A DNA stretch of 64,000 nucleotides, taken from positions 384,001 through 448,000 of the forward strand of contig CAXWPJ010000009.1 of the NCBI GenBank assembly GCA_963664115.2, in the 5' to 3' direction. Positions 1-64,000 of this stretch are shown here, in pieces (the first letter of the stretch is position 1; each line of letters begins with the position of its first letter). Below the pieces are notes generated by a model. The model was not told where the DNA came from and did no database searches. It worked only from the letters and a program-made list of their open reading frames with translations. The DNA comes from Terriglobia bacterium (lineage in GTDB: Bacteria; Acidobacteriota; Terriglobia; 20CM-2-55-15). The translations under genes were made by a program, and so were the position numbers.

Positions 1-15
1 AGTTGTTTGTCCTGA

Positions 16-618
16 CTACTGAGTTGGAGCATGCCGACCCTGCCTCTTCTTCACGAGAACATGGCGGCGGCGCTCCTGCTGGGCCTTAAACCGATAGTCA
101 ATCTTGGACCAAATGGCACGGAAGTATCCGACAGCGGACAGGATCGCAAAAAGGACCACCATCCAGAGCGCGATCTTTCCGGCAGCGTTGAAGAAAAACG
201 GGTATTCACTTCCCACAATCAACAATGTAATCGCAGCGACTTGCGCAGCCATTTTCAGTTTGCCAAGTTCAGATGCCTCGATCGTAAAGCCCTGAGAGGA
301 AGCAATGCTACGAAGGCCCATGACGGCGAACTCCCGACCGATGATGATGACGACCATCCAGGCCGGAACGATCTGAAGCTGGACGAGTGAAATGAACGCC
401 GAAGATATCAGCAGCTTGTCGGCGACGGGATCCAGAAGCATTCCCAGCGTCGTAACCTCGTTCCTTGCACGAGCAAGATATCCGTCGAGATAATCGGTCA
501 GGGATGCAGCGAGAAACACACTGGCTGCGATCGGAACGCTGTACTTGGTCAACAGAAGCGCCACCAGCACAGGCACGAGGAAGATCCTCGATAACGTCAC
601 TGCATTAGGCAGATTCAT
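16..618 (-). CDS. pgsA: CDP-diacylglycerol--glycerol-3-phosphate 3-phosphatidyltransferase
   Basis: MNLPNAVTLSRI start; CDP-alcohol phosphotransferase motif TDYLDGYLAR...G..LDPVADK; start trimmed to ATG at 618. Confidence 0.93.
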   Translation of the reverse strand: MNLPNAVTLSRIFLVPVLVALLLTKYSVPIAASVFLAASLTDYLDGYLARARNEVTTLGMLLDPVADKLLISSAFISLVQLQIVPAWMVVIIIGREFAVMGLRSIASSQGFTIEASELGKLKMAAQVAAITLLIVGSEYPFFFNAAGKIALWMVVLFAILSAVGYFRAIWSKIDYRFKAQQERRRHVLVKKRQGRHAPTQ

Positions 619-717
619 AACGTGGAGGCTCAGTCTATCAGATTTGATCATGAACGGACCACGTTTCAACGACTCAATCCGGGCGGTGGACTCGCCTGCT
701 GTATCATGGGTGACGCT

Positions 718-1752
718 ATGAAGGGACTCATTCTCGCAGGCGGCAAAGGAACACGGCTCAGGCCGCTTACCTTGAACCTTCCTAAGCCGATCGTGCCCGT
801 GGCCAACCGCCCCTTTCTTCTCTACCAGATCGATCTCATGAAAAGCGCCAGCATCGACGAAATCATCCTGAGTCTGTCCTATCAGCCCCGAAAAATCGAG
901 GATCTGCTCAAGGACGGTGCGGATTTCGACGTGCTCATTCGCTACGCCGTGGAAGGTGCGCCGCTGGGCACCTCAGGCGCATTCAAGAACGCCGAGGAGT
1001 GGATCGAGGGCACCACGGTCGTGTTCAATGGAGATGTCCTGACGTCTGTAGATCTCCCCGCGGTTATCGCGACTCATCGCGAGAAGAAATCGGTGGCGAC
1101 TCTCGTCCTGACTCAGGTTGAAGATCCGACCTCGTACGGTCTGGTTGAATCGGATGCCTCGGGCCGAATTCACCGGTTTCTCGAGAAACCAGGCATGGAC
1201 GAAATTACGTCCAATACGATCAACGCAGGAATTTACGTCCTCGAACCATCCGTCCTCGAACACATGCCACAGGGAAAACCCTTCTCGTTCGAGCGCGAGT
1301 TGTTTCCTTCCCTACTCGCAAAAGGCGAACCTATGTATGCGGTCGTTTCAGATCAGTATTGGATAGACATCGGAACCCCAGGGAAATACCTCGAGGTCCA
1401 CCGCGATATTCTTAGAGGAAAGTTTAAGTCGCCCGCGATTCCTCCGACGGCGTTGACATCTGATGTCATTCCAGACGGTGCTTTTGTCGACAGCGCGTCT
1501 CTCGTGGGAGAGGGGGTCACGATTCGTGAAAACGTCCGCATCGAGTCATCGGTCATCGGACCCAACTGCAAAATCGATTCGGGTGCACACATCGTAGACT
1601 CCGTGATCTGGTCCAGTAATACGATCGACGCCGACGCGCGTATTTCTGGCAGCATACTGGCTCGCGGCTGTTACGTGGGTCGGTCGGCAACGCTCCAACC
1701 CGGGACCCTCCTGGGGGGCAAATCGGTTGTGACCGATTATTCGGTTTTGTAG
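718..1752 (+). CDS. NDP-sugar synthase / mannose-1-phosphate guanylyltransferase-like nucleotidyltransferase with C-terminal hexapeptide repeats
   Basis: MKGLILAGGKGTRLRPLT..PKP motif, FLEKP, YWIDIGTP, left-handed beta-helix repeats at C-terminus. Confidence 0.9.
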   Translation: MKGLILAGGKGTRLRPLTLNLPKPIVPVANRPFLLYQIDLMKSASIDEIILSLSYQPRKIEDLLKDGADFDVLIRYAVEGAPLGTSGAFKNAEEWIEGTTVVFNGDVLTSVDLPAVIATHREKKSVATLVLTQVEDPTSYGLVESDASGRIHRFLEKPGMDEITSNTINAGIYVLEPSVLEHMPQGKPFSFERELFPSLLAKGEPMYAVVSDQYWIDIGTPGKYLEVHRDILRGKFKSPAIPPTALTSDVIPDGAFVDSASLVGEGVTIRENVRIESSVIGPNCKIDSGAHIVDSVIWSSNTIDADARISGSILARGCYVGRSATLQPGTLLGGKSVVTDYSVL

Positions 1753-1813
1753 GTGATGGGGGAAGTCTGAGAGTTGAACGTTTCCAGGTGCTGTAATTCC
1801 TGAGTTCTGCCCC

Positions 1814-1840
1814 TTAACTATTAACTCACAACTCTAAACT
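1814..1840. repeat. 7-bp-periodic AT-rich intergenic repeat (TTAACTA TTAACTC ACAACTC TAAACT)
   Basis: Heptamer periodicity; core TAACTCAC(A/G)A recurs at 20074 and 63177. Confidence 0.5.
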
Positions 1841-1853
1841 TCTTCTTTCATAC

Positions 1854-3260
1854 ATGACAATTCGTTTTGGAACTGATGGATGGCGGGGGATCATCGCGGA
1901 TGACTTCACCTTCCACAATCTGCGTCTCGCTTCCCAAGCGACGGCGGACTATTTTCAGACGATAACTGACCGCGAACGAACGGTTCTCGTGGGTTACGAC
2001 GTTCGTTTTCTGTCCCAGAGCTTTGCAAGCGCTGCTGCCGAGGTCTTTTCCGGAAACGGGTTTCGAGTCCTGCTGATGGACCGCCCGTATCCAACACCCT
2101 ACGTTTCGTTCGAGTTGCAGCGTCAGGGTCTTGTGGGTGGCGTCGTGATCACAGCCAGTCACAACCCGTCTGTTTTTAACGGCTTCAAAGTAAAAGCAGA
2201 ATACGGCGGAAGCGCGACGTCCACGATCACCCAAGCCATAGAAGGACGTTTAGGGAAGACCCCCGTTCGGACATCGACGACGGGCATCGAAACGATCGCT
2301 CCCTCCGGAGAATACTTCACACATCTACGAACGTTGGTCGATTGGGAAGGAATCGCCGGCTCAAATTTGCGAGTCGTTGTGGATGCGATGCATGGAAGCG
2401 GAGGGCGGTTGCTGGAAGAAATGCTGGCCCAGACGACGGTCCAGGTACAAACGATTCGTGGAGACCCCGACCCGCTATTTGGGGGCATCAGCCCCGAACC
2501 GATGATGCCTCAACTGGAACCGCTCGCCGAAGCGGTTCGCCGGTCGGGAGCCGCGATCGGCCTGGCCACGGACGGGGACGGGGACCGGCTGGGGGTGGTC
2601 TCGAATGAGGGGCGCTTCGTCCCCACCCTGCAAATACTGCCGCTTCTTCTGCTCCATGCGTACCGGCACCGTGGGTGGCGCGGGTCGGTGGTCCATACGT
2701 TTTCTCAAAGTCAATTGATTGGGCGAATTGCCACGCAACTGAGTCTGGATGTTGTCGAAACCCCCATCGGTTTCAAACATATAGCCGAGTTGATGCTCAA
2801 AGGTCCGGTTCTTATCGGAGGGGAAGAAAGCGGCGGCATCGGCTTGTCCCGCCATCTGCCCGAAAGGGACGGGCTATTTCTCCAGATCCTCCTACTCGAT
2901 CTACTCGCCACTACCGGCAAGGGGCTCACCGCGCTGATTGGGGACATGTGGACGGAATTCGGTGAGTTCCACTACCATCGGCGCGATCTCCACGTCGGGT
3001 CCGATGCCAGTCAGCAACTCATAAGTGCCTTAAAAGAAAAGCCTCCTAAGGATTTAGCCGACCGATCAATACACGAGATCCGGACGCTGGACGGCCTCAA
3101 ATTGATGCTGGAAAACGACAGCTGGATTTTGTTCCGGAGGTCGGGAACCGAGCCGGTTCTTCGGATCTACTGTGAGGCGCCTACAGAAACGGCCGTCACG
3201 GAAATTCTCGAAGCGGGCATCAATCTGGTGGAACAATTCGCCCCCCCCGGTGTCTCCTAA
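1854..3260 (+). CDS. Phosphoglucomutase/phosphomannomutase family protein
   Basis: FGTDGWRG, catalytic TASHNP, metal loop DGDGDR, GGEESGG, RRSGTEP. Confidence 0.93.
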   Translation: MTIRFGTDGWRGIIADDFTFHNLRLASQATADYFQTITDRERTVLVGYDVRFLSQSFASAAAEVFSGNGFRVLLMDRPYPTPYVSFELQRQGLVGGVVITASHNPSVFNGFKVKAEYGGSATSTITQAIEGRLGKTPVRTSTTGIETIAPSGEYFTHLRTLVDWEGIAGSNLRVVVDAMHGSGGRLLEEMLAQTTVQVQTIRGDPDPLFGGISPEPMMPQLEPLAEAVRRSGAAIGLATDGDGDRLGVVSNEGRFVPTLQILPLLLLHAYRHRGWRGSVVHTFSQSQLIGRIATQLSLDVVETPIGFKHIAELMLKGPVLIGGEESGGIGLSRHLPERDGLFLQILLLDLLATTGKGLTALIGDMWTEFGEFHYHRRDLHVGSDASQQLISALKEKPPKDLADRSIHEIRTLDGLKLMLENDSWILFRRSGTEPVLRIYCEAPTETAVTEILEAGINLVEQFAPPGVS

Positions 3261-3334
3261 TAAAGGCCAGCCTTTGGCAATTGCTATACTTGTGAAAACA
3301 GCCCCGGTGCAACCGAGGAGGCCCGTATCCGGTA

Positions 3335-3982
3335 ATGCTTCGTCCAGAGATATCTTATTCGGACCTTGAGTCGGCGGAAGGTCTGTCACCCGAAGAAGCC
3401 CTGTTCGTCCTCCGGCTACGATCCAATGAAGATAGCGCCTACGACGAACTGGTCCGAAGCTATCACGCGCCCCTCTATCGCATTGCGTGCCGCATGCTGC
3501 AGGATCCGGGCGAAGCTGCTGATGTGACTCAGGACATCTTCGTAAAAGTGTTTCGGAACATCGGACGATTCAGAGGGCGGTCCAGTCTCAAGACCTGGAT
3601 ATTTAAGATCGGCTTTCGAGAAATTCTGAACCGAATCCGCTGGTCCCGAAGGCGGTTCCGCCAATCCACGGTGCCGTTGGAGCAGCATGCCGACGGCGCC
3701 GCCGGAGTAAGCGCGCCGCCACAAATTGCCGACTGCGGCCTGACGCCCGAAGAGGCGTTGGAGAGAAGAGAACGCGCCGATTCCATCCAACAAGCGCTTT
3801 CGAAGCTCTCCCCGGAGCACCGATCCATTGTTGTCCTGAGAGACATCCAGGGATTTTCCTACAGCGAAATTTCCGAGATTCTTGGAGTTTCCACTGGAAC
3901 AGTGAAATCCCGCCTGGCACGGGCGAGGACGGACTTGAAGAAACGTCTCATGCGTTATCTGTCAGTCCATCGGATTGGTTGA
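3335..3982 (+). CDS. ECF (sigma-70 family) RNA polymerase sigma factor
   Basis: Region 2 (DVTQDIFVKV..FRGRSSLKTWIFKI) and region 4 (SYSEISEILGVSTGTVKSRLARAR); GAGGAGG upstream. Confidence 0.92.
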   Translation: MLRPEISYSDLESAEGLSPEEALFVLRLRSNEDSAYDELVRSYHAPLYRIACRMLQDPGEAADVTQDIFVKVFRNIGRFRGRSSLKTWIFKIGFREILNRIRWSRRRFRQSTVPLEQHADGAAGVSAPPQIADCGLTPEEALERRERADSIQQALSKLSPEHRSIVVLRDIQGFSYSEISEILGVSTGTVKSRLARARTDLKKRLMRYLSVHRIG

Positions 3983-3995
3983 TGTGCTGATTTTT

Positions 3996-4066
3996 TGACT
4001 GAACTTGCTGACTGAACTTGCTGACTGAACTGAATGAAAAGAATGAACTGAATGAACTGAATGAAG
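3996..4066 (+). repeat. Short tandem repeat (TGACTGAACTTGC x2.8 then AATGAACTG-type 9-mers)
   Basis: Read directly between sigma and anti-sigma genes. Confidence 0.75.
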
Positions 4067-4099
4067 GTAGAGCCCAACAGTATCGCCAGGAAACATACG

Positions 4100-4810
4100 A
4101 TGAAGAAGTTGAAATCATTCTTGAGGAGTAAGGGGCGACCCACGGAATTGAATTGCAAGCAGGCTCAAAGACTGATGAGCCCTTTCATCGATTCTATGGC
4201 CACGCCCGAAGAAGCGGTACGCGTCGAAACGCACGTTACCGGGTGTGAGCCATGTCAGCGGCAACTCCAGTCCTACATATCGGTTAAAAACCTTCTGCTC
4301 AATGTCGAGGAACCGGCGGTGTCGGCCGGGCTGGTATTGGAAACGCGCGTCCGGCTCTCACATGAACGGACTTCCGATGGCCTCACACGATTGGGGACGC
4401 GGCTCGCGAATTCCTTGAAACCGGTCGCGCTGCCCGCCCTGCTGGGCACTTGCATGACATTTCTCTTTTTTGGAATCCTGCTAAGCGATCTTATAGCGCC
4501 TCCGATAATCGCATCGAACGAGGTTTCGAATACGCCAATAGCGTTGTATCAGAGTGTCCGGATAACCGATCCCACGTTGACACGTTTCGCCGATAACGGC
4601 TCGAACCTGCCGGGACCGTTGACGGTAGATATCCTGGTAAGTGGCCGCGGTCGGATGATCGATTACACGATTCTCTCCGGACCAAGCGATCCCGGCGTTG
4701 AACGCTGGTTAAGAGAATTGCTCTATTATGCGGAGTTCACACCCGCCAACCTTTTTGGTCGACCGGTAAATTCGAGAATCATCGTTTCTTTCATCGGCGT
4801 GTCGAGCTGA
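4100..4810 (+). CDS. Membrane anti-sigma factor: zinc-binding HxxxCxxC domain, one TM helix, C-terminal TonB_C-like domain
   Basis: HVTGCEPC; hydrophobic LPALLGTCMTFLFFGILL; C-terminal VDILVSGRGRM...AEFTPANLFGRPV resembles TonB C-terminus; start could be 4061 or later. Confidence 0.8.
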   Translation: MKKLKSFLRSKGRPTELNCKQAQRLMSPFIDSMATPEEAVRVETHVTGCEPCQRQLQSYISVKNLLLNVEEPAVSAGLVLETRVRLSHERTSDGLTRLGTRLANSLKPVALPALLGTCMTFLFFGILLSDLIAPPIIASNEVSNTPIALYQSVRITDPTLTRFADNGSNLPGPLTVDILVSGRGRMIDYTILSGPSDPGVERWLRELLYYAEFTPANLFGRPVNSRIIVSFIGVSS

Positions 4811-5933
4811 CGACGACCGCGACCGCATCAGCAACCCTTTCGGCGACATTTCCCGTGCCCAGCTTCCGCCGTAGTTTCTCGTAGTTTCCGCGGATTTCGG
4901 ACTGCGTCCAGACGTCGTCCATCAGCTTAAGAGTTGCCTTAGCGACGTTTGCCGGCGTCATGCGGTCCTGATAGAGTTCCGGTACCACCGCTTCGCCCGA
5001 AATAATATTGACGAGCCCGAACATACGAACCTTCAAAAGGAACTTGCCCAACAACCAGGTTGCCCGACCAATTCGATAAACAATCACCTCGGGAGTACCC
5101 AATAGCGCCGTTTCCAGCGTGGCCGTACCGCTGGCAACAATCGCTGCCCTCGAATAGCGGATGGCATCGTAGGTGTCATCCCCTACCAACCGGATCGGCC
5201 GTGCACCCAGAAACCCCTGGACATAATCCACCGAAAGACCTGAGGCCACAGGAAGAACGAACTGCGTATCCGGCTTCTCAGCCAGTATCAGGTCCACTGC
5301 CAGGCACACGGTAGGTAGGATGTAGTGCAGTTCCTTGCGGCGACTCCCTGGAAGCAGCGCAACCAGAGGCCCGTTGTTTCTGAGTCGATACTTGGCAAGG
5401 AAGGCGCCACGGGTCATACGGGGCCGAACGGTGTCGACGAGAGGATGACCGACAAACTCGACGTCAATGCCCGCGCGCCGATAGATCTCTTCCTCAAACG
5501 GCAGAATCACGAGCATTTTGTCGACTACTTCGCGAATCTGACGGACACGCCCCGGCCGCCACGCCCAGACCTGGGGGCTGATGTAGTAAACGACGGGAAC
5601 TCCAAGCGCCTTCAACCGGCCTGCCAGACGCAGGTTGAAGTCCGGAAAATCGATCAGGACGGCAGCCGAAGGAGGGTCGTCTTCGATAAGACGGCTTAGT
5701 TTGCGGAAGACGCGATAGAGAGCTCCAACATGACCCAGCGCTTCGAAAGGCCCTACGACAGCCGTGCGTGTGATGTCGGCGACCGATTTTACTCCGGCCT
5801 CACGCATACGTTCGCCGCCGAGACCGATTACCCGGGACCCTCTAAATTTTCGCCCTAGCGCACGAGCCACCTGGGCCCCGTACATGTCTCCGGAGGCCTC
5901 ACCTGCAACGACGAGGAACTGCTTGGATGTCAC
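4791..5933 (-). CDS. lpxB: Lipid-A-disaccharide synthase
   Basis: VAGEASGD, IDFPDFNLRLA, YYISPQVWAWR, FVGHPL, LLPGSR, ASGTATLE; GTG start overlaps upstream stop (GTGA). Confidence 0.95.
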   Translation of the reverse strand: MTSKQFLVVAGEASGDMYGAQVARALGRKFRGSRVIGLGGERMREAGVKSVADITRTAVVGPFEALGHVGALYRVFRKLSRLIEDDPPSAAVLIDFPDFNLRLAGRLKALGVPVVYYISPQVWAWRPGRVRQIREVVDKMLVILPFEEEIYRRAGIDVEFVGHPLVDTVRPRMTRGAFLAKYRLRNNGPLVALLPGSRRKELHYILPTVCLAVDLILAEKPDTQFVLPVASGLSVDYVQGFLGARPIRLVGDDTYDAIRYSRAAIVASGTATLETALLGTPEVIVYRIGRATWLLGKFLLKVRMFGLVNIISGEAVVPELYQDRMTPANVAKATLKLMDDVWTQSEIRGNYEKLRRKLGTGNVAERVADAVAVVVSSTRR

Positions 5934-6247
5934 TGGATAATGTTCTGAACTTCGATGAGCTGCGGGATGGGGCCCGACACCCTCACCGTCTCGGCCCAAA
6001 TGAGCGTCCGCCCCTCCACACCAGCAACAACCACCACGCTGGTGTCGTCCACGGGAACGCCTGTAAACCCAAAAACCCCGTCACCGGACAGCTCAATGTC
6101 TTTCGCGATCACCATGTGCCCGTCAATCGTCCCCGAAAGGGAGTCCGGCGGAGACGCTTGTTGAACCCTCGCTCCAAAAGGCAGGGTCCACAATACGATT
6201 GCACCAAGCGATAACAGGCCGATCGACAGCAATCGCTTCTGCCTCAT
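5930..6247 (-). CDS. Small exported or membrane-anchored hypothetical protein
   Basis: Basic N-terminus plus hydrophobic stretch; fills murA-lpxB gap and its stop overlaps the lpxB start. Confidence 0.6.
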   Translation of the reverse strand: MRQKRLLSIGLLSLGAIVLWTLPFGARVQQASPPDSLSGTIDGHMVIAKDIELSGDGVFGFTGVPVDDTSVVVVAGVEGRTLIWAETVRVSGPIPQLIEVQNIIQ

Positions 6248-6276
6248 TAGATCTGCATATCGCCAATCATGTGGCA

Positions 6277-7530
6277 CTACTTCAGACGCTCAATCGAAGC
6301 ACCAACTGCAGACAAACGTTCTTCCAGCCGTTCGTAACCGCGATCCAGATGATACACACGATCAATCACGGTTTCTCCATCCGCCACCAGACCCGCCAAA
6401 ACGAGAGAGGCGCTGGCGCGGAGGTCGGAGGCGATAACGTTCGCTCCGCTTAAAGGCGTCGGACCTTTGACGACGGCCCTGGAGCCCTCGATTTTCACAT
6501 CAGCCCCCATTCGGACCAACTCGCTGGCATGCATGAAGCGATTCTCGAAGATTCTTTCTGTGATGACCGATGTGCCCAAGGCCTGTGTCATCAACACCAT
6601 GTACTGTGCCTGCATGTCAGTCGCAAACCCAGGGTACTCCTTCGTTACAACGTCCACTGCCCTGGGGTCGGAAACACTGCAGACGTAAATCGAGCGCCCT
6701 TCGGTCCTGATCTGGGCGCCAGTCGCACGCAATTTCTCGATGGTGTTCCCGAGGAGCGTTGGATCGGCACCCGTCAGTTCCAGATTGCCCCGGGTCATGA
6801 CACCTGCCACAAGGAACGTTCCCGTCTCGATTCGGTCGGGAATCACCTGATGACTGGCCCCATTCAAATTGGAAACCCCTTGAATCGTAATCGTTGACGT
6901 ACCGGCACCGTGGACTCGGGCACCCATCGCATTCAGCAACTCGGCAAGGTCGCCGATCTCCGGTTCGCACGCTGCATTGCGCAAGGTCGTCGTGCCATCA
7001 GCGAGTGTCGCGGCCATCATCACATTTTCAGTTCCGGTCACCGTAATCGTGTCGAAAAAGATGTCCGCGCCTTTTAATCGCTTTGCGCGGGCTTCAACAT
7101 ATCCATGCTCGGTTCGAACCTCAGCACCCAGTTTCTGGAAACCTCTGAGGTGGAGATCAATCGGTCGGGCCCCGATCGCACAGCCACCGGGAAGTGAAAC
7201 CCGGGCCTGGCCAAAGCGGGCCAACAACGGGCCGAGAACCAGTACGGAGGCTCTCATCGTTTTCACCAACTCGTATGGCGCTTCACACGAGTCCAGGGAA
7301 GCGGCCTTAATGCTGGAGGTGCCGTCGTCGGAAAGCGCAACATCGACACCCAGCTTTCTCAGGAGTTTGCAACTTGTTCGAATATCGGTCACAAGCGGAA
7401 GATTCTGAAGCTCGACGGTCTCCGCCGTCAGTAAGGCCGCCGCCATCGCGGGCAAGGCAGCGTTCTTCGCGCCGCGGAGGGGAACACTTCCCTCCAGGCG
7501 TGCGCCACCCGTGATCTTCAGTTTGTCCAT
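6277..7530 (-). CDS. murA: UDP-N-acetylglucosamine 1-carboxyvinyltransferase
   Basis: GAKNAALP, MRASVLVLGPLLAR, LPGGCAIGARPIDLH, PDRIETGT, DLRASA. Confidence 0.97.
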   Translation of the reverse strand: MDKLKITGGARLEGSVPLRGAKNAALPAMAAALLTAETVELQNLPLVTDIRTSCKLLRKLGVDVALSDDGTSSIKAASLDSCEAPYELVKTMRASVLVLGPLLARFGQARVSLPGGCAIGARPIDLHLRGFQKLGAEVRTEHGYVEARAKRLKGADIFFDTITVTGTENVMMAATLADGTTTLRNAACEPEIGDLAELLNAMGARVHGAGTSTITIQGVSNLNGASHQVIPDRIETGTFLVAGVMTRGNLELTGADPTLLGNTIEKLRATGAQIRTEGRSIYVCSVSDPRAVDVVTKEYPGFATDMQAQYMVLMTQALGTSVITERIFENRFMHASELVRMGADVKIEGSRAVVKGPTPLSGANVIASDLRASASLVLAGLVADGETVIDRVYHLDRGYERLEERLSAVGASIERLK

Positions 7531-7795
7531 CTAATTCGACATCCGATTGCGAAGAAAATTTTCCAGGGCTTGATCACAGTCATCTCTTCTATATTCTAGT
7601 GCTCGCTCTGAGTGAAGTCGACGACGTTCGGATTTCAAAAGCCCGCGAAATTAGAGCCTAACGGGCATGTGGCGAATAACAGAAATGCGTCGGGGGCTTG
7701 ACCGAGGTGGAAGCGGTGACCGCTCCACCCTTGCTCGGCATGGAGAACCCTACGAAGCTCGTAAACTGTAAACTGCGGCGGCAGGGGCTTCAAAA

Positions 7796-9173
7796 CTATC
7801 GAGAAAGGATAACTTCAGCGTTATCGAAATCTATACTGACTCTGTAGTCCTTGAGAAAATCGTAACCGACAATTCCTGAGACTTCGATTCCAAGCGTCTG
7901 AGAGATCTCGTCCATGTCGATAGCGATCATCAATGGAAACGATGCCTGAGATTGGGCGGTCGAGAGCGTTACCGCAGGCACGGTAAGGGCGAGGCCGCTT
8001 TCACCGCCGATCCCCGCCAAGCCCAGACTGACGCCGGCTCCCGGCGTCTCCTCGGTAACGCCCAGAGCAGCGGCGGCCTTGTGTGAGAGAATCGAAGTTA
8101 CGGCGCCCGTATCGAGGAGAAACAGTCCCTCAAAATCGCCGTTGAGCCGAAGCGGTACGAAGGCAAGGTTGCTAAAAAACCATCCCGGAACGCGTTCACT
8201 GAGGCTGTCGTCCGAATCGGTGTCCACGTTGAATTCGATAATCGAGTCCGGATAGTCGATGGACACCAGTTCGCGACCAAAAGTGGCAGTACTGAAGATT
8301 CCGTCCGCCAGCTCCCCCAACAGGGGGTCCGACAAAGTGCCCACAGGCAAGTTCCGAACTTCAATCCCGCCGAAAGTCAAACTATCGATTCGGTAGATGC
8401 CGCTTTCCACACGACCATCCCCCCCCAATCCCGTAAATCAGGGTGGACGTGATTGGAGTGAGACCCAACTCCCCGAGCAGACGTTCTGTAAAAACTGTCT
8501 GGGAGGCACCGGTGTCGACTATGAATTCGAACGGCCCCTGGTCACCCACCATGACGCTCGCGAAGATCAGGTTCAGGCCCTGCGAGATGGTTATCGATTC
8601 GGCTGGCTCCGGCAGATCATAGACCCCCATCTGGACAGGACCGAAGTCGCCGATGACCTCCAGCACGGCTTCCACCTGCCTCAGCCGCTCCAGATCGTAG
8701 CTTGGTTCGAGAGCGACGTACGCCTCCAGTTGTCGCGCCTGTTCGGCGACATCTCCCTCATAGGCCCAGGCATCGGCTAACGCAAGTCGGTAGATTGCGG
8801 CATCGGGCTCTAGCTCCACCGCTTTCGACAGAGAATCGATCGCTTCTGTGAGCCTCATCTTCCCCATAAGAAGCTTTCCGACGCCAAAATGGGCACGCGC
8901 GGTGTTTGGATCGAGATCCAGGGCCCGCAAATAGTAGGCGCGTGCCTCCTCGAAGTTTGCTCTCCGAAACTCTATTTCTCCTTTAAAGGCAAGAACATCA
9001 GAATCTTCGGTTAATGCTTCGAGGATCAGGTCAGCCTCCTCGATGGCGTCGGCCAGCAACAGGCTGGGAACCGTATCGAGAGGGTTCTGGGGTCGGGCGT
9101 ACCCGAGGCCCACCGAAGAAAGCAACCAGAGGGACAAAATAGCCTTTGCTCGGTGGGGAAGCTTGCTTGACAT
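7796..9173 (-). pseudogene. Exported TPR + tandem retropepsin-like aspartyl protease, split by a frameshift in a G8 run
   Basis: ORF 8382-9173 has signal peptide, TPRs and FIVDTGAS; ORF 7796-8428 has FLLDTGAV and GIVGYDFL; removing one G at 8419-8426 joins them as GIGGDGRVESG. May be a sequencing error. Confidence 0.8.
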
Positions 9174-9196
9174 GGTATTCAGTCTCCGTTTAAAAT
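9167..9196 (+). promoter_or_regulatory. Putative sigma70 promoter of rplM-rpsI
   Basis: TTGACA-N18-TAAAAT 35 bp before the rplM ATG. Confidence 0.6.
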
Positions 9197-9231
9197 CAGA
9201 GCTTTGCGTTAACCGAGGAGAGCGGCCAAGT

Positions 9232-9663
9232 ATGCCTACCCGTTTCTTAAGTCAGGCCGAAGCATCCGCCGATGATAAGTGGTTCATCATCGATGCGGCA
9301 GACCAGGTGTTGGGCCGGCTCGCGACTAAAGTTGCGACTCTGCTGAGCGGCAAGCACAAGGCCGGTTATGCTCCGTTCCTGATCACGGGCGATCACGTCG
9401 TTATTATCAACGCCGATAAGATTAGACTGACTGGACAAAAATTGGATCAGAAAATTTACTATCGGCACACGGGATATCCCGGGGGGCTGAAGCAGGTATC
9501 GGCACGACGGATGTTCGAAAGCCGGCCCGAACGCCTCATTCAGGAAGCCGTGCTGGGCATGCTGCCCAAAAACAAATTGCGCAAGAGGATGGCCAAGCGG
9601 CTTCGAGTGTACGCGGGCGCTGAGCATCCACATAGAGCGCAAAATCCCGAGGTCATCGCATAA
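9232..9663 (+). CDS. rplM: 50S ribosomal protein L13
   Basis: WFIIDA..LGRLA..L.GKHK, YRHTGYPGGLK, GMLPKNKL. Confidence 0.97.
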   Translation: MPTRFLSQAEASADDKWFIIDAADQVLGRLATKVATLLSGKHKAGYAPFLITGDHVVIINADKIRLTGQKLDQKIYYRHTGYPGGLKQVSARRMFESRPERLIQEAVLGMLPKNKLRKRMAKRLRVYAGAEHPHRAQNPEVIA

Positions 9664-9678
9664 GACCATGGAGGTTGA

Positions 9679-10071
9679 TTGAGTTTAGTTCAGTATTACG
9701 GTACGGGCCGGCGGAAAACATCCACGGCTCGCGTGTTTATGAGACCCGGAACCGGAAACATCGTGGTCAACGGGCGGCCATTCGAAACTCATTTCTTCAG
9801 TGAACTCCATCGAATGATCATTCGGCAACCCCTTCAACTCTGCGACACCCTGGATAAGTTCGACATCCTGATCAACGTCAAGGGCGGTGGTATTACCGGT
9901 CAAGCCGGAGCAGTTCGGCACGGTGTCTCGAGAGCATTGGTCGAATCCAACGCCGAATTCAGGCCGGCATTGAAGAAAGCAGGATTTCTCACCCGTGATC
10001 CGCGGATGGTTGAACGGAAGAAATACGGGCAGCCCGGAGCCCGAAAGCGCTTCCAGTTCTCGAAGCGGTAA
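9679..10071 (+). CDS. rpsI: 30S ribosomal protein S9
   Basis: [38 protein letters not shown]; TTG start with GGAGG. Confidence 0.97.
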
Positions 10072-10158
10072 TCATTGCTCCGCCGGGGGCTTACGCCTCG
10101 GGCGATAGTTATTTTTTGAAGCCAGAGCGTTGAACGAATCCTTGTAACGGAGGTCTAG

Positions 10159-11079
10159 TTGGTATCTATCACGATGAAGGAGCTTCTGGAAGCTGGAGTC
10201 CATTTCGGCCACCAGACAAAACGCTGGAATCCGAAAATGAAATCCTACATTTTCGGCGAGCGTAACGGTATTTACATCATCGACCTTCAGAAAACTCTCC
10301 GCCTTTTCAAGGAAGCAACACAATTCGTCACCGAACTCGCCGCTCAGGGGAAGACATTCCTTTTTGTTGGCACCAAGCGCCAGGCTCAGGACGCGATTGC
10401 CGAAGAGTCGGCGCGTTGCAATATGTTCTATGTCAACCAACGTTGGCTCGGTGGGCTCCTCACTAACTTCACAACGATCCAAAGGTCCGTTAAGCGACTC
10501 AAGGATCTTGAGGCAATGAAAGACGATGGGCGCTATGAATTGTTGCCGAAAAAGGAAGTGTTGCGACTCGAGCGGCTCCGGAAAGCTCTCGATAAGAACC
10601 TTTCCGGCGTTAAGAACATGCCGGTCCTGCCGGACGCTCTCTTTGTGGTGGATTCCCGGCGTGAAGAGATTGCCGTAGCCGAGGCCCGGAGACTAAAGAT
10701 TCCTGTTTTGGCTGTGGTGGACACCAATTGCGATCCCGAAGTGATCGACCATGTTATTCCGGGCAACGACGATGCGTTGAGGGCAATCCGCTTGTTTACT
10801 TCGAGAGTCGCCGACGCGATCCTCGAAGGACAAGCGCTCGCTTCGAAGGCGAAAGCAGACGACGCAACAGAGGAAAAAGAAGAACAGACCGAAGAAAAAA
10901 CCGCTCCGTCCGGAACAGATAGCGCTGAGACGACGACGGAGGCCACTGTCGATGGGACGAGCGCTCTCGAAACAGCTCCCGCAACCGTCGAAACAACGAC
11001 GCTTTCACCGGCCACCCCTGAGGAATCGGGTACGGGTGATTCGGTGAAGACGACGGACGAAACTCCCGCGACCACGTGA
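10159..11079 (+). CDS. rpsB: 30S ribosomal protein S2
   Basis: [39 protein letters not shown]; acidic Thr-rich tail. Confidence 0.97.
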
Positions 11080-11179
11080 CCCACCAGCAGCGCGACTGTT
11101 CAGGATCAGCGAGTTAAATTGATGCGAAGGCGGAAATTCAACGATTTTCGCCTATTTTTTTGTAAGGAGTTGGGAGTCG

Positions 11180-11830
11180 ATGGCAATCAATGTCCAACAG
11201 GTTAAAGAACTGCGCGAAAAGACAGGCGCGGGGATGATGGACTGTAAGAACGCGCTGACTGCAAGTGAGGGGGACCTCGAAAAAGCGATCGTCTTACTTC
11301 GCAAAAAGGGCCTTGCAACGGCGCAAAAGAAAGCCGCTCGCGTGGCTGCTGAGGGAATCATCGGGCACTATATACATGGCGGCGGCAGCCTCGGCGTTTT
11401 GGTGGAAGTCAATTGCGAAACGGATTTCGCCGCACGTAACGACGACTTTCAGGCGCTGGTCAAAGATGTCGCTATGCACATCGCGGCACAGAACCCGGCC
11501 TATGTTCGACGTGACGAGGTACCGGAAGACATCGTGAGCCGGGAGAAAGACATTTACAGGGATCAGGCACGTTCTTCTGGTAAGCCGGAGCAGATTATCG
11601 ATAAAATCACCGAGGGTAAGCTGGACGCTTTCTTCAAAGCATCATGTTTATACGAACAGGAGTTCGTCAAGGACACTTCGATGACGGTTGAACAACTCAT
11701 CAACGACCTGATCGGTAAGATCGGCGAAAATATTCGGGTGCGAAGGTTCGTACGCTTGAAAACCGGTGAAGGTCTAGAAAAACGGGTGACGGACCTGGCA
11801 GCCGAAGTCCAGGATCAGCTCAACGGATAA
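11180..11830 (+). CDS. tsf: Elongation factor Ts (short form)
   Basis: VKELREKTGAGMMDCK, EVNCETDF. Confidence 0.96.
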   Translation: MAINVQQVKELREKTGAGMMDCKNALTASEGDLEKAIVLLRKKGLATAQKKAARVAAEGIIGHYIHGGGSLGVLVEVNCETDFAARNDDFQALVKDVAMHIAAQNPAYVRRDEVPEDIVSREKDIYRDQARSSGKPEQIIDKITEGKLDAFFKASCLYEQEFVKDTSMTVEQLINDLIGKIGENIRVRRFVRLKTGEGLEKRVTDLAAEVQDQLNG

Positions 11831-11842
11831 CTGGATATCTCT

Positions 11843-12553
11843 ATGGATACTCGATACCGACGCATTCTGCTTAAGTTAAGCGGCGAATCACTGATGGGTT
11901 CACAGCCGTTCGGTATCGATCCGGAAATCGTTACAAGCATCGCCAGCCAGGTGAAGGATGTTCATGGCCTGGGCGTTGAAATCGGCATCGTCATCGGTGG
12001 CGGCAACATTTTCCGAGGGCTCGCAGCAAGCGAACAAGGTTTCGACAGAGTATCGGCAGACCACATGGGCATGCTGGCTACTGTGATCAACGCACTCGCG
12101 ATGCAGGATGCCCTGGAGAATGTCGAAGCCCCTACCCGCGTTCTTTCCGCAATCGAAATGCGACAGGTGGCCGAACCCTACATCCGCCGACGTGCCGTCA
12201 GGCACCTCGAAAAGGGGCGCATCGTCATCTTTGCTGCCGGAACGGGCAACCCTTACTTCTCCACCGACACTACCGCCGCGCTCCGCGCCATGGAGATCAA
12301 GGCGGAAGTCATCATGAAAGCCACCCGTGTCAACGGTATTTACGATGCAGACCCTGAAACCGTTGCGGACGCCAAGATGGTCCCAGAAATCTCTTATCTC
12401 GATGTTCTCACACAGGGTCTCCGCGTTATGGACACCACAGCGATATCTCTGTGTATGGATAATCACCTCCCGATCATCGTTTTCAATATCAACGAAAAAG
12501 GGAATATCAAGCGCGTCGTGCTTGGAGAGAAAATCGGTTCGCTCGTTCAGTAA
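11843..12553 (+). CDS. pyrH: UMP kinase
   Basis: [28 protein letters not shown]. Confidence 0.97.
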
Positions 12554-12587
12554 CCGCTCTCACCCAGGCGCCTTGGAGGTTATTGCC

Positions 12588-13148
12588 ATGCCGGCCAAGG
12601 AAGAAATTGCACAAATTAAGGAGCGGATGGGAAAGGCGGTCGAGGACCTGCGGCGCGAACTTTCGTCCATTCGCACAGGACGTGCGTCGCTCGCCCTGTT
12701 TAACAACATAAACGTCGACTACTACGGAGTTCCAACGCCGATCAATCAGGTTGCAACCTTGGCTATTCCTGAACCGAGCCTGGTCACACTCCAACCCTTC
12801 GACATTTCACTTATCGGCGATATCGAAAAAGCGATTCTGGCTTCAGACCTGGGCCTGAATCCGTCCAACGACGGGCGCCTGATCCGGATCCCGATACCTG
12901 CATTGAACGAAGAAAGACGGCAACAGTTGGCCAGGCACGTCCACAAAGTTCTCGAAGACCACAGAACCGCCGTTCGCAATATTCGCCGTGACGGCAACGA
13001 CACGATGAAAAAGCATCTCAAGAACAAGGAGATGTCCGAAGACGACGAACGTCGCGCTCTAGACGAAGTCCAGAAGCTTACCAACACATACATCGCAAAA
13101 CTGGATGAGGTGGCGAAAGCCAAAGAAGAGGAAATCCTGACCGTTTAG
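12588..13148 (+). CDS. frr: Ribosome recycling factor
   Basis: IRTGRAS, LGLNPSNDG, RNIRRD; ATG 12588 preceded by GGAGG. Confidence 0.96.
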   Translation: MPAKEEIAQIKERMGKAVEDLRRELSSIRTGRASLALFNNINVDYYGVPTPINQVATLAIPEPSLVTLQPFDISLIGDIEKAILASDLGLNPSNDGRLIRIPIPALNEERRQQLARHVHKVLEDHRTAVRNIRRDGNDTMKKHLKNKEMSEDDERRALDEVQKLTNTYIAKLDEVAKAKEEEILTV

Positions 13149-13169
13149 CACTTCCACAACGGCCGATTT

Positions 13170-13245
13170 TTTAACGCAGAGACGCTGAGTCGCAGAGAAC
13201 GCAGAGAACGCAGAGTTTGAGGATGTATTTCTGCGACCTTTGCGC
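13170..13245. repeat. ACGCAGAG(A)-type intergenic repeat/hairpin between convergent frr and tsaD
   Basis: AACGCAGAGACGCTGAGTCGCAGAGAACGCAGAGAACGCAGAG followed by complementary TTTCTGCGAC/TTTGCG. Confidence 0.6.
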
Positions 13246-13252
13246 TAAAACT

Positions 13253-14335
13253 CTATACCTTCCAACGGCCTTTTTTTGATGGCGTGGGAGTTGGAGCCAG
13301 TCGGAGGGCGGGATCGGCGTCAAGATCGTATCGAGAGTGCTCCCCTCGCCTTAGCTTGAAACTCCCGGCTGCTGCGATCATGACGGCGTTGTCCGTTGTG
13401 AAATTCGGACTCGGATAGAAGAAGTCCAGACCGCGTTCGAGAGCTGCCTCACGCATTGCTTCCCTCAAACGGGAATTTGCAGCAACCCCGCCAGAGAGCA
13501 AGATGGCCTTGGGTTCCAGGCTTTTGGCCGCCGCCATCGTCCTGGAAACGAGAGCGTCAACCACACCCTCCTGAAACCCGGCGAGGAGATCCAGTCGTGC
13601 CGGATCCATACGCGTTCGGGCCTCGTCCAGCGGCTCCAAACCCTCCTCCTTCACAATACGCAGAACCGCGGTCTTAATACCGCTGAAGCTGAAATCCAAA
13701 GTTTGATCTGAAATCTTCGCAACGGGGAATCGTCGGACGTGACGCTTGCCGAGCGCAGCCAGGCGATCGATAACCGGTCCCCCGGGATAGGATAGCCCCA
13801 GGAGCTTGGCAACCTTATCGTAAGCCTCACCAGCGGCATCGTCCCGCGTCTTACCAATCAAACGATAGTTCAAACGGGACCAGTCCCCGTGTTCCGACTC
13901 CACCCAGAACAGGTTCGTATGCCCACCCGACACCACAAGCGCTAAGGCAGGAAATTGCGCTTCGGGGCTTTCGACAAACACAGAATACATGTGCCCCTCA
14001 ATATGGTTGACACCGACCATGGGCTTGCCGGCAGCAAAGGCGACCGCTTTGGCGAACGTCAGACCAACCAAAAGCGATCCGACCAGGCCGGGCCCATACG
14101 TCACAGCGATGCCGTCCACATCCTCTAGCCTCGCACCCGCACGGGAAAACGCCTCCTCAACGATGAGTCTGATCTTCTTAATGTGTTCCCGAGAAGCAAG
14201 CTCAGGAACAATTCCGCCATAGAGCCGATGGGTGTCCACCTGAGAGTGAATCACATTGGACAGGATTTCGCGGCCGTCTCGAACCAAGGCAGCCGCCGTC
14301 TCATCGCACGAAGTTTCTATCCCAAGTACCAGCAC
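13253..14335 (-). CDS. tsaD: tRNA t6A biosynthesis threonylcarbamoyltransferase subunit
   Basis: LGIETSCDET, GGIVPELASREH, HIEGH, VSGGHT, TRDDAAGEAYDK. Confidence 0.96.
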   Translation of the reverse strand: MLVLGIETSCDETAAALVRDGREILSNVIHSQVDTHRLYGGIVPELASREHIKKIRLIVEEAFSRAGARLEDVDGIAVTYGPGLVGSLLVGLTFAKAVAFAAGKPMVGVNHIEGHMYSVFVESPEAQFPALALVVSGGHTNLFWVESEHGDWSRLNYRLIGKTRDDAAGEAYDKVAKLLGLSYPGGPVIDRLAALGKRHVRRFPVAKISDQTLDFSFSGIKTAVLRIVKEEGLEPLDEARTRMDPARLDLLAGFQEGVVDALVSRTMAAAKSLEPKAILLSGGVAANSRLREAMREAALERGLDFFYPSPNFTTDNAVMIAAAGSFKLRRGEHSRYDLDADPALRLAPTPTPSKKGRWKV

Positions 14336-14365
14336 TTGTTTCGATCTAAGCTGTAATCACAAAAC

Positions 14366-15424
14366 TCACCCCTCGCAGTCCGGTCGGGAGGCAAGGCGTG
14401 GCAAGGATTCCTCGTAAGGAGGGCGCGCAATACCGTGGTCAGTAATAATCGCCGTTACAAATTCAGCCGGTGTCACGTCGAAGGCGGGGTTCAAGGCGGT
14501 CACGGCCTCAGGCACGACAGCCACGCCGCCAAAATGGGTCACCTCGGAAGGGTCTCGCTGTTCGATGGGAATATCGGATCCATGTGCAATCGAGAGGTCG
14601 AGGGTGGACACGGGTGCGGCGACATAAAAAGGGATGTCGTGTTCTTTCGCCAATACCGCTACCGAATACGTTCCGATCTTGTTGGCTACGTCACCGTTGC
14701 GCGCGATACGATCGGCGCCAACGATGACCACGTCGATCAGTCCCTGGTGCATGAAAGAGCCGGACATATTGTCTGTGATTACGCGGACATCGATGCCGTC
14801 CTTCCACAATTCCCACGCCGTCAGGCGTGCGCCCTGGAGAAACGGCCGCGTCTCGTCCGCCAGGACACTCAAGCGTTTACCGCTCTCCACGGCAGCGCGA
14901 ATGACCCCGAGTGCGGTGCCATACCCCGCAGTAGCAAGTGCTCCGGCATTGCAGTGCGTCAGCACGGTGCCGCCAGACGGCATCAAGTCCTGACCGAATT
15001 GCCCCATTTTCTTGTTGTTGGCGATGTCCTCCTCCTGAATCGCCCGAGCCTCAGCTACCAATTCCGCGCGAACCTCTAACAGGTCCTGCCCTTCGTCCAT
15101 CAAGCTTTCGAAGCGGCCAGTCATTCTTTCAACTGCCCAGAATAGATTCACGGCCGTCGGACGTGTTTCCGAAATTGTTTCGGCGATCGTCCGAAACTCG
15201 TTCCGCAATTCGTCCGCCTCCTCGGCCCCAGATTTTCTGATCCCCAACGCGATGCCCATTGCGGCCGCAACTCCAATCGCCGGCGCACCCCGAATGACCA
15301 TCGATCGGATGGCTTCCGCCACATCCTGATACGTTTCGAATACGGGATACTCTTCTACGATCGGCAATTTTCGCTGGTCGATCATGCGAACGCCCTGATC
15401 GGTCCATTCAATCGTCTTGATCAT
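14366..15424 (-). CDS. mtnA: S-methyl-5-thioribose-1-phosphate isomerase
   Basis: [52 protein letters not shown]. Confidence 0.95.
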
Positions 15425-15525
15425 CGATATCCATCCATTGAACAGTACCTAGTCGAACGAATCATTTTAGCAGCCCCTCCGGGCCGCCGTTGGAAGAGTG
15501 TGCTAAATTCTAAATTCCGACACGC

Positions 15526-16980
15526 ATGAGTCTTAAGTACACAACAGTCATCGGTCTCGAGTGCCATGCGCAGCTACTGACGGAATCAAAGCTGTTTTGT
15601 TCGTGCTCGACACGTTTCGGCCAAGACCCGAACTTCAACACTTGCCCGGTCTGCCTTGGGCTGCCCGGCGCACTACCAATCCTCAACCACGGAGCTCTGG
15701 CGATGGCTGTTCGTGCAGCGGTCGCACTCGACTGCACCGTCAATCCAGTATCTCAATGGTCCCGAAAAAACTATTTTTATCCGGACCTTCCCAAGGGTTA
15801 CCAGATTTCGCAGTTTGACAGACCGATCGCGGAAAACGGCCATCTCGATGTCTCACTCGATGGAACAGTTCGGTCGATCCGAGTTCAGCGCATCCACATG
15901 GAGGAAGATGCCGGAAAGTCCTTACACGAAGGTTTTCCGGATTCCCATCGAACGACATATATCGACCTCAATCGAAGCGGCGTCCCACTTGTCGAGATTG
16001 TCACGCACCCTGACATCCGATCATCCCAAGAAGCTCAGGAATACCTGACCCGGCTGAAACAGATTCTCGAGTACCTGGGGGTCTGCGACGGCAACATGGA
16101 GGAGGGCAGTCTTCGATGTGATGCAAACGTTTCGATTTGCCCGGCAGGATCGTCTGAATTCGGAACCCGTACTGAAATCAAAAACATCAACTCGTTTCGA
16201 TTTCTCCGAAGAGCGATCGACCACGAGGTAGAACGTCAGATCGATCTCGTGGAGAGCGGCAAACGGGTGATCCAGGAAACACGGTTGTGGAACAGTGCGG
16301 AGGAGCGCACGGTTGCCATGCGCAACAAGGAAGAAGCTCATGACTATCGCTACTTTCCGGAACCCGATCTACCCTTATTGGTCCTGGACTCCGAGTGGAT
16401 TCAGGAAATCGCCGACTCCCAACCTGAACTTCCCGGAACCCGCTCCCGGCGATTCATCGAAACGTATGCCCTCTCAGATCACGATGCAGCTATCCTGACG
16501 TCCACTCGAGCGCTTGGGGACTACTTCGAATCTGCTGTCGCTCTGTGCAACAAGCCGAAAACGGCAGCAAATTGGATAATGGGAGATCTCTTGCGGCTGT
16601 TGAATGATGACGGGATTGATTTGATGAACCTGGATGCGCTCAAACTGAAACCCAACATGTTGGCTGAAATGATTCAACTCATCGATGCGGAGACGATATC
16701 CGGAAAAATCGCGAAGTCCGTCCTGGAAGAGATGTATCGCTCAGGCCGCTCACCGGCGACTATCGTTGAGGACAAAGGTCTGGAGCAGATTTCCGATACC
16801 GGAGAGATCGAAAGAATCGTAGACGAGATAATTTCTGCAAACCCGGGGCCGGCGGCACAGTACCGTTCCGGTAAGACTGGAACGATTGGATGGTTTGTCG
16901 GTCAAGTAATGAAGGCCACCGCAGGTCGCGCCAACCCAAAAAGCGTAAACGAACTGCTTCGGAAGAGACTTGCGAGTTAG
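15526..16980 (+). CDS. gatB: Asp/Glu-tRNA amidotransferase subunit B
   Basis: IGLECHAQL, RKNYFYPDLPKGYQISQ, HMEEDAGK, GSLRCDANVS, DYRYFPEPDL. Confidence 0.97.
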   Translation: MSLKYTTVIGLECHAQLLTESKLFCSCSTRFGQDPNFNTCPVCLGLPGALPILNHGALAMAVRAAVALDCTVNPVSQWSRKNYFYPDLPKGYQISQFDRPIAENGHLDVSLDGTVRSIRVQRIHMEEDAGKSLHEGFPDSHRTTYIDLNRSGVPLVEIVTHPDIRSSQEAQEYLTRLKQILEYLGVCDGNMEEGSLRCDANVSICPAGSSEFGTRTEIKNINSFRFLRRAIDHEVERQIDLVESGKRVIQETRLWNSAEERTVAMRNKEEAHDYRYFPEPDLPLLVLDSEWIQEIADSQPELPGTRSRRFIETYALSDHDAAILTSTRALGDYFESAVALCNKPKTAANWIMGDLLRLLNDDGIDLMNLDALKLKPNMLAEMIQLIDAETISGKIAKSVLEEMYRSGRSPATIVEDKGLEQISDTGEIERIVDEIISANPGPAAQYRSGKTGTIGWFVGQVMKATAGRANPKSVNELLRKRLAS

Positions 16981-17009
16981 AAACTTTGAAGGTATAGTCC
17001 CCGGAATAC

Positions 17010-17282
17010 ATGGACGTTCAAGACGGGCGAAAGAAGCAGATATCAGAATTTTATCGCCAGGAATTCATGCGGCACAAGTCGCGCCTGGAGACTCAGCGCA
17101 CGTTCTTTGCGGAACAGGCTTTTGGAGAGATCGAGTCTGTCCTGGATAAGATCATCAAAGAGATGGACAAGATCTCTCAGGTCGACAACTTCGAAGAGCT
17201 TGCCAGCCATTTGCTCCAGGGGATTGATGTCGTTACAAGCCTGTCGGCTTCAAAGGTGGATCCCTCCTACAAGATTCATTAG
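17010..17282 (+). CDS. Hypothetical helical protein (90 aa)
   Basis: Clean ORF right after gatB with protein-like composition; no recognised motif. Confidence 0.7.
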   Translation: MDVQDGRKKQISEFYRQEFMRHKSRLETQRTFFAEQAFGEIESVLDKIIKEMDKISQVDNFEELASHLLQGIDVVTSLSASKVDPSYKIH

Positions 17283-17322
17283 CCCTGAGAGTCAGAACTT
17301 CCCGAATTGAACTTTCCGCCGT

Positions 17323-17712
17323 TCAGTCCACGACAGCAATACAGTCCACCTCTATGCCAACGCCAAGAGGGAGAGCTGCGACTTCGACGGCCGCTCGAGC
17401 CGGCGGTTCATCAGTAAAGAATTCTGCATACACAGCGTTCATCTCCTGAAACGCATTCATGTCGTCTAGGTAAACCGTAACCTTCACGACGTGACTGGCA
17501 GACAGCCCTGCCGTACTCAAAATACCCTTCAAATTCTGGAGTACACGTCGGGTTTGAGCGGCAATCGAAAGATCCTCGATCAATTTTCCAGTCGCCGGGT
17601 CGAGAGCAATCTGTCCAGAGACGAAAACGAGGCCTCCCGCTCGGACCGCCTGAGAGTATGGGCCAATGGCTTGCGGCCCCAACGTCGTCGAAATCACTTG
17701 CTTGGTCGGCAT
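17323..17712 (-). CDS. RidA/YjgF family enamine-imine deaminase
   Basis: AIGPYSQA, FVSGQI, MNAVY, PPARAAVEVAALP. Confidence 0.92.
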   Translation of the reverse strand: MPTKQVISTTLGPQAIGPYSQAVRAGGLVFVSGQIALDPATGKLIEDLSIAAQTRRVLQNLKGILSTAGLSASHVVKVTVYLDDMNAFQEMNAVYAEFFTDEPPARAAVEVAALPLGVGIEVDCIAVVD

Positions 17713-17752
17713 AAAAGATTCGCGTTCGTCTTTAGTGGGCCACCCCAGACAT

Positions 17753-19930
17753 CTACTGCGTGACGGTATTCACGGCCTTCGGAACTCGCATAACGTCGTA
17801 AACACCATTAAGTTGTCGGATCGATCCAATGACTTTCTCGAGGTGCTTCATGTCCGGAATTTCGACCGTCATGTCGATCACTCCGCGTTCCTCGTCAGTA
17901 CGTGCAGACAGGTCGAGAATATTCGCATTGACATCTGAAACGGCCGACGATATTTCTGCAAGAATCCCAGTTCGATCTCGACTGACGACCGCCAAATGCA
18001 CAGCATAGGACTCCGTGTCGGCCGGTCGGCCTGCCCATTCCACATCAATTTTCCGGTCCGGCCCATACATCAGATTCTGGACATTCGGACATTCCTTGGA
18101 ATGGACCGACACGCCCTTGCCGCGCGTAATATAACCGACAATATTCTCACCGCGAATGGGATTGCAGCACTTGGCCCTGTAAACCAAGAGGTCATCCATG
18201 CCTTTGACTTGAATCTTGACGCTTTCGCCCAGACCGAGGACACGCTTTACGACAGAACTGATCTTGGACTGTTGTGCCGCCGGGGATTTCAGCAATTCCG
18301 GCTCTACTTTTTCCAGCACAGCCCTGACGGAGATCCTGCCGTATCCGATTCCTGAATACAGATCATCCAACTTACTGCATCCGTATTCCGGTGCCATTTC
18401 TATCAGCCGACCGTTCTCGTTTAATTCCTTGATGTTGACCTTGTACTTACGCGCTTCCTTCTCCAGAAGTTTCCTGCCGAGTTCAACCGATTTCTTCCGC
18501 TCCTGCACAGTGAGCCAATGCCGAATCTTATTTCGAGCAAGCGAGGTTTTCACGAAATTCAGCCAATCGCGACTTGGCGTGTGGCCCTTTAGGGTCACGA
18601 TCTCGACGATGTCTCCATTCGAAAGCCGGGTCTTGAGAGGTGACAGGCGGCCATTGATCTTGGAACCCACGCAGGTGTCGCCAACTTCAGTGTGGATCGC
18701 GTAAGCGAAATCGACGGACGTCGCGTCGCTGGGAAGCGTGACAACCTTACCCCGAGGAGTGAATGTGTACACCTCCTCCAAATAGAGATCCACCTTGAGC
18801 GTGCTCAGGAAATCGGTAGGATCTTTCATCTCCTGTTGCCATTCCACAAGATGGCGTAGCCAGGACACGCGTTGATCTTCCCTGTTATCGGCGACCAACT
18901 TACCGTCTTTGTATTTCCAATGTGCAGCGATTCCCTCTTCAGCGACCCGGTGCATTTCGGCGGTACGAATCTGAACCTCAAACGGCTGACCCTTCGCGAT
19001 CACGGAGGTGTGCAAGGATTGATACATGTTGGGCCGTGGCATCGCTATGAAGTCCTTGATTCGGCCCGGGACAGGGCGCCACGTGTTGTGGATGATGCCG
19101 AGTGTGGCGTAACAATTCTTGATGTCTTCGGTGATGATCCGGATGGCCAATAAGTCGTACACCTGGTCGAGTGAAATACGTTGGCGGCGCAGCTTCTGGT
19201 CGATGGAGTAAATGCGCTTGATCCTGACCTCCGTCGTACCGCGAATTTCATGCTCCTGCATCTTCTTCTGGACAACGGCCCGCACTTCCTCAAGAAAGGC
19301 CTCGTCAACTTTTCGCTTTTTTTCAAGTGTGTCTTTTAATCCCTTATAGGACTTAGGATCCAGAAAACTGAAAGCGAGGTCTTCCAGTTCTCCGCGAATT
19401 CTCCCCATGCCCAGGCGGTGTGCGAGGGGCGCGTATATCTCGAGCGTTTCTCGTGCTATGGCTTCACGGCGTGATAATTTGAGGTGACGCAAGGTCCGCA
19501 TGTTGTGTAAACGGTCGGCAAGCTTTACGATAATTACCCGAATGTCATCACTCATCGCGAGCAGCATCTTGCGGAAGTTTTCCGCCTGCTTTTGCTCCGT
19601 CGATGTGAAGTAAATCTGACTGATCTTCGTCAGGGAATCTACGATATGCGCGATCTCCGGACCAAATATTTCTTCCAAATACTCCAGGGTCGTCAGGGTG
19701 TCTTCCACGACGTCGTGAAGCAGCCCGACACTGACCGTCACCGCATCCATCCTCATGTCGGCCAGAATATTCGCCACTTCCAGCGGATGCGTCATGTACG
19801 GTTCACCCGAGGCGCGAACCTGTCCCTTGTGTTCTTTCGCTGAGAAGATATACGCCCGCCGTACGACTTCGGTGTCGTCATCGGGATGGTTCTGTTGAAC
19901 CTTCTCTAAAATTTGATCCAGTCGAATCAT
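17753..19930 (-). CDS. relA: Bifunctional (p)ppGpp synthetase/hydrolase (RelA/SpoT homologue)
   Basis: HD hydrolase LLHDVVEDT, KLADRLHNMRTL, YQSLHT, EVQIRT, TGS and ACT domains. Confidence 0.95.
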   Translation of the reverse strand: MIRLDQILEKVQQNHPDDDTEVVRRAYIFSAKEHKGQVRASGEPYMTHPLEVANILADMRMDAVTVSVGLLHDVVEDTLTTLEYLEEIFGPEIAHIVDSLTKISQIYFTSTEQKQAENFRKMLLAMSDDIRVIIVKLADRLHNMRTLRHLKLSRREAIARETLEIYAPLAHRLGMGRIRGELEDLAFSFLDPKSYKGLKDTLEKKRKVDEAFLEEVRAVVQKKMQEHEIRGTTEVRIKRIYSIDQKLRRQRISLDQVYDLLAIRIITEDIKNCYATLGIIHNTWRPVPGRIKDFIAMPRPNMYQSLHTSVIAKGQPFEVQIRTAEMHRVAEEGIAAHWKYKDGKLVADNREDQRVSWLRHLVEWQQEMKDPTDFLSTLKVDLYLEEVYTFTPRGKVVTLPSDATSVDFAYAIHTEVGDTCVGSKINGRLSPLKTRLSNGDIVEIVTLKGHTPSRDWLNFVKTSLARNKIRHWLTVQERKKSVELGRKLLEKEARKYKVNIKELNENGRLIEMAPEYGCSKLDDLYSGIGYGRISVRAVLEKVEPELLKSPAAQQSKISSVVKRVLGLGESVKIQVKGMDDLLVYRAKCCNPIRGENIVGYITRGKGVSVHSKECPNVQNLMYGPDRKIDVEWAGRPADTESYAVHLAVVSRDRTGILAEISSAVSDVNANILDLSARTDEERGVIDMTVEIPDMKHLEKVIGSIRQLNGVYDVMRVPKAVNTVTQ

Positions 19931-20109
19931 GGCTTGTGAACCAAATAGACAGCCCTATTGTAGCGCCAAAGCCAAATTACAGAGACTCTTAGGTGGAGTG
20001 GAAGCGGGAATCGAGCTAGGCTTCAAGAATTATGGGTTGTGAGCAGCTACGCGGCGGGTGGTCTCTCGATTACTAACTCACGACTTAAAACTGCTAACTC
20101 TCAGGCACG

Positions 20110-20133
20110 AAAAAAAGCCACCCGAAGGTGGCT
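20110..20133 (-). terminator. Rho-independent terminator of the TonB-ExbBD-TPR operon
   Basis: Minus strand AGCCACC-TTCG-GGTGGCT followed by a T run. Confidence 0.85.
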
Positions 20134-20165
20134 CCTCGAAAGTTAGCCGAGAGAAGGCCTCGAGA

Positions 20166-21188
20166 CTACTGCAGCCAGTTCAGCGTTCCGTTGGCCAGTT
20201 CGCGTTCCGGCAGATAACCGTTGCGTACCACCCCGGCGTTTCCTGTCTCAGTTCGCCGGCCACCGTGCTGGGATAGCAGCTCTGCCAATTCGGCTTCCAC
20301 TGCGCGTTGGATCAGTTGCTGTGCCCCAACTCGTAGTAGTTCTGTTACTGGATCCTCAATCGTTTCTCGACCTTCCGGTCCATTCACGTTACTCTTGCTC
20401 ACAGTGGCGTATCTCCTATGGTTGCTTTGAAGTTTTGTCACAACCACTGCAAGACCTGCAGCAGCCAGTTCAGCGTTCCGTTGGCGTGTTTCCAAGGCTT
20501 TGTTGAACCAGTCATCTGCCATGGCCAGAAGCTCTTCCCTCTGAGCCAACGCTTCTTCGTCTTCCGTATCTTCCGGAATCAATTCGGCGGCTTGGCGGTA
20601 GAGCAGGTTCTTATAGCTCATCGCATCTTCGTAGGTCTCACGGAGTTCCAGTGCACGATCGAGGTGCATTTGCCCTTCCTCGATCAAACTGGCAATTTCT
20701 TCAGGCTCCCGCTCGATGGTCTTGTTAAAAACGATCATCCAGTTGACGCTTCCCACACTGTAGTGCGCTACGGGATCGTCCGGGGCGATTTCGACCTGCC
20801 TCACGTAGCTTGCGCGGGCCAGATCGATCTGGTTTGTGTTCTGGTAGATACTGGCCAAGCCCGCCAGGGCTGTGGTGTTGTCTGGATCACCCTGAAGGAC
20901 GCTCTGGAAGGTCTGAACCGCCATATCGGCGTTGCGCTGGTTATCCGGGCCGACCGCACCCGGTATAAACTGCTGCAAATAGGCCATTCCCAGATACAAT
21001 TCGGCCTCGATGAGTTCGGGGTCCAACTGCGTGGCCTCCTCGAAAAACTCCGCGGCACCTTGATAGTCGGATTCACCGTAGGCTCTCACGCCCTTGTTGA
21101 GATTGTCCCTCGCACCCAGATAATCGCAACCGCTCATGCTCAACGCGAGGAAAGCGCTGAGAACGAAAAACAGTTTCTTGTCCCGCAT
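20166..21188 (-). CDS. TPR-repeat lipoprotein whose 3' end is fused in frame to an IS256 fragment
   Basis: Lipobox-like SMSGC, TPR helices; sequence changes to transposase-like after ...NAELAAAG. Confidence 0.8.
   Translation of the reverse strand: MRDKKLFFVLSAFLALSMSGCDYLGARDNLNKGVRAYGESDYQGAAEFFEEATQLDPELIEAELYLGMAYLQQFIPGAVGPDNQRNADMAVQTFQSVLQGDPDNTTALAGLASIYQNTNQIDLARASYVRQVEIAPDDPVAHYSVGSVNWMIVFNKTIEREPEEIASLIEEGQMHLDRALELRETYEDAMSYKNLLYRQAAELIPEDTEDEEALAQREELLAMADDWFNKALETRQRNAELAAAGLAVVVTKLQSNHRRYATVSKSNVNGPEGRETIEDPVTELLRVGAQQLIQRAVEAELAELLSQHGGRRTETGNAGVVRNGYLPERELANGTLNWLQ
20196..20460 (-). mobile_element. Fragment of an IS256-family element (RBS plus about 70 N-terminal transposase codons)
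   Basis: AGGAGA-N9-GTG then SKSNV...DPVTELLRVGAQQLIQRAVEAELAELL...GVVRNGYLPEREL; flanked by exact 25-bp direct repeats at 20171-20195 and 20461-20485. Confidence 0.8.
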
Positions 21189-21211
21189 GTAGTCCCTACC
21201 TCCAGGTTCCT

Positions 21212-21655
21212 CTAATTGCCGCCCACAATCTCCGCTGTGATCTGCTCGGTCATCAGACCAACCTTATCCACGCCGGAGCCCTTGGCAATATCGATCACCT
21301 GAATCACGTCATTGAAAAGAAGCTCCGGATCCGCGTTGACGAAGATGGTCCGGTCATTGCGGGTTTTGAAGATATCCTGCAACTGTGTACCCAGGGTTCT
21401 GAGATCCGACTGATCCTGGTTGATCCTAATTTGACCCCGATCGTCGATCGACACCACGATGGTGCGATTCTCTTCATCCGGTGGTGGTGGCGGTGTGCCC
21501 GGCGGAGGCGGCTGGGGCACAGCAGCATCCAGCCCGCTGGGTATCAGGGGCGTGATCACCATGAAGATCACCAACAGCACCAGCAGGATGTCTATCAGCG
21601 GTGTGATGTTGATATCGGACGACGCCGCTAGTTTCTTGCCATATTTTACTGCCAT
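21212..21655 (-). CDS. ExbD/TolR family biopolymer transport protein
   Basis: DINITPLIDILLVLLVIFMV. Confidence 0.92.
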   Translation of the reverse strand: MAVKYGKKLAASSDINITPLIDILLVLLVIFMVITPLIPSGLDAAVPQPPPPGTPPPPPDEENRTIVVSIDDRGQIRINQDQSDLRTLGTQLQDIFKTRNDRTIFVNADPELLFNDVIQVIDIAKGSGVDKVGLMTEQITAEIVGGN

Positions 21656-21669
21656 CGGCTCCTCCTCCG

Positions 21670-22101
21670 TTACTGCCGGACCGCCGAGTCAAGCCGTTCG
21701 GTCAGCAGACCGATGCGGTCGACACCAGCGGCACGAACGGTGTCCACAACCGCAACGACGTCGCCATAACGAGCGCGGAAATCGCTCTTGACGTAGACCG
21801 TCTTATCAAGCCTTCCCGTCAGTATGTTGACTACGAGTCCCGGCAACTCCTCTAAACGCACATCGTCGGCGCCAAGGAAGAACTTCCCGTCGCGTGTCAC
21901 CGATACCAGAACAGCATCTTCCGCATCGGCGTCCTGCATGTCGACCGGATTGGTCGTCTGTGCCAGTTCGACACTGACGCCTTTCTGCAACATGGGAGTG
22001 ATCACCATGAAAATAATTAACAAAACCAGCATGACGTCCGCCATCGGTGTCACGTTGATATCCGATTGTATCCCGCCGCGCTGACTGCCGCCCATTCCCA
22101 T
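21670..22101 (-). CDS. ExbD/TolR family biopolymer transport protein
   Basis: DINVTPMADVMLVLLIIFMV, YGDVVAVVD..RAAGV. Confidence 0.92.
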   Translation of the reverse strand: MGMGGSQRGGIQSDINVTPMADVMLVLLIIFMVITPMLQKGVSVELAQTTNPVDMQDADAEDAVLVSVTRDGKFFLGADDVRLEELPGLVVNILTGRLDKTVYVKSDFRARYGDVVAVVDTVRAAGVDRIGLLTERLDSAVRQ

Positions 22102-22107
22102 GACTGA

Positions 22108-22824
22108 TTAACCTCGCTTCTTGATGAAGTAGTCGATCAACTCGGAAGAAGAGTTGGACATTTCGATCTGGAACGCTTCCACGCGATTGCTGAAGGCGTT
22201 GTATGCCCACACTGCGGGAACCGCAACGAAAAGGCCAAACGCGGTCGCCACAAGCGCCTCGGAAATACCTCCAGCGACAGCGGAAAGACCAGCTGTCTGC
22301 TCACTCGACATACCCTGAAACGCGTTGATGATGCCGATGGTCGTACCGAAAAGCCCCACGAATGGTGCGGTGGCGCCAATCGTTGCCAAACCGGAAAGGC
22401 CACGCTTCAATTCGGCGTTTACGATCGCCTCCGCACGTTCCAGAGCACGTCGGGAGGATCCGATCTGCTCGCCGGATAATTCTGTCGACGCCCCTTGGGA
22501 TCGAAACTCCTGCAACCCAGCCTCAACGACCTTGGCCAAGTGACTGCGGTTGCTTTGTTCGGCCACGCTGATTGCCTCTTCGATTTTACCTTCCTTGAGG
22601 CAACCGGCAACGGCTGGCGCAAACTCGCGGGATTGTTTCCGGGCCTGGCTGTAAGCGATGTAGCGGTCTACCATCACACCAAAAGACCACATGGACATCA
22701 GTGCCAAGACGACAACAACAGCCTTAGCTATTAAACCCATCTGGGACCACATGGAACGCAGGTCGAAACCGATGGCCTCCTGGAGCAGCATCATTCCCAT
22801 AAAGTTGAGCTTAAAAAGCAGCAT
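22108..22824 (-). CDS. MotA/TolQ/ExbB proton channel protein
   Basis: [41 protein letters not shown]. Confidence 0.93.
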
Positions 22825-22929
22825 AAGATCAGAATCCTCCTAACTGAATTCGTAACTAAATGTCTTTCGTACGCATGATTGCGGACAAACTCGAAATACC
22901 TTCAAATTAACGGCGACAGCCCGCAGACT

Positions 22930-23682
22930 CTAGTTCAGTGTGAACGTAACGGAGATCGTCGTCACAACCGGTACGGGCTGACCGTTGAGAAGAGTCGGTT
23001 CGTACCGCCACCGGCTCACAGCTTCGACGGCTGCGGGCGCCAACAGCGGATGACCGGTGATAATCCTCAGATTCTCAATGGTTCCTTCCGTATTGATATT
23101 CGCTTCCAGCAACACAACCCCCTGAATCCGGGCCTGTCGAGCCAGGTCCGGGTAGCGAGGCGGCGTTTGGTCGATAATACTTGCGGCCTGGGCACCCGCA
23201 CTCACTCGGAGCCGTTCTGGCGCCGGCGGTGGTGGCGGCGGTGGTGGTGGCGGTGGCGGTGGTGGTGCTGCAGCTGCCTGAGCGGAAAGCACGCCCCCCA
23301 GGACGCCACTCAAGATGCCAGTATTTGTTCCTCCAACGACACCACTCACTGCGGGCGGCGGACCCTCATCCACGATCCGGGCAATCTCGTCTGGAATCTC
23401 TGTCGGGGCAACCATGGCCCCGGGATCGATCTGGATTTCGGTCACGACGATCGGAGCCTCCGGTATGATCTCCTCCGGTGGTGGTGGTGGCGGTGGTGGC
23501 GGTGGTGGTGGTGCAACCAGGAATGTCAGCAGGTCCTGGGCCGGTAGAGCTTCTGTGTAGATCAACGGAATCAAGACCATCACACTAAGAAGCACTACGT
23601 GAATGACAAGCGAAAGCAACACCGTGGCGGGCTTCTTCCCAGTGTTTCCTCCCGCAGTTTCCAGCAAGGAATCTTCGAACAT
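22930..23682 (-). CDS. tonB: Energy transducer TonB
   Basis: N-terminal TM with SxxxH, two poly-Pro tracts, C-terminal YPDLARQARIQGVVLL...WRYEP. Confidence 0.9.
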   Translation of the reverse strand: MFEDSLLETAGGNTGKKPATVLLSLVIHVVLLSVMVLIPLIYTEALPAQDLLTFLVAPPPPPPPPPPPPEEIIPEAPIVVTEIQIDPGAMVAPTEIPDEIARIVDEGPPPAVSGVVGGTNTGILSGVLGGVLSAQAAAAPPPPPPPPPPPPPPAPERLRVSAGAQAASIIDQTPPRYPDLARQARIQGVVLLEANINTEGTIENLRIITGHPLLAPAAVEAVSRWRYEPTLLNGQPVPVVTTISVTFTLN

Positions 23683-23862
23683 GACGCTGTCTTACCTCCC
23701 TAAATAAGACTCTCAGCTTCGCTGCCTTAAAGCCACCAATGTCCTGACAGATTAGGCGTGCGGGTTAGATCCCCTACAGCTGATTTCACACAACCGAAAC
23801 GACAGGCTACGCAACAAAGGCGATTAGAACAACAATTTCGGCGGCTAAACTAAGGAGCGATC

Positions 23863-23892
23863 CTTATACCAACCGATCCGATGGCCTGTCAA
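23863..23892 (-). promoter_or_regulatory. Putative sigma70 promoter of the tonB operon
   Basis: TTGACA-N18-TATAAG on the minus strand, about 180 bp above tonB. Confidence 0.55.
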
Positions 23893-23936
23893 CTACTGAA
23901 TACCCCATACTCGCTACCGACTTAGCCCTGTTCGTG

Positions 23937-24866
23937 TCAGGCCGCGGCGCGTGCTTTCGCACGCAATTTGTACATGTCGTAGATAAGCACCATAGGCGCG
24001 GCCACGGCGATCGAAGAGTAGGTTCCTACGAGCACTCCTATGACGAGCGCAAACGCGAAGTTGTTGATCACATCACCGCCAAAAAAATACATTGCCAGGC
24101 CTGCAACCAACGTGAGCCCCGAGGTCAGAATGGTCCGGCTCAGAGTCTGGTTGATGCTTCTGTTCAATATCGACTCGAAAGTCATTCTCCGGCTCAGCCT
24201 GAGGTTTTCACGGACGCGATCGAAAACGACTATCGTATCGTTGACAGAATACCCGACCAGCGTCAACAAGGCGGCGATCACGGTAAGGTTGATTTCTTTG
24301 TCGAAAATCGAAAAGAACCCGAGCGTGATCAACGTGTCGTGAAACACCGCAAATACTGCGGCAACACCATAAATCCACTCGAATCGGAACGCAATATATA
24401 TCAGAATGCCGCCCAACGCGTAAAGCGTAGCCAGGACGGCCTGTCTGCGAAGGTCGGACCCCATCTTGGGGCCAACCGAGTCCGAAGTCAGAATCTCAAA
24501 CTGGCCCGCAAATCCCTCGTTCAGGGCTTCGGTAATGACCTCTCGACCCCGTGCCAGATCTTCTTCAACAAGCGCTTGTTCAACCTGAATCAGGATGTCG
24601 AATCCGCTGCCGGACCCGGATAATTCCTGAATCTGGCTGTCTGGGGCACCTCCTTCGCGAAGCAGATCCCGAATTCGGTCGATCTCAACCGGTTCGTCGA
24701 AACGCACGGTCATGATCGCCCCCCCCTGAAAATCCACGCCATAGCGCAGGGAACCCTTCCCCACCACAGAGGCCAAACCCACGATCAACAAAATCGCAGA
24801 TAGGCCAAAGAACCTACGCCGGTTACGCAGCCAATCGAACTTGAGACCACCGAAAAATTCGATCAT
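23937..24866 (-). CDS. secF: Protein translocase subunit SecF
   Basis: YGVDFQGG, VGP, GYSVNDTIVVFDRVREN, GTYSSI. Confidence 0.96.
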   Translation of the reverse strand: MIEFFGGLKFDWLRNRRRFFGLSAILLIVGLASVVGKGSLRYGVDFQGGAIMTVRFDEPVEIDRIRDLLREGGAPDSQIQELSGSGSGFDILIQVEQALVEEDLARGREVITEALNEGFAGQFEILTSDSVGPKMGSDLRRQAVLATLYALGGILIYIAFRFEWIYGVAAVFAVFHDTLITLGFFSIFDKEINLTVIAALLTLVGYSVNDTIVVFDRVRENLRLSRRMTFESILNRSINQTLSRTILTSGLTLVAGLAMYFFGGDVINNFAFALVIGVLVGTYSSIAVAAPMVLIYDMYKLRAKARAAA

Positions 24867-24972
24867 TCAGCCTTTACCTATTGTGTAGACACCGGGAGAC
24901 CGGGGTTGTTCCCGGTAATTGTTCTTGGACCTGACCCATCACCCCAATCTCCGGACCGGGCTCATCGTCAAA

Positions 24973-26580
24973 TTAGATGCTCAGGGTTGCAACGCGTTCG
25001 GACCGTCCGAGAAGCCATTCAAACAGAGTCCGCGAAACGAACACCGCCGTGAACACATTCGCCACCAGCCCGATAATCAGTGTTACCGCAAAACCCTTGA
25101 CTGGCCCTGACCCGAACAAAAACAGAAACATGGCAGAAATCATCGCTGCCAGATGCGTGTCGACGATCGTGATAAAGACACGATTGAAGCTGGTTACCAC
25201 CGAAGATACGGCTGTTTTCCCCGAGCGCAATTCTTCGCGGATCCTCTCGAAGATCAAAATGTTCGAATCGATTCCCACACCGATCATCAAGATGATACCG
25301 GCAATTCCGGGCAGTGTCAGCACCGCTTCGAAATAAGCCAGCGCGCCGAACAGGATCAGGATATTCAACAGCATCGCGATGGCCGCATTGACTCCTGCCA
25401 ACCTGTAATAGAAAAGCATAAACACGAGAACAACCACAAGAGAGACCACGCCCGCGAAAACACCCTGGCGGATGGAATCCTGTCCAAGAGAGGGACCGAC
25501 AACCCGCTCTTCGAGGTACTCCAGGGAGGCCGGAAGCGCACCGGAACGAAGCACCAGGGACAAATCCTGTGACTCTTGAAGGGTAAAACCTGCGGCACCA
25601 CCCGTGATAATTCCCGAGTCGGTTATTCGGGCGTCGATCCGAGGTGCGGACTGAATGCGGCCATCAAGAATGATCGCCAGTGATCGGCCGATATTCTCCT
25701 CAGTGGCCCGTCCGAACCTCTGAGATCCGTCGGCCGTCAGATTGAAGGTTACCGCGGGACGGCCATTCTGATCGCGGGACGGAAAAGCGCCTTTCAGGTC
25801 CCGCCCCGTGATAGATGCGAGGCGCTCGACCGAATACCAGGCTTCCCCGCCCATGTTTAAGGTTATTTCGGGCTGACTCGATTCCATCAGCTCCAGATTC
25901 GGCGGTAAGACTCCGCCGTAAGTCTGGGTCAGTAACTGTTGCGTAGGGAAGGGTCCGGCATCGACGATTTTCAGTTCCAGTAGAGCCGTGGACTGCATGA
26001 TGCGCTTAACCCGTTCCGGGTCGTCGACTCCTGGCAGCTGCACCAGGATTTCGTATTCGCCAGGACCACCGTGTTCTTGAATTACCGGTTCGGTCACCCC
26101 GAGCTGATCGATTCGGTTTCGGATGGTTTGAATTGCCTGATCCACCGATTGATCGCGGTAAAAATTCTCCGTAGCCCTATCGAGTTGCATCACGTAGGTG
26201 TTGGGTACGGGTCCGGCTGTAGAAGCCAGCAACCACTCCGGAAACTGGTCGTTCAGGATCTGGCGCACTTCCTGATCTCTTGCCGGATCGACGCCGACGA
26301 ACTGGAAGCGCCCGTTCGCCAAACGCTCCTCCTGCCGAAAGAGAATGCTGTCGGCTTCTAAAAACTCGCCCATGCGTTCAATCGCCAGATCGGTCTCGGC
26401 GCGGATGGCGTCATCGGTCACGACGCCCAACACAATATGGGTCCCGCCTCTCAGATCCAGACCCAGACGAATCTTGTCCTGCATTTTTGCGAGACTCGGC
26501 GGAAAGCCCGCGAACAACATGATTGCAGAGGCAGCCACGAGCAGCGTGACGATCATACGGTTGCGAATTCTATTGGACAT
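24973..26580 (-). CDS. secD: Protein translocase subunit SecD
   Basis: LGLDLRGG, RIDQLGVTEP, LRSGALPA, VGPSLG, NILIFERIREE. Confidence 0.96.
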   Translation of the reverse strand: MSNRIRNRMIVTLLVAASAIMLFAGFPPSLAKMQDKIRLGLDLRGGTHIVLGVVTDDAIRAETDLAIERMGEFLEADSILFRQEERLANGRFQFVGVDPARDQEVRQILNDQFPEWLLASTAGPVPNTYVMQLDRATENFYRDQSVDQAIQTIRNRIDQLGVTEPVIQEHGGPGEYEILVQLPGVDDPERVKRIMQSTALLELKIVDAGPFPTQQLLTQTYGGVLPPNLELMESSQPEITLNMGGEAWYSVERLASITGRDLKGAFPSRDQNGRPAVTFNLTADGSQRFGRATEENIGRSLAIILDGRIQSAPRIDARITDSGIITGGAAGFTLQESQDLSLVLRSGALPASLEYLEERVVGPSLGQDSIRQGVFAGVVSLVVVLVFMLFYYRLAGVNAAIAMLLNILILFGALAYFEAVLTLPGIAGIILMIGVGIDSNILIFERIREELRSGKTAVSSVVTSFNRVFITIVDTHLAAMISAMFLFLFGSGPVKGFAVTLIIGLVANVFTAVFVSRTLFEWLLGRSERVATLSI

Positions 26581-26586
26581 ATGTGC

Positions 26587-26892
26587 TTATTCTTGATCCG
26601 GTTGTTGCATTGAAGCTACGGCGTTTCTGGAAACATCGACCTTGACGTTTTCCGCAATTCTCAGCCCCAGCTTGTCTCCTCGAAGAGCGACGACGGTTCC
26701 AAAAAGGCCTCCCGTTGTAATAACCTTATCACCCGTTTTCAGCCCATCGATCATCCCCTGAATCTTCTTCTGCCGCCGCCGGGCGGGAAGAAATACGATG
26801 AGGTAGAAGATTCCGATTATGAAGATCAGGGGCAGGAACGCGGCCAGACCTCCGGTCTGGGGGGCTGGCTGCTGCAAGATCACCAAAAACAC
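26587..26892 (-). CDS. yajC: Preprotein translocase subunit YajC
   Basis: TM + FY....P, LKTGDKVITTGGLFG; tgt-yajC-secD-secF order. Confidence 0.94.
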   Translation of the reverse strand: MFLVILQQPAPQTGGLAAFLPLIFIIGIFYLIVFLPARRRQKKIQGMIDGLKTGDKVITTGGLFGTVVALRGDKLGLRIAENVKVDVSRNAVASMQQPDQE

Positions 26893-26924
26893 GCGGAACC
26901 TCCGGAACGAAAAAACGGGCCCAG

Positions 26925-28037
26925 TTACTGGGCCCCCGCATTCCTCGTAACAGTTAAAAGCTCACTAAATCCTTCAAATTCAATAAAATGCCTTATTTTC
27001 CGCATGGTGTCAAGATAGAAAAACAAGTTATGGGTCGTGTTGAGCACCGAGGAAAGAATCTCCTTTGCGATGAACAGATGCCGCAGGTAGGCACGAGAAT
27101 ACTTCGCACAAACCGGGCATCGACAGCCCTCTTCGATCGGTCTCTCGTCGCTGAGATATTTCGCATGCCGAATAACGATGTGACCGTCACGGGTAAAGAG
27201 CCAACCGTTTCGCGCGTGCCGGGTGGGCATCACGCAGTCGAACATGTCGACACCCCTGGCTACACACTCAACCAAGTTCTCCGGCGTCCCTACGCCCATC
27301 AGATAGCGCGGACGATCAGAGGGTAGCAGCGGATCCATTTGCTCGACGGTGTCATACATCTGGGCTAGGGGTTCTCCCACCCCAAGCCCGCCAATCGCAT
27401 AACCTTCGAAAGCCGTTTCGACCAGACGTGCGACACTTTCCCTCCGCAGGTCCGGATAGACTGACCCTTGAACAATGCCGAAAACGGTCTGCGGTTCTCC
27501 ACCGACCTCATCGAAGCGTTTTCGGCTGCGTTCGGCCCAGCCCATGGACCGTTGCATCGATTGTTCAGCTTCCTGGCGACTGGCCGGATAGCCCAGGCAA
27601 TCGTCCAGGACCATCAACACATCGGAACCCAAAGCCAGCTGCACATCGATGGCTATTTCCGGAGACAGAAAAGCCGCACTCCCATCCAGATGCGAGCGGA
27701 ACGAAACACCATCGTCGTCGATTTTCCGAAGCTTGCTCAAGCTGTACACCTGGTAGCCACCGCTGTCGGTAAGGATGGGACCGGACCACCCCATGAATCG
27801 GTGGAGCCCGCCGAGATCACTGATGACTTCGTGGCCCGGCCTGAGAAACAAATGATATGCATTCGACAGAATCATCTCGGCGCCCAGGTCGCGTAATTGC
27901 TCCGGTGTCATGCCTTTGACGGTTCCCTGTGTCCCGACCGGCATGAACGCGGGCGTTTCAACTATCCCGTGACTGGTGTGCAGACGGCCGCGCCGCGCAC
28001 CGGTGTGAGGGTCGTTCTTAATGACTTCAAACTGCAT
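26925..28037 (-). CDS. tgt: Queuine tRNA-ribosyltransferase
   Basis: TPAFMPVGT, LTDSGGYQV, FDCVMPTR, CRCPVC zinc site. Confidence 0.96.
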   Translation of the reverse strand: MQFEVIKNDPHTGARRGRLHTSHGIVETPAFMPVGTQGTVKGMTPEQLRDLGAEMILSNAYHLFLRPGHEVISDLGGLHRFMGWSGPILTDSGGYQVYSLSKLRKIDDDGVSFRSHLDGSAAFLSPEIAIDVQLALGSDVLMVLDDCLGYPASRQEAEQSMQRSMGWAERSRKRFDEVGGEPQTVFGIVQGSVYPDLRRESVARLVETAFEGYAIGGLGVGEPLAQMYDTVEQMDPLLPSDRPRYLMGVGTPENLVECVARGVDMFDCVMPTRHARNGWLFTRDGHIVIRHAKYLSDERPIEEGCRCPVCAKYSRAYLRHLFIAKEILSSVLNTTHNLFFYLDTMRKIRHFIEFEGFSELLTVTRNAGAQ

Positions 28038-28055
28038 TCATTAACGGGGCGCCTG

Positions 28056-28114
28056 CGGCTCCAACAAGTGAAATCTACGGCTCCAACAAGTGAAATCTAC
28101 GGCTCCAACAAGTG
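28056..28114. repeat. 22-bp tandem repeat x2.7 (CGGCTCCAACAAGTGAAATCTA)
   Basis: Exact units at 28056 and 28078, partial unit at 28100. Confidence 0.85.
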
Positions 28115-28178
28115 TCGCCGTTTTCGGGCTCTCACGAGTGTAGCTGCTGCATTGCTCGTCATTCATCACTTCCGACGG

Positions 28179-29147
28179 TCAATTAACGAGGTGGCAGGCG
28201 CCGAGACGGCCGTCAGCGAGCTTCTTTAGAGGAGGTTCTTCAGTGCGACAACGGTCGATGACAATGGGGCAGCGCGTGTGAAACCGACAACCCGCGGGAG
28301 GGTTGATGGGCGTGGGCACATCCCCGTGGAGCACGATCCGCTCCCGTTTCCGCCCCGGTTCCGGTATTGGAACAGCACTCAGCAGCGCCTGGGTATACGG
28401 ATGCCTTGGATCCGTGCAGATCTGAGCGCTGGTGCCGATCTCGACGATCTTTCCCAGATACATGACGCCGATTCGGTTGGAGATGTGTTCGATGACGGGA
28501 ATGCCGTGCGAAATAAAGAGGTAAGTCAGGCCGAAATCCTTCTGAAGGTCGGCCAGCAAGTTGATGATCTGTGCCTGAATCGAAACGTCCAGCGCAGAAA
28601 CCGGCTCGTCGGCCACGATCAGCTTCGGTTTCATGGCCAGTGCGCGCGCGATTCCTATTCTCTGACGCTGTCCGCCGCTGAATTCGTGCGGGTACCGACT
28701 GCCAACCCCGGGATCGAGGCCGACCGTCCTGAGCAGTTCCTCCACGCGCTGCTCTCTCTCCGACCCATGGGCCGTACCATGGATGGCAAACGGTTCTCCA
28801 ACGATAGCTCTGACCGGCATTCGCGGGTTTAACGAGGCATACGGATCCTGGAAAATGATCTGCATATCACGACGGCGGCGGCGCAAGTCGCGGGCACTGA
28901 GCCCCCGCAGGTCAATCCCGTCGAACTCGATCTCTCCCGCGTCGGGCTCAATCAGCCGGAGAACGGCTCGGCCAGTCGTTGTCTTCCCGCAGCCCGACTC
29001 CCCAACCAACCCGAGCGTCTCGCCACGGCGTATGGAAAAGCTCACGTCGTCGACAGCCTTGACATAGTCGGAAACCCGCGACAACATTCCCCTCTTTATC
29101 GGGAAATACTTGCGCAGGTTGCGGACTTCAAGGAGGTTTTCAGACAT
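28179..29147 (-). CDS. Oligopeptide/dipeptide ABC transporter ATP-binding protein (OppF/DppF-like)
   Basis: [42 protein letters not shown]. Confidence 0.92.
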
Positions 29148-30111
29148 GGATACACCGAGCCTGGTGGTCACCGTTGATCCAATCGAAGCCAATCTCTGAT
29201 TCGCTACACTCAGCCGTCGCCTTGTTGCAACGGGGCGCGAAAGCACACCCCCGAGGCAGATCGAGCAAGTTCGGGACGACTCCTTCGACCACGTCTAATT
29301 TCCCCTGCCGATGGAGACTCGATCCCAATTTCGGAATCGAGCGGAGCAAACCTTCAGTGTAGGGATGCCGCGGCTCTTCAAATACCGCTCTGGCCGTGCC
29401 GATTTCTACGATCTTGCCCGCGTACATGACCGCAACAGTATCTGCCACTTCGGCCACTACACCGAGGTCATGGGAAATAAGCATTAAGGAAAGGTTATAT
29501 TCCTCACGCAGCTGTACCAGGAGTTCTAGAATCTGTGCCTGTATCGTTACGTCGAGCGCAGTCGTGGGTTCGTCCGCGATCAGGAGCGTGGGTTTGCAAA
29601 CAAGGGCCATGGCGATCATAACCCGCTGACGCATCCCTCCCGAAAGCTGGTGAGGATAGTCCTGGGCGCGGCGCTCCGGGTCCGGTATGGCGACCGCCCG
29701 CATGGCTTCAACAGCGCGGTCCCAGGCCGCAGTCCGGGACACGTCCTCGTGAGCCAGGACCGATTCTGCGATCTGATAGCCAATCTTCAGAACCGGATTC
29801 AGCGCAGTCATCGGTTCTTGAAAAATCATGGCAACTTTGCTGCCACGCAACCGCCTCATTTCCACGGAATTCAGCTCGAGGATGTCTTGACCGTCGAGGA
29901 GGATCTCTCCACCCACAACGCGCCCCGGTCCGTCCACGAGGCGGAGAATCGAAAGCGCGGTCACGCTCTTACCCGAGCCGCTCTCACCGACCAACCCGAG
30001 TGTCCTGCCCCGGCCTATGGAAAACGACACATCATCGACGGCCTTGACGACACCGTCATCCGTAAAAAATTGCGTCTTCAGATTTCGCACTTCAAGTATG
30101 TTGGCACTCAA
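29140..30111 (-). CDS. Oligopeptide/dipeptide ABC transporter ATP-binding protein (OppD/DppD-like)
   Basis: [38 protein letters not shown]. Confidence 0.92.
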
Positions 30112-30214
30112 TCTCTCACCGCCTCACACCGACTATCGAATATCGTCGGAAATGCTAGCACAGACCAAGCTACGGAACATTGAAAGGGGACGGGTCAATT
30201 ACTAAACAGAGAGC

Positions 30215-30486
30215 GGCCGAGACGCCGCGGAGACAAGGAGTTCGAAACGAGGGTTTCGCGGGCTCATTGGAAAATACGTCGAGAAAACCCGAGCGAAAAC
30301 GACGCCGTATCCGCGGATGGATTGGCCGCTCGACCGGGCACAGAGATAGGCCGAGACGCCGCGGAGACAAGGAGTTCGAAACGAGGGTTTCGCGGGCTTA
30401 TTGGAAAATACGTCGAGAAAACCCGAGCGAAAACGACGCCGTATCCGCAGATGAATTGGCCGGTCGATCGGTGCTAGCAGAGATCG
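30215..30486. repeat. Imperfect 134-bp tandem duplication with internal inverted repeats
   Basis: Units begin at 30215 and 30349; each holds CCGCGGAGAC...GTATCCGC(G/A)G and a CGAAAC-GAGG-GTTTCG hairpin. Confidence 0.85.
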
Positions 30487-30500
30487 GCCGCTCGACCGGC

Positions 30501-33335
30501 TCAGGACTTTCCCATCAAGATGAACGGTGCCCAATAGTAGGGGTGGGGAAACTGAACCTTCACATCTAGCGCAGCCTGACGCAACGCCTCCGGCTTCGAC
30601 AAGCCGTCCAACAAGCCCTCGTAGAAGCGCTTCATAAGAAGAGTGGTCGATCGGTCGTTTACGCGCCACAGGCTGACGACCAGAGAGGGCGTCCCGGCGT
30701 AGAGAAAGCCTCGGGTCAGTCCCAACAGTTCGTCGCCTTCGTAGAGGGCGCTCATACCCGTCTCACAAGCACTCAGGGTGGTCAGTTCAGCTCCGAGCTT
30801 AAGGTTAAAAATGTCAACGAGATTGAGCCAGCTATCCCCCAGTTTGAGAGATGAAAACATCGGGTTGTCGGCACGAAACACGCCATGCGCTGCTATGTGC
30901 AGCTTCCCAGCCTTTGGCCCGTGCTCTTTCAAAAGGTCCGCGCCTGCCTCTTCTCCAACAAATACGCGAGCATTCGGTAGAAGCTCCCGGAGCATTTCAG
31001 CCTCATCTGCGATCGCCGGGGTCGAAGGATCGGGCACAGCCAGAACCAGGTCCATATCTGCTGCCACCGGCGTCTTCGCCCTGCAAATCTTCAAGACCGA
31101 CGCGCTGGCGCTATAAACAACATCGTGATTATCGAGGACATATTCGGAACCGTCATAAAGGGCCTGGAAAGGAACATAGTGCAGCACGTGGTGCGGAATG
31201 ATAACCAGCGACCGGCCATCGATCCACCCCTCCAACGGAGCCATCAGCATGCGGTATAGATCCTGAAGGTGATGCTGTACGGCACGCAGCAGAAGCGGGC
31301 CATGGTCTTTCAGGTAGGCGTCGTTCAGATGGAACTTCGACAACTGGAAGTTTAATCCCCTCAGGCAGGCGCGGACGGAGCCGGTTTCGGCCAGATCCTT
31401 TACGAAATGAAATCCGTCGGGCTGGATGACGAACGCGCAAAACTGATTCCCGACCATGTAGTACTCGATCAGAACTTCTGCTTCTGAAAGCATCTGCTGA
31501 ACGTCTTCGACCGAGAGCATGGGCATCGATTCGAATGTAGCCCAACCCTCCCTTTCAGAGCCCGCCTCACGCAGCAGTGAAATCATTTCCTGTTCACGTT
31601 TGAAAATCTCTTCCTGAATCACTTTGTCGCTGGCCCGGGCACTCACCGTTGTACCCACCTGGGACAACCGGCTATACAGCCCGTTCAAATCCTGACGCAC
31701 CTTCTGGATCGCCTGCTGCTTCGGATTCGACTCGTCCGACTGCCAGAGGGTGTCCGTATTGCGCTCGAGCAAGTCGATCAGCGTCCGCGACTTCGACCGC
31801 TCGACGAACTCGAATGCTTCGCCTGGCAAGTCCATCTGGATCTTTAATCCAACCAGGTTTTCGTAGACCTGGTACTTGTCCTTACCAAATGACATCCGGA
31901 ATTCGTCGAGCTGAATATTGCCGCGCAGGGATTCCATTTCCTCGATCGCTTTTCGATAGAGACGCTCGGCCTCAAGGACGCCTCCTTTGGCGGCATGGAG
32001 ACTCCCCATCAAGTCATAGCATTGATAGGAAACCCACTTGGCGTGGTAACCCGAAAGACTCGTCAGTGCACGGTTCGCCTCGTCGATCGCATCGTCTTCA
32101 CGCCCCTGTTCTCGCAAGCTGAGCGCCAAGGTAATGCGGGCGTATGCTCCACGGACGGCCAGATCCTCGGCTTCGAAGGCGGCCGCGGCCGCGGCCGCGA
32201 GGGTCTGGGCGGCAGGGAAATCGCCTTTAGCGTTTTGAAGCTTCGCCAGTTGCAAATTGACCCCGGCAGCCTCGACGGCTTTACCGAGACCCCGAAACAT
32301 GTCAACGGCATGGCGGAAAGTCTGTTCTGCCGCGTCGGTTTCGCCGCGTTCCGACTGCGCAATTCCTGCCAAAGTCAAACACTGGGCCGTTTCAGCGGGG
32401 CTCGAATTTTCTTCAAAGAACGCCTGTGCGCTTTCGGTCAATTCCGCGGCCTCCTGCGGAAGATTCAACTGGAGATATATCTCGGCCCGCTCGAGATCGC
32501 ACAGAGCCAAGCGGCGATCGTCTTCTTGCTCGCGGTAACGCGGACGGACTTTTTCTAGGCTGCGGAGCGCTTCAGAATAACTGCCACGCTTGAAGTAAAG
32601 GTCCGCAATGTTCTTGTCCAATATGTCGAACCAAAGGCCGATTTCGTGACGTACACAGTATTCGCGTGCCTTCTCGAAGCTGAGTATCGCCTCGTCAAAA
32701 CGGTTCAGCTGGGTGAATGCTTCGGCCCGGTTAATTTCCACAGCCGCAGCGACAATGTATTGATCGGTTCCCTCGGCCGCATTGAAAGCCCGATCGTATT
32801 CCACTAGTGAGTCCTTGAATCGATCCTGGCGATAAAACAGGTTTCCGAGGGCAACGTGAACACGCGGCAAATATTCCCCATCCTCAACTGCCTCCAGAAG
32901 GCCTTTTGCGTGCTCAGCAAGATCCTGAGCCCGTTCGAACTCGCCGAGCGACATCAGGTTTTCCGATTGTGCAACCAGTGTGCAGCCGAATTCCCGGTCA
33001 GCACCGGCCTCGGCAAACAGATCGCTGGCTTTCTCGAAGAATGGCTGGGCCTCGGCTCCTTTTCTCATGTTCATGAGCACATAGGCCTGGCACTGATGGG
33101 CAAAGCCGGCTGCGAGAGGTGTGTCGAGATCAGACGCGAGGAGGAGATTGGTTTCAGCAAGAACTTCAGCAAATTGCCTGTCCTTGGGGAGCCATTCGCG
33201 AATCAGAGCAGAAAGTTTCTCGATGAGTTCTTGGGAGGGAGAAAAACCGGAGTCAACGACAAACGCGCGTTGACCTACGACATCACGAACCTGAACCAGA
33301 GCATCCAGGAATTCCTGAACCGAGGAGAGTTTCAC
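30501..33335 (-). CDS. TPR-repeat CHAT-domain (caspase-like cysteine protease) protein
   Basis: Long TPR-like helical array; AFEFVERSKSRTL linker; LHIAAHG and LSACETG catalytic motifs; VVSLWRV, HPYYWAPF. Confidence 0.93.
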   Translation of the reverse strand: MKLSSVQEFLDALVQVRDVVGQRAFVVDSGFSPSQELIEKLSALIREWLPKDRQFAEVLAETNLLLASDLDTPLAAGFAHQCQAYVLMNMRKGAEAQPFFEKASDLFAEAGADREFGCTLVAQSENLMSLGEFERAQDLAEHAKGLLEAVEDGEYLPRVHVALGNLFYRQDRFKDSLVEYDRAFNAAEGTDQYIVAAAVEINRAEAFTQLNRFDEAILSFEKAREYCVRHEIGLWFDILDKNIADLYFKRGSYSEALRSLEKVRPRYREQEDDRRLALCDLERAEIYLQLNLPQEAAELTESAQAFFEENSSPAETAQCLTLAGIAQSERGETDAAEQTFRHAVDMFRGLGKAVEAAGVNLQLAKLQNAKGDFPAAQTLAAAAAAAFEAEDLAVRGAYARITLALSLREQGREDDAIDEANRALTSLSGYHAKWVSYQCYDLMGSLHAAKGGVLEAERLYRKAIEEMESLRGNIQLDEFRMSFGKDKYQVYENLVGLKIQMDLPGEAFEFVERSKSRTLIDLLERNTDTLWQSDESNPKQQAIQKVRQDLNGLYSRLSQVGTTVSARASDKVIQEEIFKREQEMISLLREAGSEREGWATFESMPMLSVEDVQQMLSEAEVLIEYYMVGNQFCAFVIQPDGFHFVKDLAETGSVRACLRGLNFQLSKFHLNDAYLKDHGPLLLRAVQHHLQDLYRMLMAPLEGWIDGRSLVIIPHHVLHYVPFQALYDGSEYVLDNHDVVYSASASVLKICRAKTPVAADMDLVLAVPDPSTPAIADEAEMLRELLPNARVFVGEEAGADLLKEHGPKAGKLHIAAHGVFRADNPMFSSLKLGDSWLNLVDIFNLKLGAELTTLSACETGMSALYEGDELLGLTRGFLYAGTPSLVVSLWRVNDRSTTLLMKRFYEGLLDGLSKPEALRQAALDVKVQFPHPYYWAPFILMGKS

Positions 33336-33425
33336 GGTAAGGTCGCTTCCTGCGTTTATCTACGCGTTCTTCCTTTACGCGCTATATATCTGCGATCCAG
33401 TCGCCCTCCACTAGAGGGAAGATTC

Positions 33426-34043
33426 TTACGCCAGGACAGCGTCTCGACGATGTACGCAGAAAAGTGTCACCTGCCCGTCAGGCAGGTCCACGGACAAATG
33501 ATAGGTGTCCTGGGGAACTTCGTCGAACAAAAACTCTCCCACCGGGTTCGTCTGGGTCTTATACCGGACCACGCCATGAGACTCTAAACTCACAGGCGTG
33601 TTTTCAAAGAAAGACTCCGATTCTGACAAGACCTGGCCGGCCAGAGACACGCGGTCGTCTCCAGAATCGATGCGGAGATCAACATCTACATTGCCTGCCC
33701 TGAAGAGAAGCTGCCGCGGTACACTGCCCACGTAGCGAATTCCAACCGGGGCGGGCTGCTCGAAGCTGTCGAAGACGCGTTTGGCAACTCGCAGCACCTT
33801 GCTGGTCGTGCTCTCGTTAGGCCGTAAAACCGGCTGGAACAGTTGAATGCCCCACTCTAGAACTTCTGCGGGCGGCTCGTTCGTGGTATCACTTTTCAGG
33901 AATCCAAGTAATTCATTGAATTCGTCGGCATTATCCTGACACTGTTCACACGCGCTCAAGTGCTGGTTTGCCGCGGCCAGCGCTGTAGCATCCGCCTTGT
34001 TTTCAATTTGTTCTATGAGTGTTTCAACCGTTAAGTGGCGCAT
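33426..34043 (-). CDS. Soluble putative anti-sigma factor (HxxxCxxC zinc site + C-terminal beta-sandwich)
   Basis: MRHLT...HLSACEQC; no TM segment; beta-rich C-terminus (RQLLFRAG..DVDLRI, TNPVGEFLFDEVP..YHL); directly downstream of an ECF sigma. Confidence 0.78.
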   Translation of the reverse strand: MRHLTVETLIEQIENKADATALAAANQHLSACEQCQDNADEFNELLGFLKSDTTNEPPAEVLEWGIQLFQPVLRPNESTTSKVLRVAKRVFDSFEQPAPVGIRYVGSVPRQLLFRAGNVDVDLRIDSGDDRVSLAGQVLSESESFFENTPVSLESHGVVRYKTQTNPVGEFLFDEVPQDTYHLSVDLPDGQVTLFCVHRRDAVLA

Positions 34044-34186
34044 CGAGATCTCCGTATACTTTCCAAATCCATGTTTGTGGGATCCCCGACTATCTCTGAA
34101 GACCCATCAGACGTTTCCCTACGTCTACGTAACAATAGAGCCACCTCTACCGGCAGAAATACAAAAATGTCGACCGTTCCGGGCTG

Positions 34187-34756
34187 TTATTGGACTCCCC
34201 TCCGGCGGAGCGTCGCACGGAGCTTCTCCAGGCACCGGGCGCGGGTCGGTCCGATACTTGGAACCGGCATCTTGAGTTTCTCGCTGATTTCAACGTAGGT
34301 GGGGTCAGAGGGGTCCAGATAGAGGAGTTCCAGAAGCCGCCGGCATCGGTGGGCCATTTCGCCTATTGCCTCACGGACCTTCTGCTCCCGGTCCGCACGA
34401 ATACCTACGACCTCGCTTGTTTCGGCGGGGTCCGGAGTCGCCTCCATGCCTTCCTCGTCGGAGACGTCCCTATGCTTCATCGAACGGACGTGGATGCAGT
34501 AGCGGGTTGTCGTCGTGATCAGCCATGAACTGACCTTGGACTCGTCTTTGAGCTCCTGGAGATGTTCGATCAGCTTGACGCAGACCGTCTGAAACACATC
34601 GTTACAATCGGAAGGGGCGAAACCGAACTTGTTCGGAATAGAGAATATCAACCTGCGATACCGCGCAATCAGGGTTTCCCAAGCCCCAGCCTCACCTTCC
34701 AAACACCGGCCAACGAGCTCCGAGTCGCTTAGTTTGTTGTAGGCGTCCGGTTTCAT
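34187..34756 (-). CDS. ECF RNA polymerase sigma factor
   Basis: SDSELV..CLEG...AWETLI, DVFQTV, WLITTT, YVEISEKLKMPVPSIGPTRARCLEKLR. Confidence 0.92.
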   Translation of the reverse strand: MKPDAYNKLSDSELVGRCLEGEAGAWETLIARYRRLIFSIPNKFGFAPSDCNDVFQTVCVKLIEHLQELKDESKVSSWLITTTTRYCIHVRSMKHRDVSDEEGMEATPDPAETSEVVGIRADREQKVREAIGEMAHRCRRLLELLYLDPSDPTYVEISEKLKMPVPSIGPTRARCLEKLRATLRRRGVQ

Positions 34757-35004
34757 TTCCGGATTTTCCTGGCTTTCCAGAAGTTATGAAGTCCGAAACC
34801 CAGCATGGCAACAGAGAAGATGACGGTCAGCGCGATGCGCCAGACGCCACCGTCTGGCGCTGCAGCCCAACGCTGGTATTCTGGAACGACGCTGGCGCCT
34901 CCAATAATCGCCAGCGCGAGGAAAAACCCGCCAACAACTTCAAGCGTCAGTGTGTGTAATACCCGAAAGGCATCCTTGAAAGCGGTTCTGAATCTTCCTG
35001 CCAT
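34753..35004 (-). CDS. Small two-TM membrane protein translationally coupled to the sigma factor
   Basis: Two hydrophobic segments; stop overlaps sigma ATG (ATGA at 34753-34756); AGGAAG upstream. Confidence 0.7.
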   Translation of the reverse strand: MAGRFRTAFKDAFRVLHTLTLEVVGGFFLALAIIGGASVVPEYQRWAAAPDGGVWRIALTVIFSVAMLGFGLHNFWKARKIRK

Positions 35005-35222
35005 GAGTGTGGGCTTCCTACGCTATTACCTCTTTCGTGACGCGGCGGCCAACGTCACTGGCATCTTGACTGGCTGTGGGGCCGAAGTTCAATCCCTGTT
35101 TTAGGAAGCTTAACAATTTGCGCTCGACCCGAGACAAGCGCTTCGCTTTCACCCGCTTGACAGCCCTCCGAAGAAGTGTGATACCTTGCGTGCTTAGCGC
35201 CACAGGACCGGACGGAGAAACT

Positions 35223-35525
35223 TTGGAACTCGACGATAACCTGAAGAAGCTGATGAAGGATCTCGGCACGGCAATTAACGACGCCCTATCCGATTCCACA
35301 GGGATCAGCGATGCAATTCAGAACGTCCGCGACGGCGGCTACGACGTGTACCTGGTCCTCGAGGCTACGATCGGGTTCAACAGGCTGCCGGGCGAAGGCC
35401 AGGCGGGCGCAGAAGCTGATGACCGGGCTACTATTCACAACGATGTCGAACTGCAGGTCAACGCACAGGACATGAAGTTTCTCAAGTCCCTTAAAATCAG
35501 AGTCGACGATCTGGAAAACCAATAA
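35223..35525 (+). CDS. Hypothetical protein
   Basis: TTG start after GGAGA; LMKDLGTAINDALS...GYDVYLVLEATIGFN...FLKSLKI reads as a real small protein. Confidence 0.72.
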   Translation: MELDDNLKKLMKDLGTAINDALSDSTGISDAIQNVRDGGYDVYLVLEATIGFNRLPGEGQAGAEADDRATIHNDVELQVNAQDMKFLKSLKIRVDDLENQ

Positions 35526-36516
35526 TCCGCATTTGGATTATTGATTCCAGTACCTCTTCAAGCTGAACATCCTTCATTGATTCCTTCTTGATGTAGCGGT
35601 CCTTTGGACCCACAGGCCGGTAATGCTCAGGGAGGCTGCTGCTGAATATTCCCAAAGTCGGCACACCCAGCGCCGATCCAATATGCATGGGGCCAGAGTC
35701 GTTACTGACCAGGAGGTCGGCCCCGGCGATCACGCTGGCCATTTCCTGAATTCCCAGCCCGGCGAGGAGTTGGACCGAGGCGCCGGACTCGCTCTCGACT
35801 TGTCGGGCGATAGCCCGCTCGACCTCCGACTCGCCCGAGAGAACACGCACAGTAGCACCCCAACGGCTCGCGACCTGGGACGCTAGGGCCGCAAACCTGG
35901 AGGCAGGCCAGCGGCGTTCCGGTACGGACGCACCGACATAGAGAACAAGTAAGGGGCCCAACTTTGTTGGGCTCGCAACCCAATCCTGGACGTCAGACCC
36001 CACCTTGATCATAGGACTTTCAATAATCTGGCTCCCGGCCACACCCGGAACATGTTCGACGACTTTCTGGAACATCTCCGAAACGTGAAGCCTCTTATCT
36101 TCCTCGGCAGGTGGAAGGTTGAAGCAAAACGGAAGATATGCCCGATCCGCGCGTTTCATTCCCAAGCGGTAACGCGCTCCGGAAGTCCGAGCCAGCAGGT
36201 TCGTCTCACGAAAACTATGGAAGTCCACAACCAGATCGAAGCGGCGTGAGCGCAGCTCACCCACGAGTTCCCATATGTCTCGAAGCGCCTCGAGACGCGG
36301 GCCATCCCGCATCCGAAGCCGGTCGACGGAAATCACTTCGTCGATGTGAGGACAGAGCTCCGCGATCGGCGCCGCTCGGCTTCCCGTGGTCAGGGTCAGT
36401 CGAGCTCCACCAAAAACACTTTTCAGGCGCAGCAAAGCGGGGAGCAGCAGGACGACATCCCCGATCCGGGCAAAACGGATAGCCAGAATGTTGGAAATAC
36501 CGGAAAGGCGCTTCAC
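35497..36516 (-). CDS. Glycosyltransferase family 9 (LPS heptosyltransferase-like)
   Basis: IRFARIGDVVL, RRWP, VSNDSGPMHIGSALGVPT. Confidence 0.9.
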   Translation of the reverse strand: MKRLSGISNILAIRFARIGDVVLLLPALLRLKSVFGGARLTLTTGSRAAPIAELCPHIDEVISVDRLRMRDGPRLEALRDIWELVGELRSRRFDLVVDFHSFRETNLLARTSGARYRLGMKRADRAYLPFCFNLPPAEEDKRLHVSEMFQKVVEHVPGVAGSQIIESPMIKVGSDVQDWVASPTKLGPLLVLYVGASVPERRWPASRFAALASQVASRWGATVRVLSGESEVERAIARQVESESGASVQLLAGLGIQEMASVIAGADLLVSNDSGPMHIGSALGVPTLGIFSSSLPEHYRPVGPKDRYIKKESMKDVQLEEVLESIIQMRIIGFPDRRL

Positions 36517-37139
36517 GGAACGATGATTCGGCTCGCCTCATCCGGCGGCGGCTCGGGAGCCACTGAGGCCAACCAGTCTAGATATTGTCGGCTCCGGGGG
36601 CGACCGCTCGAACGGGAATCGGCGGTCACCAGCAAAAAATCGAGCAGTTCGGGAATATCGGAAACCTTGAGCGCATCGACGGTCGGGCCTTGAGGCTGCA
36701 TCAGCTGTTCCAGGGCGGACTTGATCCGACGATAGAGGCCCATCGAAGCGACGCTGCCTTCGGGCAGCGTTTCATAGTGGATGCCCGAGGAAAGAGTTTT
36801 CATTGTAGCTCTGAGGGCATCGAGCGCACTCCTCACATCCTGATCGACCATGCCAGGAGCCCGGTCCCTCTCCTCCAGAATTGCTTGGGCTACTCGGTTG
36901 ATGGTTCCCGTGTTCCGATAGAGAAACTGTTGATTGAACTGCGGCGTGGGCTGGCGCGGGTCATGGCGGTGTTCCCGCGCCGATTCAAACGAGCGTCCTT
37001 TCCGAAGATAGACACAATCGCCGGGACAGTCGATCTCCACCTCGCGCTTCGTCCCGCAGCAAATGGAGCAGATCTTACCTGCCTTTGCGGGGCACTGGCG
37101 CTTGGCGGCTCGCTGTGAACAGAGAGGGCACTTCGCCAT
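36513..37139 (-). CDS. Hypothetical protein with Cys-rich N-terminal metal-binding region
   Basis: CPLC..CPA..CSICCG..CPGDC; stop overlaps GT9 start. Confidence 0.75.
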   Translation of the reverse strand: MAKCPLCSQRAAKRQCPAKAGKICSICCGTKREVEIDCPGDCVYLRKGRSFESAREHRHDPRQPTPQFNQQFLYRNTGTINRVAQAILEERDRAPGMVDQDVRSALDALRATMKTLSSGIHYETLPEGSVASMGLYRRIKSALEQLMQPQGPTVDALKVSDIPELLDFLLVTADSRSSGRPRSRQYLDWLASVAPEPPPDEASRIIVP

Positions 37140-37361
37140 ACCTGCCGCGAAGTATAGCACCTTTGTTTCGACGCGATTTGCGTGTCGCAGTGGACACCGG
37201 TGTCGGCTTGCGCGGCTCTCGGTAGCAGAGGCTCTTGCAAAGAAAAAGTGCTCTATTTTGGAAAAACTCCCGTACATGATCCTCACCTGGTTTGACTTTC
37301 CCTACAGAGCAACGCGATAATCCTCGTTTACGTCTTTGAAGAGATTGGGGGTGTGTAGCAC

Positions 37362-37568
37362 GTGGCTGAAGTGAGACTGAACGAGGGCGAGTCGATCGAA
37401 AATGCCCTCCGCCGCTTCAAGCGAAAAGTCCAGCAAGAGGACATCATCAAACAGGTTAAGAAGCACTCCTTCTACCTGAAGCCGGGCGAAAAGAAAAGAA
37501 TCAAACAAGCTCTGGCCCGCAAGCGCAGCCGGAAAAAGATACGGCGGCGCCCGGAACGCGAAACGTAA
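37362..37568 (+). CDS. rpsU: 30S ribosomal protein S21
   Basis: ESIENALRRFKRKV..IIKQVKKHSFYLKPGEK. Confidence 0.95.
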   Translation: MAEVRLNEGESIENALRRFKRKVQQEDIIKQVKKHSFYLKPGEKKRIKQALARKRSRKKIRRRPERET

Positions 37569-37581
37569 CGATCCTATTGAC

Positions 37582-37619
37582 GAAATGGCCCTCAGGTGTT
37601 CCGAGGGCCATTTCTTATT
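37582..37619 (+). terminator. Stem-loop terminator after rpsU (possibly bidirectional)
   Basis: GAAATGGCCCTC-N9-GAGGGCCATTTC followed by TTATT. Confidence 0.8.
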
Positions 37620-37632
37620 GGACACGCCATCG

Positions 37633-38586
37633 CTAAGCTAGAGCCGTAATGGCACTGAGGTCGATCACGTCCTCCACGCTACATCCCATTCCCAGCTCGT
37701 TGACCGAGGCGTCGAACCCACGAAGAATCGGGCCCACGACCCGGGCTCCCTCGAATGCGCTCTCAAGCTGGTATCGATGATTGCCGGCCTGACGATCGGC
37801 GAAGACATATATGTTCGAGGTTCCGTTAGCAGGAAAGCCCGTGTGCAGCTGGCGATCAACCTCCAAACCGGCCTCACGCGATTCGAGCGTATCAATCGCC
37901 TGCTTCACGCGACGCTTGAGCGATTCGAGAGCACTCTCAAATCCACTGCGTCGCTCCAGCGACGCAACGACCGACGGCGCCAGGAATCCCACCCGCAATT
38001 CAGATTGGAGTAACTCCCGGCTGCACCGACATGCTTCGAGCGCGATTTCCGCCAGTTCGAATGGTCGGGGGGTCGCGAGGGTCATCCCATCCGCGATCAA
38101 AAGCGCGTTTCCACCGCCCGCTGGAAACGCAACCAGAAAACAACGGCACCGCGCCCCCCGTCTGCCGCTTAACCCGGCCGCGTCCTCCAGCCTCCTCCGG
38201 TTTGTCGATCGCGGGCCGACGACCAGACCGTACGCATCTCCTGAGCGGACCATCGCGGCCGCGTACTCGGTTGGATCTTTGAGCTTCTGCCGTAACTCGG
38301 ATCTCTGGAAACCCTGAGCGCGCAAGTCTTCCAGGAGGATGTCTACATACACATCCGCTCTAGGGGAATCCGGGTCAACAATTTCAATATCGACTGGGGA
38401 GAGTCCTCGGACCCGAAGTTGGGATTCAATCCGCGGTTTATTCCCGATCAGGATGGGCTGGGCGATCCCTTGCCCTAAGATCGCGCCTAACGCCTCAAAC
38501 ACTCCTGAATCATGAGGGTGCGGATAAACGATCCGCCTGGACAAAGCTGAGGCGCGCTGACGAATCTCGTCGATCGCTGGGAACAT
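37633..38586 (-). CDS. Divergent phosphate acetyl/butyryltransferase (PTA_PTB) family protein
   Basis: RIVYP, PILIG, AAAMVRSGDA, ELAEIA, GPILRG, GCSVEDV; catalytic motifs eroded. Confidence 0.75.
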   Translation of the reverse strand: MFPAIDEIRQRASALSRRIVYPHPHDSGVFEALGAILGQGIAQPILIGNKPRIESQLRVRGLSPVDIEIVDPDSPRADVYVDILLEDLRAQGFQRSELRQKLKDPTEYAAAMVRSGDAYGLVVGPRSTNRRRLEDAAGLSGRRGARCRCFLVAFPAGGGNALLIADGMTLATPRPFELAEIALEACRCSRELLQSELRVGFLAPSVVASLERRSGFESALESLKRRVKQAIDTLESREAGLEVDRQLHTGFPANGTSNIYVFADRQAGNHRYQLESAFEGARVVGPILRGFDASVNELGMGCSVEDVIDLSAITALA

Positions 38587-38615
38587 ATTAGAGATTAGGA
38601 ACTGCCTCCGGGCTG

Positions 38616-40025
38616 CTACACCGGGGACTTCTCTTTCTTCTTACTCTTGATTCCGTGACGTTTGATCTTCTGGTTGAGCGTTGAAAGCGGCACGTGGAAG
38701 CTCAGGGCGGCCTCGGTCTGACTCCCGCCGGTCTGCTCCAGTCGATCGATAATCGTTCGCTTCTCAAAGGCATCAACGATCTCGAAAAGCGCCGCGTCCT
38801 CATCCAGGCCCAAGGACCCGACCGTAGCGAATCGCGAGGGTGGCCGGGTAACAGACTGGGGCAGCAGGTCCGGGCCGATGACATCTGAATAGGCCAGCAC
38901 GACGGCCCGTTCGACCGTATTTTCAAGCTCCCGAACGTTCCCTGGCCAGCTATAGTCCATGATCACCTTTAAAGCCTCCGCACTGAATCGGTACGTTGGC
39001 TTGTCGTTCTCCTGACAGTACTTTCGGATGAAGAAATCGACCAGCGGTGGTATGTCTTCACGTCGGTCCCGCAGGGGGGGTACCTCCAGAGCAATGACGT
39101 TCAAGCGATAGAAAAGGTCTTCCCTGAATTCTCCGGCATCGACCAGGGACCGGAGATCAGCGTTGGTCGCCGCAATGATTCGGACGTCCACCTTGATGGT
39201 TTCGGTTCCTCCGAGGCGCATGAATTCTCGCTCCTGAATGACACGGAGTAATTTGGCCTGCACGTCCGGCCCGATTGTCCCCACCTCGTCCAGGAAAATC
39301 GTTCCCTGATCGGCCACCTCGAACAGCCCCTTCTTCGCAGCCACCGCGTTAGTGAAGGCACCCTTCATGTGCCCGAACAGGGTGCTCTCGAGCAGGTCCA
39401 CCGGCATACTCCCGCTGTTGACGGGAACGAACGGTTTCTCCGCTCGCGCGCTCTTCAGGTGAATCGCTTTGGCAACCAACTCCTTGCCTGTGCCACTCTC
39501 CCCTTGGATCAATGTTGTGCTCCGGCTGGCGGCTACCTGAGTTACGAGATCGAGAAGTTCGAGCATGCACTCACTCTTTCCGATAATGTTGCTGTAGCCG
39601 AAGCGTTCCTTGAGAGCCCGCCGGAGCTGCAAGTTCTCGCTATGGAGCTTGCGCTGTTTGACAGCATTATTGACGCTCACCATCAACTTGTCGTTATCCC
39701 AGGGCTTCGTTACGTAGTCGAAAGCTCCTGAGCGGATAGCCTCGACGGCGGTTTCCACGACAGCCATTGCGGTAAGGATGATGACGGGGAGACTCGGATC
39801 GATGATCTTGAGTTCCTTCTGGACATCCAGGCCTGACCGGCCCGGCAACATAAGATCCAAAAGCACCAGATCGTAGGACTCAGTTTCGATTTGCTTGAGG
39901 CAGGCGTCGGCGTCGGCAACTGCATCGACAACTAAACCCTCAGAGCTCATCAGGAGTTCGATGCTGTCACGAATCCCCTCTTCGTCGTCCACTACGAGGA
40001 CTCGGGGCTTGCCTGGATTAGACAT
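38616..40025 (-). CDS. Sigma54-dependent response regulator (REC-AAA+-HTH, NtrC family)
   Basis: LVVDDE, GESGTGKE, GAFTNA, FLDEV, FREDLFYRLNV, WPGNVRELEN. Confidence 0.94.
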   Translation of the reverse strand: MSNPGKPRVLVVDDEEGIRDSIELLMSSEGLVVDAVADADACLKQIETESYDLVLLDLMLPGRSGLDVQKELKIIDPSLPVIILTAMAVVETAVEAIRSGAFDYVTKPWDNDKLMVSVNNAVKQRKLHSENLQLRRALKERFGYSNIIGKSECMLELLDLVTQVAASRSTTLIQGESGTGKELVAKAIHLKSARAEKPFVPVNSGSMPVDLLESTLFGHMKGAFTNAVAAKKGLFEVADQGTIFLDEVGTIGPDVQAKLLRVIQEREFMRLGGTETIKVDVRIIAATNADLRSLVDAGEFREDLFYRLNVIALEVPPLRDRREDIPPLVDFFIRKYCQENDKPTYRFSAEALKVIMDYSWPGNVRELENTVERAVVLAYSDVIGPDLLPQSVTRPPSRFATVGSLGLDEDAALFEIVDAFEKRTIIDRLEQTGGSQTEAALSFHVPLSTLNQKIKRHGIKSKKKEKSPV

Positions 40026-42759
40026 TCGCGGGCTTTCGCGCCAGTGGAAGCTCTAACCGGAACGTCGTTCCTTCTCCCGGTTGGCTCTCGACGTAGATGT
40101 TTCCGCCATGCTCCTGAACAATACCGTAAGAAACGGACAGACCGAGACCGGTTCCTTTACCGACCGCCTTCGTCGTGAAAAATGGGTCGTAAATCTTCTT
40201 GATGTTCTCGCCAGTGATGCCGGACCCGGTATCTTCGATCCAAACCCGCAATTTAGCCTCTGCCTGATCCGTGCGAATACGAAGACTGCCCCCATGGGTC
40301 ATCGCGTCTTTTGCATTCAGGAAAAGATTCAGGAAGACCTGTTGCATTTTGCCGGCGTTACCGAAGGCAAGGGGCGCGTCGGCGGCAAAGTCACGTTCCA
40401 CTCTGATCCCGGCGTTCTTCAATTGATGCTCCAACATCGAAACCGTCTCGGCAATGATCTGATGGATATCCAATTCCACGAACTCGGTGGCGTTCGTCCT
40501 GGAAAAGCTCAAGAGATTATTTACGATCTCGGACGCTCTGAACGTCTGCTTGATGATCTTGTCCATGAGCTTGTTTCGTTCGTCACCGGGATCGATTTGC
40601 TTGCGGAGAAGTTGGGAGTAGCTCGATATCACCGCGAGCGGCGTGTTGACCTCATGTGCCACGCCGGCAGCAAGCAGACCCATGGATGTCAGCTTGTCGT
40701 TCTGAACCAGCTGGTCTTCGAGCCGCACTCTTTCAGTAATGTCGTCGACGATAATCAAACGGCCCGCCGTACGATCCTCTTTGTCCAGGAGGGGAGTCGC
40801 CGAGAAATTAACGACGAGATCACCCCAACGGTGCTTATATAGGTTCCGTTCTTCTCGCAGGCGCTCCAGCGATTGTTCCGGAATTACGGTCGATGCCTCC
40901 TCACCGATCACTTCAGCCCGCTGACGCCCCGTAAGCCCTTCGAGGGCACGGTTCCAACCGACAATGCGCCCGCCGACTTCCACCATCACACCGACACTGA
41001 TCGATTCAATGATGTTCTCATTGAAATCCTTCAGTGTTTCGTATTCGGTCGCCTTATCCTCCAGCGACTGATACAGCGTGGCGTTCTCCACGGCGATACC
41101 GATGTAATCAGAAATCCCTTCGAGGAGATCAATATCTTCACTCGTCAGATATTCTCCGTCATGCGTCCGACCCATTCCGAGATAAGCGATCACGCGACCC
41201 TTTGCCCGACACGGGATGAAATAATTCAAACTCGATTCGTCATCTCCCGAAAATACGTAGGGCTGGTCGATGTCTTTGGACAGAGCGGGGTAAACAGTTC
41301 CTTCCGGAATGTCGAGCCCGTGCACGCGCGCCAGAACGAAACGGGAGGGATTGTCGGGGTCCTCCAAAAGGACGGCCATCTTGTCGACCAGAAGCGAGCT
41401 GGACAGACGTTCGACGATCCGGTCCAGCACTTTGGCGAGGTCCACTTCCGAGCCGAGCTTGCGGCCGAAATCGGTAACGGTCACTCTCAGGTTGTAGCGT
41501 TCCTTGTAAAAAAACTTGTCTAACCAGATCTGGATGTGTTCCTTTGTCGGAGCAAACAGGAAGGCGGCCACGATCGTGGCAATAATGCTTCCAATGATGC
41601 CGAGCTGGGGCAGGCCCTCCCCAAACAAATTACCCACAACAACGACGACTGTCACGTAGAGACCGACCACCATCGCTGTTGCGAGCGTATAAGCAACACC
41701 GCGCCTGAAGAGGATGTCCACGTCCATCAACCGATACCGGTGTATCGCCCATCCAAACGATAGAGGAATGAAAACGAGCGGGAAAAAGGCAACATCGGCG
41801 AATTCGGAGGGCACGAAACCGAATACACGCGGTAGGGACTGGAACAGGAAGAAGGAAACGGCGGCTACGGCGGTTCCGCCCGTCACCCACTTCATCTGCT
41901 GACGGAGTTCGGGCTCTTGGAGGGTTCTATAGCTATACGACAGGATTCCTGCACTGAGAACCAATAAGAGTCCGAAATGAAAAAGTCCAAGGGTATCAAG
42001 CAAATCCCGAAGAACCAGAGGCGAGGGGAAGAACCCGAGAATCCCGGTCACGAACAGGAGCCAGGTGGTCATCAGCAACCCGGCGGGAAGGTAGATCATC
42101 GGAACAATCAAACGGAAACGCTCAACCCACCGATTCCTGATCGGGAACTCAAGACACAAATGCATGAACAGCGGCGGCAGAAAAATTCCCGCTGCCAGGT
42201 CCGACCAATAGATCGTCCAGTCGAAGTCGTTGAACTTTCCCGTGTTGTGGAAGACGAAGTAGATGAAGGAAACCAGACAGACCAGGTAAAAGTGCGTTGC
42301 GTGGGGGGCCCGCCATCGCTTGGTCACGACGAAGAGCCCAACCAGCAGATACAGAACGCCGATGATTTCCAGATATGTAAACCGACTCTGAAAACGCTCT
42401 GGTTGGGGGGAAACCACTACCGTCGTTTCGAACGCCGCCTCGGCCCGCTCCAGCTGATACGTCGCCCGTGCCCACTCCCCGAGATCGTAGAGAACCTGAG
42501 TCACGTGCCTATCGTTCTGGATCGCAATCGCATCAATAGCAACCAGAACGTCGCCCCTTTCTATACCCGCCCGACTGCCTGGTCCGTCTGCCAGTACGAG
42601 CGCCGCCTCGACAGCGCCCGGCCGGCTCTCAATCCAGGAAACACCGTCATCCGGGGCGATCCAACTGCGCTTTTGCTCCACGTTGAGTCCGCCAAGGATG
42701 ATCATTCCCAAGCTCAGGATCACCGTGGCAATTAGCCGGAATGATAGGATTCGTGTCAT
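40018..42759 (-). CDS. Membrane sensor histidine kinase (PDZ, multi-TM, GAF, PAS, HisKA, HATPase)
   Basis: GPGSRAGIERGDVLVAID (PDZ); many TM helices; AHEVNTPL; NAKDAM, DTGSGI, FFTTK, GTGLGL. Confidence 0.92.
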   Translation of the reverse strand: MTRILSFRLIATVILSLGMIILGGLNVEQKRSWIAPDDGVSWIESRPGAVEAALVLADGPGSRAGIERGDVLVAIDAIAIQNDRHVTQVLYDLGEWARATYQLERAEAAFETTVVVSPQPERFQSRFTYLEIIGVLYLLVGLFVVTKRWRAPHATHFYLVCLVSFIYFVFHNTGKFNDFDWTIYWSDLAAGIFLPPLFMHLCLEFPIRNRWVERFRLIVPMIYLPAGLLMTTWLLFVTGILGFFPSPLVLRDLLDTLGLFHFGLLLVLSAGILSYSYRTLQEPELRQQMKWVTGGTAVAAVSFFLFQSLPRVFGFVPSEFADVAFFPLVFIPLSFGWAIHRYRLMDVDILFRRGVAYTLATAMVVGLYVTVVVVVGNLFGEGLPQLGIIGSIIATIVAAFLFAPTKEHIQIWLDKFFYKERYNLRVTVTDFGRKLGSEVDLAKVLDRIVERLSSSLLVDKMAVLLEDPDNPSRFVLARVHGLDIPEGTVYPALSKDIDQPYVFSGDDESSLNYFIPCRAKGRVIAYLGMGRTHDGEYLTSEDIDLLEGISDYIGIAVENATLYQSLEDKATEYETLKDFNENIIESISVGVMVEVGGRIVGWNRALEGLTGRQRAEVIGEEASTVIPEQSLERLREERNLYKHRWGDLVVNFSATPLLDKEDRTAGRLIIVDDITERVRLEDQLVQNDKLTSMGLLAAGVAHEVNTPLAVISSYSQLLRKQIDPGDERNKLMDKIIKQTFRASEIVNNLLSFSRTNATEFVELDIHQIIAETVSMLEHQLKNAGIRVERDFAADAPLAFGNAGKMQQVFLNLFLNAKDAMTHGGSLRIRTDQAEAKLRVWIEDTGSGITGENIKKIYDPFFTTKAVGKGTGLGLSVSYGIVQEHGGNIYVESQPGEGTTFRLELPLARKPANV

Positions 42760-42798
42760 TTTCGTTGAACGGGCCTGCGCCTCTGTGCACTAAGACAG

Positions 42799-42815
42799 TG
42801 CAATCCGCTCACCAA
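42799..42815 (-). promoter_or_regulatory. Putative sigma54 (-24/-12) promoter of the kinase-regulator operon
   Basis: TTGGTGAGCGGATTGCA has GG-N10-GC spacing, 40 bp above the kinase ATG. Confidence 0.6.
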
Positions 42816-42903
42816 AGAAGTATATATGTTTACACACACTTAGAGCGTCACTTCCGAAATAATACTGTTTTTGGGATACAAAATACAAAAATCCGTATTT
42901 CGT

Positions 42904-44559
42904 TCAGAACTTGAAGTGAATCCCGCCCTTAAGCAATCGCGGATACCCCGCATGCACCGTCCGCCGCGAGCCGAACGATGGCTCGAACAGGTTCCGGGCA
43001 TCGACAATCGCCTGGATCTTGGCGGGCAAGATTCTCAGGCTGGGTAAATCTTGCGCAATCGTGAGACTCAATGTGGGGTCGTTGTATTCAGCGAACCGTT
43101 GGTAGGGATCGATCGGAGCCAGTGAAAAACCGGAGGCCCACCGATAAATCGCCGTAACGGACGTCCGCGTCTGCTCAATATCCGTCTTAACACGGGCTGT
43201 AACGACATGAAAGTTCTTCTGCTCGGCTTGCGATAGCAGTTCCTCAGGCGAGATGACACCCGGGTCAAAGCCGATCCCATTCGCGTATGTGTAACCGACA
43301 CTCGCGTTGAAATCTCTGAACGCCCCCTCCATAGAAAACCGCAATCCCGAGGCGCCCGCCCGGGCACGATCAAAGAACACGATGGCACGACGGCCGTCGT
43401 CGGAATCAACCAGGAAAGCCTGGGTTCCCATCCGGTCGCGGAAAACCACAGCGGAAACCTGAACGACCTCCGACAGCGTGTGGCTCGCTCCAAATTCGGT
43501 GTGGGAGTAGCGCTCCATCTCGGGAGGGATATAGACGGAGCGGCCAAAGTACTCGCGACCGCGGATCGCATCGGTGGTGTCTTCCGGCGTCTGTCGCGAG
43601 AAAGAACCGTGAAGGGTCGTGCGGTGAGCCGGCGCCCAAGTCACACCAAAGGCCGGCCGGATATAGTTTTCTCCGTTGATCCCCTCCGCTCGACCCACAG
43701 ACGTGCCGTAATCAAAAACCAGATTGTCGGACCACCGCAGCTGCTCGTCGTAGTTGATCTGAATTTCACGCGCTTCAACACCACCCGCCCCGCCATTGAG
43801 CAACGCCCCCTGGCGCATGTTTACCGCGAGCGACGATCTGTGGCGATCGGCAGAAGAAAACTCATACGAGGCACCAAATCCGCGCGGCTGATTCGCGGCT
43901 TCATTGTATTGCCCTGAAAACGTGACACGGGAATCCAGAGCCAGCGGAAGGCTGAAAGAGAAGTGAGAACCTACGGAATCGCTCGATCCACCGGGCGTGT
44001 CCATCGAAGTCGAGTACACCTGAACATAGCCGGACGTCTCCGCACCTGCAAGCGCAGCGGCGACACCCTCATCATCAGCTGGGGCATCTTCGGCTAGCCG
44101 CAGTATGGGGCGCGTGGAAGGCGCACTCCGCAGCACCCACTTGATCTCTTCGAGGCTAGGACCCCGCACTCCACGACGGACAATGTCCATTGCCGTCTGG
44201 AGACTCAGAGTAAGCGCGACTTCAGCGCCAATGGTGAGATCTATGTTGGATGTTACCGCTGGAAGGAAATTGGATTTGGTGACCCGGACCAGGTAACGCC
44301 CGGCGAGCAGATCGGGAACAGAGAAAACTCCGAGGTGGTTGGTAAAGACAAACTCGCGAATAGAGGAGTCGACCGACTGGACCGCCACCAGCGCCCCGAC
44401 TAACGGCAAACCCGAGCTGTCCTGGACGCGGCCCTGGATCGTTGACAGATTCTGGGCGTCCGCGGTCCCAACTGCAAGCGTCCCGCTCACCAGCAGGACC
44501 CACAGAATTCTCGCGCCTAACCATCGGGGGGGCATCTTGCGAGGGGACATCTTACTCAT
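42904..44559 (-). CDS. Outer-membrane protein: carboxypeptidase-regulatory-like N-domain + beta-barrel (TonB-dependent receptor-like)
   Basis: Signal peptide, IQGRVQDSSGLPLVGALV..GRYLVRV, amphipathic strands, ARNLF, terminal GGIHFKF. Confidence 0.75.
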   Translation of the reverse strand: MSKMSPRKMPPRWLGARILWVLLVSGTLAVGTADAQNLSTIQGRVQDSSGLPLVGALVAVQSVDSSIREFVFTNHLGVFSVPDLLAGRYLVRVTKSNFLPAVTSNIDLTIGAEVALTLSLQTAMDIVRRGVRGPSLEEIKWVLRSAPSTRPILRLAEDAPADDEGVAAALAGAETSGYVQVYSTSMDTPGGSSDSVGSHFSFSLPLALDSRVTFSGQYNEAANQPRGFGASYEFSSADRHRSSLAVNMRQGALLNGGAGGVEAREIQINYDEQLRWSDNLVFDYGTSVGRAEGINGENYIRPAFGVTWAPAHRTTLHGSFSRQTPEDTTDAIRGREYFGRSVYIPPEMERYSHTEFGASHTLSEVVQVSAVVFRDRMGTQAFLVDSDDGRRAIVFFDRARAGASGLRFSMEGAFRDFNASVGYTYANGIGFDPGVISPEELLSQAEQKNFHVVTARVKTDIEQTRTSVTAIYRWASGFSLAPIDPYQRFAEYNDPTLSLTIAQDLPSLRILPAKIQAIVDARNLFEPSFGSRRTVHAGYPRLLKGGIHFKF

Positions 44560-44624
44560 GAAGCTTCTTCCCTCTGGCCGCTGGAGCCAAGCCCCGCCCG
44601 TCGGAGCGGGGACTGAGGCCTGGG

Positions 44625-46238
44625 TTATCGACTTGCGAGGAGCGGCTCTTGAACGACGAAATCGCTGGACTGGCTGACGATCTCGCCAGACAGGTTGTCT
44701 GTAATACGCACCTGGATCGTGTACTCTCCGAGCTCAAAATCGCTCAGATCAATCATTTTCTGCAGGGTCATCTGCTGCGCGGCTCCCGACAATTCGTTCG
44801 TCGTCTCCACGATCTTCTGTACTTCACGGCCGTCACGCGTGATGAGCGTTTCAACGGTTGCCGACGGCTTCTGATCGTTTTCATCGACCTGCAGGTTGTA
44901 AATCTGAATCCAGTAGTAGAGTTCCTTGTCCTGATAGAACTCCTGCTTCACGCTCGGGCGCACCCGCAGGCTCCCCAGTACGAACGGCGCGGAACCGATC
45001 TGTCTCGGTGGCACCGGCTCGATCAAATCTGCCACGATCAGGGAACTCGCCGTCAGCTGTTCACTCGAAAAGCGCGGGACAGCCAGCCGCTGGTTGATTG
45101 TGCCCACGTTTTCGCTTTGAACATCCTTGACGACCAGATCGATTTTGTAGAGGCCCGGACTCAGCGGCAGCACCTTCTGGTAAATCGAACTTCTATTCAG
45201 CGAATCGGTGAACAGAGCGTCCGGAGTGGCCAAAGTGATCGTGTCCTCAAACGTCTGCGCAATACGCCCGTTGATACCGGTCACCTGGCCGAAGATGTTA
45301 AGCGTCGCTTCATGAATCCCCTGGGTTTCCTGGAAAGCGATATCCCTGTTTCGAACAAGAATGGTGACCGGCGCCAAAACCGTCTCGTCGGTCACGCGGA
45401 CAAAGTCGGTCCTCACATCAAACGGAAGCAGGTTGTAGGAAAGATTCGTCGTAACGATCGCTTCCAGATCGGTGAACTTGATTTCCGGCGGCAGGAAAGC
45501 TTTTGTAAATAGCTCAAGCCGGTCGAACTGATTGTCACCGCCAATGCGTGTGCCCTGATAGGCACCCTGCTGGCGATCGAATATTGCCCTGTTCCTTTCG
45601 TCGCCGTCCTCCATCAGTTGCTCCCGCATCGTCATGCTTGAGCTAAGTGAGCTGCCCATCATTTCCTTCTCATACGGATGCAAGGCCAAGCGGAACTCAC
45701 CGGTCATGGTCGGGTCGACGAACTCAAATTCGATGTTGTTGCCGAGTCCGGGAAGATAGCGGTAGTACCACTTTTCAAAAGGATAGACATTTGTCATCCC
45801 GCCACCCTCTTCGATGGTCCGCTGGTAATTGCCTCCCTGAACCTGCCCCTCTTTGCTGGTCGGCTCACCGTGGATGATATAGATCCGGCCCCTGTCGGTC
45901 ATCCATCCCGGCTTGCCGGAAGAAAACCGCTCGTTGGTATGCGCGATGCGCCGGTAGTGCTCCTCCCGGTATTCGTTCTCTATCGAATCCGGGGTTGGGT
46001 CGCGTCTGAGCCAGAAGGTCTCGATAAAACTGGCACGCTGCTCATCCGCGGTCAGCGCTTCGAATGCGTCCTTTTCGTCAGACGTGATAATGAAAGCCAC
46101 GTCCTGATCCAACCACCTCTCCAACGCGCGATTCGCGCGCTCCAACCTGGCGCTGTCGCTGTCTCGCTGAGCCCATGCCGGCGCCGGGCCGACTAGGAGA
46201 GCGATCGCGATGGCCCCCACGATTAACCTACGACTCAT
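44625..46238 (-). CDS. GWxTD domain-containing exported protein
   Basis: WLDQDVAFII..E..AF, FWLRRDPTP..NEYREEHYRRI, PGWMTDRGRIYIIHGEP. Confidence 0.9.
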   Translation of the reverse strand: MSRRLIVGAIAIALLVGPAPAWAQRDSDSARLERANRALERWLDQDVAFIITSDEKDAFEALTADEQRASFIETFWLRRDPTPDSIENEYREEHYRRIAHTNERFSSGKPGWMTDRGRIYIIHGEPTSKEGQVQGGNYQRTIEEGGGMTNVYPFEKWYYRYLPGLGNNIEFEFVDPTMTGEFRLALHPYEKEMMGSSLSSSMTMREQLMEDGDERNRAIFDRQQGAYQGTRIGGDNQFDRLELFTKAFLPPEIKFTDLEAIVTTNLSYNLLPFDVRTDFVRVTDETVLAPVTILVRNRDIAFQETQGIHEATLNIFGQVTGINGRIAQTFEDTITLATPDALFTDSLNRSSIYQKVLPLSPGLYKIDLVVKDVQSENVGTINQRLAVPRFSSEQLTASSLIVADLIEPVPPRQIGSAPFVLGSLRVRPSVKQEFYQDKELYYWIQIYNLQVDENDQKPSATVETLITRDGREVQKIVETTNELSGAAQQMTLQKMIDLSDFELGEYTIQVRITDNLSGEIVSQSSDFVVQEPLLASR

Positions 46239-46643
46239 AAACCACCTCGATTGACGGATAATGCTTCATCTTAATGTGTCCAAATATCATAGCATTGGCG
46301 GCTAAACAGTCAAGCAATTCAGTGGTTTGGTAGTGCTAAGTTTCCGAGATGGACTCGTACCCAGCGGCTCCCGACGGCATCGCTCATTAGAAAACAAACA
46401 CGCTTCGACCGGTTGGCATGATTATTAAGCTTTGCGGCGCTGTTCCTCGTCGCCGGCGATTTCCCATCCGTCCCCAAACTGCTACAGTGTGTCTCAGAGC
46501 CAAGCCCAGAGGATTTGAGACGACTGGAAACTTCCAAAGTGAGACACAATCCCCAGCCAAGCGCCCATTCTCCCGGCGACGTCAGTCTCGGAAAGCCCCG
46601 ATTGCTGTCCCCCCATTGCGGCGTAGATGCTCTGCTGCTGGCG

Positions 46644-47066
46644 ATGGCAGCCATCTGGATGGCCGCCATTTTAGCCGCCCCGATTCTTGAAAACCGGGCA
46701 ATCTATACTCTCTTCTCCGCCATCTGCCACCAGATCCCTGCCAGGAGCTGGTTGCTAGGGGGAGAGCCCCTGGCCGCATGCATCCGCTGCACATCCATTT
46801 ACGCGGGTTTCTTTATCGCGCTCGTAGTACGCCTTCCCCCTGCGAGACGGTTCTTGCAGGTATCCGTTGCCCTAATGCTGCTGGAGCTGACCGTCGCTCA
46901 GCTCTGGATCGACCTTGAACTCGTCCGCGCCATCTCCGGTCTGCTGTTAGGTCTGGCGGCGGCAGGTTTCGTCTCCGAAGGGCTTCGGGAATTGATCTCA
47001 CGCCGGCCCCGATATCGGAGTTTCCCTCCCGCCACTCGCACAAAGGACATTCTTGAACACCTGTAG
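46644..47066 (+). CDS. DUF2085-like membrane protein
   Basis: ICHQIPARSW...CIRCTSIYAG; start uncertain (ORF open from 46515). Confidence 0.75.
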   Translation: MAAIWMAAILAAPILENRAIYTLFSAICHQIPARSWLLGGEPLAACIRCTSIYAGFFIALVVRLPPARRFLQVSVALMLLELTVAQLWIDLELVRAISGLLLGLAAAGFVSEGLRELISRRPRYRSFPPATRTKDILEHL

Positions 47067-47670
47067 ACACTGCGGGGCGACGCTGTCGGATGAGGCCCAG
47101 TACTGCATGCAGTGCGGGGGCGCGGCCGTCGAGGGGCCGGAACCATCCGAACCCTTACCGGTTTCCGGATTCGTCAAGCCCGCGATTCTCGGCGGCGCCC
47201 TCCTCGGAACCCTCTCCGCCCTCCCGATCATCAGTTTAGGTAACGTGCTTTGCTGTATGTGGGTGGTCGGTGGTGGTGCCCTGGCGGCATGGTTGCTGCG
47301 AAAGAAACATCCTCAGGGACCGGAATCGGTGACCTATGGGGATGGTGCTTTTGTGGGGGTTTTGAGCGGCTTGTTTGGCGCGGTTATCGCCACGGCGATT
47401 TCGATCCCGGTTCGTTTGTTGAGCGCCGAAGCACTGCGTGCCAATCTTGAGGCCGCGGAAGAAATGCTAGGCGATTTCGAAGGCCCGGTTCGGGAATTAT
47501 TGCTTCGGCTGGTTTCTCCGGAACTGTCTTTCGTCACTATTCTGGCAACCTTTTTTATGCACCTGGTGATGTTTTCCCTCTTCGCAATGGTCGGAGGAAT
47601 CCTGCTCCTGGCAATAATGGAACGCAAGTCGGGGGGTCCTGCCGCACCGCGTGCACGAACCGACGTTTAG
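47053..47670 (+). CDS. Zinc-ribbon + four-TM membrane protein
   Basis: CRHCG...YCMQCG then PAILGG..GTLSALP..NVLCC hydrophobic helices. Confidence 0.75.
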   Translation: MNTCRHCGATLSDEAQYCMQCGGAAVEGPEPSEPLPVSGFVKPAILGGALLGTLSALPIISLGNVLCCMWVVGGGALAAWLLRKKHPQGPESVTYGDGAFVGVLSGLFGAVIATAISIPVRLLSAEALRANLEAAEEMLGDFEGPVRELLLRLVSPELSFVTILATFFMHLVMFSLFAMVGGILLLAIMERKSGGPAAPRARTDV

Positions 47671-47786
47671 GTTTCTGGCCCGATCACCGACCCTACAGCC
47701 GCGGCGCCAGGGTTGAAAGATGACAAATGAAGGGGCGACAGGGGGCTAGCCTTTTTCTCGAGAGGGTCGCCGCGTGTGGCTATTCA

Positions 47787-48485
47787 TCACGCTCCAACGA
47801 AATAACCCACGATCTGATAGCCCATCAGAATGAAGCCTCCGGCCATCAGCGCGGAGTTGGTCAGGAAGGCGTGTTCCAAATATCCCTTTCGCGTGCGCCA
47901 GTAGCTTAAAGCAATGAAAACACCCGTGAGGGCGAGCATCTGCCCGATTTCCACCCCAACATTGAAACTCACAATGTTGGCAACCAGTCCATCCTGCGCC
48001 AGGGTAAACTCCTGGAGTTTGGTGGCGAGGCCCAGGCCGTGGAAGAGCCCGAATACCAGAACAGCGGCACGCGTGTCGATTTCGAAACCGAAGAACCGTT
48101 TGAAGCCGTCCACGTTTTCGAAGCCCTTATAGACCACAGACAACCCGATAATGGCGTCAATCACGTAAGCATTTACCTGCAATCCCCCGAGAACACCCGC
48201 GAGCAGCGTGACGCTGTGGCCGATCGTGAAGAGGCTCACGTACAAGGCAATGTCTTTCGCTCTGTAAAGAAAGAAGATGACGCCGACCAGGAAAAGGAGA
48301 TGGTCATAACCGGTCACCATGTGTTTGGCCCCGAGATACATGAACGGGCCGACGGCCGCTCCCTCGTTGGTCTGAACGAATTCGGCGTCTGCCTCTGAAA
48401 CACCATGTGCCTGGACTGAGCCCGGCAGGGACAGGGTCAGCACTAAGATGAGAAGCCCCAGGGCAAAAGACTTTCGGGTGTTCAT
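47787..48485 (-). CDS. HupE/UreJ family membrane protein
   Basis: AHG after signal peptide, GAKHMVTGYDHLLFL, FTIGHSVTL, FGLFHGLG, FNVGVEIGQ. Confidence 0.88.
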   Translation of the reverse strand: MNTRKSFALGLLILVLTLSLPGSVQAHGVSEADAEFVQTNEGAAVGPFMYLGAKHMVTGYDHLLFLVGVIFFLYRAKDIALYVSLFTIGHSVTLLAGVLGGLQVNAYVIDAIIGLSVVYKGFENVDGFKRFFGFEIDTRAAVLVFGLFHGLGLATKLQEFTLAQDGLVANIVSFNVGVEIGQMLALTGVFIALSYWRTRKGYLEHAFLTNSALMAGGFILMGYQIVGYFVGA

Positions 48486-48572
48486 GATGTCCAGCTTATA
48501 CCACTCGGCAAAGAATAAGACCAAAAAGGATTCCTGGCCCTCGGACGCTATCGGCGCACTGAACCGGCCAAC

Positions 48573-49559
48573 TTAACGCCGCCCGACGAGAATGGGATGC
48601 GGCTTATATTGAGCGCCCAGTGCTTCCAGCTCGCTCTCTTCCAGCTTTAACTCTATCGCGCCTACCAAATCCTCAAGATGATTCAGATCCGTGGCTCCAA
48701 CAATCGGGGCAACGACACCTGGTTGATGCATCAGCCAGGCCAGCGCGACCTGGGCGTTACTGACACCGCGGGACTGGGCAACTCGCGTCACCTGCTCTAC
48801 GACGGCAAAATCGTACGGTTCAAAGTAGAGCCGTTTGGAAAACTCGTCCACCTTCGCCCGCCGCGTGTCGCCAGAGCCTTCGTTCGTCCGGTTTCCGGCG
48901 ACAAAACCGCGCGCCAGGGGGCTGTATGGCGTCACCGCGACGCCTTCCTCCACGCAGAGAGGAATCATTTCCCTCTCCTCTTCCCGATAAACGACATTGT
49001 AGTGATTTTGCATGCAGACGAAGCGCGGTGCACCGAGTTGATCGGCGACGTAGAGCATCTTGGCGAACTGCCAGGCCATCATGCTGGAGGCGCCTACGTA
49101 AAGTACCTTGCCGGCCCTCACCAGGTCTTCCAGGGCTCGAATTGTTTCTTCTACGGGCGTCTGGTCATCAAACCGGTGAATCTGATAGAGGTCTACGTAG
49201 TCCGTTCTCAGACGACGGAGGCTGCTGTCGATGGAATGAAAAATATGTTTCCGCGACAGGCCTCTCTGGTTCGGGTCGTCGCCCATCGGCATACACACCT
49301 TCGTGCCGATGACAACGCGGTCGCGGGAAGGACCGAAGTCTTTGAGCGCTCGCCCTAGAATCTCCTCACTGCGGCCATCGGAATACATGTTGGCTGTGTC
49401 GATGAAATTGATCCCCAACTCCAGCGCTTTTCTAATAAACGGGCGACTTGCTTCCTCATCCAAAACCCATTTTCTCCAGCTTGCGGAGCCATAGGTCATT
49501 GTGCCCAGGCATAGACGGGACACTTTTAGCCCGGTTGAGCCAAGCTTGACGTATTCCAA
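48573..49559 (-). CDS. Aldo/keto reductase
   Basis: LGSTGLKVSRLCLGTM, DTANMY, SLRRLRTDYVDLYQIH, YSPLARG. Confidence 0.93.
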   Translation of the reverse strand: MEYVKLGSTGLKVSRLCLGTMTYGSASWRKWVLDEEASRPFIRKALELGINFIDTANMYSDGRSEEILGRALKDFGPSRDRVVIGTKVCMPMGDDPNQRGLSRKHIFHSIDSSLRRLRTDYVDLYQIHRFDDQTPVEETIRALEDLVRAGKVLYVGASSMMAWQFAKMLYVADQLGAPRFVCMQNHYNVVYREEEREMIPLCVEEGVAVTPYSPLARGFVAGNRTNEGSGDTRRAKVDEFSKRLYFEPYDFAVVEQVTRVAQSRGVSNAQVALAWLMHQPGVVAPIVGATDLNHLEDLVGAIELKLEESELEALGAQYKPHPILVGRR

Positions 49560-49644
49560 TATGCCTCCCTCGTGTATCGGATGGTTTGATTGAACGGACT
49601 TTGAGGATGTCCTGTACTCGACTACTGACTTCGGTGACGGACGG

Positions 49645-50721
49645 CTAATTCACGTAGCGTTCGTACAGCGTTGTTCGCTGCCGGGGCGTGAAACCCGCAT
49701 CCGTGATGAGACGACGGAGTTCGTCCGCGCTTGCCCGGTGATTCGCGCCGGCGGCGCTGATCACGTTTTCCTCGATCATGATGCTGCCCATGTCATTCAC
49801 CCCAAACCGCAACGCGATAGATCCCAGCTTAAGACCGACTGTGAGCCATGATACCTGCAGGTTATCGACGTTATCGAGGTAAAGCCGGCTCAATGCGAGG
49901 AGTCGCAGGTACTCCGCGGGCGTGACCTCGGGAAGGTCTCGCTCACCAAGAGGCGTGTTGTCTTTCTGAAACGTCCACGGAATAAAAGCGGTGAAACCTC
50001 CGGTCTCATCCTGGAGATCCCTTAGCCGCCGAAGGTGCCGGATCCGGTGCTCGAGAGTCTCCCCGACGCCCACCATCATCGTGGCCGTTGTTCGCAGCCC
50101 CTCCTTGTGTGCGACGCGATGAACCATCAGCCACTCGTCAGTTGTACATTTCAATGGACTGATGGACTGTCGAACCTCGTCGTCAAGAATCTCGCCGCCC
50201 CCACCTGGCATCGATTCGAGTCCCGCAGCAATCAATCGGCGAAATGTCTCAGAGACGGTAAGGTCTGAAACGCGTGCGATGTTCAAAATTTCGGGCGGTG
50301 AAAAACAGTGGCGTTGCACATCAGGGAACCGTTCCCGCATCCCGTTGAGCAGCGATTCGTAGTAGTCGATCTTCAGGCCGGGATGGACCCCGCCCTGCAT
50401 CAGTATCCCCGTACCGCCACGGTCGATGGTTTCCTGTATCTTCTGATAAATAAGTTCGTTCGGTATTACGTAGGCCTCCGGGTGCCCCTCCGGACGATAG
50501 AACGCGCAGAAGCTGCAATATTCGTTGCACACGTTCGTGTAGTTGACGTTACGGTCGATGATGTAGCTGACGACTCCATTGTCGTGGTGGTTGCGACGGA
50601 TCGTATCGGCCGCTTCGCCCAACTCCAGAAGATCGGCCTCCATGAAAAGCTGCGCTGCCTCGTCGTCTGAAACGCGGGCGCCCCCGAGGGCTGATTTCAA
50701 AATGTCTGAAGAAGATTTCAC
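49645..50721 (-). CDS. mqnC: Cyclic dehypoxanthine futalosine synthase (radical SAM)
   Basis: IDRNVNYTNVCNEYCSFCAF, PGGGGEIL, FTAFIPWTFQ, MIEENVI; adjacent to mqnA. Confidence 0.88.
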   Translation of the reverse strand: MKSSSDILKSALGGARVSDDEAAQLFMEADLLELGEAADTIRRNHHDNGVVSYIIDRNVNYTNVCNEYCSFCAFYRPEGHPEAYVIPNELIYQKIQETIDRGGTGILMQGGVHPGLKIDYYESLLNGMRERFPDVQRHCFSPPEILNIARVSDLTVSETFRRLIAAGLESMPGGGGEILDDEVRQSISPLKCTTDEWLMVHRVAHKEGLRTTATMMVGVGETLEHRIRHLRRLRDLQDETGGFTAFIPWTFQKDNTPLGERDLPEVTPAEYLRLLALSRLYLDNVDNLQVSWLTVGLKLGSIALRFGVNDMGSIMIEENVISAAGANHRASADELRRLITDAGFTPRQRTTLYERYVN

Positions 50722-51563
50722 AGGAACTCAATGCCACGGACGGACTTGAGGGCGCCCGCCCGTGCTGCCATCTGGTAGAACTGTCCCAATGCCGCCACGC
50801 CGTCCGAATCCATATGATAGTCCATGTTCTTCTGGAGGTAATCAAGGAGGAACGCCTTGTCGATTCCAAGCTTCTCCTGGTATCGCTCTGCTATCGTCTT
50901 GAGGTTTTCGAGGCCGAAAGTCCGCGACTCGGTCAACCCCTCGGCGATTGTGGCGTCGTTGAATCCCTTTCTCGCCGCCCAAAAGGCAAAGACGAACGGC
51001 AACCCTGTGAGGTTGTTCCAGCGCTCCATCAGATCAAACGTCTGAACAGGCTCGGCGCCGTCCCGTACGAATTCCTTTTCCTTTTCGACATCGGGAAGCT
51101 GGTTTTCGAAGCGGTGTCGGAGAGCTGGATCCCCGATCAAAAGCGCCGAATCGTTGTCGGCCAGCATCGACACGGGGTCCGGGTCACCCGGCCGAAACTC
51201 AGGCTTGTTGCCATAAAACTCATTCAGGATCACTTGGGTCAAAGCAACAGACGCACGCGAAGCGCTGTCGTGAGCCACCGTTCGAATGCGAAACAGCGGA
51301 ACCAGGCTGAGCAGAATGACGCTGAGCGCGCGACTGTGGGACGCCACAGCAGGACCCGCAACAATGCGCGTTCCCGGAATTCTCTGGTACTCGATCGAGG
51401 GAATCAGTCCGATGTCGACCTCGCCGGATGCGAGCTGGGCGGCGCATTCTGCAGGCGTCGAAAAGACAGCATCGAACTGGTCCTTCTGCGGACCTTCGAG
51501 AATGCCCCAGGCGAGAGGAACCGAGTTGAGATATTGAACAACTGAAATCTTAGTCTTTGCCAC
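50718..51563 (-). CDS. mqnA: Chorismate dehydratase (futalosine menaquinone pathway)
   Basis: VQYLNSVPL, SRASVAL, LLIGDPAL, TGLPFVFAFW. Confidence 0.88.
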   Translation of the reverse strand: MAKTKISVVQYLNSVPLAWGILEGPQKDQFDAVFSTPAECAAQLASGEVDIGLIPSIEYQRIPGTRIVAGPAVASHSRALSVILLSLVPLFRIRTVAHDSASRASVALTQVILNEFYGNKPEFRPGDPDPVSMLADNDSALLIGDPALRHRFENQLPDVEKEKEFVRDGAEPVQTFDLMERWNNLTGLPFVFAFWAARKGFNDATIAEGLTESRTFGLENLKTIAERYQEKLGIDKAFLLDYLQKNMDYHMDSDGVAALGQFYQMAARAGALKSVRGIEFL

Positions 51564-51683
51564 AGCGGCGGCTATTGTAGCAGCCCAGGCTGGGCCCGGG
51601 AAAGCCGCCGGAAGAAGGCGTGGCGGATTGACGTTTTGAATTAAAAGCTAGTACGTCAAGAAGGCATCGGGCGCCTTATGCTT

Positions 51684-52241
51684 TTAACTTGTGACTCCGC
51701 TAGATGCGGTGATGTGAAATTCCCTGAACATGTACTGAAAGAAGGGATCCTGTAGATAGAGCTTCACCCAGTTCAGTCCCCGTACATACTGATCGAAACT
51801 TTCGGCCAATCGCCGGAACGGCGCGGGTTCAGATTGAATCCACGCCAGATCGGCGACGATGCCGTAGAATCGCTGCCCCAGTCGAGAGTAGAACTGGGCA
51901 CTCAGCGGACGCCGGCTTCGCTCAAACCACTCCGGAAATAGCCCTAACATGAACAAAGCGCGGTCCCCGATGTGCTTATGTTGGTCTAAGCGCTCGAGGG
52001 GATCGGTGGTACCTTCTGCCAATTCCAGCAGGTCGGTCAGGGATCCGACGCGCTGCCCGTGTGCGTCAAAAACCCGATAAAGCTCCTCCGTCCGCATGAA
52101 ATCCACCAGCAACCCGCTGACGTAGGCCAGTGAGGCTTCATCCCTTATGTTGATCTGTCCCATACCCCTTTCGGTCAAAGTCCAGAAAAGAGACCGAATG
52201 GGATGGTTTTCGGGTACCTGTTGTGCGTTCAGCCCGACCAT
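51684..52241 (-). CDS. Hypothetical helical protein
   Basis: AGGAG-like RBS region; YVSGLLVDF...KHIGDRALFMLGLFPE pattern; function not recognised. Confidence 0.72.
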   Translation of the reverse strand: MVGLNAQQVPENHPIRSLFWTLTERGMGQINIRDEASLAYVSGLLVDFMRTEELYRVFDAHGQRVGSLTDLLELAEGTTDPLERLDQHKHIGDRALFMLGLFPEWFERSRRPLSAQFYSRLGQRFYGIVADLAWIQSEPAPFRRLAESFDQYVRGLNWVKLYLQDPFFQYMFREFHITASSGVTS

Positions 52242-52393
52242 AGGAGACTCCTGCTCGCTGTATCGACTGGAAATTGGCTAGAGTTTAGACCTGATCAAGG
52301 TTGGCGGCGATTTCGGTGTCCGGGAACTCAATCGCCGGGAGGGTTTGGCCGGGCTGCTGGAGGAATCAACCCCTAAATCAACGGGTATGTCCG

Positions 52394-54871
52394 CTAGTGG
52401 ATCGTTTCACCGGGCTCTAATGGCAGGTCTTCCACCTTCTCACCCTCAACCAGAGTCGCCGCGGACACGCGATCTGCATCCGGTATGGCGATGAGTTTCA
52501 CGCCTTGAGAGCTGCGGCCGACTTTGCGAATACCGGACGCCTTGACGCGGATGAGCTTGCCTTGCTCCGTAATGACCATCAACCCCGAATCATCCGTGAC
52601 TTGCATGATTGCGACAACCCTGCCGTTTCGCTTGGTTGTCTTGACGTTAATGATCCCTTTGCCGCCACGTGTTTGTGTGCGGTACTCGGCAATCTTGGTC
52701 CGTTTACCGAATCCGCGTTCGGTGACGCTCAGGATCATACCTTCCTCGTCGGCAGCAATCATGCCGACCACATAATCATCTTTGACCAACCGGATCCCGT
52801 GCACTCCGTATGCATTCCGGCCCATCTGACGCACGCCGGTATTGCTAAACCGTATCGACAAGCCCTTGTGGGTTCCCAGAACAATGTTTTCATCGCCCGT
52901 GATGAGCTGGGCGGCTATGAGTTCGTCCTCGTCAGGCAGGTTCATCGCGATGATGCCACGCGAGGAAGGGTTGCTGAATGCGGCCAGCGCCGTCTTCTTT
53001 ACCTGTCCCTGGCGGCTCGCCATCACAACAGACGCGGCGTCTTCGAAACTTTTGACCGTCACAATCGCGGCGACTTTATCGCCGGGCGCGATGTTGACGA
53101 GGTTGACGATGGCTTTGCCACGGCCACTGGAGGCGACATCGGGAATCTCATAAACCTTCAGCCAGTGCAATTTCCCCCGGTTCGTAAACACGAGCATGTA
53201 GCTGTGCGTGCTGGCCACGAACATGTTGGTAACGATGTCTTCTTCCCGGGTCTTCATCCCGATCCGGCCCTTACCACCCCGGCCTTGACTCCGATAGATC
53301 GTAAGAGGCGTACGCTTGATGTAGCCGGTGTGGCTCAGAGTGATCACCATGGCCTCATCCGCGATCAGGTCTTCGATGCTGAGCTCGGCTTCTTCATCGA
53401 TGATCTCCGTCCGGCGTGCGTCGCCAAACTTCTTTTGCACTTCCCGCAATTCTTTAACGATTACCTGACGCAAGCGGTTCTCATTAGCCAGGATCTCGTT
53501 GTAGTCGGCGATCTTTTCTCTGAGGTCCTTCAGTTCATCTTCGATCTTCTGCCGCTCCAGGCTGGTCAGCCGCTGGAGTTGCATCTCCAGAATCGCTTTT
53601 GTCTGGCGTTCGCTGAACTCGAACTGCGCGATCAACCCCTCCCGCGCCTCGGGCGGGTTCTTCGCCCCACGGATCAATTTGATAACTTCGTCGATGTGAT
53701 CCAGGGCCTTGTAAAGGCCTTCCAAGATGTGCGCCCGCTCCTCGGCCTGGCGCAGCAGGAACTGTGTCCGGCGACGGACGACGTCGATCCGGTGATCGAT
53801 GAAGTGCCGAAGCAGCTGCATCAGTGTCAAAACACGCGGTTGATTGTTGACGATCGCAAGGTTGATCACGCCGAAAGTGGTTTGCATCGGCGTCAGCTTG
53901 TACAGCTTGTTCAGGATGATCGTCGGCTGTTCTCCCCGCTTGAGTTCAACAACCACGCGAATACCATCTCGATCGCTTTCGTCGCGGATGTCTGATATCC
54001 CTTCAACGCGCTTGGTCTGAACCAACTCCGCAATCTTCTCGATAAGCCGCGCCTTATTGACCTGATACGGAATTTCTGTAATCAGGATTGAGTGGCGATC
54101 CTTCCCCATCGGTTCGATCGTCGCACGCGCGCGCATCGTGATCTGCCCTCGCCCTTCGCGATACGCCTGTTGGATGCCGCTCCTGCCGTAAATAAACCCT
54201 GCTGTCGGAAAATCAGGACCCGGAACCAGCGCTGCGACCTCCTCATAGGTCGCGCTCTTCTTGTTGATCATGTGAATCGCGGCAGCACAGATTTCCGTGA
54301 GATTGTGCGGCGGCATGTTGGTCGCCATGCCTACGGCAATCCCGCCCGACCCGTTTACCAGCAATGTGGGGACTTTCGCCGGGAGATATGACGGCTCTTC
54401 AGACGATTCGTCGTATGTCGGAACGAAATCGACTGTTTCTTTATCGATGTCCTCGAGCAGCGCTTCGGCAATCGCCTCCATTCGCGCTTCCGTATAGCGC
54501 ATCGCTGCCGGCGGATCACCGTCAACGGATCCAAAGTTGCCCTGGCCGTCAACCAGGGTATAGCGATGAGAAAAGTCCTGCGCCATTCGCACCACGGTGT
54601 CGTATATGGAAGCGTCTCCGTGCGGATGGAAGTTCCCCATGACCTCGCCGACGATCTTGGCGCATTTGCGGTAGGGTTTGTTCGAAGACAGACCCATACC
54701 CCGCATGCCATAGAGAATCCTGCGGTGTACCGGTTTCAAGCCGTCGCGCACATCCGGGAGTGCGCGACCGATGATCACGCTCATCGCGTAATCGAGATAC
54801 GACCGGCGCATCTCGTCTTCGACGTTTACGGGAAGCTCGTTCGGTCCTGAAGGGGTGTCGTCTTCTGCCAT
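52394..54871 (-). CDS. gyrA: DNA gyrase subunit A
   Basis: [28 protein letters not shown], GyrA-box QGRGGKG. Confidence 0.97.
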
Positions 54872-54921
54872 TCGTTACACAGTTGCCTTATTAAGCCGGA
54901 TTACGCGGATACGTCGTTGAT

Positions 54922-57384
<2,463 letters not shown>

Positions 57385-57697
57385 TCAGCGCGCACTCTTG
57401 AACGGCGCCGGATTCGGCGTAAACTGTTGGTATTGAGATGTTTATTGGAGACGATACGGTTCAGGGTCCCAGGTCTACTCGACTTGTGTTTCAGCTTCGC
57501 CTCCGAGGTGTCAAACAAGAGGCTATTTTACCAGAAAATAACAGGTTTTGCGTCATCAAAGGGGCCCTGAAGGGGACTATTTTGGAGGGCTTGAAGCGGT
57601 ATTCAGTCAGGCGGGAAATAGATCAGCGCTAAAGCGACTATAAGTTGAATATTTAGAACAGTTTATGGCGAATTTGATATGTACAGTACTAACAGCA

Positions 57698-58810
57698 CTA
57701 AATGCGCATCGGCATCACGATATATCGGCTATTATATTCCTCTCCCGGCAGTGCCCGCAACTGCGTGGCGCTTTCTCCGTCTTTAAACTCAAAAGAAACT
57801 TCTGTTTCGGGAATAGTCGATAGAAAATCGATAATGTACTGGTAATTGAAGCCAATCTGAAACTCTTCGTTGTCATAGTCGATTTCGATCGTTTCGTTGG
57901 CCTCTCCCAGATCCGAATGGCTGGAAGCGATCTCCAGCGAACCCTTACTCAAGCCAAACCGCACGATTTTGGATCGCTCGTCTGCGAGGATCGCGATGCG
58001 TCGGACGGCCGCGGCAACTTCATCGCGTCCAATCGAAAACGTGCGGTCATTGTTTCGGGGCATCACCGCTTCCCAGTTCGGAAATTGTCCACTCAGCACA
58101 CGTGAGACCAGTAAACGTTGACCCAGATCAAAAAACAGGTGGTTTTCGTCACGTGAGAACTGAATGTTTCCGCCCCCCCCGCCCTCAGTCAGCATCCGAA
58201 GTAACTCACTCATCGCTTTTTTAGGGATCAAAACCTTCGTTTCTTCAGCGAGGTCCTCCAGGCCGCCCCGTTTCTCGACGAAGGAGAGCCTGTGCCCGTC
58301 TGTGGCAACCATTACGAGCGATCCGGGTTTCATTACCAGAAGTGCGCCACTAAATGTATATTTCGAATCCTCCGAGCTGATCGCATAACTTGTACGCGTG
58401 ATCAACTGCGATATCGTATCGCCAGGAATCGCAATGCCGCCACCTGCCGCATCCGGAAGTTGAGGGAAGTCCTCCTGCGGTAGCCCCGCGATACGAAAGC
58501 GACTCGAACCACAAGTCACCGTCACCCAGTTAGCATCGCCTTGCTTAAAACGAATCTCTTTATCCGGCAAGGCGCGGACTATTTCATAGAGCCGTTTCGC
58601 TGGCAACGTGATCGTCCCACTCGCTGTCACTTTCGAATCACAGGACGACTTCAGACCCGTCTCCAGATCCGTTGCAACGATCCGCAGTTTGTTTTCTTCG
58701 GCGTGAAGCAGGACGTTCGCCAGAATGGGAATGGTTGTTTTCCGTTCAACAACACCTTGGATCAAGGTCAGCTCTCGCAGGAGATCGAACTTCTTAATCT
58801 TAAATTCCAT
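57698..58810 (-). CDS. dnaN: DNA polymerase III beta clamp
   Basis: TIPILAN, ATDLE, VATDGHRL, IGFN, VMPMRI. Confidence 0.96.
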   Translation of the reverse strand: MEFKIKKFDLLRELTLIQGVVERKTTIPILANVLLHAEENKLRIVATDLETGLKSSCDSKVTASGTITLPAKRLYEIVRALPDKEIRFKQGDANWVTVTCGSSRFRIAGLPQEDFPQLPDAAGGGIAIPGDTISQLITRTSYAISSEDSKYTFSGALLVMKPGSLVMVATDGHRLSFVEKRGGLEDLAEETKVLIPKKAMSELLRMLTEGGGGGNIQFSRDENHLFFDLGQRLLVSRVLSGQFPNWEAVMPRNNDRTFSIGRDEVAAAVRRIAILADERSKIVRFGLSKGSLEIASSHSDLGEANETIEIDYDNEEFQIGFNYQYIIDFLSTIPETEVSFEFKDGESATQLRALPGEEYNSRYIVMPMRI

Positions 58811-59023
58811 AATGGTATTTATTTATCTATCTTCGTATACCCTGTGAACTCAGAGGAAGTTGACCGCAAAACACACTTACTACTCAGTTTATCCTTTATT
58901 CTCCCTGTGGATGGCCCGACCGCCAAACCGTGCATAACCTGTGGAAATACCGCTCTGTTAATCCTATCCACAGCTTGCCCACATCAGGACCCACCGCTCT
59001 GAGGATGGGCCTGGGTAACCGAA
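58811..59023. other. Putative oriC sub-region between dnaA and dnaN with DnaA-box-like 9-mers
   Basis: TGTGGATGG (58906), CGTGCATAA (58929), TGTGGAAAT (58940), CTATCCACA (58964), TTGCCCACA (58975) next to an AT-rich stretch. Confidence 0.7.
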
Positions 59024-60328
59024 TTAGTTGAACGAATCAATAAAAGTCTGAACAAGCTTATTGGTTTCCTTGTCCGTCTGTCGCAACTGATCGATTTTGG
59101 ATACGGAATGCATCACTGTTGTGTGGTGTTTTCCGCCAAATGCCCGACCGATCTGAGGCAAAGAGGCGTTCGTGAGTTGCTTGCAGAGATACATGCAAAT
59201 CTGTCGGGGGAGCGTGATTATCTTCGAGTTGTTCTTTGATTTAAGTTCCTGGATACGAAGCCCGTAGTAGTTAGAAATAGATTTCTGGATCATTTCGATC
59301 GATATCGGCTTCTCTCCCGGATCGAAAAGATCGCGGAGTGTCTCCTGAGCCATAGGAAGTGTAATTTCCGATCCAGTCAGGGAAGAATAGGCGATAAGAC
59401 GGACGAGCGCACCTTCGAGTTCACGAATATTCGACCGGACCTTGCTGGCAACGTAAATCGCAACATTATCGGGAAGCGTGATCTGTTGGCGCTCTGCCTT
59501 CTTTCGAAGAATCGCGATCTTGGTTTCCAGGTCGGGCGGTTGGATGTCAGCGATCAGGCCCCACTCAAATCGTGAATGCAGCCGCTCCTCCAGTGTCGGA
59601 ATCTCCCGGGGCGGGCAATCCGCTGATATGACGATTTGCTTCTGCATGTCATAGAGGGTATTAAAAGTGTGGAAGAACTCTTCCTGTGTACGTTCTTTGG
59701 CTGCTATGAACTGAATATCGTCGATCAAGAGGACGTCGTGGTTGCGGTAGCGCTCCCGAAACGCGGGGAGGCGGTCGTAGCGTATGGCGTTGATCAGCTC
59801 GTTGGTGAACTTCTCAGTCGAAACATAAGCAAGACGGAGCGAAGGGTTGCCGTCTTTGATTGACTGGCCGATCGCATGCATGAGATGCGTCTTGCCTAGG
59901 CCCACGCCGCCATAGAGGAAGAGCGGATTGTAGGCCTTGGACGGCCGTTCCGCCACGGCGAGTGCAGCGGCACGGGCGAACTGGTTTGACGATCCAACAA
60001 CAAATGAGTCGAAGGTGTACTTCGAGTTGAGCGTGTTGGCGATCGAGTCAAAGTCCAGTTGGCCCTGGAGCGTTCCGCGGGCAGTGACCGCGGGTTTTTG
60101 TTCGACAATGTAAACGACCTCAATGTCGCCAATGCCCGCCTGTTGGGCTGCCTCGATGACAACGTCCATATGATCGTTAAGCCAGTCTTGAAAGAAAGAA
60201 TTCGGAACCCGGATGTGGAGCGCGCCCCCCTCGTGGCGCACGAGCTGTGTCGGCTTGAACCAGGTGTTGTAGCTCTGTCGATTGACTTGTTTCTCGATAA
60301 TAGAAAGAACTTGCTGCCAAGTGTCCAT
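59024..60328 (-). CDS. dnaA: Chromosomal replication initiator
   Basis: YTFDSFVVGSSN, YNPLFLYGGVGLGKTHL, LIDDIQF, NIRELEGAL, GGKHHTTVMHS. Confidence 0.98.
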   Translation of the reverse strand: MDTWQQVLSIIEKQVNRQSYNTWFKPTQLVRHEGGALHIRVPNSFFQDWLNDHMDVVIEAAQQAGIGDIEVVYIVEQKPAVTARGTLQGQLDFDSIANTLNSKYTFDSFVVGSSNQFARAAALAVAERPSKAYNPLFLYGGVGLGKTHLMHAIGQSIKDGNPSLRLAYVSTEKFTNELINAIRYDRLPAFRERYRNHDVLLIDDIQFIAAKERTQEEFFHTFNTLYDMQKQIVISADCPPREIPTLEERLHSRFEWGLIADIQPPDLETKIAILRKKAERQQITLPDNVAIYVASKVRSNIRELEGALVRLIAYSSLTGSEITLPMAQETLRDLFDPGEKPISIEMIQKSISNYYGLRIQELKSKNNSKIITLPRQICMYLCKQLTNASLPQIGRAFGGKHHTTVMHSVSKIDQLRQTDKETNKLVQTFIDSFN

Positions 60329-60362
60329 ATTGCGGTCCGTAAAGCGAGGGAAAGGGGATAGA

Positions 60363-60381
60363 TTTCCACAACCTGTGGAAA
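60363..60381. promoter_or_regulatory. Inverted pair of DnaA-box-like sites upstream of dnaA
   Basis: TTTCCACA-ACC-TGTGGAAA. Confidence 0.65.
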
Positions 60382-60530
60382 TCTGGGGGTTTACAGGTCA
60401 ATTTTTCTGCTGCGCGAGCGCGAAGCGTAACACCTTTCGCCCGGCGTTTTCAATCACGAAAAACACGAAAATTTTACGCGCCAGCGACTGCCTTTGGATC
60501 AAATAAGGGGTTGTATATCAAAGGGGTAGC

Positions 60531-60559
60531 TTGACGGTAAATAGGCTGGGTGGTACATT
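60531..60559 (+). promoter_or_regulatory. Putative sigma70 promoter of the rpmH operon
   Basis: TTGACG-N17-TACATT with extended -10 TG. Confidence 0.65.
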
Positions 60560-60589
60560 CATGGTTTTCCCAAAGCACAGAGTTTAAGA

Positions 60590-60736
60590 ATGCCACTGAG
60601 AACGTTTCAACCGAACAATCGAAAGCGCGCCAAGAAGCACGGCTTCCGGAGCCGCATGAGTACAAAAGCTGGGCGTTCGATCCTGAAACGAAGGCGGGCC
60701 AAGGGACGAAAACGGCTTTCCGTTGAACACTACTGA
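60590..60736 (+). CDS. rpmH: 50S ribosomal protein L34 (absent from the ORF track; 48 aa)
   Basis: Manual translation [48 protein letters not shown]. Confidence 0.96.
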
Positions 60737-61094
60737 TCGCATTCCGGGCACGGAGGGCGACGCCCGGTTTCCGAAGAAAGTTCGGCTTCGGGAGGCGGAT
60801 GAGTTCAAGGCCGTCTATGCCGGTGGAAAGAAGAAGGCGTCCCGGTCTTTCGACGTTTTTATCCTGCCCAACGAACGGAAATTCACCCGATTCGGGTTGA
60901 CGACCTCGCGCAAACTCGGAAAAGCTCACGACAGGAACCGGATTCGTCGGCGAGTCCGGGAAATTCTTCGCTATGAGCGGGCAGGGTTGCCCTCAGGGTT
61001 CGACGTGGTAATCAATCCTCGGCGGTCAGTTCTCGATCGAGACTTCGAGACACTCCGCACGGAACTGGTTTCCGTGCTCGGGAGTTTATCGTGA
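60723..61094 (+). CDS. rnpA: Ribonuclease P protein component
   Basis: [32 protein letters not shown]. Confidence 0.94.
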
Positions 61095-61327
61095 GAGACT
61101 CGCAAACCATGCCGGTTTTTCGAATGCTCGCTCTTGGCTTGATATGGGGGTACAAGAAGATTCTGTCCCCCTGGTTGCCCCCGGCGTGCCGATTCGTGCC
61201 GACATGCTCGGAGTATGCGGGCCAGGCCGTGGAGAAATATGGTGTCATCCACGGCTCTTTGAAAACCGTGAAACGATTGTCGCGATGCCATCCCCTGCAC
61301 AGCGGGGGAGTCGATCTGGTGGATTGA
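61091..61327 (+). CDS. yidD: Membrane protein insertion efficiency factor
   Basis: YKKILSP..PPACRFVPTCSEY..RLSRCHP. Confidence 0.93.
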   Translation: MRDSQTMPVFRMLALGLIWGYKKILSPWLPPACRFVPTCSEYAGQAVEKYGVIHGSLKTVKRLSRCHPLHSGGVDLVD

Positions 61328-61337
61328 GGGGGGGGGC

Positions 61338-63119
61338 GTGGACGAATCGATGGAAAAGCGGATCCTTCTTTCTTTTGCGCTTTCGCTTGCCGTTCTGATG
61401 GCCTTCAGCTGGGCGTTTAGCCCGCCACCGCCTCCCCCTGAAGTTGTCCCCGAAACAGGCGATCAAGTTACTGCCCCAGATGAGACGCCGGCGCCGGAGA
61501 TTGAAAACCTTCCACCCGCCGCGACACAAAGCCCGGAGGTCCAGGAAGCGAGCAGTATCGCGGAGACCGCCATCGGGGCAGTTGAAAGTGAGGCGCTTCT
61601 CGAAGATCTGCGGGCGGAAAGGGTCGAGCAGATCCTCATTGACACGACACGCTTTGGAGTGCGCATCAGCAACGAAGGCGCGCGACTGGAAAGCGTTCAG
61701 TTGAGGGATTATGCGGGGACCGAGGGCGAACCGCTCGAACTGATCGGTCAAGACGCCGGTGAAAGCGTCGGATGGCCCCTGGCGATATCCACGGGCGATC
61801 CAGCAGTCGATGAGGCGATCGACAACGCGCTCTTCGTGGTCAACCGAAGCGGGAGCGGTGTGCGCCTGCGTTACCGGTCGGGGGGACTTCAAGTTGTTAA
61901 GGAGTTTCGATTCGATCCGGAGACGTACGCGCTAGAAGTTGAAGCGGATGTGACCCGGGAGGGCGTACCCGTTCCGTTTTCCCTCGTGCTTCAGGGGAAC
62001 ATTGGAGATCAGTCCCGCGATTATGAGCCCACGCTGACGAACATCGTTTACTTTGGGGCCGAGGAGTTTGAACGCATCAACGTCGGAAGTCTTGATGAGC
62101 CCCAGGGAATTACCCCGACGACATACGTGGGATTGGAAGACCAGTTTTTCCTCGCCATGCTTCGTCTGCCGGAAGGCACCGTCCCTGCAGTGACCGGAGT
62201 CGTCACGAATCCCGGAGCCGAGGACATCGTGCTTGCGCCACGCGTCCTGGTGCCCTACCCCGGCGAAGCGGTCACGGTTTATGTCGGTCCGAAACAGCAG
62301 GACGCCTTGCGTCAGGTTGATCCCTCACTTGTCGAAATGATCGACTACGGATTCTTCGCCGTTATCGTACGACCGTTGTTACTGGCCCTTTTGTGGATTC
62401 ATGGATACGTGGGCAACTTTGGCTGGGCCATCATCATCCTGACGCTCGGGATTAACGTCATCTTCTTCCCGCTCCGGCTGAAGCAGCAGTTGTCGATGCT
62501 GAAGATGCAGAAGATTCAGCCGCAAATGCGGACGCTCCAGGACAAGTACAAGAAGCTCAAGTCAAACGACCCGAGGCGGCAGGAAGTCCAGACCGAGATG
62601 ATGGGCCTCTATAAGAAACATGGCGTCAATCCAATGGGCGGCTGCCTACCCATCCTGCTGCAAATGCCGTTTCTCTTCGCCTTCTTCACTATGCTCAGAA
62701 CGTCTATTGAATTGCGTGGGGCGCCCTGGGCCCTGTGGATCACCGACCTGTCTGCCGCCGACCCCTACTATGTGATGCCGGTGCTCATGGGCGGGTCGAT
62801 GTTCGCGATGCAGAGCATGACTCCGATGATGGGAGATCCGATGCAGGCGAAGATCATGCGCCTGATGCCCCTCATGCTGATCGTGATGTTCGCCACCCAA
62901 TCAAGCGGATTGATGCTTTACTGGCTTACCGGAAACCTGGTGGGCGTGGCACAGCAATACTTCATCAACAAGCGTTACCGGAAAGAACCGGGGAAGAACA
63001 AGCAGGACAGTCAAAAAGAAGAAGAGGAACCACCCGCGGAGGCGATTGTGCCTGAGCTACTACCGCCCGGTGAACCCGCCGAGCCCAAACGCCGCCGCCG
63101 GGGCCACCGGAAGAGCTAG
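61338..63119 (+). CDS. yidC: Membrane protein insertase
   Basis: MEKRILLSF, YVGPK, IDYG, GNFGWAII, GVNPMGGCLPILLQMP, WITDLS..DP, LYWL; start may be ATG 61350. Confidence 0.95.
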   Translation: MDESMEKRILLSFALSLAVLMAFSWAFSPPPPPPEVVPETGDQVTAPDETPAPEIENLPPAATQSPEVQEASSIAETAIGAVESEALLEDLRAERVEQILIDTTRFGVRISNEGARLESVQLRDYAGTEGEPLELIGQDAGESVGWPLAISTGDPAVDEAIDNALFVVNRSGSGVRLRYRSGGLQVVKEFRFDPETYALEVEADVTREGVPVPFSLVLQGNIGDQSRDYEPTLTNIVYFGAEEFERINVGSLDEPQGITPTTYVGLEDQFFLAMLRLPEGTVPAVTGVVTNPGAEDIVLAPRVLVPYPGEAVTVYVGPKQQDALRQVDPSLVEMIDYGFFAVIVRPLLLALLWIHGYVGNFGWAIIILTLGINVIFFPLRLKQQLSMLKMQKIQPQMRTLQDKYKKLKSNDPRRQEVQTEMMGLYKKHGVNPMGGCLPILLQMPFLFAFFTMLRTSIELRGAPWALWITDLSAADPYYVMPVLMGGSMFAMQSMTPMMGDPMQAKIMRLMPLMLIVMFATQSSGLMLYWLTGNLVGVAQQYFINKRYRKEPGKNKQDSQKEEEEPPAEAIVPELLPPGEPAEPKRRRRGHRKS

Positions 63120-63218
63120 TTAGGAGTTAGGCGTTGTTGGTTAGAATCTCCTTTTTGTACCTTGGCTTTTAAGGCTTAACTCACAATTTCTATATTGCCC
63201 AAGGGCCGGTGCTGAGCA

Positions 63219-64000
63219 ATGCCCGATAAAGTCTATCCGGTTGATGACACCATCGTAGCGGTGTCGACTCCCCACGGGCGTGGCGGGATCGGCGTCATAC
63301 GCCTCTCGGGTCCGGACGCGCAGACTCTTGTCGAGAGGTCCTTTCGATCGAGCGAACCCTTTGAAGACCGGCGGGCGCGTTACGGGGTGTTCCACCCGGC
63401 GGGGGACGAGGCGCTCGACCGCGTCGTTGTAACATTCTTCAAAGCACCGCATTCCTACACTGGTGAAGACGTGGCGGAAATCAGCGCCCACGGTAACCCA
63501 TTGATATTAAATATGATTACTTCCGCGCTGGTCTCCGGCGGGGCCCGCCGGGCCGGGGCTGGGGAGTTCACCCTGCGGGCGCTGGCTCACGGCAAAATGG
63601 ATTTGGCCCAGGCCGAAGCTATTCGGGATTTCATTGATGCACAGACCCAAACCCAGGCGCGTGCCGCCATGCTTCAGATGGACGGGGCTCTGTCTAAGCG
63701 GATGCATCCGGAAAAGGAAGCGCTGGTCGGGGTGATCGCAGAGTTGGAAGCCGGTATCGATTTTGCTGAAGATGAGATCGAGCCGCCTGAACCGAAACGG
63801 GGCGCCGATCGAATTGCCACGATCGGCCGGAACCTGGCAGCGCTGGCTAACACGTTTCAGTACGGACGACTCCTGGGCAAAGGGCTGTGCCTTGCGATCG
63901 CGGGGAAGCCTAACGTTGGGAAGTCGAGCTTGTTTAATCGGCTGGTTTCGAACGACCGTGCGATCGTGACCGAATTTCCTGGTACAACGCGTGACGTCTT
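63219..64000 (+). CDS. mnmE: tRNA modification GTPase (partial, runs off the window)
   Basis: Manual translation: [40 protein letters not shown], in-frame [20 protein letters not shown]. Confidence 0.95.

Follow-up and report, generated by a model that had tools for sequence, protein, structure and literature searches.

The closest described relative of the locus analysed here is the ECF54 neighbourhood, which is reportedly also credited to Huang et al. 2015. As set out in the accessible portions of Casas-Pastor et al. 2021 (PMC7826278) and of PMC8999054, it combines an ECF sigma factor with a carboxypeptidase-regulatory-like protein at position +1 and a TPR-CHAT protein nearby, and proteolytic control has already been proposed for it. 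The available text of PMC7826278 describes the group as wholly actinobacterial, as having no anti-sigma factor and as carrying a subtilase at +2 or -1 (0.68 copies per sigma), and predicts a promoter of the form GTATCAG / CTCC. No test of any ECF54-type system was found in the openly accessible literature searched. An initial annotation of the locus had anticipated that similar sigma/CHAT neighbourhoods would probably occur elsewhere, and had set the locus beside the type III-E Craspase arm, consisting of Csx29, Csx30 and CASP-sigma (PMC10028731, accessible part); the closest known system is ECF54 instead.

The window, a stretch of 64,000 nucleotides from a Terriglobia bacterium (contig CAXWPJ010000009.1, positions 384,001 to 448,000), carries four co-oriented genes, an arrangement that the initial annotation had described and that the ORF coordinates and translations confirm:

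30501..33335, minus strand: TPR-CHAT caspase-like protease, 944 aa (Pfam CHAT E 8.8e-63, residues 689-943)
33426..34043, minus strand: soluble protein, probable anti-sigma factor, 205 aa (zinc anti-sigma domain 1-70, low-confidence linker 81-109, beta-sandwich 111-198)
34187..34756, minus strand: ECF sigma factor, 189 aa, ECF54-like clade (NCBIfam sigma70-ECF TIGR02937, 74 bits, cut-off 42.9)
34753..35004, minus strand: small two-helix membrane protein, 83 aa (two hydrophobic stretches), a bystander core gene upstream of the insertion site

Judged from sequence comparisons, the cassette is an acidobacterial, subtilase-less, CRISPR-free variant of the published ECF54 neighbourhood. The sigma factor, whose ECF assignment the profile match upholds, is 39% identical to that of a Nonomuraea locus of ECF54 layout, with CHAT, subtilase and +1 partner; its best match in a plasmid collection is an actinobacterial sigma in an ECF54-type locus, and a quick tree makes that ECF54-type group sister to the sigma of our locus. 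Residues 54-188 of the 205-aa protein are homologous to the Nonomuraea +1 protein (hhalign 96.5%, E 8.9e-10), its match to PF13620 (CarboxypepD_reg, E 4.6e-5) stays under the cut-off, and a TPR-CHAT gene lies near the sigma here too. Unlike in ECF54, the host belongs to the Acidobacteriota and not to the Actinobacteria, a complete zinc anti-sigma domain is present in the +1 protein, an adjacent subtilase is absent (0 of 23 long loci of the subtype), and the predicted target is a CsrA paralogue.

Conservation and surroundings of the locus

The initial annotation had asked whether the three genes for the sigma factor, the 205-aa protein and the TPR-CHAT protease are kept together in relatives, and they are: orthologues occur in 21 of 24 family genomes (Acidobacteriota, Terriglobia), a count of kin genomes that are not independent and in which the three cassette-less members all belong to one genus, from which the cassette is missing altogether. 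The genes are adjacent in 20 of the 21 family genomes with the anti-sigma gene, the remaining locus stopping at a contig edge. Given this distribution and dN/dS values of 0.05-0.24 (0.05-0.14, and core-gene-like, for sigma and protease), the trio is not a chance arrangement. The locus is single, vertically inherited and set amid core genes, in keeping with its earlier description as a resident module. Six of the 23 long loci of the subtype are disrupted by insertion, frameshift or loss, two of them via insertion sequences or similar inserts and one via loss of the protease gene; the frameshifts may be assembly errors. RNA contigs of two libraries cover parts of the anti-sigma gene, and among the RNA pieces listed none spans the sigma gene; one RNA contig ends at 34117, near the predicted start, which proves nothing about that start. 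An Rfam search gave no match, and a scan for sigma-70 promoters and terminators gave 3 promoter-like sites against 2.3 expected.

The small membrane protein, initially coupled to the sigma factor, is not part of the module, and was rejected as a sensor because its gene adjoins that of methylmalonyl-CoA mutase, without sigma or CHAT, in all nine outside homologues found by profile and in all three cassette-less family genomes. Downstream of the protease gene, 14 of 15 further loci have a mutase gene and the 15th ends first; at this place the present locus has a repeat that does not belong to the switch:

30206..30471, no strand assigned: 134-bp tandem duplication, where relatives have the methylmalonyl-CoA mutase gene

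Further downstream, the oligopeptide ABC ATPases at 28179-30111 belong to a core run extending to tgt and secD and are not supported as the module's importer; importer ATPases of the peptide-repeat loci described below share no more than about 42% identity with any copy in their own genome. No CRISPR-like repeat family was found in the window, and the genome, which is 97% complete, gave no match to Cas1 or RAMP; the cassette is CRISPR-free, as first described.

A predicted complex of protease and anti-sigma protein

Matches to several TPR families at about residues 50-470, together with the CHAT match, substantiate the TPR-CHAT identity of the protease, which has no leader peptide and whose model fold matches Csx29, separase and DdvA. 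Its catalytic His and Cys are intact, as first read from the codons, and invariant in 94 aligned relatives; with a caspase fold and this dyad the protein falls into clan CD / CHAT, peptidase activity being predicted from sequence and model.

30885..30887, minus strand: catalytic His817 (codon CAT)
30765..30767, minus strand: catalytic Cys857 (codon TGT)
30654..30656, minus strand: Asp894, invariant, placed (by position) like the acidic residue of separase that holds the P1 arginine

Glu778 is likewise invariant, and both acidic residues are positioned like the P1-Arg anchors of separase, for which a modelling paper (PMC4626109, accessible part) places an anchoring Asp at the start of helix alpha4. 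Csx29 has Ser at the Asp894 position. Loop 859-867 is poorly predicted in the protease model.

The zinc motif of the 205-aa protein, noted initially as HxxxCxxC, is His28-Cys32-Cys35 and invariant in 133 relatives, and an upstream ligand candidate, His3, is kept in 75% of 121 sequences. The structure model of residues 1-75 matches the zinc anti-sigma factor RsiW (Z 7.0, rmsd 5.2, 68 aligned of 70), as does the sequence (E 0.0011); with its His-x3-Cys-x2-Cys motif, upstream ligand and helical domain the protein has the structural hallmarks of the ZAS class, and the model agrees with the earlier reading that a membrane helix is absent. It likely holds the sigma inactive, sigma binding being proposed by analogy from the RsiW-like domain. 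The C-terminal half is an Ig/transthyretin-like beta-sandwich, a feature that the initial annotation had overlooked; Foldseek with the 205-aa model gave no match at E 0.001. Among 64 paralogous beta-sandwich genes in 58 loci, CHAT lies nearby in 59 cases and a sigma in 48, and 13 are accompanied by a histidine kinase with the sigma absent, so that it is the protease, not the sigma, with which the beta-sandwich travels.

In a model of the complex, the beta-sandwich docks on the CHAT domain and places the invariant Arg103 of the linker at the active site, linker residues 98-104 contacting His817 and residues 891-894 of the protease.

31272..31361, minus strand: protease helices 659-688, where the anti-sigma beta-sandwich is predicted to dock (complex model)
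33735..33737, minus strand: Arg103 codon, candidate P1 of a putative cut site (invariant in 133 relatives; model contacts)

The complex scores 0.72 and the best of three controls 0.00; among solved complexes 116 of 157 pass the score mark, and among mismatched pairs 2 of 215, which are rough figures obtained with our own alignments. The runs agree in at least 71% of contacts, with a partner pLDDT of at least 79; Cys857 is not one of the interface residues predicted with confidence, and a search of solved sequences returned no comparable complex. The modelling of CHAT with the anti-sigma, which had been suggested as a check, thus supports binding of the two proteins at the level of a model. Arg103, which sits in a low-confidence linker, is also kept in 89 of 90 locus-derived sequences, and on this model the protease probably cuts there; a linker bound in this way would suit an inhibitor just as much as a substrate.

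The 205-aa protein might instead inhibit the protease, its Arg103 occupying the active site in the manner of a securin-like bait; the sigma would then be set free through loss of zinc or through partner switching, and the protease would cut other cell proteins. The complex model, which shows binding only, suits this reading, as do the 13 paralogous loci that have no sigma and whose short beta-sandwich protein retains this Arg without a zinc domain; cleavage there would release little. PCaspase, too, has a dedicated inhibitor beside it, PCi, but PCi is itself cleaved (10.1101/2023.06.23.546230, accessible part); moreover, a zinc anti-sigma domain is fused to the docking domain in 40 of the 64 paralogues, most simply for delivery to the protease, as in CalpL-CalpT-CalpS of the same source. 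We consider the inhibitor reading unlikely.

Predicted promoters, a CsrA paralogue and GGA hairpins

34138..34163, minus strand: predicted sigma promoter (GTATTT, 16-17 nt, CTCT) before the anti-sigma and protease genes
34108..34127, minus strand: hairpin with AGGGA in the loop, anti-sigma leader; putative CsrA-type site
33362..33382, minus strand: GGA hairpin 1, TPR-CHAT leader; putative CsrA-type site (stem with one compensatory pair among 7 aligned leaders)
33344..33354, minus strand: GGA hairpin 2, over the TPR-CHAT ribosome-binding site; putative CsrA-type site

The initial annotation had missed both the promoter-like site and the GGA hairpins before the protease gene.

The promoter motif lies within 170 nt in 22 of 23 orthologous loci and is the top site of the genome scan. 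A matrix trained on these promoter sites only finds the motif again 44-75 nt before a CsrA paralogue in 19 of 20 genomes, and it precedes this gene in 16 of the 17 genomes not used to find the lead and none of 10 copies of ordinary csrA examined. Beyond these two sites the genome-wide scan is at chance level (37 matches versus 43 in the reversed genome), as is a wider matrix scan (299 versus 227). The CsrA paralogue, which is without Arg44, occurs in 20 of 22 cassette-bearing genomes, the two missing it being 88% and 68% complete, and in none of the three cassette-less family genomes (one genus). GTAT and CTC cores are common to the motif and to the predicted ECF54 promoter, the consensus here being GTATTT / CTCT and the Nonomuraea locus having GTATCAG with CTCT. 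The sigma quite probably uses the predicted promoters. Two further candidates were set aside: a DsbA-like gene, where conservation of the motif is lacking (a score over 10 in 2 of 17 loci), and nine near-identical copies in one genome (G010), judged a repeated element because the downstream frames are diverse. A search of the openly accessible literature returned nothing combining CsrA, Acidobacteria, ECF sigma and paralog.

At least one hairpin of this type is present in 10 of 22 orthologous anti-sigma leaders. GGA hairpins occur in 16 of 21 protease leaders, with two or more in 8, compared with 16.4% and 1.8% of own-genome leaders (n=1064) and 7 and 0 of 47 paralogous protease leaders, counts that are weakened by the GGA doubling as ribosome-binding sequence. 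Promoter and hairpins are kept across genera and are specific to the cassette subtype. That the CsrA paralogue tunes protease translation via these hairpins, most likely by diluting ordinary CsrA, seems to us an even bet.

Discussion

The best explanation of the locus, to which we give a somewhat better than even chance, is a protease-gated sigma switch wired to the CsrA paralogue; the gated switch was also the initial reading, and the complex model keeps it the best one. The soluble zinc protein would hold the ECF sigma inactive, and the TPR-CHAT protease would grip this inhibitor by its beta-sandwich, which is predicted to dock on helices 659-688 and to bring the linker to the active site, and cut it after Arg103. 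With the zinc domain at 1-70 and the cut at 103, the sigma would presumably be released as the N-terminal piece is degraded. The free sigma would then transcribe the anti-sigma and protease genes of its locus as well as the CsrA paralogue, which, without Arg44, would feed back on protease translation through the GGA hairpins.

As to the trigger, a subtilase lies near 57 of the 64 paralogous beta-sandwich genes, and paralogous loci contain leader-bearing subtilases with locus-specific peptide repeats, sometimes with peptide importers; these repeats are a possible trigger. No peptide gene was found at our locus, and no repeat-bearing subtilase in four genus-mates and one further genome keeping the trio, which weakens the case for a self-made peptide. 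By analogy with the paralogous loci we tentatively suggest, at somewhat short of even confidence, a short peptide bound by the TPR array, its source not encoded at the locus. One could speculate further that the wider cassette is a peptide-signalling system, in which a secreted subtilase yields a locus-specific peptide that is imported and makes the TPR protease cut the anti-sigma, and that our locus is an orphan listening branch domesticated in the core genome, with the CsrA without Arg44 as a decoy lifting CsrA repression, including that of the protease message, in a self-amplifying switch over the CsrA regulon; this fuller picture is doubtful.

A phage trigger had been among those first envisaged. 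The TPR array might detect a phage protein and the sigma turn on defence genes, and three solved bacterial relatives in the fold search (Csx29, DdvA) do act in defence; but here nothing points to phage: PADLOC gives no match below E 0.005, neither cas1 nor RAMP was found, the locus is single, vertically inherited and surrounded by core genes, its sigma and protease have dN/dS values like those of core genes, and the one conserved outside target predicted is the CsrA paralogue. We regard an anti-phage sensor as quite improbable. That the cassette is a decaying relic of a system that lost its subtilase partner, its motifs mere leftovers, is very improbable, for although the disrupted loci and the cassette-less genus are what decay would produce, sigma and protease remain under constraint, the dyad is invariant, promoter and hairpins persist across genera in this subtype, the frameshifts may be artefactual, and RNA from two libraries covers parts of the anti-sigma gene.

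New for the protease-gated switch are the docking model, the predicted promoter, with cores like those of ECF54, at the anti-sigma gene and the CsrA paralogue, the GGA hairpins and the recognition of the membrane gene as a bystander. Bacterial CHAT proteases are common, and their known substrates in the literature covered are only CRISPR-linked cases; the locus offers a candidate substrate with just one putative cut site, together with two predicted promoters and a possible feedback loop. If true, a caspase-like protease would run everyday gene control in an abundant, poorly cultured phylum, the ECF54 +1 protein would turn out to be an anti-sigma adaptor that had been overlooked, and the outputs would include a CsrA paralogue whose RNA-binding residue is altered.

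Comparison with other known systems

RRNPP receptors (Rap, NprR, PlcR) use a TPR array to sense a short secreted, re-imported peptide. Here too the TPR array may sense such a peptide; paralogous loci have peptide-repeat subtilases and occasional importers, and the protease shows a weak sequence likeness to RapF (E 0.004); the output, in contrast, is a protease, and a peptide source is absent at the locus. EACC2-caspases likewise place a caspase-family protease beside an ECF sigma, with a transcriptional output proposed, but have EACC2 and DUF1822 domains, and zinc anti-sigma, beta-sandwich and subtilase are not described in the accessible part of that source (PMC8195603). CalpL-CalpT-CalpS and SAVED-CHAT/PCaspase are ligand-gated proteases acting on an anti-sigma or sigma; they are gated by cyclic oligoadenylates via SAVED domains, in type III CRISPR loci (10.1101/2023.06.23.546230, in part), whereas a SAVED domain is absent here.

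With Craspase, as described in the available text of PMC10028731, the locus shares a cytoplasmic TPR-CHAT protein with a His-Cys dyad and an ECF sigma and, as predicted here, a two-domain anti-sigma substrate and autoregulation. It differs in that Cas7-11 and an array are absent, the Csx29 model NF041237 gives our protease 49.1 bits (cut-off 300), the anti-sigma consists of a zinc domain and a beta-sandwich and gives no Csx30 match among solved sequences, and Csx29, with Ser in place of Asp894, cuts between residues 427 and 429. DdvA of Myxococcus xanthus is one transmembrane protein with a periplasmic TPR-CHAT part and needs RseP, whereas protease and anti-sigma are two separate soluble proteins here; the DdvA/DdvS pathway nevertheless also unites a zinc anti-sigma domain, an ECF sigma and a TPR-CHAT, with a self-encoded protease proposed to start sigma release (PMC11506125, accessible part).

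A conserved sigma, anti-sigma and protease trio

The trio of ECF sigma, zinc-type anti-sigma and TPR-CHAT protease is real and conserved, and we consider it somewhat probable that it works as a protease-gated switch in which the anti-sigma is cut after Arg103 and the output is a CsrA paralogue. The four co-oriented genes of the initial annotation all lie on the minus strand:

34753-35004, minus strand, small membrane protein (83 aa)
34187-34756, minus strand, ECF sigma
33426-34043, minus strand, anti-sigma candidate (205 aa)
30501-33335, minus strand, TPR-CHAT protein (944 aa)

The catalytic residues of the protease, proposed there to be intact, are His817 (codon 30885-30887) and Cys857 (30765-30767), both present without exception in the aligned relatives (n = 94). 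The 205-aa protein consists of two domains, an RsiW-like zinc anti-sigma and an Ig/transthyretin-like beta-sandwich, joined by a linker modelled with low confidence; its suspected zinc site is borne out by His28, Cys32 and Cys35, invariant in 133 sequences, and by likeness to RsiW the zinc domain is predicted to bind the sigma. In two RNA libraries, contigs span parts of the anti-sigma gene and, in one of the two, also a 5′ portion of the protease gene, although the libraries may contain DNA. A small gene of no known family (35076-35525) lies divergent from the membrane gene, a head-to-head pairing that is conserved across Terriglobia.

Close kin of the locus are Acidobacteriota of the class Terriglobia. 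Anti-sigma orthologues occur in 21 of 24 family genomes, with the sigma upstream in 21/21 and the protease downstream in 20/21 (the remaining one ends at a contig edge), and the expected joint conservation of the three genes is thus upheld. Measured against four close loci, sigma and protease have dN/dS values of 0.05-0.14 and the anti-sigma of 0.10-0.24, compared with 0.06-0.11 for oppD and tgt. The membrane gene, which had been counted as a sigma-coupled part of the module, does not belong to it: all nine homologues outside the family that pass the profile lack sigma, anti-sigma or CHAT genes within 1.5 kb (eight of them adjoin a methylmalonyl-CoA mutase gene), and the three cassette-less family genomes share the same empty site, with no sigma above 28% identity. 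Since both groups carry the membrane gene without the trio, it is older than the cassette, and the empty sites beside the mutase gene indicate that the trio was inserted between these two genes. The window no longer has the mutase gene, whose place is taken by a 134-bp tandem duplication (30206-30471, 95% identical); a third copy of the unit, 72% identical, lies near 861,600 of contig G000:C9 of the same genome. Six of the 23 long loci of the subtype are disrupted (L033, L035, L037, L039, L181, L192), which counts against full function. One genome, G004, holds a second, intact copy (L195) that is almost identical to L036 from another lineage and may be a binning contaminant.

Modelled protease-anti-sigma complex and candidate cut site

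Arg103, in the anti-sigma linker, shows no variation across 133 relatives and is found in 89/90 locus-derived sequences, sigma-less units included. In the protease, Glu778 (after strand 1) and Asp894 (opening helix 4) are invariant, and by position we infer that they match the two acidic residues reported to grip the P1 arginine in a separase model (PMC4626109). Csx29, which is reported to cut Csx30 between residues 427 and 429 (PMC10028731), instead has Ser at the place of Asp894. A complex model of protease 70-944 with anti-sigma 81-205 scored 0.72, the top control 0.00 (n = 3); the score mark is reached by 116/157 solved complexes and 2/215 mismatched pairs, counts that are rough for the alignments used. 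Runs share at least 71% of contacts, with a partner pLDDT of at least 79. The sandwich lies with its conserved face against protease helices 659-688, and anti-sigma residues 98-104 contact His817 and protease 891-894; Cys857 is absent from the confident contacts. The model supports binding of the anti-sigma by the protease; a cut after Arg103 is a prediction that goes beyond it.

Predicted promoter, CsrA paralogue and proposed feedback

The motif GTATTT, 16-17 nt, CTCT lies 58-138 nt upstream of the anti-sigma start in 22/23 orthologous loci, and farther upstream in the 23rd. An exact-pattern search of 25 genomes, with 20 sites inspected, gave a csrA lead in three genomes. Using a matrix built from anti-sigma sites only, we found the motif 44-75 nt ahead of a family-specific CsrA paralogue in 19/20 genomes (scores 7-26), including 16 of 17 that played no part in finding the lead, and ahead of none of the ten ordinary csrA copies examined among 24 further matches. 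The paralogue is present in 20/22 cassette-bearing genomes versus 0/3 cassette-less ones, which form one genus, so that its absence counts as one event. No further targets rose above chance by motif, and a lead to a DsbA-like gene failed. At G000:C9:503903-508940 (L251) the paralogue is the first gene of a series that continues with a TPR protein, a CofD/YvcK-family gene and a glmU-like gene and that is divergent to a D-Ala-D-Ala carboxypeptidase; in L062 this series has a full cassette as its neighbour.

Position 44 is Thr or Ser in all 20 paralogues and Arg in the ordinary copy. As reported for Rsm proteins (PMC9928087), a change of Arg44 weakens RNA binding in one of them, AnGGA is bound in hairpin loops, and heterodimers are possible. 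GGA hairpins of this kind occur in the protease leader of 16/21 loci, two or more in 8; in leaders of the same genome (n = 1064) the figures are 16.4% and 1.8%, and in paralogous protease leaders (n = 47, starts guessed) 7 and 0. We infer a feedback loop in which the sigma would raise the levels of anti-sigma and protease as well as of the altered CsrA, which in turn would tune translation of the protease.

The trigger

Among the paralogous loci (L049-L138), 43/56 subtilases repeat a 5-residue, locus-specific word ahead of the catalytic His, as does 1 of 12 unrelated subtilases; 50/56 have a leader-like start, and peptide ABC importer parts lie nearby in 9/9 loci inspected, which were picked via a clustering flag. 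In RRNPP systems, secreted and re-imported peptides are sensed by a TPR array, and by analogy the paralogous cassettes look like readers of such peptides. In full cassettes the gene after the subtilase is often of the HD-GYP type (L041, L050-L052, L054, L057-L059, L061-L063, L068), and a subtilase at L197:1865-3283 repeats a 9-residue peptide on a 9-kb contig without a CHAT gene. No subtilase occurs in the 23 long loci of the window's subtype, and none of the subtilase matches in four genus-mates and one additional genome bears repeats; the window locus is either an orphan receptor or responsive to another cue. Nothing favours the phage trigger suggested initially, with no PADLOC match below E 0.005, and the single vertical core locus agrees with the proposal of a resident module rather than a defence island. 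The window likewise has no CRISPR array, as the annotation had held, and Cas1 and RAMP are unmatched in the 97% complete genome.

Relation to known systems

The paralogues were recovered by searching 401 phylum genomes, and relatives, with a profile; 60 regions were taken from among the stronger matches. For 64 beta-sandwich genes at 58 loci outside the subtype, CHAT is nearby in 59, a subtilase in 57 and a sigma in 48, and 13 have a histidine kinase without a sigma; the beta-sandwich therefore goes with the protease, and outputs can be swapped. The window's own genome has such a sigma-less cassette at L001:8739-15133 (G000:C12 about 304,700-311,100), with TPR-CHAT, a beta-sandwich-only partner, a soluble histidine kinase, a NarL-type regulator and a subtilase that has a leader and contains a 7-residue peptide in nine copies. 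A third CHAT gene, with a leader, lies at L002:4058-11229 (G000:C12 about 384,000-391,200), where its neighbours, judged by the look of their frames, are a two-partner-secretion-like transporter and a secreted protein resembling haemagglutinins.

In a quick tree the subtype sigmas form one clade (99) within a mostly subtilase-bearing acidobacterial clade (93), to which actinobacterial sigmas are sister. The best plasmid-collection match is a Nonomuraea sigma (39% identity), whose locus holds CHAT, a subtilase preceded by GTATCAG with CTCT, and a +1 protein homologous to anti-sigma residues 54-188. This layout is the published ECF54 context, which is described as having no anti-sigma (PMC7826278), and the promoter predicted for ECF54 there, GTATCAG/CTCC, shares the GTAT and CTC cores of the GTATTT/CTCT motif. 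Proteolytic control has been proposed earlier for ECF54 sigmas (PMC8999054). We found no bench test of such a system in the openly available literature searched. The gene set is already catalogued, and the additions made here, all predicted (cut site, promoters, target and feedback), open the switch to direct test. The window trio is an ECF54-like variant that departs from the group in two features: its 23 long loci lack the subtilase of the Nonomuraea layout, and it is neither actinobacterial nor free of an anti-sigma. From what is published of them, the Craspase arm, CalpL-CalpT-CalpS and DdvA work in a way similar to that predicted here, but the window trio is a member of none of these.
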